64,000 bases of DNA from contig DATJFI010000055.1 of assembly GCA_035495715.1 (NCBI GenBank), positions 22,071 to 86,070 of the forward strand, in the 5' to 3' direction. Under the pieces are notes generated by a model that was not told where the DNA came from, searched no databases, and was given only the letters and a program-made list of their open reading frames with translations. Made by a program: the position numbers and the translations under genes. The first letter of the stretch is position 1; each line of letters opens with the position of its first letter. Below, one piece after another: positions 1 through 64,000 of this stretch. The DNA is from Casimicrobiaceae bacterium (GTDB taxonomy: Bacteria; Pseudomonadota; Gammaproteobacteria; Burkholderiales; Casimicrobiaceae).

Positions 1-474
1 CTGCAGGTGGTTGTTCGGCTGAGTGCGGATCAGGTAGCCCTGATGCGGCAGCTTCGTGATCGAGTCGGCGCCGGAGACGGTCGTCAGGAAGGTCCTGCTT
101 TCCCAGCACAGCGGCGCGACCGCGGTGGTCACCGCCGACGCCCACGTGCCCATGATCGCCGGCACCTTCGTCACGTCGATCAGCTTGCGCGCGGCGCGCA
201 CGGCCGCCTCGGGGTTCGTCTGTCCGTCCTCGACGACGAGCACCACCTTGCGGCCAAGCAGCCCGCCGTTCGCGTTCACTTCGTCGATGACCGCCTGCAT
301 CGCCTTCGCCATCCGCGGGCCGTCGAAGCCGCCGGCGCCGGTGAGCGGCGTCAACACACCGAGTTGCAGCGGCTCGCCCTGCGCGCGCACGATCGCGGGC
401 GCGAGCCCGCCGAGCGCGAGCGCGCCGGCGGTTGCAAGGAAACGTCGACGCGGTTCACGCGGTGTGTGCGGCAT
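1..474 (-). CDS. ABC transporter substrate-binding protein (LivK/LivJ-like), Tat signal; 3' end runs off the window
   Basis: Read manually (absent from the ORF track): MPHTPREPRRRFLATAGALALGGLAPAIVRAQGEPLQLGVLTPLTGAGG...EVNANGGLLGRKVVLVVEDGQTNP; GGAGG RBS upstream; follows the LivF/LivG ATPases. Confidence 0.88.
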   Translation of the reverse strand, partial: MPHTPREPRRRFLATAGALALGGLAPAIVRAQGEPLQLGVLTPLTGAGGFDGPRMAKAMQAVIDEVNANGGLLGRKVVLVVEDGQTNPEAAVRAARKLIDVTKVPAIMGTWASAVTTAVAPLCWESRTFLTTVSGADSITKLPHQGYLIRTQPNNHLQ

Positions 475-515
475 TTCGTTCCTCCGTCTTCGACTGTTTT
501 ATGACTTTCGGGGCC

Positions 516-1250
516 TCATCCGCCGAGAAAGATGCGCCGGATGTCCGGGTCGGCCGCGAGCGCCGCGGCCAACCCGTCGCGATGATTGCGACCGTCGACG
601 AGGATGTACGCGCGATCGGCGACGGTCAAGGCCTCGCGCGCGTTCTGCTCGACCATCGCGATCGAGATGCCGGCGCGATTGATCGCGACGATGTCGTCAA
701 ACAACCGCTGCGCGGCGATCGGCGAAAGGCCGGCCGACGGCTCGTCGAGCAGCAGGAGCTTCGGCTCGACCATCAGCCCCATTGCCATCGCGAGCACCTG
801 CCGCTCGCCGCCGGACAGCGATCGCGCCGGCACGCGACGACGCTTCGCGAGCATCGGAAAGCGCGCGAACGCCTGCTCGATCCTGCGTCCGCTGTTCCCC
901 GGATCGACGAACCCGCCCATCTCGAGATTCTCGCGCACGCTCATAGTCGGGAAGATGTTCTGCTCCTGCGGGACGTACGCGATGCCCGCGCCGCTGATCT
1001 CACGCGGCGTGCGGCCCGCGATCGGCTGTCCGTCGAGCAGGATGCGGCCGCGGCTCGGCGTGAGCAGTCCGGCGATCGTCTTGGCAAGCGTCGATTTGCC
1101 GGCGCCGTTCGGACCGATGATGCCGACGATCTCGCCCGCGCCGACGCATAGGTCGACGCCCTTCAGCACTTCATCCGCAGCGCTGTAACCGGCGACGACC
1201 TGCTCGACGACGAGCAGCGGATCGCGGGCTTCGCAATGCGCCGCGCTCAC
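516..1250 (-). CDS. Branched-chain amino acid-type ABC ATP-binding protein (LivF-like)
   Basis: GPNGAGKST, LSGGERQ, LLLDEPS, VEQN; GTG start overlaps the upstream stop (GTGA). Confidence 0.9.
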   Translation of the reverse strand: MSAAHCEARDPLLVVEQVVAGYSAADEVLKGVDLCVGAGEIVGIIGPNGAGKSTLAKTIAGLLTPSRGRILLDGQPIAGRTPREISGAGIAYVPQEQNIFPTMSVRENLEMGGFVDPGNSGRRIEQAFARFPMLAKRRRVPARSLSGGERQVLAMAMGLMVEPKLLLLDEPSAGLSPIAAQRLFDDIVAINRAGISIAMVEQNAREALTVADRAYILVDGRNHRDGLAAALAADPDIRRIFLGG

Positions 1251-2011
1251 CGGCGCCCCATGTACGCCTCCTGCACGGCGGGATTCGACGCGAGCTCCGC
1301 GAACGTTCCCTCCGCGAGGTTGCGGCCGTCGGCGAGCACGACGACGTGATCGCAGAGCGCGGCGATCGTGTCCATGTGGTGCTCGATCAGCAGGATCGTG
1401 AGTCCCTCGTCGGCGAGACGACGCAAATGCGCGGCGATCTCGCTCGCGAGCGACGGATTGACGCCGGCGACGGGCTCGTCGAGCAGCATGATCCGCGGCT
1501 CGGCCATCAGCACCCGCCCGATCTCGAGCAGCTTCTTCTGCCCCCCGGAAAGACTCGACGCGGGCGCGTTCAGCGCGCGGACGAGGTTCAGGCGATCGGC
1601 GATGACCTGCGCCTTCTCGACGAGCGTCGCCTCGCGGTGGCGCGACGCGGCGCTCCGCAGCAACGCGCCGCGAATGCGCTCGCCGGGTTGCGCGCGGCCG
1701 TAGAGGAGCAGATTCTCGTAGACGGTGAGCCGCGGGAAGCCGCGTGCAATCTGGAACGTGCGCACCAGGCCCGCGTCGGCGATGCGATCGGCGCGCCAGC
1801 CGGTGATGTCGCGGCCGTCCAGAACGACGCTGCCCGAATCGGGCGGAACGACGCCCGAGATGCAGTTGAAAAGCGTCGTCTTGCCCGCGCCGTTCGGGCC
1901 GATCAGGCCGGTGATCCGGTGCGCGGCGACGGCAAGATGCACGCGGTCGAGCGCATGCACGCCGTAGAAGCTCCGCGCGAGCTCGCGGACCTCGAGCAGC
2001 GGTGCCGACAC
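1247..2011 (-). CDS. Branched-chain amino acid-type ABC ATP-binding protein (LivG-like)
   Basis: GPNGAGKTT, RTFQ, LLDEPVAG, IEHHM, C-terminal VQEAYMG. Confidence 0.92.
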   Translation of the reverse strand: MSAPLLEVRELARSFYGVHALDRVHLAVAAHRITGLIGPNGAGKTTLFNCISGVVPPDSGSVVLDGRDITGWRADRIADAGLVRTFQIARGFPRLTVYENLLLYGRAQPGERIRGALLRSAASRHREATLVEKAQVIADRLNLVRALNAPASSLSGGQKKLLEIGRVLMAEPRIMLLDEPVAGVNPSLASEIAAHLRRLADEGLTILLIEHHMDTIAALCDHVVVLADGRNLAEGTFAELASNPAVQEAYMGRR

Positions 2012-2065
2012 GATGATCGCGATGCCTGCTGCCTCGGTGCGACCGAAGCGTCGATCCGGGGCGGC

Positions 2066-2560
2066 CTAGGCGAGCAACGAAGGCACGAGGAACGGCGCGA
2101 TCGTCCGTCCCGCGCGTTCGTCGTCCGCCGTGAACCAGCCCGTCTCGTGCGAGACGTTCATCGTGCCGAGCCGCCGTCCCGCCCACGCGATCGGCACGTT
2201 CATGATCGATCCGATGCCGAGGCTCGCGATCAGCGCGTGATCGGCGAACGCCTCGCGAACCTCGTCGGGGTTGCGCGCGACGAACACTTCGCCGCGCTCG
2301 AGCACCGCGCGGCTCCACGGCGTTCCGCGCTTGATCTTGCGGCCGCCGACCGGATACGCCGCCGTGTTGCTGCTGTAGATCCGCTCGACTTCGTCGGTCG
2401 CCTCGTGCACGCGCATCAGCGTGAAGAGGCGGTGGCCGATGACCTCCTGTACGAGCGAGTCGACGCTGGCGTAAAGTAAGCCTGGTGGCAGCTCGACCAC
2501 GAAGCGCGCCGCGAGCGCCTCGAGATCGGACAGCTTCAGCGGACGCTTCGCGTTACGCAT
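2066..2560 (-). CDS. Stand-alone GAF domain protein
   Basis: GHRLFT...ERIYSS..AYPVGGRK...GSIMNVPI...LGTMN pattern; start set at MRNAKRP. Confidence 0.75.
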   Translation of the reverse strand: MRNAKRPLKLSDLEALAARFVVELPPGLLYASVDSLVQEVIGHRLFTLMRVHEATDEVERIYSSNTAAYPVGGRKIKRGTPWSRAVLERGEVFVARNPDEVREAFADHALIASLGIGSIMNVPIAWAGRRLGTMNVSHETGWFTADDERAGRTIAPFLVPSLLA

Positions 2561-2646
2561 CGTTCGATTCCCGGAAGGCACGTCGCGGCGAAGCATACAA
2601 CGCGGCGGGCCCGCATCCAATTCGGATGTCCGCAAAAGGAGGCAGC

Positions 2647-3708
2647 ATGCGCAGGAGACAATGGCTGAAGGCCGGCGGCGCGGCGCTCGCGACACCGCTG
2701 ATCGCGTCCGTTTCGTGGCCCCGCAGCGCGTTCGCGAAGCCTGAGCAGATCGTCGTGATGACGTGGGGCGGCCAGTGGGGCGACGCGATGCGCGACAACG
2801 TCGACGCGGCGTACACGAAGGCGACGGGCATCAAGGTCGTGCAGGATCGCGGCGCGAGCCCGGTGCAGCGCATCACGAAGATCAAGGTGAGCCTCCCGAA
2901 TCCGCCCGCCGACTGCTTCCAGTTGGCCGACGGGCTCGTGCCGCTCGCGATCAAGCAGGGCGTCTGCGAGAAGATCGACCGCGATTCGCCGCGGATGCCG
3001 AACCTGCGCAACATGATCCCGGCGTTCTGGAACGATTACTGGGTGCCGGAGATCTTCTCGGTGATCGGCATCATCTACAACACGAAGCTCGTCAAGACGC
3101 CGCCGACGGGATGGGCCGACCTGTGGCGTCCCGAGTTCAAGGGTCGCATCGTGCTGCCCGAGATCTCGCATTCGATCGGCTCGTACATCATTCCGATCGG
3201 CGCCGTCGCGGCCGGCAAGCCGCCGGGCGACGAGGAAGCGGGCTTCGCGATGCTGAAGAAGATGGCCGATCTGCGCCCGATCTGGGCGAAGGATACGGAC
3301 ACGATGATGAACTCGATGCGCACCGGGGACGCGATGATCGGCATCCTCTACAAGTCGCAGACGTACACGGTCAAGGGCTACGGCGCGCCCGTCGAGTGGG
3401 TGTATCCGAAGGAGGGCGGCATCGCGTACACATCGGGCACGTGCATCGCGAAGGGCACGAAGAATCTCGAGGCAGCCGAGGGGTACATCAACGTCACGAT
3501 GGATCCCGACGTGCAGCCGTTCGCCGCGAAGATCTACAACTATGGCGGCACGAACAAGGACACGCTGTCGAAGCTGCCGCCGGAATTGCAGGAACGCGTC
3601 AAGTTTCCTCAGGAGCAGCTCGACCATCTGATCAAGCTCGATCTCGGCATGATGACTGACAAGCGGGCCGAGTGGGTCGAGCGCTGGAACCGGGCCGTTT
3701 CCGGATAA
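2647..3708 (+). CDS. ABC substrate-binding protein (PotD/polyamine-opine-like), Tat-like signal
   Basis: MRRRQWLKAGG signal, AGGAGG RBS, TWGGQW, PTGWADLW, YPKEG. Confidence 0.88.
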   Translation: MRRRQWLKAGGAALATPLIASVSWPRSAFAKPEQIVVMTWGGQWGDAMRDNVDAAYTKATGIKVVQDRGASPVQRITKIKVSLPNPPADCFQLADGLVPLAIKQGVCEKIDRDSPRMPNLRNMIPAFWNDYWVPEIFSVIGIIYNTKLVKTPPTGWADLWRPEFKGRIVLPEISHSIGSYIIPIGAVAAGKPPGDEEAGFAMLKKMADLRPIWAKDTDTMMNSMRTGDAMIGILYKSQTYTVKGYGAPVEWVYPKEGGIAYTSGTCIAKGTKNLEAAEGYINVTMDPDVQPFAAKIYNYGGTNKDTLSKLPPELQERVKFPQEQLDHLIKLDLGMMTDKRAEWVERWNRAVSG

Positions 3709-3711
3709 CCC

Positions 3712-5163
3712 GTGCCGTCGTCGGGGGACGCGCGCTGGCTCGTTCATCTGGGCTGGCGGGCGAATGGCGACAGCTACGACGTCGCCCTCGCGGTCAACCG
3801 GCTGCTTGCAGCCGGCGCGCGCGCATGGTGGCTCACCGGCAGGCGCGACGGCATCGAGGCGGGCGACTACCTGGTCGACGTGTCGCCCGCGCAGCACGAA
3901 GCGCTTGTACAGCTCGGCGTCGCGACGCGAGCGTGGCAGGCGGACGTTCCGAATGACGCATCGCCGCTCGCGCGGCCGGCGGTGCGACTCTTTGCGGGCA
4001 CCGCTTCGAAGTATCCGTACTTCGCGTACTACGCGCTTTGCCTGCTTCGCCTCGGCATCGACTACGTGCCGTGCGACGGCGCATCGCTCGCGCAACGTAC
4101 GCTCGACGACGCGAACCTGCTGATCCTGCCCGGCGGGTTCGCCACCTGGGGCATCGATGCTGCCGAGGATGCGCCGGGTGCGGATGCGCGCGTGCGCGCG
4201 TTTCTCGCCGGTGGCGGTGCGGCGATCGGATCCTGCGGCGGCGCGTTCTATCTTTCCGCTGGCCGTCCCGGCTGGACCGGTACCGCGAACGCGAATCCGC
4301 GCTATACGCACGAATACCTGCAGAGCGGCGTCGCGATCGTCTCCATCGCGCTTCGCGACGGACCGCTGGCGTACGGATGCCCGCCGACGATCGACGTGCC
4401 GTATTACCACGGGCCGATCTACGCTGCGCTCGGTGATGGCGTCGACGTCGCGGCCACCTACGATGCGTTCGTCCTGTCCGCCCGCCTCGCGATCGACAAT
4501 CCGCTCGGCCGCGAGCAGTTCGAGCGCGAGATGCACGGCAAGCCGGCGATCCTGTCGGCAAGCGGGGCGCGGGGGCGCGCCGTGCTGTTCTCGCCGCATC
4601 CCGAGATGGGCGACCTGATCCGCAAGTACATCGCGCTCGACGGCTACGCGCGCCGCTACCTGCCGATCCGCGGCGAGGAGACGATGCGCGACACGCTGCG
4701 TCATTACCGCGTCAATGACGCGCCGAGCTTTCGCCTGGTGCTGAACGCCGTGCACACGTTGTTGCGCGTCGCGCAAGACGGGAGCGTGCGCGAAGGCGGC
4801 GATCCTGCGCATGGCGAAGTCGATTTGCTGGCGCTCGATCCGCTCGACGCGTGCCGGCGCGCGCTCGACTCGCTTCCCGATTCCGGCGGCGGGCCGGAAG
4901 GCGATCTGCTGCGCGACGTCGCCGCGAGGATTGCCGCGCGACTCGCGGTGGTCTCGCCCCGGCTCGCGGCGGTCGTCGTCGCACCGCGAGGACTCGAAAG
5001 CCTCGCGCCCGCGTGGCGGCACCTTTCGTCGACGATGTCCGAGCATGCCGTCGCCGCCAACGCGACGTACGCGCAACGGCTGATGGAAGCGGATCTCGGC
5101 GTGTCGCTCGTCGAATGCTGGACGCGCGCCGCCGAGGTCGATCGGGCGCTCGCCGCCGGATGA
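3712..5163 (+). CDS. Hypothetical protein with class I glutamine amidotransferase-like (BPL_N-like) domain
   Basis: LILPGG, GSCGGAF nucleophile elbow, FSPHPE His-x-Glu; lies inside the ABC operon. Confidence 0.7.
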   Translation: MPSSGDARWLVHLGWRANGDSYDVALAVNRLLAAGARAWWLTGRRDGIEAGDYLVDVSPAQHEALVQLGVATRAWQADVPNDASPLARPAVRLFAGTASKYPYFAYYALCLLRLGIDYVPCDGASLAQRTLDDANLLILPGGFATWGIDAAEDAPGADARVRAFLAGGGAAIGSCGGAFYLSAGRPGWTGTANANPRYTHEYLQSGVAIVSIALRDGPLAYGCPPTIDVPYYHGPIYAALGDGVDVAATYDAFVLSARLAIDNPLGREQFEREMHGKPAILSASGARGRAVLFSPHPEMGDLIRKYIALDGYARRYLPIRGEETMRDTLRHYRVNDAPSFRLVLNAVHTLLRVAQDGSVREGGDPAHGEVDLLALDPLDACRRALDSLPDSGGGPEGDLLRDVAARIAARLAVVSPRLAAVVVAPRGLESLAPAWRHLSSTMSEHAVAANATYAQRLMEADLGVSLVECWTRAAEVDRALAAG

Positions 5164-6230
5164 ACGCGCACACCGACGACGTCCGGCTCGTCGGCGTTCG
5201 GAAGCGCTTCGGGTCCGTCGTCGCGGTCGACGACGTGAGCCTCGGCATCGCCCGCGGCACGATCTTCTCGCTCCTTGGACCGTCGGGCTGCGGCAAGACG
5301 ACAACACTGCGGCTCATCGCCGGCTTCGAGCAGCCGGACGCCGGCGACATCTTCATTCGCGGCGTGCGCGTGACGCCGATGCCGCCGTACCGGCGCGACT
5401 TCAGCATGGTGTTCCAGAGCTATGCGCTGTTTCCGCATCTCACGGTGGCCGAAAACGTCGCGTTCGGGTTGCGGATGCGGCGCGTCGCGCGCGGCGAGCG
5501 TGCGCGCAGCGTCGGCGAGGCGCTCGCGCTCGTCAAGCTCGAGGCGCTCGCCGATCGCCATCCGCGACAGCTCTCGGGCGGACAGCAACAGCGCGTCGCG
5601 CTCGCGCGCGCCATCGTCGTCAAGCCGGCCGTGCTGCTTCTCGACGAACCGCTCGGCGCGCTCGACAAGCAGCTGCGCGAGGAGATGCAGGTCGAGCTGC
5701 GAAGCCTCCAGCAGCGTCTCGGCATCACGGCCGTGTTCGTCACCCACGACCAGGAGGAAGCGCTGACGCTGTCGGACTGCGTCGCCGTGATGCGCAACGG
5801 GGTGATCGAGCAGATCGGCGCGCCGCGCGACATTTACGACCGTCCGCGCAATGCATTCGTCGCGAGCTTCCTCGGCGCGAGCAACTTCATCGACGGCATC
5901 GTCGTCGGCCGCGATGCCGCATCGATCATCGTCGAGACGCCGGCGGCGCGCGTGCGCGTGCCCGGCGACAGGTCGGCCGGCGAGCGCGTGCAGATCGCCG
6001 TGCGTCCGGAGCGGTTGCGCATGGAAGGCAGCGATGCGCAAGGACTGCCGGCGCGCATTCGCGACATCGTCTACCGCGGCCCGGTCACGCATTTCCACCT
6101 CGACAGCGCGGCGGGGCCGTTGCTTTCGTATCGGCAGAACGCGCGCGCGAGCGACTTTCGGATCGGCGACGAGGTTCGCTGCGAATGGGATTCCGACAGC
6201 GCCGTCGTGCTGGACGGGCCAGGCGAATGA
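5160..6230 (+). CDS. ABC ATP-binding protein (PotA-like)
   Basis: GPSGCGKTT, LSGGQQQR, LLLDEPL, VTHDQEEA, TOBE-like tail; ATGA overlap. Confidence 0.92.
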   Translation: MNAHTDDVRLVGVRKRFGSVVAVDDVSLGIARGTIFSLLGPSGCGKTTTLRLIAGFEQPDAGDIFIRGVRVTPMPPYRRDFSMVFQSYALFPHLTVAENVAFGLRMRRVARGERARSVGEALALVKLEALADRHPRQLSGGQQQRVALARAIVVKPAVLLLDEPLGALDKQLREEMQVELRSLQQRLGITAVFVTHDQEEALTLSDCVAVMRNGVIEQIGAPRDIYDRPRNAFVASFLGASNFIDGIVVGRDAASIIVETPAARVRVPGDRSAGERVQIAVRPERLRMEGSDAQGLPARIRDIVYRGPVTHFHLDSAAGPLLSYRQNARASDFRIGDEVRCEWDSDSAVVLDGPGE

Positions 6231-7078
6231 GATCCGCGTGGCGCTGGTTCCTGCTGGCGCCGCCGCTCGCGCTGCTGCTCGTCTTCTTCGTGGTGCCCGT
6301 CGTCTACCTGTTCTGGGTCAGCCTCCATGCCGGATCGACGAGCGAGCTTTACGGCGCGTCGCTGACGCTGCGCAATTACACGGCGCTCGTCGGCGATTCG
6401 TTCTATCTGACCATCATCGGCCGCACGCTCGCCATCGCCGCGGTCATCCTCGGCCTTTGCCTGGTGATCGGCTATCCCGTTGCGTATTTCGTCGCGATGC
6501 TGCCACCGCGGCGGCGCATGCTCGCGACCCTGGTGCTGCTGTTTCCGCTCATGGTCAGCAACGTCGTGCGCGCTTACGGATGGGTGGCGCTCCTCGAACG
6601 GCGCGGCATCGTCAACACGACGCTGCACGATCTGGGGCTGCTCGATGCGCCGCTCGCGCTTCTCTATACGCCGTCGGCGGTCGTCGTGGCGTTGATGACG
6701 ATCCTCCTGCCGTACATGGTGATCTCGATCGCGAACACGCTCGCCGGGCTCGACCGCCGCTATCTGGAGGCCGCGCAGGCGCTCGGCGCGAGCCCGGTCC
6801 GCACGTTCCTGCACGTGACGCTGCCGCTGTCGGCGCCGGGGATCGCGTCCGGCACGCTGCTCGTCTTCCTGCTGACGTTGTCCGCCTACGTGACGATCAC
6901 GCTGGTCGGCGGCCCGCGCTCGAAGCTGCTCGTCAGCATGATCTACGACAGCGTCACCGCGTTCCAGTGGCCGCGCGCGGCGGCGCTCGCCTTCGTGCTG
7001 CTCGCGCTCGCGCTTGCGTTCACCGCCGGGATGCTCGCGCTGCTGCGACCCGGGCGTGTGCAGGGGAGCGCGCGGTGA
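6227..7078 (+). CDS. ABC permease (PotB-like)
   Basis: Hydrophobic helices, EAAQALGA EAA motif; ATGA overlap. Confidence 0.9.
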   Translation: MRSAWRWFLLAPPLALLLVFFVVPVVYLFWVSLHAGSTSELYGASLTLRNYTALVGDSFYLTIIGRTLAIAAVILGLCLVIGYPVAYFVAMLPPRRRMLATLVLLFPLMVSNVVRAYGWVALLERRGIVNTTLHDLGLLDAPLALLYTPSAVVVALMTILLPYMVISIANTLAGLDRRYLEAAQALGASPVRTFLHVTLPLSAPGIASGTLLVFLLTLSAYVTITLVGGPRSKLLVSMIYDSVTAFQWPRAAALAFVLLALALAFTAGMLALLRPGRVQGSAR

Positions 7079-7878
7079 CGAGGATGCCGACGGCCGGCTC
7101 GGTGTTGCGTGCGGCGGCGACACTCGTCGCATTTGCGCTGATCGTCGTCCCGATCCTGATCGTCGTCCTCGCCGCGTTTTCGCCGAGCGACTACTTCCAG
7201 TTTCCGCCGCCCGGCCTGTCGATGCGGTGGTTCATCGAGTTCTTCCGCCTCGACAACATGCGGAGTGCTTTCGCGCTCAGCGTCGAGCTCGCGCTCGCGT
7301 CGGCGACGATCGCCACGATCCTCGGCACGTTGGCGGCGCTGTACCTCGCGCGGCGCGGCGGCATGCTCGCAAACATCCTCCAGTCGCTGTTCGTCGCGCC
7401 GCTCGTGTTCCCGACGATCATCCTCGGGGTCGCGCTGCTCCTGCTCTACAAGACGATCGGCATGCCGGTGTTCAGCGGCCTGCTGCTCGCGCATTGCGTC
7501 GTCGGCATGCCGTATGGATTCCGCACGGTGCTTGCGAGCGCGCAGGGGCTCGATCCGTCGCTCGAGGAAGCCGGACAGAGCCTCGGCGCCGGACCGCTGC
7601 GCACGCTCGTTCTCGTCACGCTGCCGCTGATCTGGCCGGGGGTGCTGTCGGGATGGCTCTTCGCCTTCATCGTCTCGTTCGGCGAGCTCAACACTGCATT
7701 GTTTCTGACCGGACCCGGCGTGACGACGCTGCCGATCGAGATCTTCAGTTACCTGCAGTTCCAGGGAAGCCAGCTCGTCATCGCCGCGGCGTCGTCCATC
7801 CAGATCGCGCTGATCGTGATCCTCGTCGCGGTCGTCGAGCGGATCGTGGGGATCGCGCGGATCACGCGGGCACGCTGA
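7075..7878 (+). CDS. ABC permease (PotC-like)
   Basis: [29 protein letters not shown]; GTGA overlap (alternative ATG at 7084). Confidence 0.9.
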
Positions 7879-7918
7879 AGCATCCAATGCATCGGGCGTT
7901 TCTCACTCAGGAGCTCGC

Positions 7919-8386
7919 ATGGAAAGCAAGCCGCCGCTGCCGCCGTTCACGATCGAAACCGCCACGCAGAAGGTGCGGACCGCCGAGGACGCGTGGAATA
8001 CCCGGGATCCCGATCGTGTTGTTCTGGTTTACACGGAGGACACACGCTGGCGCAACCGGGCGGAATTCCCCATGGGCCGCGAGGAGGTCCGCCGATTCCT
8101 CCAGCGCAAGTGGGCGAAGGAGCTCGACTACCGGCTCATCAAGGAACTCTGGACCACCGCGGGCAATCGCATCGCCGTGCGCTTCGCCTACGAGTGGCAC
8201 GACGACTCGGGATCGTGGTTCCGTTCGTACGGCAACGAGAACTGGGAGTTCAACGAGCACGGCCTGATGATGCGGCGCTACGCGAGCATCAACGACTTGC
8301 CGATCAGGGAATCCGAACGGAAATACCGCTGGCCCCTCGGACGACGGCCCGACGACCATCCGGGATTGACCGATCTCGGATTGTGA
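7919..8386 (+). CDS. DUF1348 / SnoaL-like NTF2-fold protein
   Basis: PPLPPFT...[10 protein letters not shown]...YRLIKELW...[10 protein letters not shown]; AGGAG RBS. Confidence 0.88.
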
Positions 8387-8548
8387 GACGGGTCGCTTCC
8401 GCCGGGACGCCGGTGCGCTCTCGGAACTGGCCGCACGGGAACAAAACCTAACCAACGTCGCGCGCTGCAGAACCGACGGTCACCGCGCGCTGCTTTTCAC
8501 TGATGGAGGAGGACCCACGCCATGGAGCAGGAGGTTCGAGGACACGAC

Positions 8549-9502
8549 ATGCACGGTACCGAATCGCATGGCGCACGGCGGCGGCTTTTGCTGCGCGGCA
8601 TGCTGGCGATCGGCGGAGGTGTGGCGCTGGCCCCATACGGGACGATGGTCCGGGCGCAACCGCACGCGCCCCACGGGCCGGGCGGCAGGGTCACGGTCCG
8701 CTGGCTGGGGGGCGGGGTCATGGAGGTCGCGACGCCGGACTACAAGCAGATCGCATACATCGACGCGTGGATCTGGAACAACGAAGGATGGCAACGCTTC
8801 GGGATCACGAAACCGGACGAGTACGCGAGCAAGCAAGGCTTCGCACGTTATGTCTCAAACAAGAAGCCCGATGCCGTCTTCGTCCTGCTCACGCATGATC
8901 ACGGCGATCACATCGGCGACTACTTCGAGATGCTGCAGGCGCTCACCGCCGCAGGCGTTCCCGTCATGACGACCGGGCAGAGCGATCTCATGCGCAAAGG
9001 ACTTGTCGACGACTTCAAGAGCGCCGGCCTCGATCCGTCCAAGGTCGTTGCGAATAACGGTGCGGGAATGAACTTCGGCGGCATCGCGAAGCACGGCGCG
9101 ATGACGGCGCACCTCGTGCCCGCCATCCATTCGAACCTCCGTGGCTTCCCGTCTGCCGGGTTCATGCTGGACATCGGCGGCATGCGGGTTTACGCGAGCG
9201 GCGACACCGATCTCTTCGGCGACATGAAGACGCTCGGCGAGCGGTACCGGCCGAACCTCGGCATCGTGTGCGTGGGCGGCGGACCGTACACGATGGGTCC
9301 GGACGAAGCGGCGCGCGCCTGCCAGTGGACCGGCGTTTCGCAGGCGATCCCGGTCCACTATGCGCACAATGCGCAGGTGCTGGGTGTCCAGGCCGGCGAC
9401 GAATTCAAGCGTGCGCTCGCGAAGATCGCTCCGCACGTCGAGGCCGACGTCCTGAAGCCTGGCGAAACGCGCACGATTCAGATCCAGGCGGCCGCACATT
9501 GA
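8549..9502 (+). CDS. Metallo-beta-lactamase-fold hydrolase (UPF0173/UlaG-like), Tat-like signal
   Basis: THDHGDH, AIHS, SGDT, IPVHY; RRRLLLRG leader; alternative start 8522. Confidence 0.8.
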   Translation: MHGTESHGARRRLLLRGMLAIGGGVALAPYGTMVRAQPHAPHGPGGRVTVRWLGGGVMEVATPDYKQIAYIDAWIWNNEGWQRFGITKPDEYASKQGFARYVSNKKPDAVFVLLTHDHGDHIGDYFEMLQALTAAGVPVMTTGQSDLMRKGLVDDFKSAGLDPSKVVANNGAGMNFGGIAKHGAMTAHLVPAIHSNLRGFPSAGFMLDIGGMRVYASGDTDLFGDMKTLGERYRPNLGIVCVGGGPYTMGPDEAARACQWTGVSQAIPVHYAHNAQVLGVQAGDEFKRALAKIAPHVEADVLKPGETRTIQIQAAAH

Positions 9503-9510
9503 AGAAAACG

Positions 9511-9538
9511 AAAAGGCCCTGAGGCATCAGGGCCTTTC
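9511..9538. terminator. Intrinsic terminator, probably bidirectional (tRNA and MBL gene)
   Basis: AAAGGCCCTGA-GGCA-TCAGGGCCTTT hairpin between converging transcripts; T-rich tail on the minus strand. Confidence 0.8.
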
Positions 9539-9543
9539 GAATG

Positions 9544-9619
<76 letters not shown>

Positions 9620-9629
9620 ACGAGCGACC

Positions 9630-9635
9630 ATTATA
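9630..9635 (-). promoter_or_regulatory. -10 box for tRNA-Ala
   Basis: Perfect TATAAT 10 nt upstream of the tRNA 5' end in GC-rich DNA. Confidence 0.6.
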
Positions 9636-9698
9636 GCGCAGGCCTCGCGGTCGAGAGGAGCGATCGCGGGGCGCGCCGCCACATCGAGGACCGCCGTC

Positions 9699-9996
9699 AT
9701 GGATTCGGTAACGCGAACGGCGACGAGCGGTCAGCAGCAGGCGCCCGCCGGCGCCGAGGATCTCTTCGCATCTCTCTACGCCGAGTTGCACCGGCTTGCG
9801 CGCCAGGAACTGCGGCGCGGCGGGAACGCTTCGCCCAGCGCCACGGCGCTGCTGCACGAGGCTTTTCTGAGCCTCCGCCAACGGGATGCCGCGAGCTTTC
9901 GCGATCGCGCCCATTTCATCGCGTACGCCGCAAGAGCGATGCGTGGCGTGGTGGTCGATTACGTTCGAAACCGTCGCGCGCAAAAACGCGGCGGCG
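9699..9996 (+). pseudogene. Truncated ECF sigma factor (kinase-associated TIGR02999/ECF43-like), region 2 only
   Basis: LYAELHRLARQEL...ATALLHEAFL...DRAHFIAYAARAMRGVVVDYVRNRRAQKRGG; similarity then stops and no region 4 follows. Confidence 0.72.
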
Positions 9997-10182
9997 CGGG
10001 CCGCGTTCCATATCGGCTATGGCGACAACACCATTGCCGGTCTCGACGCTCGGGGAGTGGACCTCGCCGCGATCCAGGGACTGCATCGGCTCCTGCAGGA
10101 TCGCGACACCGAGATCGCTTCATTGCGCGAACGGCTTTCGCGCATCGGGAACCTGCTTAAGATGCGGTCGCAGCCCCATTGA
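9997..10182 (+). pseudogene. C-terminal fragment resembling a peptidase S74 / intramolecular chaperone domain plus coiled coil
   Basis: Different frame: AAFHIGYGDNTIAGLDARGVDLAAIQGLHRLLQDRDTEIASLRERLSRI; no start or RBS of its own. Confidence 0.55.
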
Positions 10183-10265
10183 GTTACGGCTGTTGCGCCA
10201 ATCGCGCCTGACGCGCCCGCCTCCTCGCCCTGCTAAACTTTCGGCAGGAACGACGGGAGCAGCGA

Positions 10266-10712
10266 ATGGGCAAGAAGGTGATCCAGACCGCCGACGCGCC
10301 GGCCGCGATCGGTCCGTATTCGCAGGCGGTGCAGGTCGGCAACACGCTGTACATGTCGGGTCAGATTCCGCTCGACCCAACGACGATGCAGATCGTCGAC
10401 GGCGGCATCGACGCGCAGGCGAAGCAGGTGTTCGCCAACCTGCGCGGTGTTGCAAAGGCCGCCGGCGCGACGCTGAACGACATCGTCAAGCTCACGATCC
10501 TGCTAACCGACCTCGCCGAGTTCACGAAGGTCAACGACGTCATGGCCGCTCACTTCGACGCGCCCTATCCGGCGCGGGCAACCTACCAGGTGGCGGCGCT
10601 GCCGCGCGGCGCGAAGATCGAGGTCGAAGCCGTGCTTGCATTGCCGGGCACCGGCGACGCCAACGCGCAGACCGGATGGCGCGAGACGTTTGACCAGACG
10701 AAGGGTCAGTAG
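10266..10712 (+). CDS. ridA: RidA/YjgF family enamine deaminase
   Basis: APAAIGPYSQAV, SGQIPLDP, YPARA, LPRGAKIEVE; extended -10 TGcTAAACT at 10231-10239. Confidence 0.92.
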   Translation: MGKKVIQTADAPAAIGPYSQAVQVGNTLYMSGQIPLDPTTMQIVDGGIDAQAKQVFANLRGVAKAAGATLNDIVKLTILLTDLAEFTKVNDVMAAHFDAPYPARATYQVAALPRGAKIEVEAVLALPGTGDANAQTGWRETFDQTKGQ

Positions 10713-12822
10713 CACGAACGAAGCCGCGCGCGGCGACGCCGTCCCGCGCGCTGCCCGCCCTTCGGCCGCCGAGCCCGCCGGCGGGCGCAACAGCGCAACC
10801 GAGAAGCTCGCGCGCCTCGGCATCACGCGCGAAGAAGACCTCGTCCTCCACTTGCCGCTGCGCTACGAGGACCACACGCGCATCACGCCGCTTGCCGAGG
10901 TCAAGGTCGGCGAAACGGCGCAGACCGAAGGCACCGTCGTCAGCACCGAGATCCAGTACCGCCCGCGCCGACAGTTGGTGTGCCTCATTCGCGACGACGC
11001 GCGCGAAGCCTCGCTCGTGTTGCGCTTCTTCTCGTTCTATCCGAGCCACCAGAAAACGCTGCGCGCCGGCTCGCGCGTGCGCGTTTTCGGCGACGTGCGT
11101 GGCGGCTACTACGGTCCGGAAATCGTGCATCCGCAGTTCAAGGTCGTCAGCGAGGACACTGCATTGCCGGATCGGTTGACGCCCGTTTATCCGACGACCG
11201 CGGGCCTCTCGCAGGACACGCTGCGCAAGGTGATCGCGCGCGCGCTCGTCGCCGACACTGCGCGTACCGCCGAAACGCTGCCCGACGAAATGGTCCGCCG
11301 GCGGGGACTGTGGAAGTTCGGCGACGCAGTGCGCTTTCTGCATGCGCCGCCGCCGCGGCTCAGTGCACTCACGCAACGCGCGCTCGACGCGCGCACGCAT
11401 CCGGCGTGGACGCGGCTCAAGTTCGACGAGCTGCTCGCGCAGCAGCTTTCGCTCAAGGCGCATCGCAAGGCGCGCGCATCGCGCCGTGCGCCGGCCCTTC
11501 GCGGCGACGAAACGTTGACGAGAGCGCTGCTCGCGCGCGTGCCGTTCAAGCTGACGCGCGCGCAGGAGCGCGTCTGGCGCGAGATCGCCCACGACCTCAA
11601 GCGCGCGATGCCGATGCAGCGGCTGCTGCAGGGCGACGTCGGCTCCGGCAAGACGATCGTCGCCGCGCTCGCCGCGCTGCAGGCGATCGAGAGCGGCCGG
11701 CAGGTCGCGTTCATGGCGCCGACCGAGATCCTCGCCGAGCAGCATCTGCGCAAGCTCCAGGGATGGCTCGGTGATGTCGGCATCGAAATCGCGTGGCTTT
11801 CGGGATCGTTGCCGGCGCGAAAGCGCCGCAAGGCGATCGAAGCGCTGGCGAGCGGCGAGGCGCCATTCGCGATCGGCACGCACGCGCTCTTCCAGGAAGG
11901 CGTCGCGATGCCGCGCCTCGGCCTCGCGATCGTCGACGAGCAGCACCGCTTCGGCGTCGCGCAGCGTCTTGCATTGCGCGACAAGGGCATCGCCGACGCG
12001 CACCAGCTCATGATGAGTGCGACGCCGATTCCGCGCACGCTCGCGATGACGTTCTACGCGGACCTGGATGTCTCCGTGCTCGACGAGATGCCGCCGGGGC
12101 GTACGCCGGTCACGACGCGGCTCGTGAGCCAGAAGCGGCGCGCGGAGATGATCGAATGGGTCGGCAAGGCGTGCCGCGAGGGACGCCAGGTGTACTGGGT
12201 CTGCCCGCTGATCGAGGAATCGGAGAAGCTCGAGCTGCAGACCGCGGTCGCGCTGCACGCCGAGCTCACGCAGGCGTTCGCCGCATCGGGCATTCGCGTC
12301 GGCTTGCTGCACGGGCGCATGAAGCCGGACGAAAAGTCGGCGACGATGGATGCGTTCGTCCGCGGCGAGCTGAACGTGCTCGTGGCGACGACCGTGATCG
12401 AGGTCGGCGTCGACGTGCCGAACGCCTCGATCATGGTGATCGAGCACGCGGAGCGCTTCGGCCTTGCGCAGCTCCATCAACTGCGCGGGCGCATCGGTCG
12501 CGGCGCGACGGAGAGCACCTGCGTGCTGCTGTTCGAGGAGCCGCTGACCGATACCGCGAAGCAGCGCCTCAAGGTGATCTACGAAACGACGGACGGCTTC
12601 GAGATCGCGCGGCAGGACCTCGTCATTCGCGGACCTGGCGAGTTCCTCGGCGCGCGGCAGTCGGGCGTGCCGCTTCTGCGATTCGCCGATCTGGAGCGCG
12701 ACGTCGCGCTGATCGAGCAGGCCCGGGACGCGGCCGATGCGCTGCTGCAAACCGATCCCGCCGCAGCCGCGCGCCACCTCGACCGGTGGCTCGGCAGCAA
12801 GCAGGCGTTCATCAAGGCCTGA
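10690..12822 (+). CDS. recG: ATP-dependent DNA helicase RecG
   Basis: HLPLRYED, LQGDVGSGKT, DEQHRFG, MSATPIPRT, QLRGRIGRG; start uncertain (TTG 10690). Confidence 0.95.
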   Translation: MTRRRVSSTNEAARGDAVPRAARPSAAEPAGGRNSATEKLARLGITREEDLVLHLPLRYEDHTRITPLAEVKVGETAQTEGTVVSTEIQYRPRRQLVCLIRDDAREASLVLRFFSFYPSHQKTLRAGSRVRVFGDVRGGYYGPEIVHPQFKVVSEDTALPDRLTPVYPTTAGLSQDTLRKVIARALVADTARTAETLPDEMVRRRGLWKFGDAVRFLHAPPPRLSALTQRALDARTHPAWTRLKFDELLAQQLSLKAHRKARASRRAPALRGDETLTRALLARVPFKLTRAQERVWREIAHDLKRAMPMQRLLQGDVGSGKTIVAALAALQAIESGRQVAFMAPTEILAEQHLRKLQGWLGDVGIEIAWLSGSLPARKRRKAIEALASGEAPFAIGTHALFQEGVAMPRLGLAIVDEQHRFGVAQRLALRDKGIADAHQLMMSATPIPRTLAMTFYADLDVSVLDEMPPGRTPVTTRLVSQKRRAEMIEWVGKACREGRQVYWVCPLIEESEKLELQTAVALHAELTQAFAASGIRVGLLHGRMKPDEKSATMDAFVRGELNVLVATTVIEVGVDVPNASIMVIEHAERFGLAQLHQLRGRIGRGATESTCVLLFEEPLTDTAKQRLKVIYETTDGFEIARQDLVIRGPGEFLGARQSGVPLLRFADLERDVALIEQARDAADALLQTDPAAAARHLDRWLGSKQAFIKA

Positions 12823-12831
12823 ATTCACGCA

Positions 12832-12844
12832 AATCAACGGCTTG
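12832..12844 (+). promoter_or_regulatory. IHF-consensus site upstream of hemA
   Basis: AATCAACGGCTTG matches WATCAANNNNTTR; TAAAAT -10-like hexamer at 12871-12876. Confidence 0.45.
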
Positions 12845-12940
12845 CGGGGCGCCGATCGAGCGGGCTGCGGTAAAATGCACGCGATCGCGGCGACGTACGG
12901 CGCGCAACTCGCGGTCCGTTTCCGAGGTCCATCGGCTCGC

Positions 12941-14203
12941 ATGTCCCTCTATACGCTCGGCCTCAACCACACAACGGCGCCGCTCCAAGTGCGCGAGCGC
13001 GTCGCGTTCGCGCCCGACGCGCTGTCGGCGGGGCTGCGGGAGCTGACGTCGGGCCGCATCGTCAGGGAAGCGGCGATCCTTTCGACGTGCAATCGCACCG
13101 AAGTGTACTTTCACGGCGGCGAGCCGGTGCCGGTCACGCGCTGGCTCGAGCAGGCGCACGCGCTGCCGCCGTCGACGCTCGCGCCATACGTCTACACGCT
13201 CGACGCCGATCGCGCGGTGTCGCACGCGTTCCGCGTTGCGAGCGGACTCGATTCGATGGTGCTCGGGGAGCCGCAGATCCTCGGCCAGATGAAGCAGGCG
13301 GTGCGGCGAGCCGAGGCCGCGGGGTCGCTCGGCCTCGTGCTGAACCGGCTCTTCCAGCGCACGTTCGCGGTCGCCAAGGACGTGCGCACGCACACCGATA
13401 TCGGCAGCGCATCGATCTCGATGGCGGCCGCCGCGGTAAAGCTCGCCGAGCGCATCTTTCCCTCGATCTCGGAACAGCGGCTCCTGCTCGTCGGCGCCGG
13501 CGAGATGATCGAGCTCACCGCGACACATTTCGCGGCGCGCAAGCCGCGCTCGATCACCGTCGCGAACCGTTCGCTCGAGCGCGGCAGCAAGCTCGCGTAT
13601 CGCTTCGCTGCCGGCGCCATCACGCTGACCGAGCTGACCGAGCGGCTCGCGCAGTTCGACGTGATCGTCACCTGCACGGCGAGCACGCTGCCGATCATCG
13701 GCAAGGGAACGCTCGAGCGCGTCGTGCGGCAGCGCAAGCACGCGCCGATTTTGATCGTCGACCTCGGCGTGCCGCGCGACGTCGAGGCGGAAGCCGCGGA
13801 GCTCGACGACGTGTTCCTGTACAGCGTCGACGACCTCGCCGAGATCGTGAAGGACAACCTGTCGATCCGCCGCGAGGCCGTGCTGCAGGCCGAGCAGATG
13901 ATCGCCGAGCAGACCGCGCACTTCCTGCGCTGGCTTTCGGGGCGCACCGTCGTGCCGACGATCGCCGCGCTGTCGTCGCATCACGAGGCGCTGCGCAATC
14001 GCGAGCTCGAGCGCGCGCGGCGCATGCTCGCCAGCGGCGCGTCGCCGGACGAGGTGCTGGAAGCGCTCGCGCGAAGCCTCACGAGCAAGTTCCTGCATCC
14101 GCCGCTCGCGGCGCTGAACGCCGCCGGCGATGCCGAGCGCGCCGAGCTTATCTCGCTTTTCTCGCGCGTCTACGGCTGCGCGGAGCCGCCGGCCGAGACG
14201 TAG
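12941..14203 (+). CDS. hemA: Glutamyl-tRNA reductase
   Basis: [44 protein letters not shown]; precedes prfA. Confidence 0.96.
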
Positions 14204-14316
14204 CTGCGCTCGTCGACAGCGCCTCGTCGCAGGCGTACCGTTCGCGCGCCACGGTCGAAGGCGCGCAAGCGCCGCGATCCGGCGCCGTCTCACGGCTCTT
14301 CAATTTCTGCAACCGC

Positions 14317-15399
14317 ATGAAACAGTCCTTACGCACGAGGCTCGATCAACTGAGCGCGCGGCTGCTGGAGCTCGACGCGCTGCTCGCGGCGGAAGACGCG
14401 ACGCGAGATCTCGACCGCTTCCGTTCGCTCTCGCGCGAGCGCGCCGAAATCGAGCCGGTCGTCGTGCGCTTCGGCGACTTCCGGCGCGCCGAGGACGACG
14501 TCGCCGCGGCGATCGAGCTCGCGCACGAACCGCAGATGCGCGATTACGCCGACGAGGAGCGCCGTGCAGCCGAGACGCGCATCGAGGCGCTGACGGGCGA
14601 GCTGCAGGCGATGCTGCTGCCCAGGGACCCGAGCGACGAGCGCAACGTTTTCGTCGAAGTTCGCGCAGGCACCGGCGGCGACGAGTCGGCGCTCTTCGCC
14701 GCCGATCTGTTCCGGATGTATGCGCGCTATGCGGAGCGACAGGGCTGGCGCGTCGAGATCGTCTCCGAGTCATCGTCCGATCTGGGCGGTTACCGCGAAA
14801 TCGTCGCGCGGATCGTCGGCCAGGGCGCGTACGCGAAGCTCAAGTTCGAGTCGGGCGGGCATCGCGTGCAGCGCGTGCCGGAGACCGAGGCGCAGGGCCG
14901 CATTCACACGTCCGCGTGCACGGTCGCCGTGCTACCCGAGGCCGACCCGGTTGCCGACGTGACGATCAATCCCGCCGACATCCGCATCGACACCTTCCGC
15001 GCATCGGGCGCCGGCGGCCAGCACATCAACAAGACCGACTCGGCGGTGCGGATCACGCACCTGCCGACCGGCATCGTCGTCGAGTGCCAGGACGACCGGT
15101 CGCAGCATCGCAATCGCGCGCAGGCGATGGCGGTGCTCGCGTCGCGGCTCGTCGACAAGGAACGCCGCGAGCGCCAGCAGAAGGAGGCCGCGCATCGCAA
15201 GAGCCTGATCGGCTCCGGCGATCGCAGCGAGCGCATCCGCACGTACAACTTTCCGCAGGGCCGCGTCACCGACCACCGGATCAACCTGACGCTCTACCGG
15301 ATCGACGCGATCATGCAGGGCGATCTCGACGAGCTGATCGCCGCGCTCGCACAGGAGTTCCAGGCCGAGCAACTCGCGGAGCTCGCGACGGAACCATGA
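14317..15399 (+). CDS. prfA: Peptide chain release factor 1
   Basis: [12 protein letters not shown] (PxT), [17 protein letters not shown]. Confidence 0.97.
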
Positions 15400-15480
15400 G
15401 CGCAAAGGGCCGCCCCGAGCGCGAATTGCGCCCCCCGGGGGGCAGCGAAGGGGCGAAGCCCCGAGCGTGGGGGGAACATA
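15396..15480 (+). repeat. Start-codon-associated palindromic element, long variant (copy C)
   Basis: ATGAGCGCAAAGGGCCGCCCCGAGCGCGAAT is 26/31 identical to the 47323 copy; internal CCCCCCGGGGGG and GGGGC-GAA-GCCCC hairpins. Confidence 0.7.
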
Positions 15481-16028
15481 CCACCGGTGCGAAGCGTCCG
15501 TGGTGCTGCACGAAGCGGCTCGCGCTGTCGGAGATCACGCCCGCCGACGGCAACGAGCTTCACGAGCTCGACGCCGATCCGCGCGTCATGCGCTACATCG
15601 GCAGCGGTGGCGCATCGACGCGCGAGCAGATCGACGATGCGCTGCGGCGCATTCCGCGCGCGTACAGGCTCTACCCGGGTCTCGGGACGTGGCGCGCGAC
15701 GCGCCGCGACAACGGCGATTTCGTCGGCTGGTTCGCGCTCAAGTACATCCCGGGCACGACGGAGGTCGAGGTCGGCTACCGGTTGCGACACGCGGCGTGG
15801 GGCCGGGGCTTTGCGACCGAGGGCGCGCGCTCGCTCGTGCGCTACGGGCTCGACGAGCTCGGCCTCTACCGGATCCTCGGCATCACGCATCCCGACAACG
15901 CGGCCTCGCAGCGCGTGCTGCTGAAGGCGGGCCTTGTCGATTCCGGCTGGGGGCACTACTACAACCGGCCGGTGCGCGTGTTCGAATGCGTGCGCGACGC
16001 CGCGTGGCGGCCGCAGTGGCACGCGTGA
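15396..16028 (+). CDS. GNAT (RimJ/RimL-like) N-acetyltransferase with element-derived N-terminus
   Basis: [45 protein letters not shown]; ATGA overlap with prfA. Confidence 0.85.
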
Positions 16029-16030
16029 GC

Positions 16031-16100
16031 ACCTTCACCCGCTCGGCGCTGCGCGTCTCGCACCCTGTCTAAACATGCGGGAGAGGGTAGGGTGAGGGTG
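16031..16100. repeat. REP-like nested palindrome (CCCTC.CCC...GGGAGAGGG type) overlapping the prmC start
   Basis: CCTTCACCC (16032) pairs with GGGTGAGGG (16090); ACCCTGTCT pairs imperfectly with GGAGAGGGT. Confidence 0.55.
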
Positions 16101-16982
16101 GCCGCCCCCACGCTCACCGTTCGCCAGGCCCTCGCGCAGGCGAGCCTCGCGCCGATCGACGCGCAGGTGCTGCTCGCGCACGTGCTGGGCGTCGGCCGTG
16201 CATGGCTTGCCGCGCACGCAACCGATTCGCTCACGCCGCACGATGTCGAAGCGTTCTTCACGCTCGCGCGGCGACGTCGCGACGGCGAGCCGGTCGCCTA
16301 CCTGACCGGCACGCGCGAATTCTTCGGGCTGCCGCTCGCTGTCGACCGCTCGGTGCTGATCCCGCGACCCGAGACGGAAACGCTCGTCGAATGTGCGCTG
16401 CGCGCGCTGCCGCGTGAGCAGCGGCTGCGCGTGCTCGATCTCGGCACCGGCTCGGGGGCGATCGCGCTTGCGATCGCGCACGAGCGGCCCCACGTCGAGG
16501 TGATCGGCGTCGATACGTCGGCAGCCGCCCTCGGTATTGCACTTCGCAACGCGGAGCGGATGAAACTTGCGAACGTCGGCTGGCTCCAATCCGACTGGTA
16601 CGACGGCCTCGAAGAGGGCGGCGCGCCCTTCGACCTGATCGCGAGCAATCCGCCGTACGTGGCCGACGGCGACCCCCATCTGGGGGAAGGCGACCTGCGC
16701 TTCGAGCCCGCCGGCGCGCTTCGCGCGGGACCCGACGGTCTTTTGGCGCTCCGCGTCGTCGTCGCCGGCGCACCCGCGCGGCTCGTCCCCGGCGGCGCGC
16801 TCGTCGTCGAGCACGGCTTCGACCAGGCCGAGGCGGTGCGCGGGCTCGTCGCGGCTGCCGGCCTCGAGAATCCACGTACCTTTCGCGACCTCGCCGGCAT
16901 CCCGCGGGTGTGCGTCGCGATCAAGCCATCTTCGGAGGCGCAAGCAGAACCGCGCCCCGACCAACGCTCGTTGAACCGATGA
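16092..16982 (+). CDS. prmC: Release factor glutamine methyltransferase
   Basis: GEPVAYLTG, LIPRPETE, DLGTGSGAIA, SNPPY. Confidence 0.95.
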   Translation: MRVAAPTLTVRQALAQASLAPIDAQVLLAHVLGVGRAWLAAHATDSLTPHDVEAFFTLARRRRDGEPVAYLTGTREFFGLPLAVDRSVLIPRPETETLVECALRALPREQRLRVLDLGTGSGAIALAIAHERPHVEVIGVDTSAAALGIALRNAERMKLANVGWLQSDWYDGLEEGGAPFDLIASNPPYVADGDPHLGEGDLRFEPAGALRAGPDGLLALRVVVAGAPARLVPGGALVVEHGFDQAEAVRGLVAAAGLENPRTFRDLAGIPRVCVAIKPSSEAQAEPRPDQRSLNR

Positions 16983-17116
16983 AAGCACGCAGCCCCGATC
17001 TCATCCGACCCTTCCCGACTCCACGTGAAATCCTTCGCGACCCCGCGGTCTGGGCGTGGATCGCGGTCGCACTGCTCGCGATCATTCCCGCGGGCGCGGC
17101 ACTCGCCGGCGGCTGA
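16979..17116 (+). CDS. Putative 45-aa membrane peptide
   Basis: ATGA overlap with the prmC stop; one hydrophobic helix VWAWIAVALLAIIPAGAALA. Confidence 0.4.
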   Translation: MKARSPDLIRPFPTPREILRDPAVWAWIAVALLAIIPAGAALAGG

Positions 17117-17273
17117 CGCCTTGTCCCGCTTACCGGTCGTCGCGCTGCGGCGCGTCCTGTCCCCGATGCGGGCGGTTCGTCGCGACGGGCGCGCCGCATA
17201 GGCGTGCCCTGGCTAGACTGCGAGACCTTCCCCGAGCGCGCCGGCCGCGCCCCTTTTTCCCGGAGATTCCTTC

Positions 17274-19109
17274 GTGCCGAATCGCTACGCGTCACTCCTG
17301 CTGGCACTCGTCATGCTCGTCGCGACGAGCGCCGTCGCTCAGGCCAAGCCGAAGATCGAGAAGGCGGCCGACCTGCCGCGTTTCTCGTATCGCGTCGAAG
17401 GCGGCATCGAGGACATGATCCGCAACGATGCGAAGTTCAAGCGCTTCACCGATGCCGTGCGCCACGACGCGCAATCGGTGCTCGACGGCTACGAGATCGA
17501 CGACCGCGCGACGCTGCGGCAGCTCGAAGGCGAGCTTGCTCTGCTCGACTACCTCGACGGCAACCTCGATGGCGCGGCGAAACGCGCCGAGCACGTCCGC
17601 GAATTGCAGGACAAGCCCGCCGACAAGCTGATGTCGGGATTGCAGCTTCGCGCGATGATCGCCGCGCAGCGCAAGGTCGGCAACCATGAGTCGGACGCGT
17701 ATCGGCAGGAAACGGGGCGCCTCATCGCGGCCGATCTCGCCAAGATGCCGTACGACGTCGTGCAGAACGAAGTGCGCGAGGCGAAAGCGTCGGCCGAGAT
17801 CATGAGCGAGGCATTGACGCTCGGTTATGTTCGCAACGTCATCCAGCCCACGGCCGACAAGGCGGGCGCGCTTTCCTCCGACCTCGCGCCGGCGGTCGTC
17901 AACGCGAAGTACCGTCTCGTCGCGACGCTGCCGCTCAAGTCGACGCTGGTCGGCGTCTACACGACGTACCTCGACGCGCATCACGTCGAGAAGCCGGACA
18001 TCTGGGCTGCCCGCGACGTCGTCCTGCCGCCCGACAAGCCTTACGCGACGGTGAACGTTGGCATCTGGGACAGCGGCGTCGACACGTCGCTGTTCGGCAA
18101 GCGCGTCGTCGACGACGGCTCGCAACCGGCCGTGATCGCGTTCGACCGCTACACGAAGCCGGCGGAGGGTACGCTGCAGCCGATCCCGGCGGACCTCAAA
18201 GGCCGCATTCCGCAGATGAAGACGCGGCTCAAGGGCTTCTCGGACCTGCGCTCGAACGTCGACAGTCCCGAGGCGAGCGAGGTCAAGCAGTGGTTGTCGA
18301 CGCTCAAGCCCGACGAATACAAGTCGGCGATCGAGGACCTCGACCTCGCCGGCAACTGGATGCACGGGACGCACGTCGCCGGCATCACGATGGCCGGCAA
18401 TCCGTACGCACGCCTCGTCGTCGGCCGCATCGAGTTCGACTGGCACCTGCTGCCCGATCCGTGCCCGACGAAGGACCTCGTGCTGCGCGACGCGAAGAAC
18501 GCGCAGTCGTACGTCGATTTCTTCAAGCGTCATCACGTGCGCGTCGTCAACATGAGCTGGGGCGGCTCGGTCAAGGACGAGGAAGGGCAGCTCGAGCTTT
18601 GCAACGTCGGCAAGACGCCCGACGAGCGCAAGAAGATCGCGCGCGAGTATTTCGACATCCAGAAGGACGCGCTCACGAAGGCGTTCGCGAGCGCGCCCGG
18701 CATCCTGTTCGTGACCGCCGCGGGCAACAGCAACGAGGACGCGTCGTTCACCGAGGACATTCCCGCCGGCATCTCGGCACCGAACCTGATCACCGTGGGA
18801 GCCGTCGACAAGGCGGGCGACGAAGCGTCGTTCACGAGCTACGGGCCAACCGTCGTCGTCGACGCGAACGGCTACCAGGTCGACAGCGTGATCCCCGGCG
18901 GCGACGAGCTGGCCGAGTCGGGGACGTCGATGGCGTCACCGCAGGTCGCGAACCTCGCAGCCAAGATACTCGCGGTGAATCCGAAGCTCACGCCGCCGCA
19001 GGTCATCGCGCTCATCCGCGACACGGCGGACAAGACGCCCGATGGCCGCCGCCATCTGATCAATCCGAAGAAGGCCGTCGCGGCGGCGGAGGCGAAGGGC
19101 GGCTCGTAA
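17274..19109 (+). CDS. Secreted S8 (subtilisin-like) serine peptidase
   Basis: Signal peptide; catalytic WDSG, HGTHVAG, AAGN, GTSMASP. Confidence 0.92.
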   Translation: MPNRYASLLLALVMLVATSAVAQAKPKIEKAADLPRFSYRVEGGIEDMIRNDAKFKRFTDAVRHDAQSVLDGYEIDDRATLRQLEGELALLDYLDGNLDGAAKRAEHVRELQDKPADKLMSGLQLRAMIAAQRKVGNHESDAYRQETGRLIAADLAKMPYDVVQNEVREAKASAEIMSEALTLGYVRNVIQPTADKAGALSSDLAPAVVNAKYRLVATLPLKSTLVGVYTTYLDAHHVEKPDIWAARDVVLPPDKPYATVNVGIWDSGVDTSLFGKRVVDDGSQPAVIAFDRYTKPAEGTLQPIPADLKGRIPQMKTRLKGFSDLRSNVDSPEASEVKQWLSTLKPDEYKSAIEDLDLAGNWMHGTHVAGITMAGNPYARLVVGRIEFDWHLLPDPCPTKDLVLRDAKNAQSYVDFFKRHHVRVVNMSWGGSVKDEEGQLELCNVGKTPDERKKIAREYFDIQKDALTKAFASAPGILFVTAAGNSNEDASFTEDIPAGISAPNLITVGAVDKAGDEASFTSYGPTVVVDANGYQVDSVIPGGDELAESGTSMASPQVANLAAKILAVNPKLTPPQVIALIRDTADKTPDGRRHLINPKKAVAAAEAKGGS

Positions 19110-19111
19110 CG

Positions 19112-20254
19112 TTACGCCCTCTCCTCGCGTGCAGGGAGAGGGACAGGGGCCTCGACGCCGAGCTTCGCCGCCCACGGTTCGAGCGCCGGCATGATCTCGT
19201 GATGGAGCGCAACGCCGCGCTCACGCTGCTCCCGATAAAGGCGCAACGCGCGCTCGCCGGGAAGGCGCACGCGCTCGCCGCCGGGGCGCGGCGTCGCGTC
19301 GTGACACGCGTCGACGAGCCAGTCCATTTGCCGCGCGAACGCGTCGCGTCCGCCGAATGCGGCAGGATCGAGCACCTGCACGAACACTGTCGCGCCCCAG
19401 CCCTCGGGCGGATCGGCGCGGCCGTGCGCAGCGAGCCCGGCCGTCATCGCCTCGATCAGCAGCGCGAGGGCGAATCCCTTGTGACCGGCGTCGAGGCCGC
19501 CGAGCGGCAGCAGCGTTCCACGCGGCTCCCCGAACAGCACGGCCGGGTCGGATGTCGGGTTACCGACGGCATCCTGCAGCCATGGATGCGGAAGCTTCTG
19601 TCCGCCGCGGTAGAGGCGCATCGTCATCCCGTTCGTCGTGTAGCTCGCCGAGATGTCGAGCAGGATCGGATCGCGCGACGTCGGGATGCCGGCCGCGAGC
19701 GGGTTCGGCGTGAACACCGACGTGACGGCGCCATGCGGCGCGACGCTGTGGGTCGCCGGATCGATGCAGCAGACGAGCGTCATCACGCTGCGCTCCGCGG
19801 CGCGTTTCGCATAGGACGCAAGACAGCCGATGTGATGCGCGCGCCGGATCACGACGGTGCCCGAGCCTTGCGTCGACGCCATCCGTCGTGCCGATTCGAG
19901 CGCGCGCAGCGTGAGCCAGGGTCCCGGCAGGCGGTGACCGTCCCACGTCGCTCCGGCCGGTGACGACCCGAGCGTCGTCGGCTCGCCATCGTTGCGCATG
20001 CTGCCGTCGCCGAGCGCTTGCAGATAGCCGGGCAACAGCGCGAGCCCGTGCGTCGTGTGACCCATGAGGTCGCCGTCGAGCAGCACCGATGCGGTATCGC
20101 GCGCGATGTCGTCGCGTGCGCCGGCGGCTGCCAGCAGCGCGGCAGCGTAAGCGTCGAGCGCGTGCGCGGCGTAGCGCTTGTGCTCGTCCTGATTCGGTTG
20201 TGCCGTCGTTGCATCGATCGAAACGGATTCACGGGCTGGCACGCGACGCTCCAT
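19112..20254 (-). CDS. Ldh_2 family (malate/L-lactate/L-sulfolactate-type) oxidoreductase
   Basis: DLMGHTTHG, HHIG, TPNPLA, GHKGFAL, VRLPGER; start uncertain. Confidence 0.88.
   Translation of the reverse strand: MERRVPARESVSIDATTAQPNQDEHKRYAAHALDAYAAALLAAAGARDDIARDTASVLLDGDLMGHTTHGLALLPGYLQALGDGSMRNDGEPTTLGSSPAGATWDGHRLPGPWLTLRALESARRMASTQGSGTVVIRRAHHIGCLASYAKRAAERSVMTLVCCIDPATHSVAPHGAVTSVFTPNPLAAGIPTSRDPILLDISASYTTNGMTMRLYRGGQKLPHPWLQDAVGNPTSDPAVLFGEPRGTLLPLGGLDAGHKGFALALLIEAMTAGLAAHGRADPPEGWGATVFVQVLDPAAFGGRDAFARQMDWLVDACHDATPRPGGERVRLPGERALRLYREQRERGVALHHEIMPALEPWAAKLGVEAPVPLPAREERA
19117..19150. repeat. REP-like hairpin in the 3' end of the Ldh_2 gene; possible terminator
   Basis: CCCTCTCC-10 nt-GGAGAGGG, same motif type as 16031-16100. 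Confidence 0.5.
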
Positions 20255-20274
20255 CGCAACAGGGATTCGCCGCA

Positions 20275-21159
20275 ATGTATGCTGTCGCGGTCGCGAGCGC
20301 CACCCTTCGCCGAGTCGTGCTGCCGTCGTCGCTGCAGATCAGCATCGTCACGTACCTTCCCGACCTGCCGCTCTTCACGCGCACGCTCGACACGCTCGCG
20401 ATCGCGATCGCGGCCGCGCAGCAAGCGAACGTGCTCCGCACCGTGCACCTGGCGCTGATCGACAACACCGGCGACCGCGGCGTCGCCGAGCGCGTGATCG
20501 AGCTCGGCCGCGCGCGCTTCGCGGAGATGCCGGTGCACGTCATGTATCTGCACGGCCACGCGAACATCGGCTTCGGCGCCGCGCACAACCTGGTGTTGCA
20601 CGGAACCGGCTCCGACTACCACCTCGTGCTGAATACCGACGCCGAGCTCGCGCCCGATGCGCTCGTGAACGCGATCCGCTGGCTCGACGCGCATCCCGAC
20701 GTCGGCGCGCTGGCACCGCTCACTGTCGACAGCGATGGTCGCCGTGCGTACCTTTGCAAACGCTATCCGGCGGTGTTCGACTTGATGCTGCGCGGATTCG
20801 CGCCGCGCTTCCTGCAGCGCCTCTTCGCGCGGAGGCTCGAGCGCTACGAGATGCGCGACATCGTCGACGTCGAGCCGCCGCAGGATGCGATCGGCGTGCC
20901 GCTGATGTCCGGCGCCTGCATGATCGTGCGGCGCGAAGCGATCGATCGCACCGGCGGCTTCGACCCGAGGTTCTTTCTCTATTTCGAGGATTACGACTGG
21001 ACGATGCGCTTGCGCGAGCTGACGCAGACCGCGTACGTGCCGAGCGTTCGCGTCGTGCACCACGGCGGAGGCGCGTCGGGAAAGGGGCTGCAGCACATCC
21101 GCTGGTTCGTCGCGAGCGCGCTGCGCTTTTATTCGAAGCATGGCTGGAAATGGATCTGA
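20275..21159 (+). CDS. Glycosyltransferase family 2 (rhamnosyltransferase-like)
   Basis: ISIVTY, NIGFGAAHN, LNTD, GGFDPRFFLYFED; start may be GTG 20317. Confidence 0.88.
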   Translation: MYAVAVASATLRRVVLPSSLQISIVTYLPDLPLFTRTLDTLAIAIAAAQQANVLRTVHLALIDNTGDRGVAERVIELGRARFAEMPVHVMYLHGHANIGFGAAHNLVLHGTGSDYHLVLNTDAELAPDALVNAIRWLDAHPDVGALAPLTVDSDGRRAYLCKRYPAVFDLMLRGFAPRFLQRLFARRLERYEMRDIVDVEPPQDAIGVPLMSGACMIVRREAIDRTGGFDPRFFLYFEDYDWTMRLRELTQTAYVPSVRVVHHGGGASGKGLQHIRWFVASALRFYSKHGWKWI

Positions 21160-22115
21160 GCGGCTCCGTCGTCGTCACCGGCGCGGATGGATTCATCGGC
21201 GCGGCGTACTGCCGCCGGCTCGCCGAGCGCGGGCAGCCGGTGCGCCGGCTCGTGCATGCGCGAAGCGCCGCCGATTCGCGGGTTGATGTCGTGGCGCTCG
21301 ATCTCGCGCGCGCGCATGCCGACGCATTGACGCGCGCGCTCGACGGCGCGTTCGCCGTCGTGCATCTCGCAGGTCGCGCGCACGTGATGAACGAAACGGC
21401 GCCGGACGCCGACGCGGCGTACAAAATCGCGAACGTCGACATGATCGAGCGCGTCGCACTCGCTGCCGTCGCGGCAGGCGTGCGGCGCTTCGTCTTCGCG
21501 AGCACCGTCAAGGTCAACGGTGAAGCGACGTTGCCCGGAAAACCGTTTCGGCCGGGCGACGCGCCGTCGCCGCGCGATGCGTACGCCCGCAGCAAGCTCG
21601 CCGCCGAGCGCATGCTGGCGCAGGTGGCGAGCGGTACGTCGATGATCGCGACGAACCTGCGGCTGCCGCTTGTCTACGGGCCAGGCGCACGCGGCAATTT
21701 CAGGCGTCTCGTCGACGCGATCGCCGCGCGCCGCTTGTTGCCGCTCGGCGCGATCGACAACCGGCGTTCTCTCGTGGCGCTCGACCACGTGCTCGACGCG
21801 TTCGACGCGGTGATCGATGCGCCGGCCGCCGCGATCGGCACACATTTCGTCGCCGATGCGCAGAGCGTCTCGACGCCTGCGCTTGTCCGCGCGATCGCGT
21901 CGGCGCTCGGCGTCGCGCCGCGGCTCGTTTCGATGCCGGTGTCGGCGTTGCGGATCGCCGGTGTGCTCTGCGGGCGTCGCGAGGCCGTCGCGCGGTTGAT
22001 CGACTCGCTCGAGGTCGATCCGACGTCGCTTTCGCGTGTCACCGCGTGGAGAGCGCAACCGTTCGCGGTCGACGCCGCGACGGTCGCGACCGCCGCGCAC
22101 GCGCGCGACTTATAA
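21150..22115 (+). CDS. NAD-dependent epimerase/dehydratase
   Basis: [31 protein letters not shown]. Confidence 0.9.
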
Positions 22116-22116
22116 T
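22111..22116 (+). promoter_or_regulatory. -10 box upstream of rph
   Basis: Perfect TATAAT overlapping the epimerase stop codon. Confidence 0.5.
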
Positions 22117-22125
22117 GGGCGGCCA

Positions 22126-22881
22126 TTGCAGGAAGGACGCGCGAACATCGATCCCCCTTCGAAGACGCGCGCAGGCGGCCGCGCAGCGGACGATCTGCGC
22201 CCGGTCCGCATCACCCGCCATTACACGAGGCACGCCGAAGGCTCGGTGCTGATCGAGGCCGGGCAGACGCGCGTGCTCTGTACGGCGAGCGTCGAGGAGG
22301 GCGTGCCGCTGTTTTTGAAAGGCAAGGGTCAGGGCTGGGTCACCGCCGAGTACGGCATGCTGCCGCGCGCGACGAACACGCGGACGCGCCGCGAGGCGGC
22401 CGAAGGGCGGCAATCGGGACGCACGCAGGAAATCCAGCGGCTGATCGGGCGGTCGCTGCGCGCGGTCGTCGACCTCGCAGCACTCGGCGAGCGCACGATT
22501 CGTGTCGACTGCGACGTGCTGCAGGCGGACGGCGGCACGCGTTGCGCGTCGATCACCGGCGGTTACGTCGCGCTGGCCGACGCCGTCGCGTGGTGTCGCG
22601 CGCGCCGCGTGCTCGTCGCCGAGCCGTTGCGTGACTGCGTCGCCGCGGTATCGGTCGGCGTCGTCGACGCCGTGGCGATGCTCGATCTCGATTACGCCGA
22701 GGATTCCGGCTGCGATACCGATATGAACGTCGTGATGACGGGGGCCGGCGGCTTCGTCGAAGTGCAGGGCACCGCCGAGCGGACGCCGTTTTCCCGCGAG
22801 CAGTTCGACGCGCTGCTGACGCTCGCACAGCGCGGCGTCGCGCAATTGCACGAGGCGCAGCGCGCGGCACTCGCGACATGA
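22126..22881 (+). CDS. rph: Ribonuclease PH
   Basis: [40 protein letters not shown]; start ambiguous (TTG 22126 or ATC 22147). Confidence 0.95.
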
Positions 22882-23477
22882 TCGAAAGGATCGTGCTGGC
22901 GTCGGGCAACGCCGGCAAGCTTCGCGAGCTTCGGCGACTCCTCGAGCCTCTCGGCATCGACGTGATCGCGCAAGCGGAACTCGGCATCGCGGCCGCCGAC
23001 GAACCGCATGCGACCTTCGTCGAAAATGCAATCGCCAAGGCGCGCCATGCAAGCGCGCAGAGCCGCCTTCCCGCACTCGCCGACGATTCGGGCATCTGCG
23101 TCGACGCGCTCGGCGGCGCGCCGGGCGTGCACAGCGCGCGCTTCGCAGGCGACCCCGCATCCGACGCGCGCAACAACCGTGCGCTCGTCGACGCGCTGCA
23201 AGGCATCGCCGACCGGCGCGCGCACTACTACTGCGTCCTCGTTCTCATGCGCCGTGCCGACGATCCCGAGCCGATCATCGCCGAGGGTGTCTGGCGCGGC
23301 CGCATCGTCGATGCGCCGCGCGGCAGCGGCGGCTTCGGGTACGACCCGCATTTCCAGGACGACGAGACCGGTCTGAGCGGCGCCGAGTTGCCGCTCGCCC
23401 GGAAGAACGAGCTGTCGCATCGCGGCAAGGCGATGCGGCATCTGCTCGCCCGCCTTGGGTCGCTCGCATGCGCATGA
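22878..23477 (+). CDS. rdgB: Non-canonical purine NTP pyrophosphatase
   Basis: [21 protein letters not shown]; rph-rdgB-hemW order. Confidence 0.95.
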
Positions 23478-24700
23478 TGGCGGAATCGGCCGCGGCGGCG
23501 ATCGACGCGAACGCGATCGCCGGTCCGCGATTCGCGGCGCTGCCTCCGCTCGCGCTTTACGTCCACATTCCGTGGTGTCTTCGCAAATGCCCGTACTGCG
23601 ACTTCAACTCGCACGCGTGGCGCCCTGCGGGCGGGACCGGAGCCGGGGTGCCGTCCGAAGACGCCGAAAACGGTTACGTCTCGGCGCTGATCGCCGACGT
23701 TGAAACGGCACTGCCGTCGGTATGGGGACGCAAGGTCGGCTCCGTCTTCATCGGTGGCGGGACGCCCAGTCTGTTTTCGGCCGCCACGATCGAGCGCCTG
23801 CTGTCGGCGCTCCGCGCGCGCCTTCCGCTTCTGCCGGACGCCGAGATCACGCTCGAAGCGAATCCCGGCACGTTCGAGCGCGAGAAATTCGCCGGTTTCT
23901 TCGCGGCCGGCGTCAACCGCCTGTCGGTCGGCGTGCAGAGTTTCGACGACCGCTTCCTGCGCGCGCTCGGCCGCGTGCACGATGCCGACGAGGCGCGCCG
24001 CGCCATCGAATCGGCGCTGATGATCTTCGGCAACGTCAACCTCGACCTGATGTTCGCGTTGCCGGGGCAGCGCGTCGACGACGCGTGCCGCGATACGGCC
24101 GAGGCGCTGTCGTTCGGCGTGCTGCACCTGTCGTTCTATCACCTGACGATCGAGCCCAACACGCTCTTTCACCGCGATCCTCCTCCGTTGCCCGACGACG
24201 AAACGGCGGCGGACATCGAGGATGCGGTCGTCGCGATGCTCGCGCGCGCCGGCTACGAGCACTACGAGACGTCGGCGCATGCGAAGCCCGGCTTCGCGTG
24301 CCGGCACAACGTCAATTACTGGCGCTTCGGCGATTATCTCGGCATCGGCGCGGGCGCGCATTCGAAGCTGTCGTTTCCGGACCGCGTCGTGCGGCAGATT
24401 CGCTACAGGCAGCCGAAGCACTATCTCGAACGCGTCGCGCACGGGACGCCGATCCACGAAGAGACATGCGTCCGGCGCGCCGATTTGCCGTTCGAGTTCA
24501 TGCTCAATGCGCTGCGGCTCACCGACGGCGTGCCCGCGCCGCTCTTCGCCGAGCGAACCGGATTGCCGCTCGCCGTCGTCGCGAATACGATCGCGGAAGC
24601 GACGCGGCGCCGCCTGCTCGACGCCGATCCGCAAAGGCTTCGCGCAACGCCCCTCGGTCGCCGCTTCCTGAACGACCTCCAGTCGATGTTCCTGCCGTGA
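23468..24700 (+). CDS. hemW: Radical SAM heme chaperone HemW
   Basis: YVHIPWCLRKCPYCDFN, GGGTPS, EANP, HNVNYW. Confidence 0.92.
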   Translation: MRMMAESAAAAIDANAIAGPRFAALPPLALYVHIPWCLRKCPYCDFNSHAWRPAGGTGAGVPSEDAENGYVSALIADVETALPSVWGRKVGSVFIGGGTPSLFSAATIERLLSALRARLPLLPDAEITLEANPGTFEREKFAGFFAAGVNRLSVGVQSFDDRFLRALGRVHDADEARRAIESALMIFGNVNLDLMFALPGQRVDDACRDTAEALSFGVLHLSFYHLTIEPNTLFHRDPPPLPDDETAADIEDAVVAMLARAGYEHYETSAHAKPGFACRHNVNYWRFGDYLGIGAGAHSKLSFPDRVVRQIRYRQPKHYLERVAHGTPIHEETCVRRADLPFEFMLNALRLTDGVPAPLFAERTGLPLAVVANTIAEATRRRLLDADPQRLRATPLGRRFLNDLQSMFLP

Positions 24701-24864
24701 AGCGTGCGAAGCGACACGCGCTGAAGCCACGCAATCCGGTCGCGCGCTCGCCGCTTCTGCACAAGGGCGGCGTGCACGGCAAGTCGAAGGGTGCGCTGCG
24801 GCGCGAGGCGAACGTCGAGTTGCGCAAGCTCGCACGGGATCCGAAGAACTTCGATGACGCTTGA
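24697..24864 (+). CDS. Small basic hypothetical protein (55 aa)
   Basis: GTGA overlap with the hemW stop and ends 6 nt before the next gene; KPRNPVARSPLLHKGGVHGKSK. Confidence 0.65.
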   Translation: MKRAKRHALKPRNPVARSPLLHKGGVHGKSKGALRREANVELRKLARDPKNFDDA

Positions 24865-24870
24865 CGGAAG

Positions 24871-25566
24871 ATGACCCTGTCTCGCCGCGACCTCGAGGAA
24901 GGCCGGATGCGCGAGGTGTACGTCGAGGCGCTCGCCGAAGGTCACGCGCTCACCGACGAGGAGCTGTTGGCGTCGCTCCGCTCTACATTGCAGCACAAGC
25001 CGAAAGGCGCGGGCTGGTGGGTGTTCGCGTACGGGTCGCTGTTGTGGAATCCGCTGTTTCCGTTCGCCGAGGCGCGGCGCGCGTCCGTGCACGGATTGCA
25101 TCGCCGCTTCTGCCTGTGGTCGCTCGCGTCCCGCGGCACCCCGCATGCGCCGGGTCTCGTGCTCGGCCTCGATCGTGGCGGCTCGTGTCGCGGCGTCGTC
25201 TACCGGCTGCCGTCGCCGAGCGCCATCGCCGAGCTGCACCTCCTGTGGCGGCGCGAGATGGTGACCGGGGCTTACGCTCCGCGGTGGCTGCACGTCGAAA
25301 GCGAGGGACGCCACGTCGTTGCGCTCGGCTTCGTCGTCAAGCGAGCGCACGCGCAATACGCGGGGCACCTGACGATCGACGCGCAGGCCGACGTGATCGC
25401 ACATGCGTGCGGGGCGTTCGGCTCGTCGGCGGATTATCTCGAGCGCACGCGCGTGTCGCTCGCGACGCACGGCGTCGTAGACCTGTACCTCGAGCGGCTT
25501 GCCTCGCGCATTGCGGCGAGAGGCTGCGTGCCGGCGACTGCTCTCGAAACGGTCGCGCCGGTCTGA
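24871..25566 (+). CDS. chaC: ChaC-like gamma-glutamylcyclotransferase
   Basis: WVFAYGSLLW, RGTPHAPGLVLGL, WRREM, GSSADYL. Confidence 0.88.
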   Translation: MTLSRRDLEEGRMREVYVEALAEGHALTDEELLASLRSTLQHKPKGAGWWVFAYGSLLWNPLFPFAEARRASVHGLHRRFCLWSLASRGTPHAPGLVLGLDRGGSCRGVVYRLPSPSAIAELHLLWRREMVTGAYAPRWLHVESEGRHVVALGFVVKRAHAQYAGHLTIDAQADVIAHACGAFGSSADYLERTRVSLATHGVVDLYLERLASRIAARGCVPATALETVAPV

Positions 25567-25571
25567 CGCGC

Positions 25572-26309
25572 TCAAAGCGCGATATGCCGGCCGCCGTCCA
25601 CGCTGATCGTCTCGCCGGTCACGTACGGCGCGTCGCACAGCAGGTACTGCACCGCCTTCGCGATGTCGTCGGGCGTGCCTTCGCGCTTGAGCGGCGTATG
25701 CGAGATGATCCGCTGCCGCGCGAGCTCGTCGAACACCTCTTCGTCGGGCCAGAGAATCGGGCCCGGCGCAACCGCGTTGACGCGCACGTCCGGCGCAAGC
25801 TCGCGCGCGAGCGAGCGCGTGAGGCCGACGAGCCCCGCCTTCGCAACCGAATAGACGACGTAGCTCTTGAGCGGCCGCTCGGCGTGGATGTCCGTGATGT
25901 TGACGATCGCGCCCTGCGACTTCTTGAGCGCCGTCGCCGCCGCCTGCGACAGGAACAGCGGCGCCTGCAGATTCGCGCCGATCAGGTCGTTCCAGTCCTC
26001 GAGGCCGATCTCGCCGATCGCCGTCTGATAGAACGTCGACGCGTTGTTGACGAGCGCATCGAGCCGGCCGAACGTCTGCACCGTCTGCTCGACCAGCGAC
26101 GGCAGCTTGGCGACGTCGAGAAGATCGGCCTGGATCAGCGCGACGGAGTTCGCACGTACGTGATTGAGCTCGGCCTGCAGCAGCCGCGCCTCGCCGGCCG
26201 ATGCGCGAAAATGCAGCATGATCGAGGCACCTGCCCGGTGCAGGCGCCTGCAGATCGTCGCTCCGACCCGCTTGGCGCCGCCGGTGATCAATACGACCTT
26301 GCCTTCCAC
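25572..26309 (-). CDS. Pteridine reductase (FolM/PTR1-like SDR)
   Basis: ITGGAKRVG, NNAS, TDIH, YSVAK, VAPG; divergent from a MidA-type methyltransferase. Confidence 0.9.
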   Translation of the reverse strand: MEGKVVLITGGAKRVGATICRRLHRAGASIMLHFRASAGEARLLQAELNHVRANSVALIQADLLDVAKLPSLVEQTVQTFGRLDALVNNASTFYQTAIGEIGLEDWNDLIGANLQAPLFLSQAAATALKKSQGAIVNITDIHAERPLKSYVVYSVAKAGLVGLTRSLARELAPDVRVNAVAPGPILWPDEEVFDELARQRIISHTPLKREGTPDDIAKAVQYLLCDAPYVTGETISVDGGRHIAL

Positions 26310-26389
26310 GCCAAGCCTTATCCCGTGAAACCGGGGCAATCTAGCACAGACGGCACGCAGGCGCGAACCGGCGCCGTGCCGGCGCGCCG

Positions 26390-27595
26390 ATGAAGAGTGG
26401 AACGCTTCCGGCGCCCGCCGCCGACGCCCGTGCGCACAGCGCGCGCGTCGTCGCGCACATTCGCGACGAGATCGAACGCACGGGCGGCTGCATTCCGTTC
26501 ACGCGCTACATGGAGCTCGCGCTGTACGCGCCGGGTCTCGGTTACTACGTCGCCGGTTCGCGCAAGTTCGGCGATGCCGGCGACTTCGTGACCGGCCCGG
26601 AGCTTTCGCCGCTTTACGGTGCGGCACTCGCGCACCAGTTGACGTTGATTCTCGACGCGAGCGCCGATCGCGACATCGTCGAGTTCGGCGCCGGAAGCGG
26701 CGCGCTGGCGGCGTCGGTGCTCGTGGCGCTCGCGGCGCTCGACGCGCACGCTTCCCGCTACCGGATCCTGGAGGTGAGCCCGTCGCTTCGCGAGACGCAG
26801 CGGGCGACGATCGCGGCGCGCGTGCCGGCGATGCTTCCGCGCGTCGAGTGGCTCGACCGGATGCCGTCGCGCATCGATGGCGCGGTCGTGATGAACGAGG
26901 TGCTCGATGCGATTGCGCCGCGGCTCGTCGAGCGGCGGGAGGGCGCGTGGCTCGAGCGCGGCGTCACCTGGCACGACGGCGCATTTGCATGGCAGGTGCA
27001 ACCACTCGCCGATTCGCGCGTCGAGGCGCTCGCGCGCGATCGCTTTCCGCCGCGCGGCGACTATGCGAGCGAAGTGAACCCGGCGGCCGAGGCGCTGGTG
27101 ACGACGGTCGGGCGTCGGCTCGCATCGGGCGCGCTGCTCGTCGTCGATTACGGGTTTCCGCGCGCCGAGTATTACCACCCGCAGCGAAATGGCGGGACGC
27201 TGGTCGGCCATTACCGCCACCGCGTGCATGCCGATCCGTTCCTGTGGCCGGGCCTTTCCGATCTCACGAGCCACGTCGACTTCACGGCGGTCGCGCAGGC
27301 GGGCGAGCGCGGCGGACTGCGCGTCGCCGGTTTCGCGACGCAGGCGTCCTTCCTGCTGGGCTGCGGGATCCTCGACCTGCTGCGCGATATCGGAGCGCCG
27401 GAAAGCATCGCGTACCTGCGCGCGGCCGGCGCCGTTCAGAAGCTCCTGTCGCCGGCCGAAATGGGCGAGCTCTTCAAGGTGCTGCTGCTCGCGCGAAGCG
27501 ACGTGCGCGCGCTAGCGCTGCGCGACCAGTCGCATCGGCTTTCGATTCAACGCGCGGCCGACTTCGCGCCTGGCTCGACCTTGCCGTCGCCGTAG
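26390..27595 (+). CDS. SAM-dependent methyltransferase (MidA/NDUFAF7 family)
   Basis: YMELALYAPGLGYY, GDFVT, EFGAGSG, NEVLDA, DYG, DLTSHVDF, MGELFK. Confidence 0.9.
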   Translation: MKSGTLPAPAADARAHSARVVAHIRDEIERTGGCIPFTRYMELALYAPGLGYYVAGSRKFGDAGDFVTGPELSPLYGAALAHQLTLILDASADRDIVEFGAGSGALAASVLVALAALDAHASRYRILEVSPSLRETQRATIAARVPAMLPRVEWLDRMPSRIDGAVVMNEVLDAIAPRLVERREGAWLERGVTWHDGAFAWQVQPLADSRVEALARDRFPPRGDYASEVNPAAEALVTTVGRRLASGALLVVDYGFPRAEYYHPQRNGGTLVGHYRHRVHADPFLWPGLSDLTSHVDFTAVAQAGERGGLRVAGFATQASFLLGCGILDLLRDIGAPESIAYLRAAGAVQKLLSPAEMGELFKVLLLARSDVRALALRDQSHRLSIQRAADFAPGSTLPSP

Positions 27596-27894
27596 GCGCG
27601 GGTCAGGTACTGTGCGATCGGCTCGATCTGCTCGTCGGGAATCGACGCTCCGTAAACCTTCTTCATCTTCTCGACCTCGGCCTTCCAGAACGCGTGCGGC
27701 TTTCCGGGCGGCTGTATCACGATGTAGTCGTACGAATGGCAGACGGAGCACGTCCGTTGCACGAGGTCGACGCCCGGCGCGTCCTTGAGCCGGGTCGTCT
27801 CCTTCGGCAGGTCGATCGTCAGCGCGAACGCGGAGGCGGCGACGAGCGTTGCGAACGCCGACACGGCCCGCGCAACGTTTCGATTCGGTCTCAT
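27547..27894 (-). CDS. sorB: Cytochrome c subunit of sulfite dehydrogenase
   Basis: Signal peptide, CSVCHSYDYI..QP, W.AEV.KM..VYGA; follows sorA. Confidence 0.85.
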   Translation of the reverse strand: MRPNRNVARAVSAFATLVAASAFALTIDLPKETTRLKDAPGVDLVQRTCSVCHSYDYIVIQPPGKPHAFWKAEVEKMKKVYGASIPDEQIEPIAQYLTRAYGDGKVEPGAKSAAR

Positions 27895-27904
27895 GGTCAC
27901 CTCC

Positions 27905-29137
27905 TCACGCTGCGCGAATGCGCGTCGTTTCAACGACGTTGCGCATGTAGCCGGCCGGATTCCACAATGGCTCGGACGGTTGCGAGTTGCCGATCGCGTT
28001 GATCGCGCGCACCTTGATGTCGTGCGTGCCCGCCGGCACGCTCGCCGTCGTCTTCCATTCGCGGAACGAGAACCGGCCGAGGTCGGCTCCGAGCGTCGCC
28101 TCGCGCCATGTCGAGCCGCCGTCCGTCGACACGTCGACGTGACGGATCCCGAAGCCGCCGTCGAACGCGATGCCGCGCACGGTGAACGGCGCGTTCGCCG
28201 TCACCGTGGCGCCGTCGCGCGGGTTCGTCGTGAACGAGCGTACGTCGAACCGGTTGATCGGAACCGTCTTCGTGGGCGAGGCGCCGGGCGGCACGCAGGC
28301 ACATGCGTTGTCGGGAATCCGATAGGCCGTCGCCATCCAGAAGTCGGAGAGCGTGCCCTCGATCGCCGTGATCTCCGTCAGGTGCTTCATCCAGTACGTG
28401 CCGTACCAGCCGGGCACGACGAGGCGCACCGGGTAGCCGTTCAGCATCGGCAGGTCGGCGCCGTTCATCGCGTAGGCGATCATCACTTCGCCGTCCATCG
28501 CGTGATCGACGTCGAGCGCCTTGACGAAGTCGGGTGTCGTCGGCAACACCGGCGTGTCGAGACCGTTGAACGTGACCTGTCGCGCGCTCGCCTCGATGCC
28601 GGCACGCGCCAGCACGGCCTTGAGCGGAACGCCTCGCCACTTCGCGTTGCCCATCGCTCCGTTCGCAAGCTGGCCGCCGGCGACGCGCGGCTCGAAGAAG
28701 CCGCGGCTGTTGCCGGAGCACTGATTCACCGCGTAGTACTCGATCGCATCCATCCGCTTGAGGTCGTCGACAGACAGCGACAGCGGGGTCGCCACCTTGC
28801 CCTTGACCGTGATCCGGTAGCTGTCGACGTCGATCGTCGTCGGCACGCCGGCGAGGTGATAGCGGACGAAGAACGCGTCGTTCGGTGTGACGACTCCGTC
28901 GTCGAACACGTCGAACGGCGTCTCGAGCTGCGGCGGCCGGCTCGTGACGACGATTAGCGGCCGTTTTTGCGGATAGGCGACGACGGGCCGCATTCCGTTG
29001 GCGATCGGCAGCGTGACGTCGTCGGCGGCAAGCGCGCGCAACGGCACGCCGAGCAGAGTGCCCGCACCGATCGCGCCCGCATGCTGGAGGAAGCGGCGCC
29101 GCGACCGCGCGCCTCTCGATGCATTCGAACGATTCAT
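27905..29137 (-). CDS. sorA: Molybdopterin sulfite dehydrogenase subunit (sulfite oxidase family), Tat signal
   Basis: SRRRFL, RPPQLETP, FFVRYH, QCSGNSR, NGYPVRL, WNPAGY. Confidence 0.9.
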   Translation of the reverse strand: MNRSNASRGARSRRRFLQHAGAIGAGTLLGVPLRALAADDVTLPIANGMRPVVAYPQKRPLIVVTSRPPQLETPFDVFDDGVVTPNDAFFVRYHLAGVPTTIDVDSYRITVKGKVATPLSLSVDDLKRMDAIEYYAVNQCSGNSRGFFEPRVAGGQLANGAMGNAKWRGVPLKAVLARAGIEASARQVTFNGLDTPVLPTTPDFVKALDVDHAMDGEVMIAYAMNGADLPMLNGYPVRLVVPGWYGTYWMKHLTEITAIEGTLSDFWMATAYRIPDNACACVPPGASPTKTVPINRFDVRSFTTNPRDGATVTANAPFTVRGIAFDGGFGIRHVDVSTDGGSTWREATLGADLGRFSFREWKTTASVPAGTHDIKVRAINAIGNSQPSEPLWNPAGYMRNVVETTRIRAA

Positions 29138-29239
29138 GGTTCCCCCTGATGGCGGCAACCCGGCGCAATCGTCGCCGGCGCCGCTCGAGCGCCAGTCTAC
29201 CTCCGGCGCGGCTTGGCCGCATGCTGCGCTGCCGCTACC

Positions 29240-30841
29240 ATGGCGGGCATGCCGAAGCCTGCGATCGACCGCCGGATCGGATACGAATGCCTCGCGTTCG
29301 GGACGCTCTTCGAGCGTAATGCGCGGTTTCGCGGCGACCATATCGGCGTGATCGCGCCGACCGACGCCGGCGACGCGCGCCTCACGTGGCGGGCGTTCGA
29401 CCGCTACGCGAACCGCGTGGCCAACGCGCTGGCGAAGTCCGGCATCGGGCGCGGCGATCGCGTCAGCACGCTGCTCGGCAACTCGCTCGCCCTGGTCGGA
29501 CTCTATGGCGCATGCGCGAAGCTCGGCGCCGCGATCGTGCCGATGTCGCCGCTGTTGAACGCCGCCGGCGTCGCGTCGCTCGCCCGCGATGCGGAGCCGA
29601 AGGCGATCGTGTCGGCGCAATCCCGGTCGGCGACGCTCGACGAAGTTCGCGGCGTGCTCGGTGCGTCGATGCCGGTCGTCGTTTTCGCCGACGGCGATCG
29701 GCTGAACGACACCGACGCACTGCGACCGGGCGCGTGGCTCGACGGCGTCGCGGACGATGCGCCGTGCGTCGCCGTGGGCGCGGATGACGTGATGACGATC
29801 ATGTACACGAGCGGCACGACCGGAGCGCCGAAGGGCATCGTGCACACGCATTTCATCCGCGCGATGTACGCGACGCTGATGGCGAATGCGTGGCGGATGA
29901 CGCCGGACTCGGTCGTGCTGCATTCCGGCTCGCTCGTCTTCAACGGCCCGATGGTGACGATGCTGCCCGCCATGATGCTCGGCGCGACGTTCATCGCGCA
30001 TCGCGCGTTCGATCCGGCCGCGTTCGTCGAGACCGTCGCGCGCGAGCGTGTCACGCACGCGATGCTCGTGCCGTCGCAGATCGTCGCGATCCTCGAAGCG
30101 CCGGGCTTCGATCCCGCGCGCCTCGCCTCGCTGACGATGCTGCTGTCGCTCGGCGCGCCACTGCATCGCGAGCACAAGGATCGCCTCGAAGCGTTGCTGC
30201 CCGGCCGCCTCCATGAGCTCTACGGCCTGACGGAAGGCCTCGTGACGATCCTCGACCGCGACGACGTGCAGCGCAAGCCGGGCAGCGTCGGCGTGCCGCC
30301 CCCGTTCTACGCGTTGCGGATCGTCGACGACGACGGCAACGACGTGCGGGCGGGGACGGTCGGCGAGATCGTCGGCCGCGGTCCCATCACGATGCACGGC
30401 TACTTCGGACGCGATGCGGAGACGGCGCAGGCGCTGCATCATGGGTGGCTCCACAGCGGCGACCTGGGCTACGTCGACGGCGACGGCTATCTGTACCTCG
30501 TCGATCGCAAGAAAGACATGATCGACTCGGGCGGCATCAAGGTGTACCCGCGCGACATCGAGGAGGTCGCGGCGCGGCATCCGGCGGTGCGCGAGGTGGC
30601 GGTGTTCGGCGTGCCGCATCCGAAATGGGGCGAGACGCCCGTCGCGGCGATCGTGCTGCGCATCGGGAGCGTCGTGCCGGAGGACGCGCTTCGCGACTGG
30701 ATCAACGCGCGCGTCGCCGCGCAGTACCAGCGTGTCGAGCGCGTCGTGCTCTACGGCGATTTTCCGCGCAACGCGGCCGGCAAGACGCTCAAGCGCGAGC
30801 TGCGCGCCCCGTTCTGGGAAGGTCGCGACGCGAAGATCTGA
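29240..30841 (+). CDS. Acyl-CoA synthetase / AMP-binding enzyme
   Basis: YTSGTTGAPKG, YGLTEG, SGDLG, DRKKDMI, NAAGK. Confidence 0.9.
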   Translation: MAGMPKPAIDRRIGYECLAFGTLFERNARFRGDHIGVIAPTDAGDARLTWRAFDRYANRVANALAKSGIGRGDRVSTLLGNSLALVGLYGACAKLGAAIVPMSPLLNAAGVASLARDAEPKAIVSAQSRSATLDEVRGVLGASMPVVVFADGDRLNDTDALRPGAWLDGVADDAPCVAVGADDVMTIMYTSGTTGAPKGIVHTHFIRAMYATLMANAWRMTPDSVVLHSGSLVFNGPMVTMLPAMMLGATFIAHRAFDPAAFVETVARERVTHAMLVPSQIVAILEAPGFDPARLASLTMLLSLGAPLHREHKDRLEALLPGRLHELYGLTEGLVTILDRDDVQRKPGSVGVPPPFYALRIVDDDGNDVRAGTVGEIVGRGPITMHGYFGRDAETAQALHHGWLHSGDLGYVDGDGYLYLVDRKKDMIDSGGIKVYPRDIEEVAARHPAVREVAVFGVPHPKWGETPVAAIVLRIGSVVPEDALRDWINARVAAQYQRVERVVLYGDFPRNAAGKTLKRELRAPFWEGRDAKI

Positions 30842-30880
30842 ACGGGCCGGCGGCGATCGGCCCGCTCGGCGATCTCGACG

Positions 30881-31213
30881 CTATTCGACGACCAGCTCGC
30901 CTTTCATGATCGGATGCAGCGTGCAGATGTACGCGAAGCGTCCCTTCTTCTTCGCCGTGAAACGATAGTGCCCGTTCGCCGCGATCTCGCCCGAATCGAG
31001 CCCGGCGTCCTTCGCCGTGACGGTGTGCGGCACGGGATCGGTGTTTCGCCACTCGACGCTGTCCCCCTCCTTGACGACGATCGAAGCCGGCTTGAATGCG
31101 AAGCCGTCGATCGTCACCGTGTGCACGGTGGCGGCCGCGGCTCCGCTGCTCGCGACGACAAACGCGAGCGCGCCGGCGACGAGCGTCGCCCGGGAGAGGC
31201 GAGCGCCGTTCAC
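30881..31213 (-). CDS. Cupredoxin (amicyanin/plastocyanin-like)
   Basis: Signal peptide, PHTVT, YICTLHPIM (His, Cys, His, Met ligands). Confidence 0.9.
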   Translation of the reverse strand: MNGARLSRATLVAGALAFVVASSGAAAATVHTVTIDGFAFKPASIVVKEGDSVEWRNTDPVPHTVTAKDAGLDSGEIAANGHYRFTAKKKGRFAYICTLHPIMKGELVVE

Positions 31214-31214
31214 G

Positions 31215-31739
31215 CTACATCCCGAGCTCGGACTGCACGTGCTTCGCGTGATCGAGGTGAGCGACGAATGCCGGTCGCACCTTGACGAGCAGCGCCTTGA
31301 GCTCCGCGTTCTGCGCGCTCGGGATCAGCGTCTTGTCCATCGCGTCGATCACCTGCTGGTGGTACGCGACCTCGTGCTCGATGTACGCCTTGTCGAACGC
31401 GTCGCCTTTCAGCGTCTTGAGGTGCGCGACGTTCTCCTGCCCACCCTTCTTCAGGCTTTCGGCCGTCGGATTGTCCTCGGGCTTGACGTGCAGCTTCGCG
31501 ACCAGCTCCTTCGCCGACTTGTTCACGCCGGTATGGTCGGTGACCATCATCTTGCCGAACGCGCGCACGTCCTTGTGCTTGCCCTTCGACTCTGCGAGCT
31601 TGCCCGCGTCGATGTCGACCTGGTTCGCCGTGACGACGATCGCGGCGATCTGCGCGTCGTTCGGGCCGCCCGATTGGGCGTTTGCAACGGAAGCGGCGAC
31701 AAAAAGGGCGGCCGCCAGCACCAATGGCACTTGCTTCAT
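31215..31739 (-). CDS. DUF4142 periplasmic ferritin-like protein
   Basis: Signal peptide, DAQIAAIV..AN, MVTDH, FDKAYI..EVAYH; GAGGAGG RBS. Confidence 0.88.
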   Translation of the reverse strand: MKQVPLVLAAALFVAASVANAQSGGPNDAQIAAIVVTANQVDIDAGKLAESKGKHKDVRAFGKMMVTDHTGVNKSAKELVAKLHVKPEDNPTAESLKKGGQENVAHLKTLKGDAFDKAYIEHEVAYHQQVIDAMDKTLIPSAQNAELKALLVKVRPAFVAHLDHAKHVQSELGM

Positions 31740-31786
31740 CGTTTCCTCCTCGAAAGAAGTGGACTACGGGTGGTCTTACGCGTGTT

Positions 31787-32485
31787 TCAGCCGCTTGGAT
31801 GCATCGCCTGGATGCGGGCCAGCACCGCTTCGACGATGCGGTCGCACCGCTCGCCGTCGAAGCCGAAGACCTGCTGGGTCACGCTGTCGAGCTCCTCGGC
31901 GAGCGACGCGCGAAGGCGCGCCTTCGCGCGGAAGAGACGACTCCGTACCGTCGGGGCGGGAATGCCCAAAGCCGCGGCGGCTTCGTCGACCGTCATGTCC
32001 TCGACCTCGCGGAGCACGAAGACGGTCCGGTACGCTTCGGGTAGTTCGTCGATCTTGCGCTCGATCAGCCGGCGCATCTCGGTGCGCGCCATCGCGTCCT
32101 CCGGCATGTCGGCGGCGAGTGGATCGGTGACGGCGTCCTCGCCATCCGCAGGCTCGGCGGCCGGTTGGTCGAACAGCACGACGACCTGCTCGCGACGCTT
32201 GCGGCGCAGCGCCTGGAGCGCCTGGTTGACGACGATGCGCGTGAGCCACGTGCCGATCTGCGCATCACCGCGGAATGCGCCGGCGTGCCGCCACGCCGCC
32301 AGATAGCCTTCCTGCACCGCGTCTTCCGCCGCTCCGTCGTCCTTCAGGATCGCGCGGGCCGTGCGGTAAAGCCGGCGGTTGTAGCGGCGCATCAGCACGG
32401 CGAACGCCGCAGCGTCGGCGCGCTGGACGCGCAGGACGAGGGCTGCGTCGTCCTCGGTCTCGAGCTGTTTCGATAAGGCGGTCAC
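31787..32485 (-). CDS. ECF sigma factor, ECF29-like (C-terminal RCD motif)
   Basis: RYNRRLYRTAR, AEDAVQE, TVRSRLFRA, FGFDGERCDRIV; linked to DUF4142 and cupredoxin. Confidence 0.88.
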   Translation of the reverse strand: MTALSKQLETEDDAALVLRVQRADAAAFAVLMRRYNRRLYRTARAILKDDGAAEDAVQEGYLAAWRHAGAFRGDAQIGTWLTRIVVNQALQALRRKRREQVVVLFDQPAAEPADGEDAVTDPLAADMPEDAMARTEMRRLIERKIDELPEAYRTVFVLREVEDMTVDEAAAALGIPAPTVRSRLFRAKARLRASLAEELDSVTQQVFGFDGERCDRIVEAVLARIQAMHPSG

Positions 32486-32549
32486 CGGTCTACCTCCGCG
32501 CTACGCGCTGCGGGGCTGATTCGCGCGCAGGAAGGCCCGCAGCGGTCAC
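32478..32549 (-). repeat. Start-codon-associated element (copy B) with 8-bp direct repeats
   Basis: 42/57 identical to the 47323 copy (29/32 in the 3' part); GCGGTCAC repeated at 32478-32485 and 32542-32549; supplies GGAGG. Confidence 0.8.
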
Positions 32550-32575
32550 TGCGGGCAGCCTTCTGGACATGCCCA

Positions 32576-32605
32576 TTCGATGCGCGCGCGGGCGGCGGCG
32601 TTCCC
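32576..32605 (-). promoter_or_regulatory. Candidate ECF autoregulatory promoter
   Basis: GGGAAC-N16-GCATCGAA directly upstream of the ECF operon. Confidence 0.6.
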
Positions 32606-32632
32606 GCGGATAGGAATCGCGCGAGGCGGGAC

Positions 32633-36919
<4,287 letters not shown>

Positions 36920-37285
36920 GTCGATGGCCGGAAGCGTCTCGGGCGGGAAACGCGATCTTAGCCCGTTGCGGGACTCTTCGGCGGCGCGCGACGAAAGGTC
37001 CCGGATCGCTGCGCACCTGACGCCCTGCGAATCCTTGCGACAAATTCGGTGTATGCACGACAACGCACAGACGACGTCCCGTACCAAGGCGCCCAATGAC
37101 GGATGGACTTCTCCAGGTTCGTCGCGATCGAGCGATCACCGGTGCTGGCGGTGACGCTCCAGATACTCGCCTGCATAGTCGCCGCCGTCTGGCTGACCGC
37201 GGCCACAGACCTTCTCGTCACCCGCCTCATTGACTGGGTTGGCGTGCGCTGATTCGCCGGCGAACAGCCGCGAAGGAGGTAAAAA

Positions 37286-37471
37286 ATGGCCGACGACCCG
37301 AGAGACTGCGGACCGCGCGACCGAGCACGGGTCAACGTCGACGAGGAACACGAACTGCGCTACTGGACGCCGAACTTCGGATGCACGGCCACTGAACTTC
37401 GCAACGCCGTGAAAGCGGTCGGGCCGATAGTCGACAAAGTGCGCAAGTACCTCAGAAATCAGAAGGCCTGA
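37286..37471 (+). CDS. DUF3606 small protein
   Basis: MADD...GPRDRARVNVDEEHELRYW...LRNAVKAVG; strong AAGGAGGT RBS. Confidence 0.8.
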   Translation: MADDPRDCGPRDRARVNVDEEHELRYWTPNFGCTATELRNAVKAVGPIVDKVRKYLRNQKA

Positions 37472-37714
37472 TCCGGTTGGCGCCCGCTGCCACTCGTCAA
37501 CCTTGAATCGGTAGCTGTACGCCGCCAGCGTCGCGACAGGGCCGCCTCGCTCGACGATCCCGCGTTGAGCCGGCAACGAAGCCGAGCACGGGTACTGCAG
37601 CAGAAAGCGACGGTCGGACGAGCGCCGCGATGGCGACAGGCGCTACGATGGCCGCACGATACCGCCGGCACCGCGCGCGCGTCTTCGCATACCGCTTCAA
37701 TTCAACCTGGTCCA

Positions 37715-38707
37715 GTGGTGCACAAAACATCACGTAATCAATCGCTTACGCAGTGGCGATTCTGCACCGCGCCGATGATGGACTGGTCCGACCGGCATTG
37801 CCGCTATTTCTTCCGGCTGCTCTCGCGGCGCGCGCGGCTTTACACCGAGATGATCACCGCGCCGGCGCTCATGCACGGCGACGTCCCGCGGCATCTCGAG
37901 TTCGACCCGGCCGAGCATCCGGTAGCGCTGCAGCTCGGCGGCAGCGATCCGGCGGAGCTCGCGCGCGCGGCGCGGCTCGGCGAACGCTTCGGCTACGACG
38001 AGATCAACCTGAATTGCGGCTGTCCGTCGGAGCGCGTGCAGACCGGGAGCTTTGGTGCTTGCCTGATGGCCGAGCCCGCGCTCGTCGCCGATTGCGTGCG
38101 CGCGATGCGCGACGCGGTGCAGGTGCCGGTGACGGTGAAGCACCGGGTCGGACTCGACGCCAACGACGACTACGGGTTCGTTCGCGATTTCGTCGGCACG
38201 GTGGCGCAGGCCGGCTGCGACGTCTTCATCGTGCACGCGCGAAACGCGGTCCTCAAGGGCCTGTCGCCCAAGGAAAACCGCGAGGTGCCGCCGCTGCGGT
38301 ACGAATACGTGCATCGGTTGAAAACTGATTTTCCGCAGCTGAGGTTCATATTGAACGGCGGCATCGCCGATCTCGCGGCAATCGATCGCGAGCTCGCGTA
38401 CGTCGACGGCGTCATGCTCGGACGCGCGGCGTACCACGATCCGTGGTTGCTCGCCTGTGTCGATCCGCATCTTTTCGGGGACGAGCCGCCGGTGCGTTCG
38501 CGGGCCGACGTGATCGACGCGCTGATGCCGTACGCGGAACGTGCGCTTGCGCGGGGCGTCGCATTGCGAGCGATCGTGCGCCACGTCCTGGGCCTCTATC
38601 ATGGCGTGCCCGGCGGACGGCGCTTCCGGCAATTGCTGTCGGACGCAAGGCGCCTCGCCGACGCCGATACGACGCTGCTCGCCGACGCGCTGCGCGCCGT
38701 GCACTGA
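37715..38707 (+). CDS. dusA: tRNA-dihydrouridine synthase A
   Basis: APMMDWSDRHCRYF, QLGGSDP, NLNCGCPS, VHAR, LSPKENR, GVMLGR; start uncertain. Confidence 0.95.
   Translation: MVHKTSRNQSLTQWRFCTAPMMDWSDRHCRYFFRLLSRRARLYTEMITAPALMHGDVPRHLEFDPAEHPVALQLGGSDPAELARAARLGERFGYDEINLNCGCPSERVQTGSFGACLMAEPALVADCVRAMRDAVQVPVTVKHRVGLDANDDYGFVRDFVGTVAQAGCDVFIVHARNAVLKGLSPKENREVPPLRYEYVHRLKTDFPQLRFILNGGIADLAAIDRELAYVDGVMLGRAAYHDPWLLACVDPHLFGDEPPVRSRADVIDALMPYAERALARGVALRAIVRHVLGLYHGVPGGRRFRQLLSDARRLADADTTLLADALRAVH
37736..37748 (+). promoter_or_regulatory. IHF-consensus site at the dusA 5' end
   Basis: AATCAATCGCTTA matches WATCAANNNNTTR, inside a CGTAA...TTACG inverted repeat in an AT-richer patch. Confidence 0.5.
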
Positions 38708-38830
38708 AAGTCCTTTGTAACTCTTGCAATGCGCGGCGCGTTTGAACTCGTGCCGCCGCCACCTGCTCCAACCGAACGCCGGATGCATGGCTTCTTCTCG
38801 CGCCGGCATCCCGTTGCCTTGGAGCGAACG

Positions 38831-40597
38831 ATGAGCAAGACCGTCAGCGATTTCCTTCTTTCCCGCCTCACCGAATGGGGCATCAAGCGGATCTACGGAT
38901 TTCCCGGCGACGGCATCAACGGAATCCTCGGTGCGCTGAACCGCGCCGGCGACGAGTTCGAGTTCATTCAGGTTCGTCACGAGGAAATGGCCGCGTTCAT
39001 GGCGTGCGGCCACGCGAAGTTCACCGGGCAGGTCGGCGTGTGCCTCGCAACTTCTGGGCCGGGTGCGATCCACCTGCTGAACGGTCTCTACGACGCGAAG
39101 CTCGACCACCAGCCGGTCGTCGCGATCGTCGGGCAGTCGTCGCGCGCGGCGATCGGCGGCAGCTACCAGCAGGAGGTCGACCTGACGACGCTCTTCAAGG
39201 ACGTCGCGAGCGAGTACGTCGAGGTCGTCATGTCGCCCGAGGCGATCCGCCACGTGATCGACCGCGCGATCCGCATCGCGAAGGCGCAGCGCGCGCCGAC
39301 GTGCGTGATCGTGCCCAACGATCTGCAGGAGCTTCCCTACGAGAGTCCGCCGCGTGCGCACAACACGATTCACTCGGGCGTCGGTTATGCGATCCCGCGG
39401 CCGATTCCCGACGAGCACGAGCTCCAGCGCGCGGCCGATGCGTTGAACGCCGGCCGCAAGGTCGCGATGCTCGTCGGCGCCGGCGCATTGAACGCGACGG
39501 CCGAAGTGATCGAGGTCGCCGACGTCCTCGGCGCGGGCATCGCGAAGGCGCTGCTCGGCAAGGCCGCCGTTGCCGATCACCTGCCTTACGTGACCGGCTC
39601 GATCGGCCTGCTCGGTACACGGCCGTCGTACCGGATGATGATGGACTGCGACACGCTGCTGATGGTCGGCTCGAATTTCCCGTACTCGGAATTCCTGCCG
39701 AAGGAAGGGCAGGCGCGCGGCGTACAGGTCGACATCGACGCGCGCATGCTGTCGATTCGCTATCCGATGGAGGTGAATCTCGTCGGCGACAGCGCGGCGA
39801 CGCTGCGACTTCTGCTGCCGCTCCTCAAGCGCAAGCAGGACCGCGGCTGGCGCGACAGGATCGAAAAAGACGTCGCCGACTGGTGGAAGACGCTCGAGGA
39901 CCGGGCGATGGAAGACGCGCATCCGATCAATCCGCAGCGCGTGTTCTGGGAGTTGTCGCCGCGGCTTCCCGATCGCGCGATCCTCACCTGCGACTCCGGC
40001 TCGTCGGCGAACTGGTATGCGCGCGACCTCAAGATTCGCGAAGGCATGATGGCGTCGCTGTCCGGCGGTCTCGCGACGATGGGGCCCGGCGTCCCGTACG
40101 CGATCGCCGCGAAATTCGCGCATCCCGACCGGCCGGTCATCGCGATGGTCGGCGACGGCGCGTTCCAGATGAACGGCATGAACGAGGTGCTGACGATCGG
40201 CAAGTACTGGAAGCGCTGGTCGAATCCGCGTCTCGTCATCCTCGTGCTGAACAACCGCGACTTGAACCAGGTCACGTGGGAACAGCGCGTGATGGAGGGC
40301 GATCCCAAGTACGAAGCGTCGCAGGACATTCCTGACTTTCCGTATGCGCGCTACGCCGAGAATGCCGGCTTGCGCGGCATTCGCGTGGACCGCCCGGAAG
40401 ACATCGGCCGCGCATGGGACGACGCGCTCGCCGCCGATCGGCCGACGTTGCTCGACGTCTACACCGACCCCGACGTGCCGCCGCTGCCGCCGCACGTGAC
40501 GTTCAAGCAGGCGCGCCGCTTCGCGGAATCGCTCGTCAAGGGCGACTCGAACACGGCCGGCGTGATTCGCCAGTCGGTGAAGGAGCTCTTCGCCTGA
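38831..40597 (+). CDS. Thiamine pyrophosphate enzyme (pyruvate oxidase/PoxB-like)
   Basis: RHEEMAAF, TSGPGAIHLLNGLYDA, GDGAFQM...NN. Confidence 0.9.
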   Translation: MSKTVSDFLLSRLTEWGIKRIYGFPGDGINGILGALNRAGDEFEFIQVRHEEMAAFMACGHAKFTGQVGVCLATSGPGAIHLLNGLYDAKLDHQPVVAIVGQSSRAAIGGSYQQEVDLTTLFKDVASEYVEVVMSPEAIRHVIDRAIRIAKAQRAPTCVIVPNDLQELPYESPPRAHNTIHSGVGYAIPRPIPDEHELQRAADALNAGRKVAMLVGAGALNATAEVIEVADVLGAGIAKALLGKAAVADHLPYVTGSIGLLGTRPSYRMMMDCDTLLMVGSNFPYSEFLPKEGQARGVQVDIDARMLSIRYPMEVNLVGDSAATLRLLLPLLKRKQDRGWRDRIEKDVADWWKTLEDRAMEDAHPINPQRVFWELSPRLPDRAILTCDSGSSANWYARDLKIREGMMASLSGGLATMGPGVPYAIAAKFAHPDRPVIAMVGDGAFQMNGMNEVLTIGKYWKRWSNPRLVILVLNNRDLNQVTWEQRVMEGDPKYEASQDIPDFPYARYAENAGLRGIRVDRPEDIGRAWDDALAADRPTLLDVYTDPDVPPLPPHVTFKQARRFAESLVKGDSNTAGVIRQSVKELFA

Positions 40598-40619
40598 TGA
40601 GCGTCCGGTTTTCGCGTTC

Positions 40620-41717
40620 ATGGCGATGAAGCGGAATGTCCCCATCGACCGGGTCGATGTTTCGGCCTATACGATCCCGACCGACGCGCCCGAGTCGGAC
40701 GGCACGCTCGAGTGGCATGCAACGACGCTCGTGCTCGTCCAGGCGAGCGCGGGCGGCGTCACCGGCATCGGCTACAGCTACGCCAATCGCGCGACCGCCG
40801 TGCTGATCGTCGACACGCTGCGCGACGTGGTGCAGCGTCGCGACGCGTTCGACGTCGCGGGCGCGTGGCAGGCGATGGTCGCCGCGATTCGCAATCTCGG
40901 CCGCCCCGGCATCTCGTCGATGGCGATCGCCGCCGTCGACAACGCGTTGTGGGATCTGAAATCGCGGCTGCTCGGCGTTCCGCTCGTGAGCCTGCTCGGC
41001 GCCGCGCGGGATGCGATTCCGATCTACGGCAGCGGCGGGTTCACGTCGTACACGATCGAGCGGCTGCAGCAGCAACTGGGCGACTGGGCGCATGCGGGTA
41101 TCCGGATGGTGAAGATGAAGATCGGCCGCGATCCCGGCGCCGACATCGGGCGCGTGCAGGCGGCGCGCGAAGCGATCGGCGGCGCCACGGCGCTCTTCGT
41201 CGACGCGAACGGCGCGTACACGCGCAAGCAGGCGCTCGGGTTCGCGCGGGCGTTCGTCGATCTCGGCGTCACCTGGTTCGAGGAACCGGTCCCGAGCGAC
41301 GATCTCGAGGGCCTGCGGCTGATCCGCGACAGCGCGCCGCCGCCGATCGACGTCACGGCCGGCGAATACGGCTACGACCTCGTCTACTTCCGTCGCATGT
41401 GCGAAGCGGGCGCCGTCGACGTGCTGCAGGCCGATGCGACGCGCTGCGCAGGCATCACCGGCTTCATGCGCGCCGCGGCCGTCGCGAAGTCGTTCCACCT
41501 GCCGCTGTCGAGCCACTGCGCGCCGTCGATCCACGCGCATCCGTGCTGCGCGGCCGGCGCGGTGCATCTCGAATACTTCCACGACCACGTGCGCATCGAG
41601 CGGATGCTCTTCGACGGCGCGCTCGAGCCCGTCGACGGCACGCTCGTACCCGCGCGCGATCGTCCGGGCTTCGGCCTCGCGTTCAAGGCGGCCGACGCTC
41701 GTCGATACGCTGTATGA
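40620..41717 (+). CDS. Mandelate racemase/muconate lactonizing enzyme family protein
   Basis: KMKIG, VDANG, WFEEP, GEYG. Confidence 0.88.
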   Translation: MAMKRNVPIDRVDVSAYTIPTDAPESDGTLEWHATTLVLVQASAGGVTGIGYSYANRATAVLIVDTLRDVVQRRDAFDVAGAWQAMVAAIRNLGRPGISSMAIAAVDNALWDLKSRLLGVPLVSLLGAARDAIPIYGSGGFTSYTIERLQQQLGDWAHAGIRMVKMKIGRDPGADIGRVQAAREAIGGATALFVDANGAYTRKQALGFARAFVDLGVTWFEEPVPSDDLEGLRLIRDSAPPPIDVTAGEYGYDLVYFRRMCEAGAVDVLQADATRCAGITGFMRAAAVAKSFHLPLSSHCAPSIHAHPCCAAGAVHLEYFHDHVRIERMLFDGALEPVDGTLVPARDRPGFGLAFKAADARRYAV

Positions 41718-44686
41718 ACGACGCGACGCATGCCGGGCCGCACGTGCAGGCGTCCGAACAGGGCTACCGCGCCCTCGAGCAGGAACTCGCGTCGACGGTC
41801 GACGGCGAGGTGCGCTTCGACATTGGCAGCCGCGCGCTCTACGCGACCGACGGCTCCAATTACCGGCAGGTGCCCATCGGCGTCGTCATTCCGCGCTCGA
41901 TCGACGCCGTGATCGCGACGCTGGCCGCGTGCCGTCGTCACGGCGCGCCGGTGCTGCCGCGCGGCGGCGGCACGAGCCTGTGCGGGCAATGTTGCAACGT
42001 TGCCGTCGTCATCGATTTCTCGAAGTACCTGAACCGGATCGTCGAGATCGACCCGGCGCGCAAGACCGCGTACGTCGAGCCCGGCTGCGTGCTCGACACG
42101 CTTCGCGACGCCGCCGAACGGCATCACCTCACCTTCGCGCCGGATCCGTCGACGCACAGTCACAACACGCTTGGCGGCATGATCGGCAACGACTCGTGCG
42201 GCGTGCATTCGGTGATGGGCGGCAAGACCGTCGACAACGTGCTCGAGCTCGACGTGCTGACGTACGACGGCGTGCGCTTCACCGCGAAGCGGCTCGACGA
42301 CGAAGAGCGCGCACGCATGCTGGCGAGCGACGACGCGGTCTCCGAGATCCATCGGCGCCTCTATGCGCTGCGCGACCGCTACGCGGACGAGATCCGGATG
42401 CGCTTTCCCGACATTCCGCGCTGCGTATCGGGCTACGGACTCACGCAACTGCTGCCCGAGAACGGCTTCGACGTCGCGCGCGCGCTCGTCGGCACCGAAG
42501 GCACGTGCGTCGTCGTGCTCGGCGCGAAGCTGCGGCTCGTCGACAGCCCGCCGGGACGCTCGCTTCTCGTGCTCGGCTATCCGGACGTGTTCAGCGCCGG
42601 CGATCACGTCGTCGACATCCTGAAGCACGGACCGATCGGCCTAGAAGGCATCGACGACAAGCTCGTCGACGATATGAAGGCCGTCGGTTTGCATCCCGAC
42701 GACATCGAGCTGCTGCCGAAGGGCGGCGGGTGGCTCCTCGTCGAGTTCGGCGGCCGCGACCGGCAGGACTCGCACGCGAAGGCGCGCACGTGCATGCAGG
42801 CAATCGCACGCTTGCCGAACGCGCCGACGATGAAGCTCTACGACGATCCGGCGCAGGAGCGGATGGTCTGGACCGTGCGCGAGGCGGGGCTCGGCGCGAC
42901 CGCGCACGTGCCGAACAAGCCGATCACGTGGGAAGGCTGGGAGGACGCCGCCGTTCCGCCCGCGCGCCTCGGCGATTACCTGCGCGACTTCCGCAAGCTC
43001 CTCGATCGCTACGAATACCAGGGCGACCTGTACGGCCACTTCGGCCAGGGGTGCGTGCACACGCGGATCGACTTCGATCTTGAAACGCACGCGGGAATCG
43101 AGAAATTCCATCGCTTCCTCGACGATGCGTCGAGCCTCGTCGTGCACTACGGCGGCTCGCTTTCCGGCGAGCACGGCGACGGCCAGTCGAAGGCCGAGTT
43201 CCTGCCGAAGATGTTCGGGCCCGCGCTGGTTCGCGCCTTCGGCGAGTTCAAGGCGATCTTCGATCCGCGCGGCAGGATGAATCCGGGCAAGGTCGTCGAT
43301 CCCTATCTGCCGACGCAGAACCTGCGGATCGGCGAGCGCTACGCGCCGAAGCAGCCGGTCACGTTCTTCAAGTATCCGAAGGACGCCGGCATCTTCAACC
43401 GCGCGGTCCTTCGCTGCGTCGGCGTCGGCAATTGCCGGCAGCACCATCGCCAGACGATGTGCCCGAGCTATCGGGTCACGATGGAAGAGAAGCACTCGAC
43501 GCGGGGCCGTGCGCGATTGCTGTTCGAGATGATGCGCGGCGACGCGCTGACGAACGGCTTTCGCGACGAGCACGTCAAGGAGTCGCTCGACCTCTGCCTC
43601 GCATGCAAGGGCTGCAAGGGCGACTGCCCGGTCCACGTCGACATGGCGACGTACAAGGCGGAATTCCTCGCGCATTACTACGCCGGGCGATTGCGTCCGC
43701 GCTCCGCGTACGCGTTCGGCTACATCGACCGCTGGGCACGGCTCGCCTCGCACGCGCCGGGCCTCGTGAACGCGCTCGCGCAGATGCCGTGGTCCGCGCC
43801 GATCGCCAAGTGGATCGCGAACGTCGCGCCGTCGCGGAACATTCCCCGCTTCGCATCCGAATCGTTCCAGTCGGGGCATGCGCGTCGCGCGAAGCCCGAG
43901 CGTGACGGCCGGCCGCGCGTCCTGCTGTGGCCGGACACGTTCAACAATTACTTTCATCCGCAAACCGCGCAAGCCGCCGTCGACGTGCTGCAAGCCGCCG
44001 GTTTCGACGTCGACGTTCCGCGCGAGCCCGTCTGCTGCGGCCGCCCGCTTTACGATTCCGGCATGCTGAGCGCGGCGCAGCGCTACCTGCGCCGGATCCT
44101 CGCGCGATTCGAGGCCGAGATCGACGCCGGAACCCCGTTCGTCGTGCTCGAGCCGGCGTGCGCCGCGGTATTCCGAGACGAGATGACGAACCTTTTTCCC
44201 GGCGACGAGGTCGCGAAGCGGCTTGCCGCGCAAACGCTGCTGCTCGGCGAGTTTCTTGCTAAGCACGCGCCGCAGTTCGCGCCACCGAAGCTCGCGCGAA
44301 GCGCGATCGTGCACGGGCATTGCCATCAGAAGGCGATCATGGGGATGGACGCCGACTGCGCGCTGCTCGCGAAGCTCGGCGTTCGCTACGAATTGCTCGA
44401 TTCCGGATGCTGCGGCATGTCCGGCTCGTTCGGCTTCGAGCGCGGCAAGGCGGAGGTTTCGGTGCAGATCGGCGAGCTCGTCCTGTTGCCGGCGGTGCGC
44501 GCCGCGGCCGACGATTGCCTCGTGATCGCCGACGGTTATAGCTGCCGCGAGCAGATAGCGCAGTGCACCGGCCGCGATGCGGTTCATCTCGCGCAGGTCG
44601 TGCAGATGGCGCTTGCGGGAACGAAGGCGGACGCTGCAGCGGCGCGCGTCGACGGCGAGATGGCGAACCACGCCGTCTCGCATTGA
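41714..44686 (+). CDS. FAD-linked oxidase with Fe-S and CCG domains (D-lactate/glycolate dehydrogenase-like)
   Basis: PRGGGTS, GEHGDG, CVGVGNC, CLACKGC...CP, CCG motifs; ATGA overlap. Confidence 0.9.
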   Translation: MNDATHAGPHVQASEQGYRALEQELASTVDGEVRFDIGSRALYATDGSNYRQVPIGVVIPRSIDAVIATLAACRRHGAPVLPRGGGTSLCGQCCNVAVVIDFSKYLNRIVEIDPARKTAYVEPGCVLDTLRDAAERHHLTFAPDPSTHSHNTLGGMIGNDSCGVHSVMGGKTVDNVLELDVLTYDGVRFTAKRLDDEERARMLASDDAVSEIHRRLYALRDRYADEIRMRFPDIPRCVSGYGLTQLLPENGFDVARALVGTEGTCVVVLGAKLRLVDSPPGRSLLVLGYPDVFSAGDHVVDILKHGPIGLEGIDDKLVDDMKAVGLHPDDIELLPKGGGWLLVEFGGRDRQDSHAKARTCMQAIARLPNAPTMKLYDDPAQERMVWTVREAGLGATAHVPNKPITWEGWEDAAVPPARLGDYLRDFRKLLDRYEYQGDLYGHFGQGCVHTRIDFDLETHAGIEKFHRFLDDASSLVVHYGGSLSGEHGDGQSKAEFLPKMFGPALVRAFGEFKAIFDPRGRMNPGKVVDPYLPTQNLRIGERYAPKQPVTFFKYPKDAGIFNRAVLRCVGVGNCRQHHRQTMCPSYRVTMEEKHSTRGRARLLFEMMRGDALTNGFRDEHVKESLDLCLACKGCKGDCPVHVDMATYKAEFLAHYYAGRLRPRSAYAFGYIDRWARLASHAPGLVNALAQMPWSAPIAKWIANVAPSRNIPRFASESFQSGHARRAKPERDGRPRVLLWPDTFNNYFHPQTAQAAVDVLQAAGFDVDVPREPVCCGRPLYDSGMLSAAQRYLRRILARFEAEIDAGTPFVVLEPACAAVFRDEMTNLFPGDEVAKRLAAQTLLLGEFLAKHAPQFAPPKLARSAIVHGHCHQKAIMGMDADCALLAKLGVRYELLDSGCCGMSGSFGFERGKAEVSVQIGELVLLPAVRAAADDCLVIADGYSCREQIAQCTGRDAVHLAQVVQMALAGTKADAAAARVDGEMANHAVSH

Positions 44687-44700
44687 CGAAAGGCCCACCG

Positions 44701-45150
44701 GTGCGCGCGAAGACAATCGACGGCGGCAGCGAGCGGACGTGGACGCTCGTGTTCGACGAAGGCGACGAGGTGATGTCGTCGCTGACCGCGTTTGCCCGCG
44801 AGCGCCAGCTCACCGCCGCGCGGTTCACGGCGATCGGCGCGTTTCGCGACGCGACGCTCGGCTATTTCGACTGGACGTCGAAGTCCTACGAGAAGATTCC
44901 GGTGCGCGAGCAGGTCGAGGTGCTGTCGCTCGTCGGCGATGTGGCGCTCGAAGGCGATGCGCCGAAGGTCCACGCGCACGTCGTCGTCGGCAAGCGCGAC
45001 GGGTCCGCGCACGGCGGCCATCTGCTCGACGCGCACGTGCGGCCGACGCTCGAGGTGATGCTGACCGAGTCGCCGGCGCACCTGCAACGGCTGTTCGATC
45101 CCGCCTCGGGGCTCGCGTTGATCGCGATCGATCCGGCCAAGGCCGGCTGA
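44701..45150 (+). CDS. PPC/DUF296 domain protein
   Basis: AIGAF, EVLSLVG, HAHVV, GGHL, PTLEV. Confidence 0.88.
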   Translation: MRAKTIDGGSERTWTLVFDEGDEVMSSLTAFARERQLTAARFTAIGAFRDATLGYFDWTSKSYEKIPVREQVEVLSLVGDVALEGDAPKVHAHVVVGKRDGSAHGGHLLDAHVRPTLEVMLTESPAHLQRLFDPASGLALIAIDPAKAG

Positions 45151-45166
45151 CGGAGCTTCCGAACCG

Positions 45167-46204
45167 ATGGATGCGATCACGAAGGTGCGCGGCGATCGCC
45201 GGGTCGGACGGGGATCCGGCGAGGTCGTCGTCATCACCGGTGCAAGCGCCGGTGTCGGCCGCGCGACGGCGCGCGCATTCGCGCGCCGCGGCGCACGCAT
45301 CGGGCTGATCGCGCGCGATTCCGATGCGTTGAGCGCGGCATGCGACGACGTCCATGCGCTCGGCGGCAAGGCGGTGATGTGTGTCGCCGACGTCGCGCGG
45401 CCCGCGGAAGTCGAAACCGCGGCGGCGATGATCGAGGAGTGCCTCGGGCCGATCGAGATCTGGGTCAACAACGCGATGGTCACCGTGATCGGACCCGTCG
45501 CGGAGCTCGATCCCGACGAAGTTCGCCGCGTGACGGAAGTGACGTACCTCGGTACCGTCAACGGCACGCTGGCGGCGCTCGGGCGGATGCGTGCGCGCAA
45601 TCGCGGGACGATCGTCCAGGTCGGCTCCGCGCTCGCTTATCGCGCGATCCCGCTGCAGGCGCCGTACTGCGGCGCGAAGTTCGCGATCCGCGGTTTCACC
45701 GACGCGCTGCGCAGCGAGCTCCTGCACGAGCGCAGCAGCGTGCACGTGACGATGGTGCAGATGCCCGCGCTCAACACGCCGCAGTTCGACTGGTGCCGCA
45801 CGCGGATGCCGCGCACGCCGCGGCCGGTGCCCCCGGTGTTCCAGCCCGAGGTCGCGGCGCGCGCGATCGTCTGGGCCGCCCATCATCGCCGCCGCGAGCT
45901 CTTCGTCGGCGCACCGACGGCGAAGGCGATCTGGGCCAACAAGCTCGTCCCCGGATTGCTCGACCGCTACCTCGCGCGGTTCGGGTATACGTCGCAGATG
46001 TCGCAGGCGCCGGTCGCGCCGGATCGCCCGGACAACCTGTTCGCGCCGGTGCGCGGCGATCGCGGCGCGCACGGTCGCTTCGATGCCGAATCGCGGCCGG
46101 CAAGCGTCGAGCTGTGGCTTGCGACGCACCGCTGGCTCGGATTTGTCGCGCTGGCCGGGCTGGCGGGCGCGGCGTTCGCGCTGACGCGAGACGTACGACG
46201 GTAG
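45167..46204 (+). CDS. Short-chain dehydrogenase/reductase with C-terminal hydrophobic tail
   Basis: TGASAGVG, NNA, YCGAK, NTPQFDW. Confidence 0.9.
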   Translation: MDAITKVRGDRRVGRGSGEVVVITGASAGVGRATARAFARRGARIGLIARDSDALSAACDDVHALGGKAVMCVADVARPAEVETAAAMIEECLGPIEIWVNNAMVTVIGPVAELDPDEVRRVTEVTYLGTVNGTLAALGRMRARNRGTIVQVGSALAYRAIPLQAPYCGAKFAIRGFTDALRSELLHERSSVHVTMVQMPALNTPQFDWCRTRMPRTPRPVPPVFQPEVAARAIVWAAHHRRRELFVGAPTAKAIWANKLVPGLLDRYLARFGYTSQMSQAPVAPDRPDNLFAPVRGDRGAHGRFDAESRPASVELWLATHRWLGFVALAGLAGAAFALTRDVRR

Positions 46205-46387
46205 CCTCCCTCCCGCGAACCGCGTTTCGCGCGTTGCGCGAAGCGCGTCTTCTCGCGCCGGCCGCATACGGGCACTGACCCGGCGAGTACGTCGTGGCGC
46301 ACCGGGATGCGCTACTATTGCCGCTCGTTGTGCTTCACACGATGTGACAGTGCTCGATTCCTCTCGCGGGCGACACCGTAGCGGCTG

Positions 46388-47326
46388 ATGACGGCTCTCC
46401 TGCCGCCGCGCCGGCTGACGATCGCCACCCGCGAATCCGCGCTGGCGCTCTGGCAGGCCGAGCACGTGCGCTCGCGCCTCACGTCCCGTTATCGAGGCAC
46501 CAGCGTCGAACTGCTCGGCGTCACGACACAGGGCGACCGCATCGTCGACCGCCCGCTTGCAGCCATCGGCGGCAAGGGGCTGTTCATCAAGGAACTCGAG
46601 AACGCGCTTCGCGACGGTCGCGCCGACATCGCCGTCCATTCGCTGAAGGACGTGCCGATGGACCTCCCCGACGGCTTCGTGCTCGCCGCGATCTCGGCGC
46701 GCGAGGATCCGCGCGACGCGTTCGTATCGGTTCGCTATGCGGCGCTGTCGTCGTTGCCGGCGGATAGTGTCGTCGGCACGTCGAGCCTGCGCCGCGAAGC
46801 GCAACTGCGCGAGCGCCATCCGGGCCTTCGCATCGATCCGCTGCGCGGCAACGTGCAGACGCGTCTTGCGAAGCTCGACGAAGGCCGTTACGACGCGGTC
46901 GTTCTCGCCGCCGCCGGATTGAAGCGTCTCGGGCTCGGCACGCGCATTCGCGCGCTGCTCGATCCCGACGAAAGCCTGCCGGCGCCCGGGCAGGGTGCGC
47001 TCGCGATCGAGTGTCGCGCCGATCGCGCGGACCTGCTGCAGGCACTCGCGCCGCTCGCCGATCGCGGGACGACGCTCGCGACGGCGGCCGAGCGCGCGTT
47101 CTCGCGTGCGCTCGGCGGAAGCTGCCAGACGCCGCTTGCCGCTTACGCCGAATGGGAAGAGGGACGGCTGTGGCTGCGCGGACTGCTCGCCTCGCGCGAC
47201 GGTCGCGAAGTATTGCGCGGCGAGCGGGAAAGTCCCGTCGGCGACGTCGACGACGCGTGCGCGCTCGGCACGGCCCTCGCCGACGATTTCCTGCGCCGCG
47301 GCGCACATCGGCTTGCCGCTGCATGA
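46388..47326 (+). CDS. hemC: Hydroxymethylbilane synthase
   Basis: [44 protein letters not shown]. Confidence 0.96.
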
Positions 47327-47391
47327 GCCCGAAGGGCCGCCCCGGCGGCGAATCAGCGGCGCAGCGCGAAGCGCGGAGGCCAGTTGCATGA
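47320..47391 (+). repeat. Start-codon-associated element (copy A) with 7-bp direct repeats; encodes a 22-aa mini-ORF
   Basis: TGCATGA at 47320-47326 and 47385-47391; [22 protein letters not shown] overlaps the hemC stop and the hemD start; internal GGAGG. Confidence 0.82.
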
Positions 47392-48215
47392 CGGGCGAGA
47401 TTCATTCGCTGTCGCCGCCGCCGCGCGCCGAGCCCGGTCCGCTCGAGGGCGTCGGCGTCATCGTCACGCGACCGCAGCGTCCGGCGGCCGTGTTCGCGTC
47501 GCGCATCGCCGCCCTCGGCGGCAAGCCCCTGATCTGGTCGGCCATCGTGATCGAGCCGCCCGACGACGTCGCGCGTCTCGCCGACGCCCATTCGAAGCTC
47601 GACGATTACGACATCGCGATCTTCGTGTCGGCGAATGCCGTCGAGTTCGGCGCGCGGCCGGGACGCCCGTGGCCCGCGGCGCTGCGCACGTTTGCGCCGG
47701 GCCCCGGAACCGCCGACGCGCTCGCCGCCGCCGGCATCGCCGATACGCGCATTCCGGCAAAGTCGTGGGACAGCGAGGGCTTGCTCGAACTGCCCGACCT
47801 CGCCGACGTCGAGGGTAAGCGCATCGTCATCTTCCGCGGCGAGGGCGGCCGCGAATTTCTCGGCAATACGCTGCGCACACGCGGCGCGATCGTCGATCAC
47901 GTGCCCTGCTATCGTCGCGTCGCGCCCACCGGCGGCGCCGACGGACTGGTCGAGGCGCTGCGCGACGGACGCGCGCATGCGCTGACGCTCACGTCGGCCG
48001 AAGGGGTCGACAACCTGATGGCGGCGCTCAGCGCCGAAGGCCGCGCGATGATCGCGAGATTGCCGGCCTTCGCCGCGCATCCGCGCATCGTCGAGCGCGC
48101 GCGCGAGCGGGGACTGCAGGCGGTGGAAACGTCCGGCGGCGACGGTGGATTGCTCGCCGGGCTCCTCGACTGGTTCGGGCCGGAAAAGTCGCGCGCGAAC
48201 GCGCAGCGCACGTGA
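47388..48215 (+). CDS. hemD: Uroporphyrinogen-III synthase
   Basis: VTRP, FVSANAV, GPGTA, DSEGLL, RGEGGRE, YRR, TSAE. Confidence 0.93.
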   Translation: MTGEIHSLSPPPRAEPGPLEGVGVIVTRPQRPAAVFASRIAALGGKPLIWSAIVIEPPDDVARLADAHSKLDDYDIAIFVSANAVEFGARPGRPWPAALRTFAPGPGTADALAAAGIADTRIPAKSWDSEGLLELPDLADVEGKRIVIFRGEGGREFLGNTLRTRGAIVDHVPCYRRVAPTGGADGLVEALRDGRAHALTLTSAEGVDNLMAALSAEGRAMIARLPAFAAHPRIVERARERGLQAVETSGGDGGLLAGLLDWFGPEKSRANAQRT

Positions 48216-48271
48216 CGCCGACGCGACGCTCGCGCGAACAAACAGATGAGACGCTTGATCGAAGAACGCAG

Positions 48272-49219
48272 ATGAACGACATCGACATCCTGGTCACCGC
48301 GCCGTTACCGCGCTTTCTCAAGGACCCGCTCTGGGCCGATTACCGTTGCCACGACTATGCGGGCGCCGCCGATCGCGATGCGCTGCTCGAGCGCGTCGGG
48401 CCCAGCGTGCGCGGACTCGTGCAGGGCGGCGGGACGGTGACGCCGCCGACGCTGCTCGATTCATTGCCGAGCCTCGAGATCATCTCGGTGTTCGGCGTCG
48501 GTTACGACGGCGTGCCGACGCGCTATTGCCGCGAGCGCGAGATCCTCGTCACGAACACACCGGACGTGCTCACGGACGACGTCGCCGACGTCGCCGTCGC
48601 GCTGATCCTGATGACGGCGCGCAACTTCGTGCAGGGCGACCGGTTCGTCCGCAACGGCGAGTGGACGAAGGGATCGCTGCCGCTTGCGACCAAACTCGCC
48701 GGAAAATCGGTCGGCATCCTCGGCCTCGGGCGCATCGGCAAGGCGATCGCGAAGCGCGTGGCGGCGATGGACATGCGCGTCGCGTACACCGGGCGCAAGC
48801 TCCAGGACGTGCCGTATCGCTTCGTGCCGACGCTCGCCGCGCTCGCGGCCGACGTCGAGTTTCTCGTCGTCGCCTGTCCGGGCGGGGAGGGCACCCGGCA
48901 TCTCGTCGATGCAAGCGTCCTCGCGGCGCTGGGACGCAAGGGAACGCTCGTCAACATCGCCCGCGGGTCGATCGTCGACGAGGCGGCACTGGTGCAGGCG
49001 CTCGCCGACGGCACGATCAAGGCCGCCGGTCTCGACGTGTTCGAGAACGAGCCGCACGTGCCCGGCGCGCTCCTTGCGATGGACAACGTCGTGCTGCTGC
49101 CGCACGTCGGCAGCGCGACGCACGAGACGCGCAAGGCGATGGCCGATCTCTGCAAGGCGAACCTCGACACCTGGTTCGCCGACGGTCAGGTGCTGACGCT
49201 CGTGCCCGAGCTCGCGTAG
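48272..49219 (+). CDS. D-2-hydroxyacid dehydrogenase
   Basis: GVGYD, NTPDVL, GLGRIG, NIARG, LDVFENEP, PHVGSAT. Confidence 0.92.
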   Translation: MNDIDILVTAPLPRFLKDPLWADYRCHDYAGAADRDALLERVGPSVRGLVQGGGTVTPPTLLDSLPSLEIISVFGVGYDGVPTRYCREREILVTNTPDVLTDDVADVAVALILMTARNFVQGDRFVRNGEWTKGSLPLATKLAGKSVGILGLGRIGKAIAKRVAAMDMRVAYTGRKLQDVPYRFVPTLAALAADVEFLVVACPGGEGTRHLVDASVLAALGRKGTLVNIARGSIVDEAALVQALADGTIKAAGLDVFENEPHVPGALLAMDNVVLLPHVGSATHETRKAMADLCKANLDTWFADGQVLTLVPELA

Positions 49220-49243
49220 CCGCGTCCTGAAGGTCGCCGGACG

Positions 49244-52200
49244 TTGCGCACCTGGCGCCTGCCGCGGGCCGGTGAGTTGGGGCTGATCCGCGTCGGCAAC
49301 GACGCGGGCCTCGACGTCTCGGTCCTGCCGAACGGGGCCGTCTTCGCGATCGAGCATCGCGACGATCGGGGTGCGATACGCATCAACCAGGTGCCCGGTG
49401 CACCGATCGGCGGCGGCATCGCGCGGGTTTTGCTGCGCGCCCGCGCGGCCGGCCGTGCAGCGACGTGCGAAGTGCAGGGTCCGCGTGCGCGAGTCCGGCT
49501 CGGCCACGCCGACGATCGGATCGTCTGGGAAGGCAGGACGCGCGGCATCGCGCACCGCGTGACGCTGCGCCTGTTGCCCGCCGAGAGCGCGTGGCTCTGG
49601 CGCATCGACGTCACGAACGCCGGCGATGTGGCGATGCAAACGGATGCGATTCTCGTGCAGGACCTCGGGCTCGGCGCGCCCGAGTTCGTCGCGAACAACG
49701 AAGCTTACGCGTCGCAATACATCGACCATCACGCCGCGCGCGACGCGCGTCTCGGTCCGGTCGTGTTGAGCCGGCAGAACCTCGCGCAGCAGAATCGCCA
49801 TCCGTGGGTGATGCACGGCTGCCTCGACGGCGCGGAAGGGTTCGCGACCGACGCGATGCAACTGTTCGGTCCTGCGTATCGCGATGCCAATGCGCTACCG
49901 CTGCCGACCGGGAACGCGCTCGCCAATCGCCGCCTCCAGCACGAAGTCGCGTGCGCGGCGATCCAGTCGCGGTGCGTCACGCTGCAACCCGGCGCCGGCG
50001 CCAGCTGGCGCTTCTTCGCGCTCTACGAGGCGGATCATCCGGCGGCGTCCAGCGACGCCGATCTCGCGAAGCTTTTCGCGATCGCGTGGCCGGCCGACGA
50101 TGCGCACCCGGTCGCGACGTCTCGCGCGCGCCGCGACGTCGTGCAGGACGCGCCGGCGATGCGCGTGAAAACGTTGGATGCCGATGCGCTCGCGAAGCGC
50201 TATCCGGATCGGTTCCTCGAGGAATCGAAACGCAACCGGCCGCTGTCGTTCTTCGCGCCCGATCCGCCGCACAATCGGCACGTCGTGCTGCGCGCGAAGG
50301 AGCGCATCGTCACGCGGCGGCACGGCGCACTTGTGCGCTCGGGCAGCGCGATGCTGCCTCATCAATCGACGCTGTGCGCGACGTGCTGGATGCACGGCGT
50401 CTTCGCCGCGCAGCTCACGATCGGCAACACGTCGTTCCACAAGCTCTTCGGTGTTTCGCGCGACCCGTACAACGTCATGCGCGCAAGCGGCCTGCGCGCG
50501 ATGGTCGACGCGGGACGAGGCTGGCGGCTGCTGACGATCCCGTCGGCTTTCGAGATGGGTTTGAGCGATTGCCGCTGGATCTACGTTCTCGCCGAGCGCG
50601 TCGTCACCGTGCGCGCCGTCGTCTCCGGCGCCGATCCGGCGATGCAGTGGCGGATCGTGATCGACGGCGCCCCATGCCGGATTCTCGTGTACGGGCAGTT
50701 GGTGATCGGCGAGCGCGAGTTCGAGCACGCCGGGAACGTCGTCGTCGACCAGGCCCGCGCGAGCTTTACGTTCCGGCCCGATCCGGAGTCGCTCTTCGGA
50801 CGGCACTACCCCGATGCGGCGTATCACCTTGTTATAAGCACGCCGGATGCGATCGACGCGATCGGCGGCGACGAGCTCCTGCTTGCCGACGAGGAGCCGC
50901 GAAACGGTACGCACCTCGCGATCAGGACGCAGCCGACCAACGAGCTGGTCTTCGCGGTCGTCGGCTCGCTGACCGATCCTGCGCACGCCGCCGAGCTCGC
51001 GTCGAAATACGAGCGGCCACGCGACGACGACGACGTGCGGTCGTCGTCGATGCGCTTCTGGACGCACGTCACGCGCGGCACGCGGATCGGGGGCGACTCA
51101 TCGGCGACGGCGGCGCTGAACGCATCGCTGCCGTGGCTCGCGCACGACGCGATGATGCACCTGACCGTTCCGCGCGGTCTCGAGCAATACACCGGCGCCG
51201 CATGGGGTACGCGCGACGTGTGCCAGGGCCCGGTCGAATGCCTGCTCGCGCTCGAGCACGACGCGTGCGTCAGGGAGATCCTGCGCATCGTTTTCGCGGA
51301 GCAGTACGCGGCGCGCGGCGACTGGCCGCAGTGGTTCATGCTGGAGCCGTATTCGTCCATCCGCGACGCGCACAGCCACGGCGACGTGATCGTCTGGCCG
51401 CTCAAGGCGCTGAACGACTATCTCGAGGCGACGAACGATCTCGCCTTTCTCGACGAGCGCTCGGCATGGCGCGACGACGCGACGCTCGCGCGCACGGCGA
51501 GCGCCGACCCGATCTCGGTGCACGTCGAGAAGCTGCTCGCGAAGGTGCAGGAGCGATTCATTCCAGGCACGCGGCTCGTCCGCTATGGCGAAGGGGACTG
51601 GAACGATTCGCTGCAACCGGCCGATCCGGGCCTTCGCGACGCGATGGTCAGCAGCTGGACGGTCGCGCTCCTCTATCAGCAGCTCGAGCGCTACGGGGAG
51701 GCGCTGCGCCGCGCCGGTCGCGCCGGTGCCGCGAACGGGATCGCAGACCTCGCACTCGGCATCCGGCACGATTTCAATCGCTTCCTCGTTCGCGACAGGA
51801 CGGTCGCCGGCTATGCCGTGTTCGGCGGCAAAGCAGGCGAGCCGGAACTGCTGCTGCATCCGTCCGACGTCCGGACCGGCCTTCGCTACTCGCTCCTGCC
51901 GATGACGCGCAGCATCATCGCGGGGTTATTCACGTCCGAGCAGGCGCACCACCATCTGCGGATCATTCGCGAGCACCTGCTGTTCCCCGACGGCGTGCGG
52001 CTGATGGACCAACCGGTCGGGTATCGCGGCGGCGTCGAGCGGATCTTTCGCCGCGCGGAATCGGCGGCGTTCTTCGGCCGCGAGATCGGCCTCATGTACG
52101 TCCACGCGCATCTGCGCTATGGCGAAGCGATGGCCGCGCTCGGCGAGGCCGACGCGCTGTGGGACGCACTCGCCGTCGCGAATCCGATCGGCGTCACGAC

Positions 52201-52483
52201 GCGCGTCACGAACGCGGCGCCAAGACAGCGCAACGCGTACTTCAGCAGCAGCGATGCCGCGTTCGACGATCGCTACGAGGCGAGCGCCGAATGGGCGCGC
52301 GTCAAGGCCGGCACGGTCCCCGTCGAAGGCGGATGGCGCATCTATTCGAGCGGTCCGGGCCTCTACATCAACCTGCTGGTTTGCCATGCACTCGGCGTTC
52401 GCCGCCGGTTCGGCGATCGCGTTCGCCAACCGGCGCTGCCGCAAGCGCTGCGCGCGCTGACGGTCGAGCGCGACACGCGGTGA
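49244..52483 (+). CDS. GH94 glycoside phosphorylase (1,2-beta-oligoglucan phosphorylase-like)
   Basis: NEAYASQYIDH, LEQYTGAAWGTRD, GDWNDSLQP, REIGLMYVHAH, WRIYSSGPG; start uncertain. Confidence 0.85.
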   Translation: MRTWRLPRAGELGLIRVGNDAGLDVSVLPNGAVFAIEHRDDRGAIRINQVPGAPIGGGIARVLLRARAAGRAATCEVQGPRARVRLGHADDRIVWEGRTRGIAHRVTLRLLPAESAWLWRIDVTNAGDVAMQTDAILVQDLGLGAPEFVANNEAYASQYIDHHAARDARLGPVVLSRQNLAQQNRHPWVMHGCLDGAEGFATDAMQLFGPAYRDANALPLPTGNALANRRLQHEVACAAIQSRCVTLQPGAGASWRFFALYEADHPAASSDADLAKLFAIAWPADDAHPVATSRARRDVVQDAPAMRVKTLDADALAKRYPDRFLEESKRNRPLSFFAPDPPHNRHVVLRAKERIVTRRHGALVRSGSAMLPHQSTLCATCWMHGVFAAQLTIGNTSFHKLFGVSRDPYNVMRASGLRAMVDAGRGWRLLTIPSAFEMGLSDCRWIYVLAERVVTVRAVVSGADPAMQWRIVIDGAPCRILVYGQLVIGEREFEHAGNVVVDQARASFTFRPDPESLFGRHYPDAAYHLVISTPDAIDAIGGDELLLADEEPRNGTHLAIRTQPTNELVFAVVGSLTDPAHAAELASKYERPRDDDDVRSSSMRFWTHVTRGTRIGGDSSATAALNASLPWLAHDAMMHLTVPRGLEQYTGAAWGTRDVCQGPVECLLALEHDACVREILRIVFAEQYAARGDWPQWFMLEPYSSIRDAHSHGDVIVWPLKALNDYLEATNDLAFLDERSAWRDDATLARTASADPISVHVEKLLAKVQERFIPGTRLVRYGEGDWNDSLQPADPGLRDAMVSSWTVALLYQQLERYGEALRRAGRAGAANGIADLALGIRHDFNRFLVRDRTVAGYAVFGGKAGEPELLLHPSDVRTGLRYSLLPMTRSIIAGLFTSEQAHHHLRIIREHLLFPDGVRLMDQPVGYRGGVERIFRRAESAAFFGREIGLMYVHAHLRYGEAMAALGEADALWDALAVANPIGVTTRVTNAAPRQRNAYFSSSDAAFDDRYEASAEWARVKAGTVPVEGGWRIYSSGPGLYINLLVCHALGVRRRFGDRVRQPALPQALRALTVERDTR

Positions 52484-53401
52484 TCACGCGTCGTGGGTTC
52501 CGACGACGCCCGACAATTTCCTGCGCGGTTCCAGCAGCACGATCGCGAGCGCCGCCACGACCAGCGCGAGCGCGATCCATTCCTGCCAGCCCGGGCGCTC
52601 GCCGAGCACGAGCATGCCCGAGATGACGCCGACGACCGGAATGGGCAGCGACGTGATCGACGAGATCGCGACCGGCAGCGATCGCGCCAGCATGAACCAC
52701 GCGAGGTTCGCCATGGTGCCGGCGAGGCAGACGTTGTAGAAGATCGCGAACCAGCCGCGTCCGGAGAGCCGCGCGAGCTCGGCGCCGATCGGCTGCGGAT
52801 CGAAGAACGGGGCCGCGACGACGAGCGGTACGCAGCCGATCAGCATCATCCATCCGGACAGCGCGTTCTGCGGCATCGTCGGCTTCCACTTGCGCAGCAA
52901 CACGGTGCCGAACGCCCAGAGGATCGCCGCGATCAGGATCATCATCGTGCCCGATGGCGAGCGGCGGACGACGACGGCCTGTTCGCCGAGCAGCACCGCC
53001 ATGCCGGCCGCGCCGAGCGCAAGTCCGACCAGCTTGCGGCGCGAGATCGGCTCGCGCACGACGATCGCGGCGAATAGCGTCGCCCAGATGGGCATCGTGT
53101 AGCCGAGGATCGCGCTGCGGCCCGCGGGTAGCTGCTGCACGCCGAAGAGCACGAATCCGTTCCATCCCGAGATGTTGAACAGCGCGAGCGCGATCAGGTG
53201 CGGCCAGAACGCGCGCGGCACGCGGATCGAACGGCCCGACGCACGCGCGACGCCGAGCATGCCGAGCGCGGCGAGCGGCAGCGTCAGCGCGCGGAACGTG
53301 AGCGGCGCCATCTCGGTAACGCCGAGCTTGAGCACGGGCCAGTTGCATCCCCAGACGAGCGCCAGCACGAGGATCGGCAGCGCGGCGCGCGCCGCCGTCA
53401 C
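52484..53401 (-). CDS. DMT/EamA family transporter
   Basis: About 10 TM helices, VWGCNW, two EamA repeats, LGE. Confidence 0.9.
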   Translation of the reverse strand: MTAARAALPILVLALVWGCNWPVLKLGVTEMAPLTFRALTLPLAALGMLGVARASGRSIRVPRAFWPHLIALALFNISGWNGFVLFGVQQLPAGRSAILGYTMPIWATLFAAIVVREPISRRKLVGLALGAAGMAVLLGEQAVVVRRSPSGTMMILIAAILWAFGTVLLRKWKPTMPQNALSGWMMLIGCVPLVVAAPFFDPQPIGAELARLSGRGWFAIFYNVCLAGTMANLAWFMLARSLPVAISSITSLPIPVVGVISGMLVLGERPGWQEWIALALVVAALAIVLLEPRRKLSGVVGTHDA

Positions 53402-53904
53402 GGATTCGTTCCGTACTTCGACAGATGGAGCGCGCGCGCCTGCGCGACCCAGCCGTCGCGGCGTATACGTCCGGGGAATTCGGCAAGCGTGTTCTCGATT
53501 GCGTCGATCTCGTGCTCCGTGAGGCGCGCGATCTGCCGGTACGTCGCGATGCCCGACCGATAGAGAACGCGCTCGATCGCGGGCCCGATGCCGACGATCA
53601 GCTTGAGGTCGTCGGGCGTTCCGGGCGCATCGAGGAGCGGCGGCGGCGCGTTACGCTCGATGTCGACGACGATCTGGCGCCAGCGTGCGGTCTCCGTGCG
53701 CGCATCGGCGAGCGCGGCGAAGAGCTCCGCGCGGTCTTCGGCGAACGCGGCGAGATGCGCGCGCTCGGCGGATGCGCTCGGTGCATCGGCATCGGTCGCG
53801 GCCTGCGCCACGACGTCGCGGCGCACGCGGGCGCGCCCTGCGCGATACGCAATGGCGACGGCGACCGCAAGCGCGATCAACGCAACGAACGCAAAAGCGC
53901 TCAC
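53398..53904 (-). CDS. Membrane-anchored protein with C-terminal helix-hairpin-helix domain
   Basis: N-terminal TM helix; DDLKLIVGIGPAIE..L...GI..YRQIA...RIRRDGWVAQA. Confidence 0.75.
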   Translation of the reverse strand: MSAFAFVALIALAVAVAIAYRAGRARVRRDVVAQAATDADAPSASAERAHLAAFAEDRAELFAALADARTETARWRQIVVDIERNAPPPLLDAPGTPDDLKLIVGIGPAIERVLYRSGIATYRQIARLTEHEIDAIENTLAEFPGRIRRDGWVAQARALHLSKYGTNP

Positions 53905-53998
53905 GGAGCCTCTGGGACGGGCGATGCGGCGCCGAGATTGTATGCTGCGCCGCGATGCGCAAGCCACCCCGCGCGACGCGAACCGCGAAACTGCGGAC

Positions 53999-54007
53999 TG
54001 CTAGAAT
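53999..54007 (+). promoter_or_regulatory. Extended -10 promoter for hemX
   Basis: TGcTAGAAT 9 nt upstream of the ATG; no obvious RBS. Confidence 0.55.
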
Positions 54008-54016
54008 CGGCCGATC

Positions 54017-55087
54017 ATGTCCTCGCCGGCTTCCAATGTCGACGACGCCGGGTCGCCCGCCGCGCCGCCGCCGGCCGCCGGGCCGGCGCGGATGCCGTTT
54101 GCACTGCGAGCGCTGTGGACGTTGTTCGTTCTCGCGATCGTCGTCGGGCTCTATGCATGGTACGGCGAGCGGCAGGCCGTGCGCACGCTGCGAGGCGAGG
54201 TCGCGCAGCGGCTGACCGCTGCCGACGCCGCCGCCGCCCAGGCGCGCGAGCGCGATTCCGATCTCGGCAACCAGCTTCGCGATGCGCAGGCAAAGCTCGC
54301 GCTGCTCGCGGCGCGCATCGCCGAATTCCAGTCGCAGCAGGCGGCGCTCGAAGCGCTGTATCGCGACCTCGCACCGTCGCGCGATGAGCTCGCGCTCGCC
54401 GAAGTCGAGCAGATCCTCGTGCTTGCGAGCCAGCAGCTCTCGCTCGCCGGCAACGTGAACGCGGCGCTCGCGGGACTGCAGGTCGCCGATTCGAAGCTTG
54501 CCGAGCTCGATCGGCCGCAGCTCGCGCCGCTGCGTCGCGCGCTAGCGCGCGACATGGATCGGTTGAAGGCGGTGCCGTACGTCGACGTCGCCGGCATTTC
54601 GATCAAGCTCGACCAGATGATCCAGGCGATCGGCACGCTGCCGCTCGCCAGAGACGAGCGTGTCGCCGCGCGCGCCGTGCCGCCGCCGGCGACGAGCGAG
54701 CCCGCGTGGTCGCGCTTTCTCCACGGCCTGTGGAGCGAGCTTCGCAACGTGATCCGCATCCAGGTCGACGAGCACCCGGCGGCCCCACTGGTCACGCCCG
54801 AGCAATCGTTCTTCCTTCGCGAGAACCTGCGGTTGCGGCTCCTGTCGGCGCGCCTCTCGCTGCTCGCGCGCGACGACCGCTCGTTCAAGGCGGATCTCTC
54901 GGCCGCGCGCGACTGGCTGACCGAGTATTTCGACAAGGAAAACCGCCAGGTGCAGTCGGCGCTCGCGACGCTTGCGCAGCTTGCGTCGACCGCGATGCCG
55001 GGACAGATGCCGGACCTGTCGGCGAGCCTCGACGCGGTGCGGGCGCTCAAGGCCGCGAGCGACCGCGCGCCGTCGTCGGGCCGCTGA
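54017..55087 (+). CDS. hemX: HemX family membrane protein
   Basis: TM helix plus coiled coil, LAEVEQIL.LASQQL.LAGNV, LRENLRLRLLSAR; precedes hemY. Confidence 0.88.
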   Translation: MSSPASNVDDAGSPAAPPPAAGPARMPFALRALWTLFVLAIVVGLYAWYGERQAVRTLRGEVAQRLTAADAAAAQARERDSDLGNQLRDAQAKLALLAARIAEFQSQQAALEALYRDLAPSRDELALAEVEQILVLASQQLSLAGNVNAALAGLQVADSKLAELDRPQLAPLRRALARDMDRLKAVPYVDVAGISIKLDQMIQAIGTLPLARDERVAARAVPPPATSEPAWSRFLHGLWSELRNVIRIQVDEHPAAPLVTPEQSFFLRENLRLRLLSARLSLLARDDRSFKADLSAARDWLTEYFDKENRQVQSALATLAQLASTAMPGQMPDLSASLDAVRALKAASDRAPSSGR

Positions 55088-55097
55088 CGCGAAATCC

Positions 55098-56294
55098 GTG
55101 AAGGCGCTGATCGCGTTCATCGTCATCGCGGCGTTCGCGGTGGCGCTCGCGCTCGTGTTCCGGTTGAACGCCGGCTACGTGCTGTTCGTCTCGCCGCCGT
55201 ACCGGATCGAGCTGTCGCAGAACGCGTTCGTCATTCTCGGCATCCTCGCGTTCGTCGCCCTCTATGCGCTGATCCGTGCCGGCGTGCGTCTCGCGAAGCT
55301 GCCCGAGGAGGTGCGCGAAGGACGGCGGCGGCGGCAGTTCGCGCGCTTTCGCAGCAAGCAGGATGCGGCGGTCGTCGCGCTGCTCGAGGGACGCCACGGC
55401 AAGGCGCGGCAGTTCGCGCAGGAGGCGCTCGCGATTCCGCAATCGTCGCCGGTCGCAGCACTCGTCGGCGCGCGCGCGGCGCTCGAGACACGCGACCTGG
55501 ACGGCGCGTCGGCGATGCTCGAGCGGCCCGACACGCAGGCGACCAATCTCGCGGTGCCGCGGCTCATGCTCGAAGCGGAGTTGGCACTCGAGCGCGGACA
55601 GCCGGCCGAGGCGCTCGCGCGTCTCGCGGAGTTGCGTCGCGAGGCGGGGCTGCACACCGCGGCGCAGCGGCTCGAGTTGCGCGCGCTCACCGCAGCGAAC
55701 CGTCCGGCGGAGATTCCGGCGCTCGTCGACCAGCTCGTCAAGCGCAAGGTCTACGACGCGAAGCAGGGCGCGCTGCTCCGCGCAAGCGCGCATGCGGAAG
55801 CGATCGCCGCGCTCGCGCACGATGCCGCGGGCCTGCGTGCCTACTGGGCGCGCGTGCCCGAAGGCGACCGCCTGCAACCGAAGGTCGCGCGCGCCGCAGC
55901 GCGGAGCTTTCTCGCGCAGGGCGGCGATCGCGAAGCGGCCGACATCCTAGCGCGAAGCCTGGAGCGTAACTGGGAGCCCACCCTGCTTCTCACGTACGCC
56001 GAATGCCGCGCGCCCGATCCGACGCGCCAGCTCGAGATCGCCGAGCGCTGGCTCCCGACGCACAACCAGGACGCGACGCTGCTGTACGCGCTCGGACGGT
56101 TGTGCGAGCGCCAGCAGTTGTGGGGCAAGGCACAAACGTACCTCGAGGCGAGCCTCGCGCTCGACAATCACTGGCGCGCGCACGTCGCGCTCGGGGAGCT
56201 GCTTGCCGAGCTCGGCCGCCAGGACGAGGCGAACGCGCATCTCGCGGCGGCGTTGCAGCTTGCGCTGGGGGAGCTCACCACGCGGGAAGCGTGA
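55098..56294 (+). CDS. hemY: HemY family TPR membrane protein
   Basis: GYVL...PYRIELS.N, LLEGR, LGRLC..QQLWGKA..YLEAS. Confidence 0.88.
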   Translation: MKALIAFIVIAAFAVALALVFRLNAGYVLFVSPPYRIELSQNAFVILGILAFVALYALIRAGVRLAKLPEEVREGRRRRQFARFRSKQDAAVVALLEGRHGKARQFAQEALAIPQSSPVAALVGARAALETRDLDGASAMLERPDTQATNLAVPRLMLEAELALERGQPAEALARLAELRREAGLHTAAQRLELRALTAANRPAEIPALVDQLVKRKVYDAKQGALLRASAHAEAIAALAHDAAGLRAYWARVPEGDRLQPKVARAAARSFLAQGGDREAADILARSLERNWEPTLLLTYAECRAPDPTRQLEIAERWLPTHNQDATLLYALGRLCERQQLWGKAQTYLEASLALDNHWRAHVALGELLAELGRQDEANAHLAAALQLALGELTTREA

Positions 56295-56390
56295 CCGCCG
56301 CCGCCACGGGGACGAAGACGCGCGCCGGCGGATCGATTATGCTTGGCGTCGCAACACCGCAGCGCTTGCTGGTTCGTGGGGAGGGGGACG

Positions 56391-57365
56391 ATGTCGGCAA
56401 CGCGTATCGTGGCGCTCGCGTTTGCGGCGCTCGCGCTTCTAGCGCGCGGCCCCGCCGTCGATGCGTCGCCTTATCCGGAGCGGCCGATCACGCTCGTGGT
56501 CGGCTTCGTCGCGGGCGGCGGCGTCGACGCCAACGCGCGGTTGCTCGCGGACGCGCTGTCGCATCGTTTCGGCCAGCCCGTCATCGTCGAAAACCGTCCG
56601 GGCGCCGGGTCGAAGATCGCGAACAATCGCGTGGCGAAGGCGCCTCCCGACGGTTATACGCTGCTCGTCACCACCGCCGCGGTGGCGATCGACATGGCGG
56701 CGAGCGCCAATGCCGGCGTCGACGCGAGCGCCGATTTCGTGCCGGTGTCGACGATGTCGACGTCGCCGATGTTCCTCGTCGTCAATCCGTCGCTTCCCGT
56801 GCACGACGTGCGCGGCCTGGTCGAGCGCGCGAAGGCGATGCCGGACGCGCTCAATTACGCGTCGTCGGGCAACGGCACGACGCCGCACCTCTATGCCGAG
56901 CTCTTCAAGCTTCGCACCGGAACGCAAATCGTGCACGTGCCGTACAAGGGGACCGCGCCCGCGCTTGCGGCACTGATGGCCGGCGACGTGCAGATGGGCT
57001 TCGCGCCGGCGATGTCGGTGTTGCCGTTCGTCAAAGCGGGGACGCTTCGCGCACTCGCGACCACCGGGTCCGCGCGCTTCGCGCTTCTATCCGACGTCCC
57101 GACGATGAAGGAGGCGGGCGTTCCCGACGCCGAGGCGGACGTCTGGTACGGCATGCTGGCGCCGGCCGGCACGCCGCCCGACATCGTCGCGACGATCGCG
57201 ACCGCGATCGCGACCGTCTCGCACACGCCCGAATTCAGGCAGCGGCTCGAGGCGCTCGGAGCCGAGCCGAAGACGATGACGCCCACGGCATTTCGATCGC
57301 TGCTCGAGCGCGAAGTCGTCCGCTGGGCCGAGGTGGAGAAGATCGCGCGCATCACCCCTGATTGA
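56391..57365 (+). CDS. Tripartite tricarboxylate transporter substrate-binding protein (Bug/TctC)
   Basis: YPERPITLVVGF.AGG..D, VENRPGA, YASSGNG, HVPYKG, VPTMKE. Confidence 0.92.
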   Translation: MSATRIVALAFAALALLARGPAVDASPYPERPITLVVGFVAGGGVDANARLLADALSHRFGQPVIVENRPGAGSKIANNRVAKAPPDGYTLLVTTAAVAIDMAASANAGVDASADFVPVSTMSTSPMFLVVNPSLPVHDVRGLVERAKAMPDALNYASSGNGTTPHLYAELFKLRTGTQIVHVPYKGTAPALAALMAGDVQMGFAPAMSVLPFVKAGTLRALATTGSARFALLSDVPTMKEAGVPDAEADVWYGMLAPAGTPPDIVATIATAIATVSHTPEFRQRLEALGAEPKTMTPTAFRSLLEREVVRWAEVEKIARITPD

Positions 57366-57445
57366 CGTTCCGGCTGGGGCGCGCGCGAGCGGTTTCGCGC
57401 GAGCCGGCGCTTTCGATCCCGACGACCGTTCATTCGGAGGCGAGC

Positions 57446-60067
57446 GTGACGACGGATTGCAGTGGCGAGTCGATCGGCGCGCGCCTTGCGAGGATCGCGG
57501 CGCGCGAACAGGACCGGGTCGCCGTCGTCGAAGGCGACGCGCGCATCGGCTACCGCGATCTCGATCGCGCGGCGAGCGGCGTCGCGGCGCGCATCGTCGT
57601 GGCGACCGCGGGGCGCGACGGCCCGTTGTGCCTCTTCTTCGAATGCAAGCTCGCAACCGTGGTGGCGATCTTCGGCGCTGCGCGCAGTGGCCGCGCGTAC
57701 GTTCCGCTCGATGCCGGCGATCCGCAGGCGCGGCTGGCGGCGATCCTCGACGACTGCGCGCCGGTCGCGCTCCTGACCGATGCGCGCCTTGCGCCGCGCG
57801 CGCAGGCGCTCGCGCCTTCCGGTTGCACGGTGATCGCGTTCGACGACGTCGCGCGTGAACGAAGCACGTTGAGCCTCGCCGACGTTGCCGGCGACGCGGC
57901 TCTCTACATCCATTACACGTCCGGCTCGACCGGCGCGCCGAAGGGCGCGCTCCAGACGCATGCGAACGTGCTGTTCTACGCGGACGTCTACGCACGGGCG
58001 CTGCGCATCGTGCCTGCGGATCGGATGTCGCTCGTCTATACGATGAGCTTCGCGGCCGGCAACGGCGACGTCGTTCGCGCGCTCACGCAAGGGGCGACGC
58101 TTTGCGGCTACGACCTTCGCCGCGACGGCATCGCACCGCTCGCCGACTGGCTCGACCGCGAGCGCGTGAGCGTCCTGCACATGCCGCCGACCGCATTTCG
58201 CGAATTTGCCGGCCGCCTAGCGCCGTCGCGAATCCTGCCGCATCTGCGCGCGCTGCATCTGGGCGGCGAGCCCGTGTTCGCCAACGACGTGCGGCTCTTT
58301 CGCGAGCGCACGCTGCCGCATTGCATTCTCGTGAATCACCTCGCGTCGACCGAGGCCGGCGTCATCGCGCAGCACGTCGTCGACCATGCGAGCGCGCTGC
58401 CATCCGGTCCGCTGGTGCCGGCCGGTCGCGCCGTCGACGGCGTGCGCATCGAGATCCACCGCGACGACGGAAGCCTCGCGGATGTCGAGGAGGTCGGCGA
58501 GATCGTCGTCGCGAGCCGCCACGTGAGCCCCGGCTACTGGCGACGTCCCGAGCTCGACCGGACGACGTTCGCGGACGTGGAAGGCGAGCCGGGCGTTCGC
58601 CGCTATCGCACGCGCGACCTCGGACGCCTCGACGCGGAAGGCCGCCTGCATTTCGTCGGGCGCAGCGGCAGCCGCGTCAAGATCCGCGGCTATTCCGTCG
58701 ATCTCGCCGAAGTCGAAGCGACGCTCGCGACGTGCCCGCTCGTCGAGAAAGCGGCGGTCGTCGCCATCGACGAAGGATCGCAAGCGAACCCGACGCGCCT
58801 CGTCGCGTACGCGGTCGCGCGAAGCGACGCGGCGCGCGATCCGCAGAGCGTGCGCCGCCACGTCGCGGCGATGCTGCCGCTCTACATGCTGCCCGCGCGC
58901 ATCCACTATCTCGATGCGCTGCCCCTGACGGCGACCGGGAAGGTGGACCGGAACGCGCTCGCGACGATGCGTCCGCTCGTGGCCGGCGCGCGCGAGCTCG
59001 AGGCGCCTCGCGACGACGTCGAGCGTGCGATCGCCGACATCTTCGCGGAGATGCTCGCGCTCGACACGGTCGGTCGCGACGACGATTTCTTCCTGCAAGG
59101 CGGCGATTCGCTGCTATCGGTCGAGCTCGAGTTTCGCGTCGCGGAGGCGTTCGGCGTGCGCGTCGGCAATTTCCACCGCGGCGCAACCGTCGCGTCGATC
59201 GCGGCTTGCGTGCGCGCGATCCGCGATGATCCGCAGCATGGTACGCGGTGCTTCCCAGTGCTCATTCCCCTCTGGACCCACGGGCGCGCGCCACCGCTCT
59301 TCCTCGTCCATGGACGCCACGGACAGGCGTTCGTGAGTCCGCATTTCATGCGGCTCCTCGGCGACGACCAGCCGGTGTGGGCGTTCCAGGCCCGCGGCCT
59401 CGACGGCGTGTCCGCTGCACATGTATCGGTCGACGACATGGCGGCCGACTACCTCGGCGAGTTGCGCAAGGTGCGCGCGCACGGCCCCTATTTCCTGGGC
59501 TCGCTTTGTGCGGGTGTTTACATCGTCGCATCGATCGCGCGCGCGCTCCGCGCAGCGGGAGAGGACGTGCTGCCGCTGTTGCTGCTCGATCCGCCGAACA
59601 GCGTGAGCCAGCCCGGTTACTGGCAGATCTCCGAGGATGAGTTCGTCGCGAAGATGCAGGCGCGCCACGCGCGCGGCACGACGGCAGGCCCGACGGAGGA
59701 CCCCGTCTACATGCAGGCCGTCATCCGCACGACGGCCGCATTCGAGCAGGCGATCGCGAAGCATCGGCCGCTTCCGTACGATGGTGCGGTCTACGTGCTG
59801 TCGAGCCATCAGCGGATGCATCGCGACGACCCGCTCGCGCTGCGCCGGATCTTCACCGGGCGCTACAAGCGCTACGAGGTCGGCGAGACGCACGCGGCGG
59901 CGCTCGATCCCCGCAATCCGGTCTTCGCGAGCACGCTCAGGCGCTGTGTCGGCCTGATCCTCGACGCCGCGCGCTCGTGCGCTCCCGAAGGCGAGCTGAC
60001 TCCCGAATCGCGGGAGCCGGTGGCGAAAATCGTCGAAGGGGGCGCAGACGTGCAACGCGTGCAGTAG
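57446..60067 (+). CDS. Stand-alone NRPS-like enzyme (A-T-TE)
   Basis: YTSGSTGAPKG, YRTRDLG, VKIRG, PLTATGKVDR; GGDSL carrier motif; TE PLFLVHG...GPYFLGSLCAG; GGAGG RBS before GTG 57446. Confidence 0.88.
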   Translation: MTTDCSGESIGARLARIAAREQDRVAVVEGDARIGYRDLDRAASGVAARIVVATAGRDGPLCLFFECKLATVVAIFGAARSGRAYVPLDAGDPQARLAAILDDCAPVALLTDARLAPRAQALAPSGCTVIAFDDVARERSTLSLADVAGDAALYIHYTSGSTGAPKGALQTHANVLFYADVYARALRIVPADRMSLVYTMSFAAGNGDVVRALTQGATLCGYDLRRDGIAPLADWLDRERVSVLHMPPTAFREFAGRLAPSRILPHLRALHLGGEPVFANDVRLFRERTLPHCILVNHLASTEAGVIAQHVVDHASALPSGPLVPAGRAVDGVRIEIHRDDGSLADVEEVGEIVVASRHVSPGYWRRPELDRTTFADVEGEPGVRRYRTRDLGRLDAEGRLHFVGRSGSRVKIRGYSVDLAEVEATLATCPLVEKAAVVAIDEGSQANPTRLVAYAVARSDAARDPQSVRRHVAAMLPLYMLPARIHYLDALPLTATGKVDRNALATMRPLVAGARELEAPRDDVERAIADIFAEMLALDTVGRDDDFFLQGGDSLLSVELEFRVAEAFGVRVGNFHRGATVASIAACVRAIRDDPQHGTRCFPVLIPLWTHGRAPPLFLVHGRHGQAFVSPHFMRLLGDDQPVWAFQARGLDGVSAAHVSVDDMAADYLGELRKVRAHGPYFLGSLCAGVYIVASIARALRAAGEDVLPLLLLDPPNSVSQPGYWQISEDEFVAKMQARHARGTTAGPTEDPVYMQAVIRTTAAFEQAIAKHRPLPYDGAVYVLSSHQRMHRDDPLALRRIFTGRYKRYEVGETHAAALDPRNPVFASTLRRCVGLILDAARSCAPEGELTPESREPVAKIVEGGADVQRVQ

Positions 60068-60455
60068 GAAACGACGATCTTCGCGACGCTGTTCATTTAT
60101 GGCCCCAACAAGCAGCTTCCGTTCGTCAATTCGGACGCTTACCGACACGGTGCGGCGTGCGGGTCGTCAAGCAGATTCAGCGCGAAACGCTGCAGGCCAT
60201 CGACTTCAGCGGCCCGTACACGGGTGTGCTGAGCCGTTCGACGTCGGGGGCGGCGTGTCCGATGTTCACCAGCACCGACTCGACGCCGGGAACGTGGCGC
60301 ATCACCCAAGGTGGCACGACGGTGAGCAGCGACGCGACCGCCGACGGCGTAAGCTGCTCATACACCGGCGGCTATGTACAGGCAGGGCACGTCGGTGATG
60401 TCTCTGGCCGCTACACATGTGTGAACGGCGATGCGGGCACGCTCGACTTTTTGCG
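60040..60455 (+). pseudogene. Degraded remnant of a beta-rich, Cys-containing secreted-type protein
   Basis: VQ*ETTIFATLFIYGPN in one frame, then GVRVVKQIQRETL..IDFSGPYTG...SCSYTGGYVQAG...YTC..GDAG in another; no start or RBS. Confidence 0.5.
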
Positions 60456-60480
60456 CCGCTGCGTGCTCGTCACCGACGCG

Positions 60481-61509
60481 CTATCGCGCCTCGCTTTGTG
60501 CCGCATACGTGAAGCTGTCGGCGAAGAATTCGCCTTCCGGCAGCTTTCGCAGCGTCGTGAAATCGCGTCGCGCCGCGTCGATCATCGCCGGCGCGCCGCA
60601 CGCGTAGACCTGGTAGCCCGACAGGTCCTTGAAGTCGTCCATCACCGCCTGATGCACGAGCCCCGTGCGGCCCGGCCAGTCGTCATCGGCCGCGGGGTCG
60701 GACAAGACCGGGATGAACGTGAAGTTCGGATTCTGCTGCTGCCATTTGCCGGGCACCTGCGGCATGTAGAGGTCCCGCTTCGCGCGCGCTCCCCAGTACA
60801 GGACGATCTCGCGGGGAATCGCGTGATGAAGCATGTGCTCGATGATCGCCTTGATCGGCGCGAAGCCGGTGCCGCCGGCGACGAAGATCACGGGCTTGTC
60901 CGTCGTCTCGCGCAGATAGAACGTCCCGAGCGGGCCCTCGAAACGCAGGATCTCGCGGCCCTTGTACGTCGTGAACAGCGGATCGGTGAAAAAGCCACCC
61001 GGCGTGTGCCGGATGTGGAGCTCGAGCAACTCGTCGGCGTGCGGCGGCGTCGCGATCGAAAAGCTCCGGCGATGGCCGTCCTTGAGCAGGAAGTCGATGT
61101 ACTGGCCCGCGAGGTATTGCAGCCGTTCGTTGACGGGCAGCTTCAGCTTGACGATCGCGACGTCGGGTGCGGGCCTCTCGATCGATTCGATCCGGCACGG
61201 CAGCCGCTTGATCTGGATGTCGCCGGCCTTGCGAACCTCGCGCACTTCGATGACGAGGTCGGTCCTCGGCTTCGCGACGCAAAACAGCGCGAGGCCCTTG
61301 CGCTTCTCGTCGTCGGTGAGCGTCGACGGCTGATGCGCGCCGAAGTCGACTTCGCCTTCCAGGATGCGTCCCTTGCACGTGCCGCAAGCGCCGTTGCGGC
61401 AGCCGTACGGGATCATCAGATCCGCGCGCATCGCGGACTGCAGAACCGTTTCGTCGTGCTCGCAGCCGAACGAATGCTCGCTCGGCCGTATGCTAATCTG
61501 CAGGGTCAT
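60481..61509 (-). CDS. 2Fe-2S/FAD/NAD oxidoreductase (CDP-6-deoxy-delta-3,4-glucoseen reductase-like)
   Basis: CRNGACGTC, YLAGQY, RSFSIA, AGGTGFAP, YACG. Confidence 0.9.
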   Translation of the reverse strand: MTLQISIRPSEHSFGCEHDETVLQSAMRADLMIPYGCRNGACGTCKGRILEGEVDFGAHQPSTLTDDEKRKGLALFCVAKPRTDLVIEVREVRKAGDIQIKRLPCRIESIERPAPDVAIVKLKLPVNERLQYLAGQYIDFLLKDGHRRSFSIATPPHADELLELHIRHTPGGFFTDPLFTTYKGREILRFEGPLGTFYLRETTDKPVIFVAGGTGFAPIKAIIEHMLHHAIPREIVLYWGARAKRDLYMPQVPGKWQQQNPNFTFIPVLSDPAADDDWPGRTGLVHQAVMDDFKDLSGYQVYACGAPAMIDAARRDFTTLRKLPEGEFFADSFTYAAQSEAR

Positions 61510-62416
61510 GATGCAGCGGCTGTTGCTCGTGGGTTGCGGCGATATCGCATTGCGCGTCGCCGGCCTGTTGCGGCAGCGCGTGCGCCTCGTCGGCCTGACG
61601 CGCGATCGCGACGACGTGCGCAAGCTGCGCAGCCACGGCATCGTTCCGCTGGTCGGCGACCTCGACGACCGCCACTCGCTCGCGCGGCTCGATCTCGGTT
61701 GCTCCGCCGTGCTGCACTGCGCGCCGCCGCCCTCGCAGGGCCGCGACGATCCGCGCACGCGCAATCTTCTCGCGGCCCTTTCGGGCGCGCGGATTATACC
61801 GCGGCACTTCGTCTATCTTTCGACATCGGGGGTCTACGGCGATTGCGCCGGCGCGCGTGTTCTCGAAACGCGGCCGACACGCGCGGAAACGCCGCGCGCA
61901 CGCCGACGCGCCGCGGCCGAGCGGCGGCTTCGTTCATGGGCGGGACGCAACCGCGTCGCGCTGTCGATCCTGCGCGTGGCCGGCATCTATGCACCGACGC
62001 GGCTGCCGCTCGAGCGACTGCGGCAGGGAACGCCGGCGCTCGTGGCCGACGAGGATGTCTACACGAACCACATCCATGCCGACGACCTCGCGCACGCGAT
62101 CGTCGGGGCGCTCTATCACGGCCGCGCGAACCGCGCGTACAACGTTTGCGACGACAGTGAAATGAAAATGGGCGCGTGGTTCGACACGGTCGCCGACGCC
62201 TATCACCTGCCGCGCCCGCCGCGCGTATCGTGGGACGATGCCGAGCGGATGATCGCGCCGATGCTTCTCTCGTTCATGAGCGAGTCGCGCCGGCTCGGCA
62301 ACGCCCGGATGAAGCGGGAGCTTCGCGTGCGGCTTCGCCATCCGACGCCCGACGCGATGCTCGCGCAATGCGCGCCGCGCGAGCTCAAGCGGCAACTCGC
62401 GTTGCCGATCGGCTGA
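61508..62416 (+). CDS. Atypical SDR / NAD-dependent epimerase (YeeZ-like)
   Basis: VGCGDIA, STSGVYGD, NHIHADDLA, SESRR. Confidence 0.88.
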   Translation: MMQRLLLVGCGDIALRVAGLLRQRVRLVGLTRDRDDVRKLRSHGIVPLVGDLDDRHSLARLDLGCSAVLHCAPPPSQGRDDPRTRNLLAALSGARIIPRHFVYLSTSGVYGDCAGARVLETRPTRAETPRARRRAAAERRLRSWAGRNRVALSILRVAGIYAPTRLPLERLRQGTPALVADEDVYTNHIHADDLAHAIVGALYHGRANRAYNVCDDSEMKMGAWFDTVADAYHLPRPPRVSWDDAERMIAPMLLSFMSESRRLGNARMKRELRVRLRHPTPDAMLAQCAPRELKRQLALPIG

Positions 62417-63345
62417 TGACGGCAACACCGGTTGCGCCGTCGACTGTGGGACGAAAGCTGACGCTCGTCGAGCGCCTCGACGCGTACGAGCGGCTGATGC
62501 GGCTCGACAAGCCGATCGGCACGCTGCTGCTGCTGTGGCCCACGCTTTCGGCGCTGTGGCTCGCGGCCGGCGGCGCACCGCGCATATCGCTCGTGCTGAT
62601 TTTCGTCGTCGGCACGCTCGTCATCCGATCGGCGGGCTGCGCGATGAACGACTGGGCGGACCGCGATTTCGACGGCCGCGTCGCGCGCACCGCGAACCGC
62701 CCGCTCGCGCAGCGCGTCATCGCGCCGTGGGAGGCGCTGGTCGTCGCCGCCGTCGGCGCGCTCGTCGCCTTCGCGCTCGTGCTGTTCACGAACCGCGCGG
62801 CGATGCTGTGGTCGGTCCCGGCGCTCGCGATCGCGATCGTCTATCCGTTCGTCAAGCGCTTCTTCGCGATTCCGCAGGCGTTCCTCGGCATCGCGTTCTC
62901 GTTCGGCATCCCGATGGCGTACGCGGCCGTGCTGAACCACGTGCCGCCGATCGCGTGGTCGCTGCTCGGCGCCAACCTTTTCTGGGTCGTCGCCTACGAC
63001 ACCGAGTACGCGATGGTCGACCGCGGCGACGACGCGAAGATCGGCATCCGGACCTCCGCATTGACGTTCGGGCGCGCCGACGTGCTCGCCGTCGGCGCCT
63101 GCTACGCGATCTACCTTGCCGGCATGGTGGCGATCGGCCGCGTCTACGGGCTCGGACCCTTCTACGATGCGGGCCTCGTCATCGCGCTCGTCATCGCCGT
63201 TCACCATCTGTGGATCATTCGCCGTCGTGAACCGGCCGCGTGCTTCCGCGCGTTCCTCGGCAACCACTGGCTCGGCATGGTCGTGTTCCTCGGCATCGTG
63301 CTCGATTACGCGCTTCGGATGCACCGTTGGCCGCGCGTCTGGTAA
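62416..63345 (+). CDS. ubiA: 4-hydroxybenzoate octaprenyltransferase
   Basis: RLDKPIGTLLLLWP, NDWADRDFD, RPLA, YDTEYAMVDR.DD. Confidence 0.95.
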   Translation: MTATPVAPSTVGRKLTLVERLDAYERLMRLDKPIGTLLLLWPTLSALWLAAGGAPRISLVLIFVVGTLVIRSAGCAMNDWADRDFDGRVARTANRPLAQRVIAPWEALVVAAVGALVAFALVLFTNRAAMLWSVPALAIAIVYPFVKRFFAIPQAFLGIAFSFGIPMAYAAVLNHVPPIAWSLLGANLFWVVAYDTEYAMVDRGDDAKIGIRTSALTFGRADVLAVGACYAIYLAGMVAIGRVYGLGPFYDAGLVIALVIAVHHLWIIRRREPAACFRAFLGNHWLGMVVFLGIVLDYALRMHRWPRVW

Positions 63346-63368
63346 CGAAGGCGGGAGGAACGGCATCC

Positions 63369-63860
63369 GTGCCTCGCCGGCGCGGCCTGCCGCCCGTCAT
63401 CGCGCCGGACGCGCGCGTGCTGATCCTCGGCAGCTTTCCCAGCGAAGCGTCGCTCGCCGTGCGCCAGTACTACGCGCATCCACGCAATCATTTCTGGCCG
63501 ATCCTCGGCGAGGTTCTCGGCGAGCCGCTGCAAGCCTTGCCGTACGCCGAGCGCCTCGCGCGCGTGAAGGCGCACCGCGTCGCGATCTGGGACACGATCG
63601 TTGAATGCGAGCGCAGCGGCAGCCTCGATGCGGCGATCCGCAACGCCGAGCGCGGCGAGATCGACCGCGTGCACCGGATCGCACGCGGGTTGCGTGCCGT
63701 GTGCTTCAACGGCAAGACCGCTGGCCGCGCGCAACCGGCGTGGGCCGAGGCCGGCTACGAAACGATCGTGATGCCGTCGACGAGCCCCGCGTACACGCGG
63801 CCGTTCCGCGAGAAGCTCGCGCAATGGCGCGCGCTGGCGCGGATGCTCGACGAGCGCTGA
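63369..63860 (+). CDS. DNA-deoxyinosine glycosylase (UDG superfamily)
   Basis: ILGSFPS..SL...YYAHPRNHFW, SLDAAI, FNG, MPSTSPA; GGGAGG RBS. Confidence 0.88.
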   Translation: MPRRRGLPPVIAPDARVLILGSFPSEASLAVRQYYAHPRNHFWPILGEVLGEPLQALPYAERLARVKAHRVAIWDTIVECERSGSLDAAIRNAERGEIDRVHRIARGLRAVCFNGKTAGRAQPAWAEAGYETIVMPSTSPAYTRPFREKLAQWRALARMLDER

Positions 63861-63899
63861 CACGCTAGACTGGCGTCGGCCTCGTGGGAGGGGCGACCG

Positions 63900-64000
63900 A
63901 TGACCGACGTGCAATCCGCCATGGTGATTCCGTTGCGCTCCGCGAACGCGGACGCGCACGCCGATCTCGTCGCGTTCCTGTTCACCGACATCGAAGGCTC
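63900..64000 (+). CDS. Class III adenylate/guanylate cyclase domain protein, 5' part only
   Basis: GGAGG RBS; MTDVQ...AFLFTDIEG at the window edge. Confidence 0.7.
   Translation, partial: MTDVQSAMVIPLRSANADAHADLVAFLFTDIEG

What the first reader, a model, noticed from the sequence alone, without database searches (positions are those of the whole stretch)
47320..47391. Miniature element family that targets start codons and preserves translation
Seen: 65 bp separate two TGCATGA repeats. The first holds the hemC stop and the second the hemD start, so removing one unit restores a normal ATGA-coupled hemC-hemD junction. The insert is a 22-aa ORF coupled at both ends, with a CGCG-AAG-CGCG hairpin and a GGAGG 8 nt before the hemD ATG. 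Related copies sit on start codons at 32478-32549 (42/57 identity, 8-bp repeats, 64-bp period) and 15396 (26/31 over the 5' part), all in the same peptide frame. Inference: a non-autonomous mobile element that inserts at RTGA start or stop-start sites and stays harmless, even in essential operons, by bringing its own RBS and mini-ORF. I see no terminal inverted repeats, so it is not a classic MITE, and the mobilising enzyme is not in this window. I cannot verify whether it has been described.
Basis: partly seen in the sequence, partly recalled or inferred. Interest (0 to 1): 0.85.

Follow-up and report, generated by a model that had tools for sequence, protein, structure and literature searches.

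The report
Start-codon-hopping DNA hairpins of Burkholderiales
A 65-base repeat wedged between two haem-synthesis genes belongs to a family of tiny, gene-less, hairpin-like DNA repeats found in tens of copies per genome in many Burkholderiales bacteria; they sit on gene start codons at sites that are empty in relatives, and likely spare the host gene by relaying ribosomes through a mini reading frame or by fusing in frame with it.

Summary
The genome holds 98 copies at 86 loci. The closest congener has the hemC-hemD junction exactly 65 nt shorter, and 47 of 55 orthologous sites filled in two congeners are empty here. Copies sit on start codons, mostly ATGA stop-start overlaps (upstream gene ends at the left TGA in 65 of 73 scored metagenome copies). 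Three layouts keep a reading path: a coupled 22-codon mini-ORF (65 nt), in-frame N-terminal fusion (60 or 84 nt), and an inverted subfamily whose other strand gives a 26-codon relay ORF. Stems covary strongly. The 7-8-bp repeats are not general; usually only TGA is shared. The family spans Casimicrobiaceae-like genomes and Comamonadaceae (Variovorax, Diaphorobacter). No mobiliser was found: the Y1, IS110, TnpB and GIY-YIG loci examined are not bounded by it. The lifestyle is already described for mycobacterial MIRUs; I found no description of this family (9 paper searches, Rfam). Translation of the mini-ORF and harmlessness are inferred, not shown. Verdict: new variant of a known kind.

The parts
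46388..47326 (+). hemC (porphobilinogen deaminase); its TGA stop overlaps the element's ATG
   Evidence: Pfam PF01379, PF03900
47323..47387 (+). 65-nt S-type element unit; its exact end lies somewhere inside the shared ATGA, so it can equally be written 47327-47391
   Evidence: closest congener L091 is exactly 65 nt shorter here; alignment A1
47323..47391 (+). 22-codon mini-ORF, -4 overlap with hemC and with hemD (translation inferred)
47323..47353 (+). hairpin 1: outer stem that includes the ATG, 3x2 internal loop, conserved GGG-CCGN-CCC inner hairpin (one outer pair broken in this copy)
   Evidence: covariation
47364..47374 (+). hairpin 2 inner stem GCGC-GAA-GCGC (GNA triloop)
47375..47379 (+). 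GGAGG Shine-Dalgarno-like motif 8 nt before the hemD ATG (22 of 33 outside 65-nt-type copies keep GGAGG)
47388..48215 (+). hemD (uroporphyrinogen-III synthase); its start matches the start in empty congeners
   Evidence: Pfam PF02602
32486..32549 (-). 64-nt S-type copy on the start codon of an ECF-type sigma factor gene (31787-32485); 19-codon ORF ends 4 nt before the gene's GTG
   Evidence: empty in 4 of 5 congeners, another hairpin insert in the fifth
15399..15482 (+). 84-nt L-type copy placed right after the ATG at 15396 that overlaps the stop of a peptide release factor gene; fused in frame to the next gene, no repeat at its right end
   Evidence: empty allele in G361

Best explanation
This is a copy of a gene-less repeat of Burkholderiales that sits on start codons at sites empty in relatives; it is likely a non-autonomous mobile element, predicted to fold into two hairpins as single-stranded DNA and likely moved in trans by an enzyme not yet found. 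SHOWN: many dispersed copies; filled and empty alleles; repeated occupation of the same start codons by different family members; position on DTGA overlaps; covarying stems; three reading-frame layouts. INFERRED: (1) the conserved inner hairpin GGG-CCGN-CCC with its 3x2 loop is the enzyme's binding site; (2) the element enters within the four bases ATGA with no true target duplication, and brings its own replacement start codon (often GTG) or none; (3) the site is chosen partly by sequence (GC-ATGA-GC enriched) and partly by selection; (4) survivors keep the downstream gene expressed, either by a coupled mini-ORF that hands ribosomes to the rebuilt start, or by in-frame fusion; (5) the peptide itself has no function. 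For the enzyme I favour an ssDNA hairpin-recognising transposase or nuclease of the IS200/IS605 or REP kind (about 0.45 given mobility).
For: Mobility: L091 is exactly one unit shorter, and 8 of 29 congeners have the plain overlap. 47 of 55 sites filled in G361/G335 are empty in G000. One junction is empty in 18 of 20 congeners of G202, and two others carry different family members. The 13-base core ranges from 0 to 218 matches per genome in 92 congeners, against 0-5 for the reversed control. Start-codon position, with flanks not fixed by the query: 104 of 110 60-nt metagenome copies begin ATGA or GTGA; the upstream gene's frame ends at the left TGA in 65 of 73 scored, and the downstream gene is in frame with the right codon in 52 of 65. 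32 of 33 65-nt-type copies begin with a start codon, and 23 of 33 read 21-22 codons to a DTGA; frames fit in 12 of 13 and 16 of 18. Structure: 98.1% of 525 cells pair, 25 double changes, 0 of 500 shuffles reach either; 358 of 438 pairs against 207 +/- 11 shuffled. DNA rather than mRNA: the inverted subfamily keeps the same hairpins on the template strand; GNA triloops number 51 on the core strand and 12 on the other (the two counts used slightly different filters). No duplication.
Against: No mobiliser: Y1, GIY-YIG, RT and TnpB searches found nothing in G000, and IS110 only a broken remnant (the genome is 88% complete). 0 of 40 Y1 loci in carrier lineages had an element hit. Folding energy is barely better than shuffles (mean z -0.3 to -0.8). 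No empty allele was seen in a near-identical strain; the empties come from other species at about 80-90% identity, so exact junctions stay blurred. Covariation counts related copies more than once. The -8 to +8 window I used to call 'coupled' in G000 is generous. No ribosome or expression data.
Confidence: 0.78

Rival explanations
1. The repeat spreads without a dedicated enzyme: host recombination or replication template switching copies it into sites that share the short core TGAGC, and slippage builds the arrays.
For: The two bases after the right-hand NTGA are GC in 56 of 86 copies, against 65 of 340 ordinary overlaps in G000, which matches the element's own 5' end. Tandem arrays are common and 33 of 44 internal junctions read GTGA. 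No enzyme was found.
Against: The 84-nt subfamily lands right after ATG with no shared core at its right end. Five shared bases are little for homology-driven copying (general knowledge). An invariant inner hairpin with a free but covarying outer stem looks like a protein-binding site.
Confidence: 0.15
2. The element moves as a double-stranded circle through an IS110-like or other site-specific recombinase that uses TGA as the shared core.
For: No terminal inverted repeats; only TGA is shared in most copies; array junctions look like a circle junction. IS110-family elements that target translation starts are recalled (IS900), not checked here.
Against: Only a broken IS110 remnant in G000. 3 of 5 high-copy genomes have an IS110 hit, and none of the 4 loci is bounded by the element. 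The 84-nt subfamily has no TGA at its right end.
Confidence: 0.15
3. It is mainly a host-selected cis-regulatory mRNA leader (a translation attenuator) that happens to be repeated.
For: Conserved structure right at start codons, with the GGAGG partly inside a predicted stem. 8 of 55 sites are shared between species.
Against: The inverted subfamily puts the structure on the non-mRNA strand. Flanking genes are of unrelated kinds (583 flanking ORFs, no recurring family beyond common ones). Most sites are lineage-specific. No Rfam match.
Confidence: 0.06

Closest known systems
Mycobacterial interspersed repetitive units (MIRUs; Supply et al. 1997, seen only as summarised in one passage of PMC12548453; the original was not held)
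   Same: Short repeats that appear mobile, insert at start codons, and carry an ORF coupled to the gene at -4 spacing, likely with little effect on expression. Tandem arrays (recalled for MIRUs).
   Different: Other phylum. Adds in-frame fusion variants, an inverted subfamily with its relay ORF on the other strand, and nested composites. Strongly covarying double hairpin. Sequence relatedness to MIRUs was not tested.
REP / BIME / REPIN repeats with TnpA-REP (RAYT), and GTAG/CGTC families (PMC3733652, PMC6006769; passages read)
   Same: Gene-less, high-copy, lineage-variable hairpin repeats with covarying stems, clusters, and some in-frame copies in genes.
   Different: No GTAG/GTGG or CGTC tag at the 5' foot of the hairpin (GTAG, where present, lies 3' of hairpin 2: 11 of 22). 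Sits on start codons. No Y1 gene flanked by it (0 of 40 loci).
IS200/IS605 ends and their non-autonomous derivatives (PMC6006769 passages)
   Same: No terminal inverted repeats, no clear target duplication, a hairpin near each end. TnpB-element right ends in this order read GAAT, a C/G stem, then TCAA (5 of 12 printed), loosely like GAAT-hairpin-TCCA in the S type.
   Different: No profile hit to 30 TnpB loci or 30 Y1 loci; guide/cleavage pairing could not be tested.
Ssn GIY-YIG ssDNA nucleases with NTS/SRM hairpins (PMC11893778; abstract and passages)
   Same: Hairpin repeats; such nuclease genes with their own flanking repeats occur in this genus.
   Different: SRM motif in 0 of 86 loci. Ssn-like gene found in 17 of 92 congeners while 80 of 92 have 10 or more core matches, and 22 of 28 genomes with 50 or more lack it.
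Bacterial MITEs and Rickettsia palindromic elements (recalled; RPE also named in PMC3733652 passage)
   Same: Small non-autonomous inserts; in-frame additions to proteins.
   Different: No terminal inverted repeats; no fixed target duplication; focus on start codons.

Membership tests
MIRU | Inserts at start codons with its ORF coupled at -4 to the host gene | tested here: met
MIRU | Short, dispersed, presence/absence between relatives | tested here: met
MIRU | Sequence homology to mycobacterial MIRU units | not tested
   no MIRU sequence was in hand; the original paper was not held
MIRU | Mycobacterial host range | tested here: not met
   hosts are Burkholderiales; within 301 sampled Pseudomonadota, counts of 10 or more occur only in that order; mycobacteria themselves were not searched
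REP/REPIN (RAYT) | GTAG/GTGG (or CGTC) tetranucleotide at the 5' foot of the hairpin | tested here: not met
   alignments; GTAG only 3' of hairpin 2
REP/REPIN (RAYT) | Y1 transposase gene flanked by the repeats | tested here: not met
   0 of 40 Y1 loci; further Y1 loci were not fetched
REP/REPIN (RAYT) | High-copy hairpin with covarying stem | tested here: met
IS200/IS605-derived miniature element | Subterminal hairpins, no inverted repeats, no target duplication | tested here: met
IS200/IS605-derived miniature element | Ends homologous to an autonomous TnpA/TnpB element | tested here: not met
   no nhmmer hit in 30 TnpB loci or 30 Y1 loci
IS200/IS605-derived miniature element | Guide tetranucleotide pairs with cleavage tetranucleotide | tested here: inconclusive
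   GAAT is invariant in the S type, so no covariation can be measured
Classical MITE | Terminal inverted repeats | tested here: not met
Classical MITE | Fixed-length target-site duplication | tested here: not met
   left and right codons differ in most copies; no repeat in the 84-nt type
Ssn/SRM system | Match to the SRM consensus | tested here: not met
   0 of 86 loci (motif)
Ssn/SRM system | Small GIY-YIG gene flanked by the repeat | tested here: not met
   14 GIY-YIG loci: the small ones carry other repeats; three loci with long ORFs have a copy nearby but are not bounded by it
Any Rfam family | Covariance-model match | tested here: not met
Translational-coupling relay | Mini-ORF is translated and drives the downstream gene | not testable with these tools
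   only contigs were available; no Ribo-seq

The most novel reading that the evidence does not exclude
A class of gene-less ssDNA transposons, moved by an enzyme family not yet tied to transposition, that actively aims at translation starts and has evolved three separate ways (relay ORF, in-frame fusion, inverted relay ORF) to be invisible to the ribosome. It would be the tractable counterpart of MIRUs, would explain how they move, and would have added 20-29-residue N-termini to many Comamonadaceae and Casimicrobiaceae proteins.
Probability: 0.25. Interest if true: 0.85.

Novelty: new variant of a known kind. Interest (0 to 1): 0.62.

Why it matters
How MIRUs move is, to my knowledge (recalled), still open, and they live in slow-growing pathogens. 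Here the same lifestyle appears in an abundant family with copies in cultured soil genera (Variovorax, Diaphorobacter), so the mobiliser, the target rule and the ribosome relay can be tested directly. The family shows how a selfish repeat can colonise operon junctions such as hemC-hemD. It also affects annotation: the repeat is annotated as the first 20 residues of PhnK in Variovorax sp. SRS16. Its arrays may serve as typing markers.

Tried and rejected
Mobiliser searches, all negative. In G000: Y1, GIY-YIG, reverse transcriptase, TnpB, IS110 only as a remnant. In carriers: Y1 loci 0 of 40; IS110 0 of 4 bounded; TnpB 0 of 30. Ssn-like gene against copy number: medians 44 and 24, one-sided p 0.03, but kin are not independent and most high-copy genomes lack it, so rejected as required partner. 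Closely spaced copy pairs did not enclose a transposase-like gene. Clustering of 583 flanking ORFs gave no recurring mobile gene. Phage carriage: all 7 viral matches were chance hits, 6 inside one large phage gene. Strain-level excision: no joint skipping the 65 nt in 8 runs; contigs only, and one search was noisy, so no evidence either way. The RNA run held only a piece of another copy. MFE folding with RNA or DNA parameters did not separate the strands. Which of the two NTGA words is the target's could not be settled: both readings fit the empties. The V. paradoxus phnJ-phnK allele was too diverged to place the junction. Scripts mis-scored forward copies (coding slips) and were replaced, which still left 27 of 62 forward loci unscored. 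A strict 20-base pattern hit only 10 of 301 genomes of the order and under-counts divergent copies. Paper searches that found no description of this family; most subscription journals are not covered and no supplements were read (those of PMC3733652 and PMC2267715 could hold related repeats).

Full report
Observation. The sequence shows TGCATGA at 47320-47326 and 47385-47391. The flanking genes are hemC and hemD by Pfam. The insert is a 22-codon ORF overlapping both by four bases, with GGAGG 8 nt before the hemD ATG; the identities 42/57 and 26/31 to the other two window copies are exact. Contigs from three public runs bridge the element with 0-1 differences, so it is not an assembly error.

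The family in this genome. Iterated BLAST gave 98 hits at 86 loci. 77 of 85 loci with two neighbours lie between co-oriented genes, against 883 of 1349 gaps of 50 nt or more genome-wide (genes from my own hexamer caller). They fall into an S type (about 65 nt, the hemC-hemD copy), an L type (84-89 nt), an M type (about 78 nt) and S-like units nested in the loop of L or M; composites of about 200 nt also occur. The M type lies in the opposite orientation: 17 of 24 have both neighbours on the other strand. On that strand 18 of 24 had a recognisable start; 15 of these 18 start within -4 to +5 nt of the upstream stop, 15 end within -4 to +6 nt of the downstream start, and 11 are exactly 26 codons long. 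Of 62 forward loci, 35 were scored: 16 coupled, 14 fused in frame, 4 uncoupled, 1 without a scorable neighbour; 27 were missed by my pattern. These windows are generous, so the stricter tests below carry the weight.

Start-codon position. A pattern for the 65-nt type found 33 copies in 31 loci of other genomes, labelled mostly Casimicrobiaceae, Burkholderiales or uncultured betaproteobacteria. The pattern fixed TGA but not the base before it or the 3' end: 32 of 33 begin with ATG, GTG or TTG, and 23 of 33 read 21-22 codons into a DTGA. The best-coding upstream frame ends at that TGA in 65 of 73 scored copies (26 unscorable), and the downstream gene is in frame with the right-hand codon in 52 of 65 (21 unscorable). 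In G000 only 340 of 2222 co-oriented pairs overlap by four bases. The context GC-ATGA-GC is enriched on both sides (64 of 99 against 62 of 340; 56 of 86 against 65 of 340; the background is G000, not the hosts of those copies). The 60-nt variant is 20 codons and fuses in frame, and its second start decays often (76 of 110 keep ATGA or GTGA), as expected if it is no longer needed.

Empty alleles. Of 29 congener loci, none had an S-profile hit at hemC-hemD; 8 have the plain overlap, and the closest (L091, 87%/85% protein identity) is exactly 65 nt shorter. L092 looks by eye like a decayed S copy, and L112 has a weak L hit at the same junction (one of the 8, L119, comes from the unpublished genome G341). 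The 15396 copy is an 84-nt insert right after ATG, absent in G361, with no repeat at its right end. The 32478 site is empty in 4 of 5 congeners and holds a different hairpin insert in the fifth. Of 69 element loci in 60 stretches of G361 and G335, 55 had an orthologous site in G000: 47 empty, 8 shared. In another genus, one junction is empty in 18 of 20 congeners and holds different family members in two (3 of 24 loci gave no gene pair). Start codons are therefore hit again and again.

No true target duplication. Left and right codons are ATG/GTG in 42 of 84 copies and the same start codon in 20. The 84-nt type has no repeat at all. The 7- and 8-bp repeats in the window are thus local coincidences around a shared TGA. 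Which NTGA is the target's own could not be settled.

Structure. Hairpin 1 is an outer stem, a 3x2 internal loop and an inner GGG-CCGN-CCC hairpin. In 73 G000 copies, 358 of 438 outer pairs are Watson-Crick, against 207 +/- 11 after shuffling partners. On 35 S copies, 98.1% of cells pair with 25 double changes; no shuffle of 500 reaches either value, though the count of further pair types does not exceed shuffles. In Comamonadaceae-like genomes the outer stem changes completely yet stays paired around the same core. Terminal loops are mostly C-GNA-G triloops, a motif I recall as especially stable in single-stranded DNA. Since the M type carries these hairpins on the template strand, I infer that they act as DNA, not as mRNA. 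Against this, folding energies are barely below shuffles for RNA or DNA parameters.

Range. The 13-base core gives 0-218 matches per genome in 92 congeners (80 with 10 or more; reversed control 0-5; G341 included). It matches 182 of 201 genomes of family f57, up to 94 times, control 0-3; single matches are at chance level. In 301 Pseudomonadota, counts of 10 or more occur only in Burkholderiales. Named hosts are Variovorax and Diaphorobacter; in Variovorax sp. SRS16 the element is annotated as the N-terminus of PhnK. In f57 some relatives lie inside genes or between convergent genes, so start-codon riding belongs to subfamilies of a wider hairpin family.

Mobiliser. None was found. G000 (88% complete) gave no Y1, GIY-YIG, RT or TnpB hit and only an IS110 remnant. 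No element hit in 40 Y1 or 30 TnpB loci, and the 4 IS110 and 14 GIY-YIG loci were not bounded by it. Earlier notes of this scan tie start-codon elements of other phyla to small GIY-YIG nucleases (unchecked AI notes). I tested that lead: the SRM motif is absent from 86 of 86 loci, and 22 of 28 genomes with 50 or more core matches lack an Ssn-like gene. The anatomy (two subterminal hairpins, no inverted repeats, no duplication) fits the IS200/IS605 description in PMC6006769 (passages), and TnpB right ends in this order loosely resemble the S-type 3' half, but this is a resemblance only.

Mechanism. Most likely a non-autonomous element that folds as ssDNA, is bound at its conserved inner hairpin by an enzyme in trans, and enters ATGA start sites. 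Copies persist when they leave a path for the ribosome: relay ORF, in-frame fusion, or relay ORF on the other strand. Presence/absence, position, frames and covariation are shown; folding in vivo, the enzyme, translation and harmlessness are inferred. Only 129 of 1366 ATGAGC sites in G000 are gene starts, so targeting and selection cannot be separated from genomes alone.

Comparison with what is known. A 2025 review states that MIRUs appear mobile, insert at start codons and couple their ORF at -4 spacing (PMC12548453, one passage read; the 1997 paper was not held). This element works like a MIRU; membership by sequence was not tested, and the hosts differ. It fails defining features of REP/RAYT, MITE and Ssn/SRM families. 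Rfam has no match. Nine paper searches found no description; of PMC3733652, PMC2267715, PMC6006769 and PMC11893778 I read passages only (plus the abstract of the last), no supplements.

Verdict. Real, mobile by comparative evidence, apparently undescribed as a family, with a known lifestyle and an unknown enzyme: new variant of a known kind, interest 0.62.

Noticed in passing
G717: A genome from another class of the phylum has 112 matches to the mirror-image control of the 13-base core and none to the core itself; it is probably an unrelated high-copy repeat.
   Followed up: no
L240, L241, L243, L249: Small GIY-YIG genes in congeners are flanked by their own hairpin repeats, as described for Ssn/SRM systems.
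   Followed up: partly
L440 and L445: Two TnpB-element right ends carry extra small hairpins inserted in the loop of the terminal stem, in L440 with GNA-like loops.
   Followed up: no
L403, L405, L390: Family members sit inside predicted coding sequences in f57 genomes, six tandem copies in one efflux-pump-like gene.
   Followed up: no
L396, G042: In a distant family of the order, a related element also lies at what looks like the hemC-hemD junction.
   Followed up: no
G000 C75:7030-7260, C24, C62, C52; L070, L073, L074: A second module of about 100 nt with GAA-loop hairpins is nested in L and M copies, in opposite orientations in G000 and G265.
   Followed up: partly
L030 (G000:C51:18706-22035): Truncated IS110-family transposase remnant between a glycosyltransferase-like and a radical-SAM-like gene.
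   Followed up: partly
G000 loci such as C6:39259, C61:17953, C12:37531: L copies with a fully paired outer stem and no own ATG lie a few codons inside genes; others follow a 2-6-codon stub of the old gene start.
   Followed up: partly
window 9547-9619 (-): tRNA gene (Rfam).
   Followed up: no
L088, plasmid pDCB2 of Diaphorobacter sp. JS3051: A copy rides on a conjugative IncP plasmid, a possible route between genera.
   Followed up: no
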